Shown one piece after another: positions 1 through 11,009 of a stretch of 11,009 nucleotides of DNA; the first letter of the stretch is position 1, and each line of letters starts with the position of its first letter. The notes under the pieces are model-generated. The model saw only the letters and a program-made list of their open reading frames with translations. It was not told where the DNA came from and made no database searches. This DNA comes from Candidatus Diapherotrites archaeon CG08_land_8_20_14_0_20_30_16 (GTDB taxonomy: Archaea; Iainarchaeota; Iainarchaeia; Iainarchaeales; 0-14-0-20-30-16), in the NCBI GenBank assembly GCA_002779075.1, contig PEXK01000051.1:1-11009 (forward strand), in the 5' to 3' direction. The position numbers were made by a program, and so were the translations under genes.

Positions 1-1
1 A

Positions 2-868
2 ATGCTTCAAATCTTTTTCTCCTATTCTATTTCATTCATTATTGCAATATGGTTGTTTCTGTTGTTCAAAGCCAGCAATGTAGCTATTGAGACTATTGCC
101 CCACCAAATAGCATTTGGAATACAGTTTATTTCTTTGGTTTGATTATTGTTGAAACTATTATTTTGATTGTTTTATTGCGAATATTCTGGAAAATAAACT
201 TCATTAAAATAATTGATATTTTAGTTTGTCTTGTTTGTGTTTTCAGTATTGCCTCTTTTTTCTTTGAATTTTGGTTTATGTCACTGTTAATTTCGTTTCT
301 TGTAGTTCTTGTAAAAGAACTAAGTGGCTGGGTTTGGTTCAAAAATGCAATTGTATTTTTGGTTGTAGGATTCTTTTCAGCGTACATAGGTTACACTTTG
401 GGAATCTGCCCTATATTTTTATTGCTGGTTTTAATTGCAATATATGATTATATTGCTGTTTTCAAAACAAAGCATATGGTTTTTTTAGCAGACAAAATCA
501 TCAATAAAAATACACTATTTGTTATGGATTTCCACAGTTCTTTCTTTAATAAAGAAAGAAACAAAGAACAAATAACACAAAATGTAAATACAGAAATAAA
601 ACAAAAAGAATTAGATCCTAGCAAAAGAAATCATTTACATTTAGGAACTGGGGATTTTGCTTTGCCTTTAATAGGTGTAATGACATTATTTGCAGCAAAC
701 TGGATATTTGGGTTGGTTAGTTTTGTTGTTGTTTTATTTGGTTTGGAATTAACAGTATATTTGCTTTTCACAAAGAAGCATTATGCTTTGCCTGCAATTC
801 CTTTACAAGTGATTTGTTTTGCAGGAGTATATTTAATTTATTTGTTGTATACTTTGTTATATACTTAA
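2..868 (+). CDS. Presenilin / signal-peptide-peptidase-like GxGD intramembrane aspartyl protease (archaeal PSH type)
   Basis: 288-aa ORF with about nine hydrophobic segments. It has 'LIAIYDYIAVFKTKHM' (YD motif), 'HLGTGDFALPL' (GxGD motif) and a C-terminal 'YALPAIP' (PAL-like motif), in the order expected for presenilin homologues. The ATG is at position 2, so the start sits at the window edge and could be truncated. Confidence 0.7.
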   Translation: MLQIFFSYSISFIIAIWLFLLFKASNVAIETIAPPNSIWNTVYFFGLIIVETIILIVLLRIFWKINFIKIIDILVCLVCVFSIASFFFEFWFMSLLISFLVVLVKELSGWVWFKNAIVFLVVGFFSAYIGYTLGICPIFLLLVLIAIYDYIAVFKTKHMVFLADKIINKNTLFVMDFHSSFFNKERNKEQITQNVNTEIKQKELDPSKRNHLHLGTGDFALPLIGVMTLFAANWIFGLVSFVVVLFGLELTVYLLFTKKHYALPAIPLQVICFAGVYLIYLLYTLLYT

Positions 869-880
869 TTTGTGATTTAA

Positions 881-1204
881 ATGATTACTAAAGAAATCAA
901 AAGACCAAAAATAAATAAAAGACCTTCAAAAGTGCCTAGAGTGATTAGCGATTTAGAAAGAGACCGAATAAATACACTTTTTGATGTTTCTAAAAAAATT
1001 GCAAAGGTAGCTGTTGAAAATGCTTTAAAATTAAAAGGGTTGCCTTTACGACATAGAGAAGTTGCAATAACTTCAGAACTATTTGCAAAATATCCTAAAT
1101 TACATAAATTACTTGAAAGATTAGATAGAGAGGATCCTGGTTTTTCTAAAAAACTCAGAGAAGCAATTGCAGAAAGAATAAGATTAGAAGCAAAACAGAT
1201 ATAA
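881..1204 (+). CDS. Hypothetical small protein, paralog A: basic K/R/P N-tail plus helical C-domain with P-x13-DP motif
   Basis: 107-aa ORF starting 12 nt after the protease stop, so probably co-transcribed. N-terminal tail is 'KRPKINKRPSKVPR'. The C-terminal 'FAKYPKLHKLLERLDREDPGFSKKLREAIAERI' aligns without gaps to ORFs 1264 and 1669. No known family recognised. Confidence 0.55.
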   Translation: MITKEIKRPKINKRPSKVPRVISDLERDRINTLFDVSKKIAKVAVENALKLKGLPLRHREVAITSELFAKYPKLHKLLERLDREDPGFSKKLREAIAERIRLEAKQI

Positions 1205-1226
1205 TTTAAACTTTCGCATGTATTTT

Positions 1227-1264
1227 ATTGTAAGATTAATTGCGAGATTAATATTGTGAGATTA
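1227..1264 (+). repeat. Three tandem copies of a 12-nt motif ATTGYRAGATTA ending at the start codon of ORF 1264
   Basis: ATTGTAAGATTA (1227-1238), ATTGCGAGATTA (1239-1250), a 2-nt AT spacer, then ATTGTGAGATTA (1253-1264). The last A is the A of the ATG at 1264. The final copy matches the GTGAGATTATG ribosome-binding context also seen before ORF 7306 and, with two extra spacer nt (GTGAGATTATATG), before secE. Confidence 0.6.
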
Positions 1265-1602
1265 TGCCAGTATATAAACCATTAAAACATGAGGAACTCC
1301 ATAGAGAATTAAAAGCAGGAATAAGACCATTAAATGAACTTCATACTTTGAGAGTCAGCCAATTAGCCTATGATCTTTTAGATGGTTTTGATGCTTTTGT
1401 GAAACGATTTACTAAAGCAGATTTTAGTGCTTTGGTTCGTAGGTATGAATCTGAAAGAATCCTTTTAGCTGCATTGAGGTTTAAACTTTTAAGATCTCCT
1501 GAAATTGGACCTTTCTTAATTAAGTTAGCACAAATAGATCCTCAATTATCTGCAAATGCCTTAAATTTAATGGCAAAACACATACTCGAAAAATACAGAT
1601 AA
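1264..1602 (+). CDS. Hypothetical small protein, paralog B: helical, P-x13-DP motif, no basic tail
   Basis: 112-aa ORF. 'LLRSPEIGPFLIKLAQIDPQLSANALNLMAKHI' aligns without gaps to paralogs A and C. GTGAG SD-like element lies 6 nt upstream of the ATG. Confidence 0.55.
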   Translation: MPVYKPLKHEELHRELKAGIRPLNELHTLRVSQLAYDLLDGFDAFVKRFTKADFSALVRRYESERILLAALRFKLLRSPEIGPFLIKLAQIDPQLSANALNLMAKHILEKYR

Positions 1603-1668
1603 TTTTATGTTCTGTATATTTAAATCTTTATATGGTTATTCTATCAACTGTATTTGAGGAATAATTAT

Positions 1669-2001
1669 ATGCCTGAAAAACCACCAAGTAAAAGACCAGG
1701 ACGTAAGCCAAAGCCTTTTGATCAACTGAAACCTGGAGGAATAGCTAATAGATTTATGAAAACTCATTCTGCAAAAATGTCAGAATTAAAGAGTTCAATT
1801 ATTGATGATATTGGAAATGGTAAAATTAAGTCTTATACTCAAGCAACAGGAGTATTAATTGCAAGAATTAAAAACGATCCACAGATAAAAGCAGATTTAA
1901 ATAATTTGAAGACAAATAATCCAGATGCATACAATTATGTTATGAAGCTAATATCAATGTGGTTGGGTAGAAACTTTCAAAAACCACAAAATCGAAGTTA
2001 A
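1669..2001 (+). CDS. Hypothetical small protein, paralog C: AT-hook-like basic N-tail, P-x13-NP motif
   Basis: The ATG at 1669 is preceded by GAGGA (1656-1660) with an 8-nt spacer, so I prefer it to the track's TTG at 1654. N-tail is 'PEKPPSKRPGRKPKP'. 'IKNDPQIKADLNNLKTNNPDAYNYVMKLISMWL' aligns without gaps to A and B. Confidence 0.55.
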   Translation: MPEKPPSKRPGRKPKPFDQLKPGGIANRFMKTHSAKMSELKSSIIDDIGNGKIKSYTQATGVLIARIKNDPQIKADLNNLKTNNPDAYNYVMKLISMWLGRNFQKPQNRS

Positions 2002-2020
2002 TGCAAAGCTACACTCTAGG

Positions 2021-2113
2021 TTTATAAATCTTTCTTCACCTAAATATACTATAAATTTTATAAAAAGGCTAATTCTGCCGTGTACTGCTGTAAATCGAGC
2101 AGGAGGTAATTAA
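2021..2113 (+). promoter_or_regulatory. Candidate promoter and structured 5' leader of the rpl1-rplP0-rpl12 operon
   Basis: TATA-like TTTATAAA (2021-2028) and TTTATAAAAA (2057-2066). A locally GC-richer leader has a hairpin, CTGCT (2085-2089) / AGCAG (2098-2102). Its 3' arm overlaps the strong SD AGGAGGT (2101-2107), which lies 6 nt before the GTG start. Confidence 0.35.
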
Positions 2114-2836
2114 GTGGTAAAAACAGAAAAAGAATCAAAAGACAATCCTGAAGAGCAAAAGCAAGAAGATGTCTCTAAGCTTAATACTAGTCTGGACTTC
2201 CTTTCTAAAGCAGTTCTTGAAGTCAAAGGATCGAGCAAGAGAAACTTTATCCAAACTGTTGAAGCTGGAATTAACCTAATGGGTATTAACTTTAAACAGC
2301 AAACAAACAGAATAGGCTTTGATGTTATATTACCTCATCCTTTTAAAAAGGCACCAAAGGTTGCTCTTTTTGGAACTACTCCCAACTTTATTACCAGTGT
2401 GAAAGAAGCATTCGATAAGGTTATTACTGGTGAGCAAATACCTACTTTTGATAAGAAATCAGGAAAGAAATTAACAAAAGATTTTGATTTTTTCTTTGCA
2501 GAACCACAAACATTAACTCTTGTGGGCAAGTATTTGGGTCAAACTTTGGCACCAAGGCAAAAAATGCCAAAACCTTGCCCCCCAGACATCAATGCAATTA
2601 AGGCTTTGATAAATGCAAACATAAAAACAGTAACAGTCTCAAACAAAAAAGGGGATGCTTTGCCAGTTTTACATTTTCCTATTGGAAAAGAAGACATGTC
2701 AGAGAAAGATATCACTGAGAATTTTTTAGCTTGTTACACAAAATTAGTTTCTGTTTTACCTGCAAATACACAGAATCTAAAATCAATGTACATTAAAACA
2801 ACAATGGGTCCAATAAAATATATTTTCAAAAGGTAG
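2114..2836 (+). CDS. rpl1: 50S ribosomal protein L1 (uL1)
   Basis: 240 aa. 'RNFIQTVEAGINL', 'ILPHPF', 'GQTLAPRQKMPKP' and 'SMYIKTTMGP' match conserved L1 blocks. GTG start with a perfect AGGAGGT SD. There is a ~22-aa acidic/Lys-rich N-terminal extension relative to typical archaeal L1. Confidence 0.9.
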   Translation: MVKTEKESKDNPEEQKQEDVSKLNTSLDFLSKAVLEVKGSSKRNFIQTVEAGINLMGINFKQQTNRIGFDVILPHPFKKAPKVALFGTTPNFITSVKEAFDKVITGEQIPTFDKKSGKKLTKDFDFFFAEPQTLTLVGKYLGQTLAPRQKMPKPCPPDINAIKALINANIKTVTVSNKKGDALPVLHFPIGKEDMSEKDITENFLACYTKLVSVLPANTQNLKSMYIKTTMGPIKYIFKR

Positions 2837-2843
2837 ATTAACA

Positions 2844-3701
2844 ATGACTAAAGTAGAAACAAAAAAACACTTCAAGAAATGGAAAGAATCAGAAAGATCT
2901 ACTTTTGAAAGTGCTCTTGAAAAAAGCAATTACATTTTAATTGGTAATTTAAGTGAATTACCTGCAAAAGCAGAAAGAGAATTCAGGGACTGTTTAAAAA
3001 AAGCTGGCTGTTTCACAAAAGTAATGAATTCTAAAGTAGCATTAAGAGGCCTTCACAGTAAAGGAATTACTGAATTGGATTCTCAATTAAAAGGTCCTAC
3101 TTTGTTTGCTTTATCCAATGAAAGTCCATTCAAACTTTACAAGGAAATTAAAAAGAATGCATCAAGTTCTTTTGCAAAGGACGGTTGCATTGCTCCAGAG
3201 GATATTTATGTAAATGAAGGAGATACAGGAATACCTCCAGGACCAGCATTAACAGATTTTAAAGTAGCACATATTGATACTCAAATAAGAAATGGGAAAA
3301 TATACATTTCAAAAAAGACATTAGTTGTTTCTAAAGGATCAAAGATAGATGCAAAAATCGCAACTTTATTAACAAAATTAAAGATTAAGCCTATGAAAAT
3401 TTTATTGAATGTTAAAACAGTTTTTGATAAAGCAACAAAGACATTATACAAAAAAGATTTATTGGATATAAATGCTGAACAATTAATTGTTCAGATTAAA
3501 GAAGGTTATCTAAGGTGTTATTACTTAGCAATAGGTAAAGGATACGTTTCTAAGCAAACAATTAAGCCTTTATTAATTAAAGGATACAAAAGTTCAAAAG
3601 CAGTAGCTCTTGCTGGCAACGTTGTCAACAAGGACACAGCTAAACAAATATTAGGCAAGGCCCAGAGAATTGCAAATGCTTTGGGCAAAAAGGTTATTTA
3701 G
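2844..3701 (+). CDS. rplP0: Ribosomal stalk protein P0 (uL10), without the C-terminal acidic tail
   Basis: 285 aa. It has an N-terminal 'KKWKE' block, 'GDTGIPPGPALTDF', and C-terminal spine-helix repeats ('GYVSKQTIKPLLIKGY', 'NVVNKDTAKQILGKAQRIANAL') typical of archaeal P0. It sits between L1 and L12. Confidence 0.85.
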   Translation: MTKVETKKHFKKWKESERSTFESALEKSNYILIGNLSELPAKAEREFRDCLKKAGCFTKVMNSKVALRGLHSKGITELDSQLKGPTLFALSNESPFKLYKEIKKNASSSFAKDGCIAPEDIYVNEGDTGIPPGPALTDFKVAHIDTQIRNGKIYISKKTLVVSKGSKIDAKIATLLTKLKIKPMKILLNVKTVFDKATKTLYKKDLLDINAEQLIVQIKEGYLRCYYLAIGKGYVSKQTIKPLLIKGYKSSKAVALAGNVVNKDTAKQILGKAQRIANALGKKVI

Positions 3702-3721
3702 ATTTATAGGTGGTGAAAATA

Positions 3722-4021
3722 ATGGAATATATCTATGCTGCTATGTTATTAAATAGTGCAAAGAAAGAAATTAATGAAGCAAATATTAGTGGTATAATTA
3801 AGGCTGCTGGCTTGCAAATCGATGCTCCTAAAATAAAGTCTTTAGTTGAAGCATTAAAGGATGTTGATTTTGAGGCTGTAATCAAAGAAGCATCAATTGT
3901 TCAAATAGCAAGTGCTCCTGCACCAAGTGCAAGCACAGCTCCTGTAGCACCTAAAGAAGAAAAGAAAAAAGAAAAAACAGTTGAAGAAGCTTCTGCTGGT
4001 TTGGGCGCTTTGTTCGGCTAA
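3722..4021 (+). CDS. rpl12: Ribosomal stalk protein P1 / L12 (aP1)
   Basis: 'MEYIYAAMLL' N-terminus, an Ala/Pro hinge, a Lys/Glu block and the canonical 'GLGALFG' C-terminus. The ATG at 3722 is preceded by GGTGGTGA (3709-3716), so I prefer it to the track's GTG at 3710. Confidence 0.9.
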   Translation: MEYIYAAMLLNSAKKEINEANISGIIKAAGLQIDAPKIKSLVEALKDVDFEAVIKEASIVQIASAPAPSASTAPVAPKEEKKKEKTVEEASAGLGALFG

Positions 4022-4072
4022 ACCTTCAAAAAGGTTTACGATTTGTACACCTTCGGTAGTACTATAATGATT

Positions 4073-4098
4073 AAGGGGTAACCCTTTTTCTTTTTTTT
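4073..4098 (+). terminator. Hairpin plus oligo-T terminator of the L1-P0-P1 operon
   Basis: AAGGG (4073-4077) pairs with CCCTT (4082-4086) around a GTAA loop. It runs directly into TTTTTCTTTTTTTT (4085-4098). Confidence 0.5.
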
Positions 4099-4256
4099 GC
4101 TTTTAAAGTCTTAACAAGGATAACCGTTTTTCTAATCTGTTTAAAGAAGTAGACTTTAGAATTCAATCAAAACCAGAATAAGTTTGACTTAAAACTAAAT
4201 TCCCATTAGAATCTCTCAAGATATTAGTGAATTAAAGAAGTACTTAAAGTGAATTT

Positions 4257-4526
4257 ATGTTTCAACAAATTATTTCTGATGATATTGAGAAAATATTTTA
4301 AAAAGGCAAAAATCAAGAATTAATTAATGCAACTATTAGAAAGATTGAAGAAATTTGTAATCAAGATATTGAAACAATAAAGCATTATAAAAATTTAGGT
4401 AATGTAATGTCAGATTATAAACGAGTTCACATACTAAAAAGTTTTGTATTAACATTTAAAGTAGATATATCAAATAATGTTATTTATTTTGTAAAATTAA
4501 CTCATCATGATGATGCTTATAATTAA
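4257..4526 (+). pseudogene. RelE/ParE-family type II toxin pseudogene (in-frame TAA at codon 15)
   Basis: A single frame reads MFQQIISDDIEKIF*KGKNQELINATIRKIEEICNQDIETIKHYKNLGNVMSDYKRVHILKSFVLTFKVDISNNVIYFVKLTHHDDAYN*. The length (~89 codons) and the C-terminal pattern (beta-strands ending '..I.I..I.H....Y') fit RelE/ParE. The internal TAA is at 4299-4301, and no restart codon follows until Met at 4407. It was not in the ORF track. Confidence 0.55.
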
Positions 4527-4529
4527 TAT

Positions 4530-4913
4530 TTATTTAATAATTTCTAAATGCATACTTTTGCAGGTGCCTTCTAATTCTTTTATTTTCTTTGACAACTCTT
4601 GCAGATTATTTTGTTCTATTGATTTTTTTGCTAATGCAAATAAATCTGAATAATTTATTTTTCCATTTTTAACAAAAGCTTTGATTTGCTCGGTTGTTTT
4701 CTTTTGCGCCTGTACAATTTTCCAGGTTCTATTTTCCATATTTATTTCAATAGGCACTTTGGAGTTTATTGCAATTAAGCCTTGCTCAAGCATTTTGTTT
4801 AAAGCATCAACAACTTTATTGATGTTAACACCATATGGTGCTAATAGGGGCCCTAAAGGCGAACCACAATCTAGTTTTTCTTTTTTAAGGGATAGCTCTA
4901 AAACAATATTCAT
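4530..4913 (-). CDS. rpl11: 50S ribosomal protein L11 (uL11), short divergent form
   Basis: 127 aa. 'GSPLGPLLAPYGVNINKVVDALN' matches the L11 'PGPPLGPALGPxGVN' N-domain block. 'VPIEINMENRTWKI' and the C-terminal 'ELEGTCKSMHLEI' match the 'GTxxSMG' block. It is about 30 aa shorter than typical archaeal L11. Confidence 0.8.
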   Translation of the reverse strand: MNIVLELSLKKEKLDCGSPLGPLLAPYGVNINKVVDALNKMLEQGLIAINSKVPIEINMENRTWKIVQAQKKTTEQIKAFVKNGKINYSDLFALAKKSIEQNNLQELSKKIKELEGTCKSMHLEIIK

Positions 4914-4964
4914 AAGAAAATAAGAAAAGTAAGAAATAAAAAGATTTAGGTATTATAAATAAAT

Positions 4965-5324
4965 ATGGGAAAACCAAATAAACCTCGAGAACCTAGGAAA
5001 CCTAAAGAAGAAACAAGAGTCCATTTATTAAATGATTATAAACAAAGAAAAGATCCAAAAACAAATGTCTTGGTAATATTGTGTGAGAAGAAAAGTCTTG
5101 AAGAAAAACAGGAGTCTATTATGGCTTATTGTGGAGCTAAAGGCCTGGGTCCAAAAAATGTTCTTGATCTGTTAACAGAAATAGGAAAGGAAATACCTGA
5201 CAGAATCAGACAGATGATGGCTGAAAATCCAAGAAAAAATAAAGTAAAAATATCAAAACTTATAGGACTGCTGTTTGTAATTAGGATGTTAAAAAGAAAC
5301 ATAAGAGAAGTATATTCTCTCTAA
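4965..5324 (+). CDS. Hypothetical small protein D: K/R/P-rich N-tail, possible distant relative of paralogs A-C
   Basis: 119-aa ORF and the only long ORF in this 410-bp interval. N-tail is 'GKPNKPREPRKPKEE'. 'EIPDRIRQMMAENPRKNKVKISKLIGLL' resembles the P...NP motif of A-C but with a spacing 4 residues shorter. A TATA-like TATTATAAATAAAT lies just upstream. Confidence 0.45.
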   Translation: MGKPNKPREPRKPKEETRVHLLNDYKQRKDPKTNVLVILCEKKSLEEKQESIMAYCGAKGLGPKNVLDLLTEIGKEIPDRIRQMMAENPRKNKVKISKLIGLLFVIRMLKRNIREVYSL

Positions 5325-5325
5325 T

Positions 5326-5760
5326 TTACTCTTGATACAACTTAACTGTTTCTGCTTTGATTGTGATTGGCATTTTGATTGTTGCATCTAATATTTCAAC
5401 AGTTATCTCTTCTTTTGTGGGATTTACTCTGATTATACGTGCTTTCTCCCCTTTCAAATAACCGCTTTTGATTTCAACAACAGCATCTGGCTTTAGTTTC
5501 TCCATTACACTTTCTAAATGCAATAAAGAATCTAATTCTTTTTCAGAAACATTTCCAACAGTCAAAGAATTTTTTCTAATATAAGGTATGTCGGTAATTG
5601 CTCTCTTCAATGTATTGTCATTGTTAGCTTCAACAATCAAATAGTTCTTAATATTGGGTAGTATAATTATTGAATATAATGGCAAGTCTTTTGCTTTGGT
5701 TTTAAGAATTGCAGATACCAATTCTAATTGACCCGGTACAATCTTTAATGTGAAAATCAT
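5326..5760 (-). CDS. spt5: Transcription elongation factor Spt5 (archaeal NusG)
   Basis: 144 aa with an NGN-like N-domain and a KOW-like 'VVEIKSGYLKGEKARIIRVN' segment. It lies immediately downstream of secE (12-nt gap), as in the conserved secE-nusG pair. GAGGG SD is upstream. Confidence 0.85.
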   Translation of the reverse strand: MIFTLKIVPGQLELVSAILKTKAKDLPLYSIIILPNIKNYLIVEANNDNTLKRAITDIPYIRKNSLTVGNVSEKELDSLLHLESVMEKLKPDAVVEIKSGYLKGEKARIIRVNPTKEEITVEILDATIKMPITIKAETVKLYQE

Positions 5761-5772
5761 TCATATCCCTCA

Positions 5773-5937
5773 TTACAATGGCGAATAAAAAGCAGTCATA
5801 ATCAACATGATTAAAAACCCTAAAACACCAATTAGTATTATTCCTAGACCAACAACTTTTGCTAGGTTCCAGTATTCTTTTCCTGTTGGTTTTTTTGCAA
5901 CCAAAAAAACACGTTTAGTATTTTCCCAAAAAGTCAT
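5773..5937 (-). CDS. secE: Preprotein translocase subunit SecE / Sec61-gamma
   Basis: 54-aa ORF, too short for the ORF track: MTFWENTKRVFLVAKKPTGKEYWNLAKVVGLGIILIGVLGFLIMLIMTAFYSPL. It has an amphipathic basic segment ('RVFLVAKKPTGKEY') followed by one TM helix, and sits before spt5. GTGAG SD is upstream. Confidence 0.8.
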   Translation of the reverse strand: MTFWENTKRVFLVAKKPTGKEYWNLAKVVGLGIILIGVLGFLIMLIMTAFYSPL

Positions 5938-6043
5938 ATAATCTCACTTCTCTTTTATAACCTATTTTTCATCCTTGCAATATATAAACTAAATATGTTT
6001 AATGTGTATCCTCGCAACACATAAAATTGACCTGTTTAATGTA

Positions 6044-7159
6044 CTAGCCGGTATACTTAATATCTAATTCATCATCAAATTCAGAAACTGGTTTTCTTTT
6101 AGACTGTTTCTCAGCATCTAAATATTGGAAGTAACCTCCAACAATTACAACCATTGCTTTTATCTGAGTCTTTGGTATTTCAGGATCAATCATTGCACCA
6201 AAAATAATATGGGATTCAGGATCAATTTTGCTTGCAACAGCTTCAACAACAGTTTGTGCCTCTTTAATTGTCATATCTGCTCCACCAACAACGTTTATCA
6301 AAGCTCTGTTTGCTGTTGATATATTCACATCCAAAAGAGGACTGCTCAATGCATCCTCAGCAGCTTGCAAAGCCCTGGTATCTGGTGCTGCGCCAGGATC
6401 AGATTCTCCTAAACCAATCATTGCTGCTCCACCACTCTTCAAAATAGTTTTCAAATCAGCAAAATCTAAATTAATCAAACCGACTTTAATAATCATATCT
6501 GTTATTCCCTTTACTGCATTTGCCAGAACCTCATCAGCGACTTTGAATGCTGCGTCTAAAGGTAAATCTGGTGCTATTTCTAATATTTTATCATTTGGGA
6601 TAACAATTACAGTATCAACACTTTTTCTAAGTTTGGTTAAACCATCTAATGCGTAATCCATTCTTGTTTTACCCTCTACTGTAAAAGGTAAGGTAACAAC
6701 ACCAACACTTAGGCAGTCTCCTTCTTTTGCAATTTCACAAACCACAGGTGCACTTCCTGTACCTGTTCCGCCACCTAAACCGCAAGTAATAAAAACTAAA
6801 TCAGATTCTTTTATTATCTTTTCAATTTCTCCTTTTGATTCTTTTGCAGCACCTTCTCCAACTGCTGGATCAGAGCCTGCACCTAAACCTTTTGTAAGTT
6901 TCTTTCCCAATAAAACGCGCTTATCGCAATCTAAATGAGCTAAAGCTTGAGCATCAGTGTTCAATCCTATTAAAACTGTTCCTGTAATACTCATTTCCTT
7001 TAATCTAACAATAGTATTACCACCAGCACCACCAGCACCAATTACTACTATTCTAGGTTTTGCATTTTCCAAAACAGACAATAAATCTTTATCTGGCTCT
7101 ATTTGCTTTTTCTCGCCATTTACAGCACTATTTGTAGCAATTCTAATAAGTGATCTCAT
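6044..7159 (-). CDS. ftsZ: Cell division GTPase FtsZ
   Basis: 'VIGAGGAGGN', the tubulin signature 'GLGGGTGTGSAP', and 'NLDFADL'. The ATG at 7159 is preceded by GGGGGAT, so I prefer it to the track's TTG at 7174. Confidence 0.95.
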   Translation of the reverse strand: MRSLIRIATNSAVNGEKKQIEPDKDLLSVLENAKPRIVVIGAGGAGGNTIVRLKEMSITGTVLIGLNTDAQALAHLDCDKRVLLGKKLTKGLGAGSDPAVGEGAAKESKGEIEKIIKESDLVFITCGLGGGTGTGSAPVVCEIAKEGDCLSVGVVTLPFTVEGKTRMDYALDGLTKLRKSVDTVIVIPNDKILEIAPDLPLDAAFKVADEVLANAVKGITDMIIKVGLINLDFADLKTILKSGGAAMIGLGESDPGAAPDTRALQAAEDALSSPLLDVNISTANRALINVVGGADMTIKEAQTVVEAVASKIDPESHIIFGAMIDPEIPKTQIKAMVVIVGGYFQYLDAEKQSKRKPVSEFDDELDIKYTG

Positions 7160-7174
7160 GAATATCCCCCACAA

Positions 7175-7305
7175 ATTTATAAAACTTAATCAAGTATAAC
7201 ATAATTTGACTTAGAAGGTAATTAATAATATATAACTAGTCAATATAAATTATTATACAAAAACATTTATAAAGAATACCCTGTTTTTTAGGTATTGGTG
7301 AGATT
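7175..7305. promoter_or_regulatory. Divergent promoter region between ftsZ (-) and the LOG-like/R15P isomerase/AMP phosphorylase operon (+)
   Basis: A 131-bp AT-rich spacer. TTTATAAA (7266-7273) lies ~32 nt before the ATG at 7306. An inverted repeat, AATACC (7275-7280) / GGTATT (7291-7296), sits between the TATA and the GGTGA SD (7297-7301). A TATA-like ATTTATAAAA (7175-7184) lies on the ftsZ side. Confidence 0.4.
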
Positions 7306-7956
7306 ATGAGAGTTTCTTTGATAGGCCCTGGAAATGTAGAATATCATTTTAAAGAGCTTCTTAGAATGTCTGAAGACAGATTAATAAAGCACATAGAGAG
7401 TATAGCCGATGTTTTAATTAAAAGCAAAGTTGAGCTTGTATTGCTACCAGATTATGGATTATCTTTAGATATTGCAAAAAAGGTAAAAGAAAATGGAGAT
7501 AATAAAATTATTGCAACAATTCCTTTGGATGATAAAGAGTTGGGTTATGAGCATTTAAAGCAGTTTATTGATTTAAAAGTAGGGGGTAAAAATCTTTTTG
7601 ATGCACAAATTAATACTGGCAATTGGTACAAACAAGATATGACTAAATGTTTATTTGGAGATGTTATACTTTTTTTAGGTTTTTCTTTAGGTAGCATGGG
7701 TGAATTAGTTTATGCTTTTTATCTTTACAAAATCTTAGGAAAGTATGTGAATAAAATAAATAGTGAAATTGTTGCAGGCCAAACAATTCCTTTTACTGTT
7801 TTGATTTACAAACCATTTGTAAAAGGTAAACTGAATTTCGAGATTGAAGAATACATTAATAAAGCTGGCGGGCAAATCTATTATATAAGAAATGCAAAAG
7901 AATTGAAAGAAAAATTGCAAGAATCAGATAACAGAAACATATATAAATCTCTTTAG
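7306..7956 (+). CDS. LOG / TIGR00725-like (SLOG) Rossmann-fold protein with degenerate glycine motifs
   Basis: 216 aa. 'RVSLIGPGN' corresponds to 'IAVIGGS'. 'ELVLLPDYGLSLDIAKKVKENGDNKIIATIP' corresponds to 'LVxGGxxGxMxAxxxGAxxxGGxxIGIxP'. 'GDVILFLGFSLGSMGELVYAF' corresponds to 'DAxIxLPGGxGTxEEL'. Block order fits the LOG/TIGR00725 fold, but most signature Gly residues are replaced. Confidence 0.45.
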   Translation: MRVSLIGPGNVEYHFKELLRMSEDRLIKHIESIADVLIKSKVELVLLPDYGLSLDIAKKVKENGDNKIIATIPLDDKELGYEHLKQFIDLKVGGKNLFDAQINTGNWYKQDMTKCLFGDVILFLGFSLGSMGELVYAFYLYKILGKYVNKINSEIVAGQTIPFTVLIYKPFVKGKLNFEIEEYINKAGGQIYYIRNAKELKEKLQESDNRNIYKSL

Positions 7957-7968
7957 AGTATTTCTTCC

Positions 7969-8955
7969 ATGCAAACTAAACATAAGTTTCTTGCTAAAAC
8001 TCTGCAAATAATAAAAGACATTGATGATCTCAAAGTGCAAGGAGCATCAAATATAGCTTTTGCCTGTCAAGATGCTCTACTTTACGAATTAGGACATTAC
8101 ACAAAAACAAAAGAGGAATTATTAGTATATTTCTTTGCATTATGCAAAGAATTGTGGAGGACAAGACCAACAGAACCTGCAATGAAACATTTTATTGTTT
8201 CTTTCTATTCTGAATTGGATCAGTTTTCAAAAAAAAGAAATTTAAGTGTTGTAAAAAATCACCTGATTCGTTTTGTGAAAAGTTACAAAGAAAACCAGAA
8301 AAAAGACATTAAAAAAATTAGCAAGATTGTTAAGAATTGGGATTTACACAAAAAAGTTGTTGTTTTTACTCATTGTCATTCATCAATTGTTGAAACAGCA
8401 ATTAAAAGTTTACATCACAAAGGGCTGATAGAGTTTGTTGTTAATACAGAAACAAGACCTTTGTTTCAAGGAAGAACAACAGCAAAAAATCTTTCTAAAT
8501 GTGGGATAAAAGTTCATCATATTGTTGATTCATGCGCTTATGCCTATGCTCGATTATTAAAACAAAGAGAAAAAAATATTGTTTTTTTTACAGGCGCAGA
8601 TGTTATAACAAGAAAAGGCGAATTAATAAATAAAATTGGAACAAGCCAGATAAGTTTTTGTATGCATCATTTAGGAATTCAACATTATGTTTTTGCAACA
8701 TCAAATAAAATCGATCCTGTATTCTTAGAGTGGAGTTTAGAAGATATTGAAATAAGAGCACCACAAGAAGTTTGGGATGAACATAACAAGAATATCTTTG
8801 TTCATAATTATGCTTTTGATATTACTCCTGAATATTTAATTAAAAAAATTGTTACAGAAAAAGGAATAATTGAGCCAAAAGAGTTAGTAAAAACTGATAA
8901 CCTGAAAAAAAAAGAAAAAGAATTGTGGTTAGAATTCGAGAATTGGAGGGATTAA
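7969..8955 (+). CDS. Ribose-1,5-bisphosphate isomerase (eIF-2B alpha/beta/delta-like family, e2b2 type)
   Basis: 328 aa. 'VFTHCHSS' carries the candidate catalytic Cys. 'NTETRPLFQGRTTAKNL', 'TGADVITRKGELINKIGTSQ' (candidate catalytic Asp) and 'AFDITPEYLIKKIVTEKGII' follow the IF-2B family pattern. The protein closely resembles my recollection of the Thermococcus R15P isomerase, including its C-terminal end. It is adjacent to AMP phosphorylase. Confidence 0.75.
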   Translation: MQTKHKFLAKTLQIIKDIDDLKVQGASNIAFACQDALLYELGHYTKTKEELLVYFFALCKELWRTRPTEPAMKHFIVSFYSELDQFSKKRNLSVVKNHLIRFVKSYKENQKKDIKKISKIVKNWDLHKKVVVFTHCHSSIVETAIKSLHHKGLIEFVVNTETRPLFQGRTTAKNLSKCGIKVHHIVDSCAYAYARLLKQREKNIVFFTGADVITRKGELINKIGTSQISFCMHHLGIQHYVFATSNKIDPVFLEWSLEDIEIRAPQEVWDEHNKNIFVHNYAFDITPEYLIKKIVTEKGIIEPKELVKTDNLKKKEKELWLEFENWRD

Positions 8956-8974
8956 AATAAAACAATATAGCTTG

Positions 8975-10483
8975 ATGTTGAAACCTGTGAATATTGATTT
9001 GGAAACTGGAATTTCTGTTTGTATAATAAATGAATCTGATGCAAAAAAACTAGGAGTAGAAAGAGATGACCGTTTAATATTAACTAATCCCAGTAATAGA
9101 CTGTTTGTTGCAGCAGTTGTTGATTTAGCAAAGGATATTGTAAAATCAGGAGAAATAGGAATATCGTCTTCTATAAAACAGGAAATTGAATTGGAGTCGT
9201 CGAATACAATAGAAGTTACAAGAGCAGAAAAACCAGAAAGCTTTCAATATATAATAAAGAAAATTAATAATCAAGCACTAAATTTTGATGAAATTAAGCA
9301 ATTGGTAGAAGACATCAGACACAATAAATTGTCAGTTATAGAATTAACTGCATATATGACAGCAGTAAAAATAAATGGCTATAACATTGATGAAATATAT
9401 GCAATGGCAAAAAACATGTCAGACAATGGCAAGAAACTAAATCTGAATGTAGATGGTACAATAGTAGACAAACACAGTATTGGTGGAATAAATGGAAGAG
9501 CAACAATGATTATTGTTCCAATAGTTTCATGCTTTGATGAATTATATATTCCAAAAACAAGTTCTCGTGCAATAACAAGTTCATCAGGCACTGCAGATTC
9601 AATGGAAGTCTTGGCAAATGTAAACATAAACTCTGAACAATTACAAACTGTTGTTGAAAAATGTCATGGTGCAATGGTTTGGGGCGGAGCATTTGAGTTT
9701 GCTCCTGTTGATGATAAAATAATTAAAATAGAAAGACCTTTACAAATGGATCCTCAAGGACAGGTTATTGCATCTGTTTTGTCAAAAAAGCTTTCTGTAG
9801 GTGCAAGAAAAGTAATTGTTGATGTACCTATGGGAAAAGATACAAAAGTAAAGAATTTGGTTGAAGCAGAAGATTTGTCAGGGAAGTTTGTTGCAACAGG
9901 AAAAAAACTAGGAATGGAAATAAGAGCAGTTATAACAGACGCTAGCACACCTTGTGGAAATACTTTTGGACCTGCTTTAGAGGCTCGTTCTGTTTTAGAG
10001 ATTCTAGAAGGCAAAACATATGATAATTTAGCAGAAAAGGCCTGTGAATTAGCAGGAGAATTATTAGAAATGTGTAATGTTGTTGAAAGAGGGCAAGGAT
10101 ACACAAAATCAAGAGAAATTCTAAAAAATGGAAGGGCATTAAAGAAAATGAAACAAATTATTGAAACGCAAGGAAAGAAATTTGATTCCTCAGACAAAGT
10201 TCCTATTGGCGAATTTCATGAAGATGTTTTTTCAACAAAGCAAGGTTATGTAAGAGATATAGGTATTGCAAATTTCACTCAAATAGCATTGGCTTCTGGT
10301 GCACCATTTGACAAAGGTAGTGGTGTTATGTTAATGCAAAAACAAAACAACAGTGTTGACAAAGGTGATCTCTTATTCAAAATCTTTGCAGACAACAAAG
10401 ACAAATTAAATTATGCAACAAATCTTGCAAAGAAAATAGAACCTGTTAAAGTTGACCAAATCATATTGGAAGAAATAAATTGA
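8975..10483 (+). CDS. deoA: AMP phosphorylase (thymidine-phosphorylase family with N-terminal extension domain, archaeal DeoA type)
   Basis: 502 aa from the ATG at 8975 (the track's TTG is at 8972). Blocks include 'DKHSIGGINGRATMIIVPIV', 'IPKTSSRAITSSSGTADSMEVLA', 'VWGGAFEFAPVDDKIIKIERPLQMDP' and 'GPALEARSVLEIL'. An ~85-aa N-terminal domain ('ISVCIINESDAKKLGVERDDRL') distinguishes AMP phosphorylases from plain thymidine phosphorylases. Confidence 0.85.
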   Translation: MLKPVNIDLETGISVCIINESDAKKLGVERDDRLILTNPSNRLFVAAVVDLAKDIVKSGEIGISSSIKQEIELESSNTIEVTRAEKPESFQYIIKKINNQALNFDEIKQLVEDIRHNKLSVIELTAYMTAVKINGYNIDEIYAMAKNMSDNGKKLNLNVDGTIVDKHSIGGINGRATMIIVPIVSCFDELYIPKTSSRAITSSSGTADSMEVLANVNINSEQLQTVVEKCHGAMVWGGAFEFAPVDDKIIKIERPLQMDPQGQVIASVLSKKLSVGARKVIVDVPMGKDTKVKNLVEAEDLSGKFVATGKKLGMEIRAVITDASTPCGNTFGPALEARSVLEILEGKTYDNLAEKACELAGELLEMCNVVERGQGYTKSREILKNGRALKKMKQIIETQGKKFDSSDKVPIGEFHEDVFSTKQGYVRDIGIANFTQIALASGAPFDKGSGVMLMQKQNNSVDKGDLLFKIFADNKDKLNYATNLAKKIEPVKVDQIILEEIN

Positions 10484-10488
10484 GAAAT

Positions 10489-10740
10489 ATGACTGGAGAA
10501 AATGCATTGGTTGTTTTTCAAGACAAAAAGATTAGAAGAATTTGGCACAATGATGAATGGTGCTTTGTTTTAGATGATATTATTGTTGCATTAACCGAAT
10601 CTAAAGATCCTAAACAATATATTAAAAGAGTTAGATCAAGAGATCCGATATTATCGCAAGGATGGGTACAGATTGTACCTACCCTTTTAGTTGATACTCC
10701 TGGAGGAAAACAAAAAATGAATTGTGTCAATAAAATGTAA
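10489..10740 (+). CDS. Bro-N domain protein, N-terminal fragment (DinD / antirepressor-like)
   Basis: 'VVFQDKKIRRIWHNDEWCFVLDDIIVALTESKDPKQYIKRVRSRD' matches the widespread Bro-N 'FxxxxIRxxxxxxEpWFxxxDvxxxL' opening. The ORF stops after 'GGKQKMNCVNKM', where full-length homologues continue. I prefer the ATG at 10489 to the TTG at 10480. Confidence 0.6.
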   Translation: MTGENALVVFQDKKIRRIWHNDEWCFVLDDIIVALTESKDPKQYIKRVRSRDPILSQGWVQIVPTLLVDTPGGKQKMNCVNKM

Positions 10741-10754
10741 ATCTAAGAGATCAT

Positions 10755-10991
10755 ATGAATGATTTAGAATTAATATTTACAATGTTAAGTGAGAAAGTAT
10801 CTACTGAAATTACTAAAAAAGAAGATGCTCAAAGATTCCCAAAATGTAAAGATGCAGCAAAACGTGGTGGAAAAGTTGCAGGTAATGCAAGAAAAGAAAC
10901 AGAAAAGGAAATAGGTAGACCTATATCATCTAATGAAAATTATTTAAAGAATACAGAAAAAGACAAGAAAAAGCAAGTGATAAAAAAGTGA
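10755..10991 (+). CDS. C-terminal fragment of the same Bro-N/DinD-like gene family
   Basis: 'MNDLELIFTMLSEKVSTEITKKED...AAKRGGKVAGNARKETEKEIGRPISSNENYL' matches my recollection of the conserved C-terminal tail of long Bro-N/DinD-like proteins. It starts only 14 nt after the preceding fragment. Confidence 0.5.
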   Translation: MNDLELIFTMLSEKVSTEITKKEDAQRFPKCKDAAKRGGKVAGNARKETEKEIGRPISSNENYLKNTEKDKKKQVIKK

Positions 10992-11009
10992 GAAAATGAA
11001 AGTATTATT

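Follow-up and report, generated by a model that had tools for sequence, protein, structure and literature searches.

Tandem genes for small basic proteins of a clade-restricted family beside the ribosomal protein L1 operon of a Diapherotrites archaeon

Are the three small genes that lie in front of the ribosomal protein L1 operon of a Diapherotrites archaeon related to one another, and does their position within the most conserved information-processing cluster of archaea tell what they do? In the stretch of DNA analysed here (11,009 nt, GC about 30%, hereafter the window), genes A, B and C follow one another on the forward strand between the gene for an SPP/presenilin-type intramembrane protease (SPP; 2..868, forward strand; PF06550, E 1.4e-16) and the gene for L1 (2114..2836, forward strand; PF00687, E 2.7e-41), the latter being a neighbour and not a member of the family described below. 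An earlier note had taken the three for tandem paralogs of an unrecognised family and had read a ribosome-, RNA- or chromatin-associated function from their position.

Coding status and paralogy of genes A, B and C

A, B and C are real coding genes. The A-type member, gene A (881..1204, forward strand; 107 aa, pI 10.3, net charge +13), and the B-type member, gene B (1264..1602, forward strand; 112 aa, pI 9.8), were present in both the ORF list and the gene calls. The C-type member, gene C (1669..2001, forward strand), encodes 110 aa (pI 10.3, net charge +13) when read from the ATG at 1669, which is preceded by GAGG, the TTG at 1654 being a mere mechanical ORF start. For six other contigs, from essentially the strain of the window, independent gene callers gave 107, 112 and 110 aa for the three, and ORFs of 104–125 codons have been kept open in three lineages (30% GC) despite dN values of 0.5–0.8. 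In GC, GC3 and codon usage, A, B and C resemble core genes.

The likeness among the three proteins was described for a C-terminal module of 33 residues, covering residues 68–100 of A (1082..1180), 75–107 of B (1486..1584) and 67–99 of C (1867..1965), all on the forward strand; in A it comprises helix 3 and helix 4, each N-capped by x-Pro. Both the ORFs and the 33-residue strings were found exactly as first reported, with pairwise identities of 8, 5 and 6 residues. The shuffle control that had been proposed gave a divided answer. When the pairs were compared with 1000 shuffles by Smith-Waterman alignment, neither A-B (z=0.6) nor A-C (z=0.7) did better than shuffled sequences, while B-C scored z=6.2, though with the register off by one helix. 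The ungapped A/B/C triple reached SP=53, as compared with an average of 24 (sd 9) for the best triple over 2000 shuffled sets (p=0.0075), and a competing register scored 59 (p=0.001). This ambiguity of register is due to the internal periodicity of the proteins, in which consecutive helices of ~14 residues each start with x-Pro. As judged from the window sequences by themselves, the case for homology appears weak and marginal.

Related loci were fetched using L1 as an anchor. In L007, a Diapherotrites MAG whose L1 is 70–72% identical to that of the window, the slot between SPP and L1 holds five co-oriented, closely packed ORFs of 104–125 aa. Three of them correspond to the window genes, namely a B-type orthologue (4138–4515; 38% identical to B, phmmer E 1e-16 among 5459 ORFs), an A-type orthologue (4515–4868; 42% identical to A) and a C-type orthologue (5535–5867; about 30% identical to C, phmmer E 2e-4 to 6e-5), and two additional members (4880–5194 and 5195–5524) bridge the subtypes. 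In a second relative, L045, whose L1 is 83% identical, the same slot has just one copy, which is of the A type and 34% identical to A. The known family has nine members of 104–125 aa (three in the window, five in L007 and one in L045), and identity from subtype to subtype is just 10–28%.

When all nine sequences were aligned with MAFFT, the register of the 33-residue ungapped alignment was recovered, with one invariant Leu (L78 of A). The shared Pro/[DN]P module of the earlier note stood in part: the [DN] position is kept in nine of nine members and the first Pro in seven, but the second Pro in just five. When 5459 six-frame ORFs were searched with a profile built from the three window modules alone, the L045 copy and four out of five L007 members were found at E<1e-3, with the best non-member at E=0.63. 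In an iterative search, the A-type profile recruited the L007 member at 4880–5194 (E 6e-7); the member at 5195–5524 was the top non-self match of both the B-type and the C-type profiles, and the next-best match of the A-type profile once this had been extended by 4880–5194. The first helix can also be aligned across members (+xR[IV]xx[LI]), indicating that the homology covers the whole domain, beyond the last 33 residues. Taken together, the L007 array, the MAFFT register and the window-only profile bear out the reading of the three genes as tandem paralogs of an unrecognised family; by these alignments they are true, distantly related paralogs, which becomes convincing only once the relatives are included. 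That the likeness arises by chance from a Lys/Leu-rich composition, or that the ORFs are non-genes, is effectively refuted: although the A-B and A-C alignments equal those of shuffled sequences and hhalign of the subtype profiles reaches a P of only 0.05–0.1, the same register emerges from three independent profile pairs, every subtype has an orthologue in another genome, the window-only profile finds the array members of the other genome and nothing else, and long ORFs are maintained at 30% GC with a confident AlphaFold fold.

Two further ORFs with a similar K/P/E-rich N-terminus were considered as distant members, ORF D of the window (4965–5324, forward strand) and the ORF between L11 and Spt5 in the relative L042. 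The relationship was unsupported in both cases (no HMM match; hhalign P 0.12 and 0.05; BLASTP E 0.6), and these two ORFs of the L11–Spt5 junction are also unrelated to each other.

The slot between SPP and L1 and the turnover of its genes

The gene order of the window is SPP, A, B, C, L1, L10 and L12, all on the forward strand, followed by an AT-rich spacer of ~500 bp, L11 on the reverse strand, ORF D on the forward strand, Spt5 (5326–5760), SecE and FtsZ on the reverse strand, and metabolic genes. The array had been placed in the slot where rpl11 normally precedes rpl1. This description fits ~53 distant archaeal loci, retrieved by phmmer with the window L11, in which L11 lies directly upstream of L1 and Spt5 is found there as well on the same strand; L11 is nevertheless present in the window, in inverted orientation (4530..4913, reverse strand; Pfam L11_N and L11, both under their gathering scores), and A, B and C have no match to the Pfam families Ribosomal_L11_N or Ribosomal_L11. 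In the window and in L042 the whole ftsZ-secE-spt5-L11 block runs in the opposite direction, downstream of L12 and converging on it. This clade-specific inversion makes the slot between SPP and L1 an inversion breakpoint; L11 was relocated and is not missing. Other junctions of the cluster are also variable, L042 carrying a ParE-like pair between L12 and L11.

The downstream limit of the array is set by the predicted L1 promoter and leader (2021..2113, forward strand), which contain a TATA box (TTTATAAA, 2021–2028), a GGC..GCC element (2067–2079), a CTGC-loop-GCAG hairpin (2085–2102) and the Shine-Dalgarno sequence GGAGGT (2102–2107), all on the forward strand. The TATA box and leader are conserved in seven of seven relatives, whether the array is present or not, which places the array outside the L1 transcription unit. 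With an independent promoter predicted between C and L1, the array would not be part of the L1-L10-L12 operon. On its other side, SPP is a constant neighbour, found upstream of L1 in the window, L007, L042, L044, L045 and L046. Its stop codon is separated from the start of the array by 12 nt in the window (to A) and by 23 and 47 nt in the other array-bearing lineages, a tight spacing suggesting that the array is likely co-transcribed with SPP.

Among close relatives the array has 0, 1, 3 or 5 copies. It is absent from L042, L044, L046 and L041: SPP and L1 are separated by a 177-nt gap in L046, the slot is a 90-nt gap in L044, and in L042 it is occupied by a nucleoside 2-deoxyribosyltransferase gene (PF05014, E 9e-15). 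Gene order also differs, being A-B-C in the window and B-A-x-x-C in L007. In neighbour-joining trees of L1, which represent a single gene and carry no support values, the array-bearing lineages, the window grouped with L045 on the one hand and L007 on the other, fall in between L046, L042 and L041, which lack the array. Since A-, B- and C-type orthologues are common to the window and L007, three or more copies would have been present in their ancestor and, on this single-gene tree, the array would have been lost in several lineages. At the level of strains, SNPs are too scarce to yield dN/dS values, and a mosaic tract sits at the junction of A and B.

The array genes evolve rapidly. Between the window and L007, dN was 0.52 for A, 0.62 for B and 0.80 for C, the fastest-evolving subtype, as compared with 0.24 for SPP, 0.21 for L1, 0.13 for L10 and 0.12 for L12, that is, 2.5–4 times the values of the neighbouring genes. 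The nominal dN/dS was about 0.6–0.85 for the array and 0.11–0.17 for the neighbours, these being rough values with dS near saturation. The array is dispensable, copy-variable and fast-evolving. Repeats at the DNA level neither connect the paralogs nor border the array, no tRNA or Rfam match was found in the window and no integrase near the array; taken with the core-like GC and codon usage and the lack of viral relatives, this does not indicate a recent foreign origin. The view that these genes are something other than random accessory cargo was not supported, as an array that is gained, lost, reshuffled and fast-evolving looks like dispensable accessory cargo.

Predicted structure and comparison with known proteins

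An AlphaFold2 model of A, built on a four-sequence MSA, reached a pLDDT of 85 and a pTM of 0.68. Helices were predicted at residues 24–46, 48–51, 56–70, 72–84 and 86–106, giving a four-helix domain at residues 24–106 (950–1198, forward strand), and residues 1–23 (881–949, forward strand) form a disordered K/R/P arm. The model agrees with the earlier proposal of a small helical domain preceded by N-terminal arms that are basic and disordered, and points to a fold class with a disordered Lys/Arg/Pro arm of 20–35 residues and a compact four-helix domain of ~85 residues, in which helices 3 and 4 are predicted to be N-capped by [DNS]-Pro. All nine members are basic (pI 9.1–10.3, net charge +3 to +13), the arm and the domain each being positively charged, and none has a TM segment or a signal-like hydrophobic stretch (maximum 19-residue hydropathy 0.1–0.9). 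As the whole proteome is Lys-rich and the neighbouring non-ribosomal proteins have pI values of 8.4–8.8, basicity discriminates weakly. The positions conserved family-wide are helix caps and one core Leu; these are structural, and no common binding site is visible from them. Neither Pfam nor Foldseek detected a known nucleic-acid-binding fold or motif, including HTH. A sigma-70 region-4-like or LuxR-like HTH, seen by eye in the A-type motif 'LPLRxRExxI', was dropped, Pfam and Foldseek giving no support.

When A, B and C were compared by word index with 5.8 billion protein clusters, nothing came back beyond the query itself or a strain variant at 96%. Exhaustive phmmer with A as the query, over 1.84 billion representatives, returned P0001 (self), P0004 (L007), P0006 (L045) and P0005, the last of which, a repetitive 401-aa sequence, was plainly spurious and was rejected as a family member. 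Scans of A, B, C, ORF D and the relatives against Pfam, NCBIfam, PHROGs and PADLOC gave nothing above threshold; PADLOC matches were at noise level (E 0.01–0.03, 13 bits or less), and viral families were not matched, with PHROGs at E>=0.12 and Foldseek against BFVD at E>=0.6. There was no match in IMG/VR with the A-type and B-type alignments, nor by tblastn in the INPHARED phage collection. Profile searches of PDB sequences with the family and with each subtype retrieved designed helical proteins only (E>0.01), and Foldseek found no match at E<0.5 in the PDB, with low- and high-confidence models, or in BFVD. The statement that the genes belong to no known family was upheld by Pfam, NCBIfam, PHROGs, PADLOC, the PDB and BFVD, and these searches suggest that the family is previously undescribed, tiny and confined to a small Diapherotrites clade. 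Of the undescribed system suspected here, it is the new family that stands, the evidence not extending to a new kind of system.

Several known proteins bear a partial resemblance to the family. STI1 domains are co-chaperone modules of eukaryotes and are not highly basic. The STI1/HOP DP domain (PF17830) is likewise a small all-helical module with D/N-P helix caps ~13–14 residues apart, but only one of the nine members matches it (L007 5195–5524; 17.8 bits, E 0.003, against a gathering score of 29.1), the best stretch of that member is N-terminal, outside the shared module, no stretch passes alone, and A, B and C have no match at E<=1. The L-x-x-L-x-x-x-D-P turn of the family, between antiparallel helices, resembles the junction between TPR repeats, and the best PDB matches of the family profile are designed TPR-like repeats, although not at significant values (E 0.05–0.3); Pfam SRP_TPR_like was matched in one member only (E 0.09), the family domain has just four helices and Foldseek found no TPR structure. 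The ribosomal protein uS15, a four-helix rRNA binder, is similar in having a basic four-helix structure of ~85 residues and was a recurrent low-ranking Foldseek match (TM 0.28–0.49). Membership of the uS15 fold, taken as Foldseek E<1e-3 or TM>0.5, does not follow from the values obtained (E 4–8, probability <=0.2), there is no sequence similarity, and dispensability and fast evolution set the A/B/C family apart from a ribosomal protein.

The archaeal proteins Sul7d, Cren7 and MC1 have beta-rich or winged folds, demonstrated DNA binding and strong purifying selection. They offer a functional analogy, as small, basic, clade-confined archaeal proteins of an abundant type, of which some occur in several paralogs, but differ from the A/B/C family, which is all-alpha and weakly constrained and for which nucleic-acid binding is only proposed. 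The segment 'KRPGRKPKP' in the N-terminal arm of C, K/R/P-rich as in an AT-hook, had been likened to that motif; it reads P-G-R-K-P, lacking the G-R-P core, and is absent from the C-type orthologue of L007, which reads KPKKTEQKLIPKVVSKPKTK, so that the AT-hook is not sustained.

Possible roles of the family

The account that we favour, tentatively, is that of a young, clade-restricted and tandem-duplicated family that is accessory, dispensable and probably polyanion- or nucleic-acid-binding. Tandem duplication followed by divergence would have produced the family within one Diapherotrites subclade (DPANN). The resulting array varies in size (0, 1, 3 or 5 genes), occupies the interval from the SPP gene to the L1 operon promoter, and is probably transcribed together with SPP and separately from L1. 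In this account the proteins are soluble, non-enzymatic and strongly basic. They would bind a polyanion through the arm and the helical surface, both of them basic; nucleic acid (nucleoid DNA or RNA) is the most plausible ligand, and the paralogs have diversified their surfaces. They would serve as accessory architectural or chaperone-like proteins and not as core translation factors. Polyanion binding is favoured because positive charge on arm and domain is the sole property, fold apart, that is kept in all members. Nucleic-acid binding as such is plausible, at low confidence, and is proposed from the charge and the disordered basic arm only. A point against such a role is that the genes have a high dN/dS and are often lost, which is unusual in chromatin or RNA-chaperone proteins and suits conflict or interaction proteins no less well.

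We consider it rather doubtful that the family represents a DPANN-specific class of basic four-helix proteins acting as nucleoid or RNA organisers or as fast-evolving mediators of host or virus interaction. If either the nucleoid/RNA or the interaction role is true, it would be a new fold family whose role is particular to ultra-small archaea; should binding to nucleic acid or to a host factor prove true, it would be a new small-protein family of one DPANN subclade, of niche interest. A large share of the genes in the small DPANN genomes has no known function, and the A/B/C family is a well-defined piece of this dark matter, for which the four-helix model and the nine-member alignment offer a concrete base for testing.

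The main rival, in our view unlikely, holds that the proteins are fast-diversifying protein-binding adaptors, with TPR/STI1-style helical hairpins on a flexible tether, which act in symbiont-host interaction or in anti-defence or immunity-like roles and whose copies turn over in an arms race. It would explain the rapid evolution (dN/dS 0.6–0.85 against 0.11–0.17 in the neighbours) and the turnover (0, 1, 3 and 5 copies, with the order reshuffled from A-B-C to B-A-x-x-C) better than polyanion binding does, and it is in agreement with the purely structural conservation, the divergent surfaces and the strain-level mosaic tract at the A-B junction. The weak resemblances of the family are likewise all to helical-hairpin binders (designed TPR-like proteins at E 0.05; STI1-HOP_DP at E 0.003 in one member), but all of them fall under the family thresholds. 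Furthermore, no toxin partner, defence or secretion gene lies nearby, PADLOC matches were not significant (E 0.01–0.03, ~13 bits or less), the proteins have no signal peptide or TM segment, and the uniformly high positive charge, on which the favoured polyanion-binding account is built, is left unexplained.

It is improbable that the array is remnant cargo of an integrated virus or mobile element at a recombination hot spot. The presence/absence polymorphism, the other cargo found at the same slot, the ORFan distribution and the Bro-N/phrog_15286-like ORFs lying 8.5 kb off, at the end of the window, speak for such an origin. Against it stand the lack of an integrase, a tRNA and flanking direct or inverted repeats, the lack of significant matches in PHROGs, BFVD, IMG/VR and INPHARED, the core-like GC, GC3 and codon usage, and the sharing of orthologous subtypes by lineages with 70% identity between their L1 proteins, implying long vertical residence.

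A ribosome-, transcription- or chromatin-associated factor tied to the L11/L1/Spt5 cluster, the role read from position at the outset, is highly improbable and already weakened. The array does adjoin L1-L10-L12 in three of three array-bearing lineages, its proteins have a basic charge similar to that of ribosomal proteins, and Foldseek gave the weak, non-significant likeness to uS15 (TM 0.28–0.49, E>4). However, the L1 promoter and leader intervene between the array and L1, sister lineages do without the array, with an unrelated enzyme gene in the L042 slot, and the array genes evolve 2.5–4 times faster than the adjacent ribosomal genes. The slot is moreover an inversion breakpoint, and in relatives every junction of the cluster holds variable cargo. 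The linkage was seen in no more than three lineages, all within one small clade. Fast-turnover, clade-restricted arrays occur here at breakpoints of the most conserved information-processing cluster of archaea, which indicates that a ribosomal neighbourhood is no evidence of function.

Leader of the L1 gene

The ribosomal protein L1 gene (2114–2836, plus strand) is preceded by a conserved promoter and leader at positions 2021–2113, consisting of TTTATAAA at 2021–2028, a GGC..GCC element at 2067–2079 and a CTGC-loop-GCAG hairpin at 2085–2102, the last of which adjoins the Shine–Dalgarno sequence GGAGGT and the GTG start codon at 2114. Comparison of six relatives showed that the stem of the hairpin is identical in all of them, with a loop of 5 to 10 nt, and no covariation was found in the stem among these six. 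The leader corresponded to no Rfam entry, and it is possibly an autoregulatory leader of L1. In one relative (L045), a 72-nt tandem repeat present in 2.4 copies (829–1001 of that locus) breaks up the leader, the repeats being placed between a conserved GCCGT element and the start of L1.

Variation among strains

At the 3′ end of A, the first of the three tandem paralogs, the strain variant P0001/L083 differed from the window by nine substitutions within 31 nt, followed in the A|B spacer by four further substitutions and a 14-nt deletion (1239–1252). Elsewhere in the 1.2 kb the two were nearly identical. The interval 1168–1252, at the A|B junction, is a tract of local mosaicism or recombination. 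Another strain contig, L004, carried a premature stop in L1 in place of a lysine codon (equivalent to window position 2345), and gene callers reported an L1 of 145 aa on this contig; the stop could reflect an error in sequencing or assembly, or else a variant present in the population.

Upstream of position 1, the 5′ context of the SPP-type protease gene was not constant among same-strain contigs (L001, L002 and L004). An HsdM methyltransferase fragment was found upstream of SPP in L002, and an intein-containing MCM in L004 and in the relatives L042 and L046. As a result of these differing contexts, SPP was called as 288 or 300 aa.

Inverted ftsZ-secE-spt5-L11 block

The ftsZ-secE-spt5-L11 block (4530–7174, minus strand) is inverted with respect to L1-L10-L12 (2114–4021, plus strand). 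This inversion of the canonical block is common to the window and L042, and collinear Spt5-L11-L1 is retained in approximately 53 distant archaeal loci. The convergent L12|L11 junction (4022–4529) spans about 500 bp at 25% GC and contains no convincing gene, the sole ORF call being of 39 aa (4407–4526); in L042 this junction is occupied by a ParE-like toxin–antitoxin pair (4090–4652 of that locus).

Between Spt5 and L11, on the strand opposite to both, lies ORF D (4965–5324, plus strand; 119 aa, pI 10.0). Its K/P/E-rich N-terminus (MGKPNKPREPRKPK) looks like the arms of the A/B/C family, but the relationship to that family was not significant (hhalign P 0.12). The same slot in L042 holds an unrelated ORF of 130–143 aa with the N-terminus MLEKPKEP.

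Probable split or pseudogenised gene at the end of the window

Two adjacent ORFs (10480–10740 and 10755–10991) matched the N- and C-terminal parts of a single PHROG, phrog_15286, and the first also matched Bro-N. Together they probably represent one anti-repressor-like gene, derived from a virus or mobile element, that has been split or has become a pseudogene.
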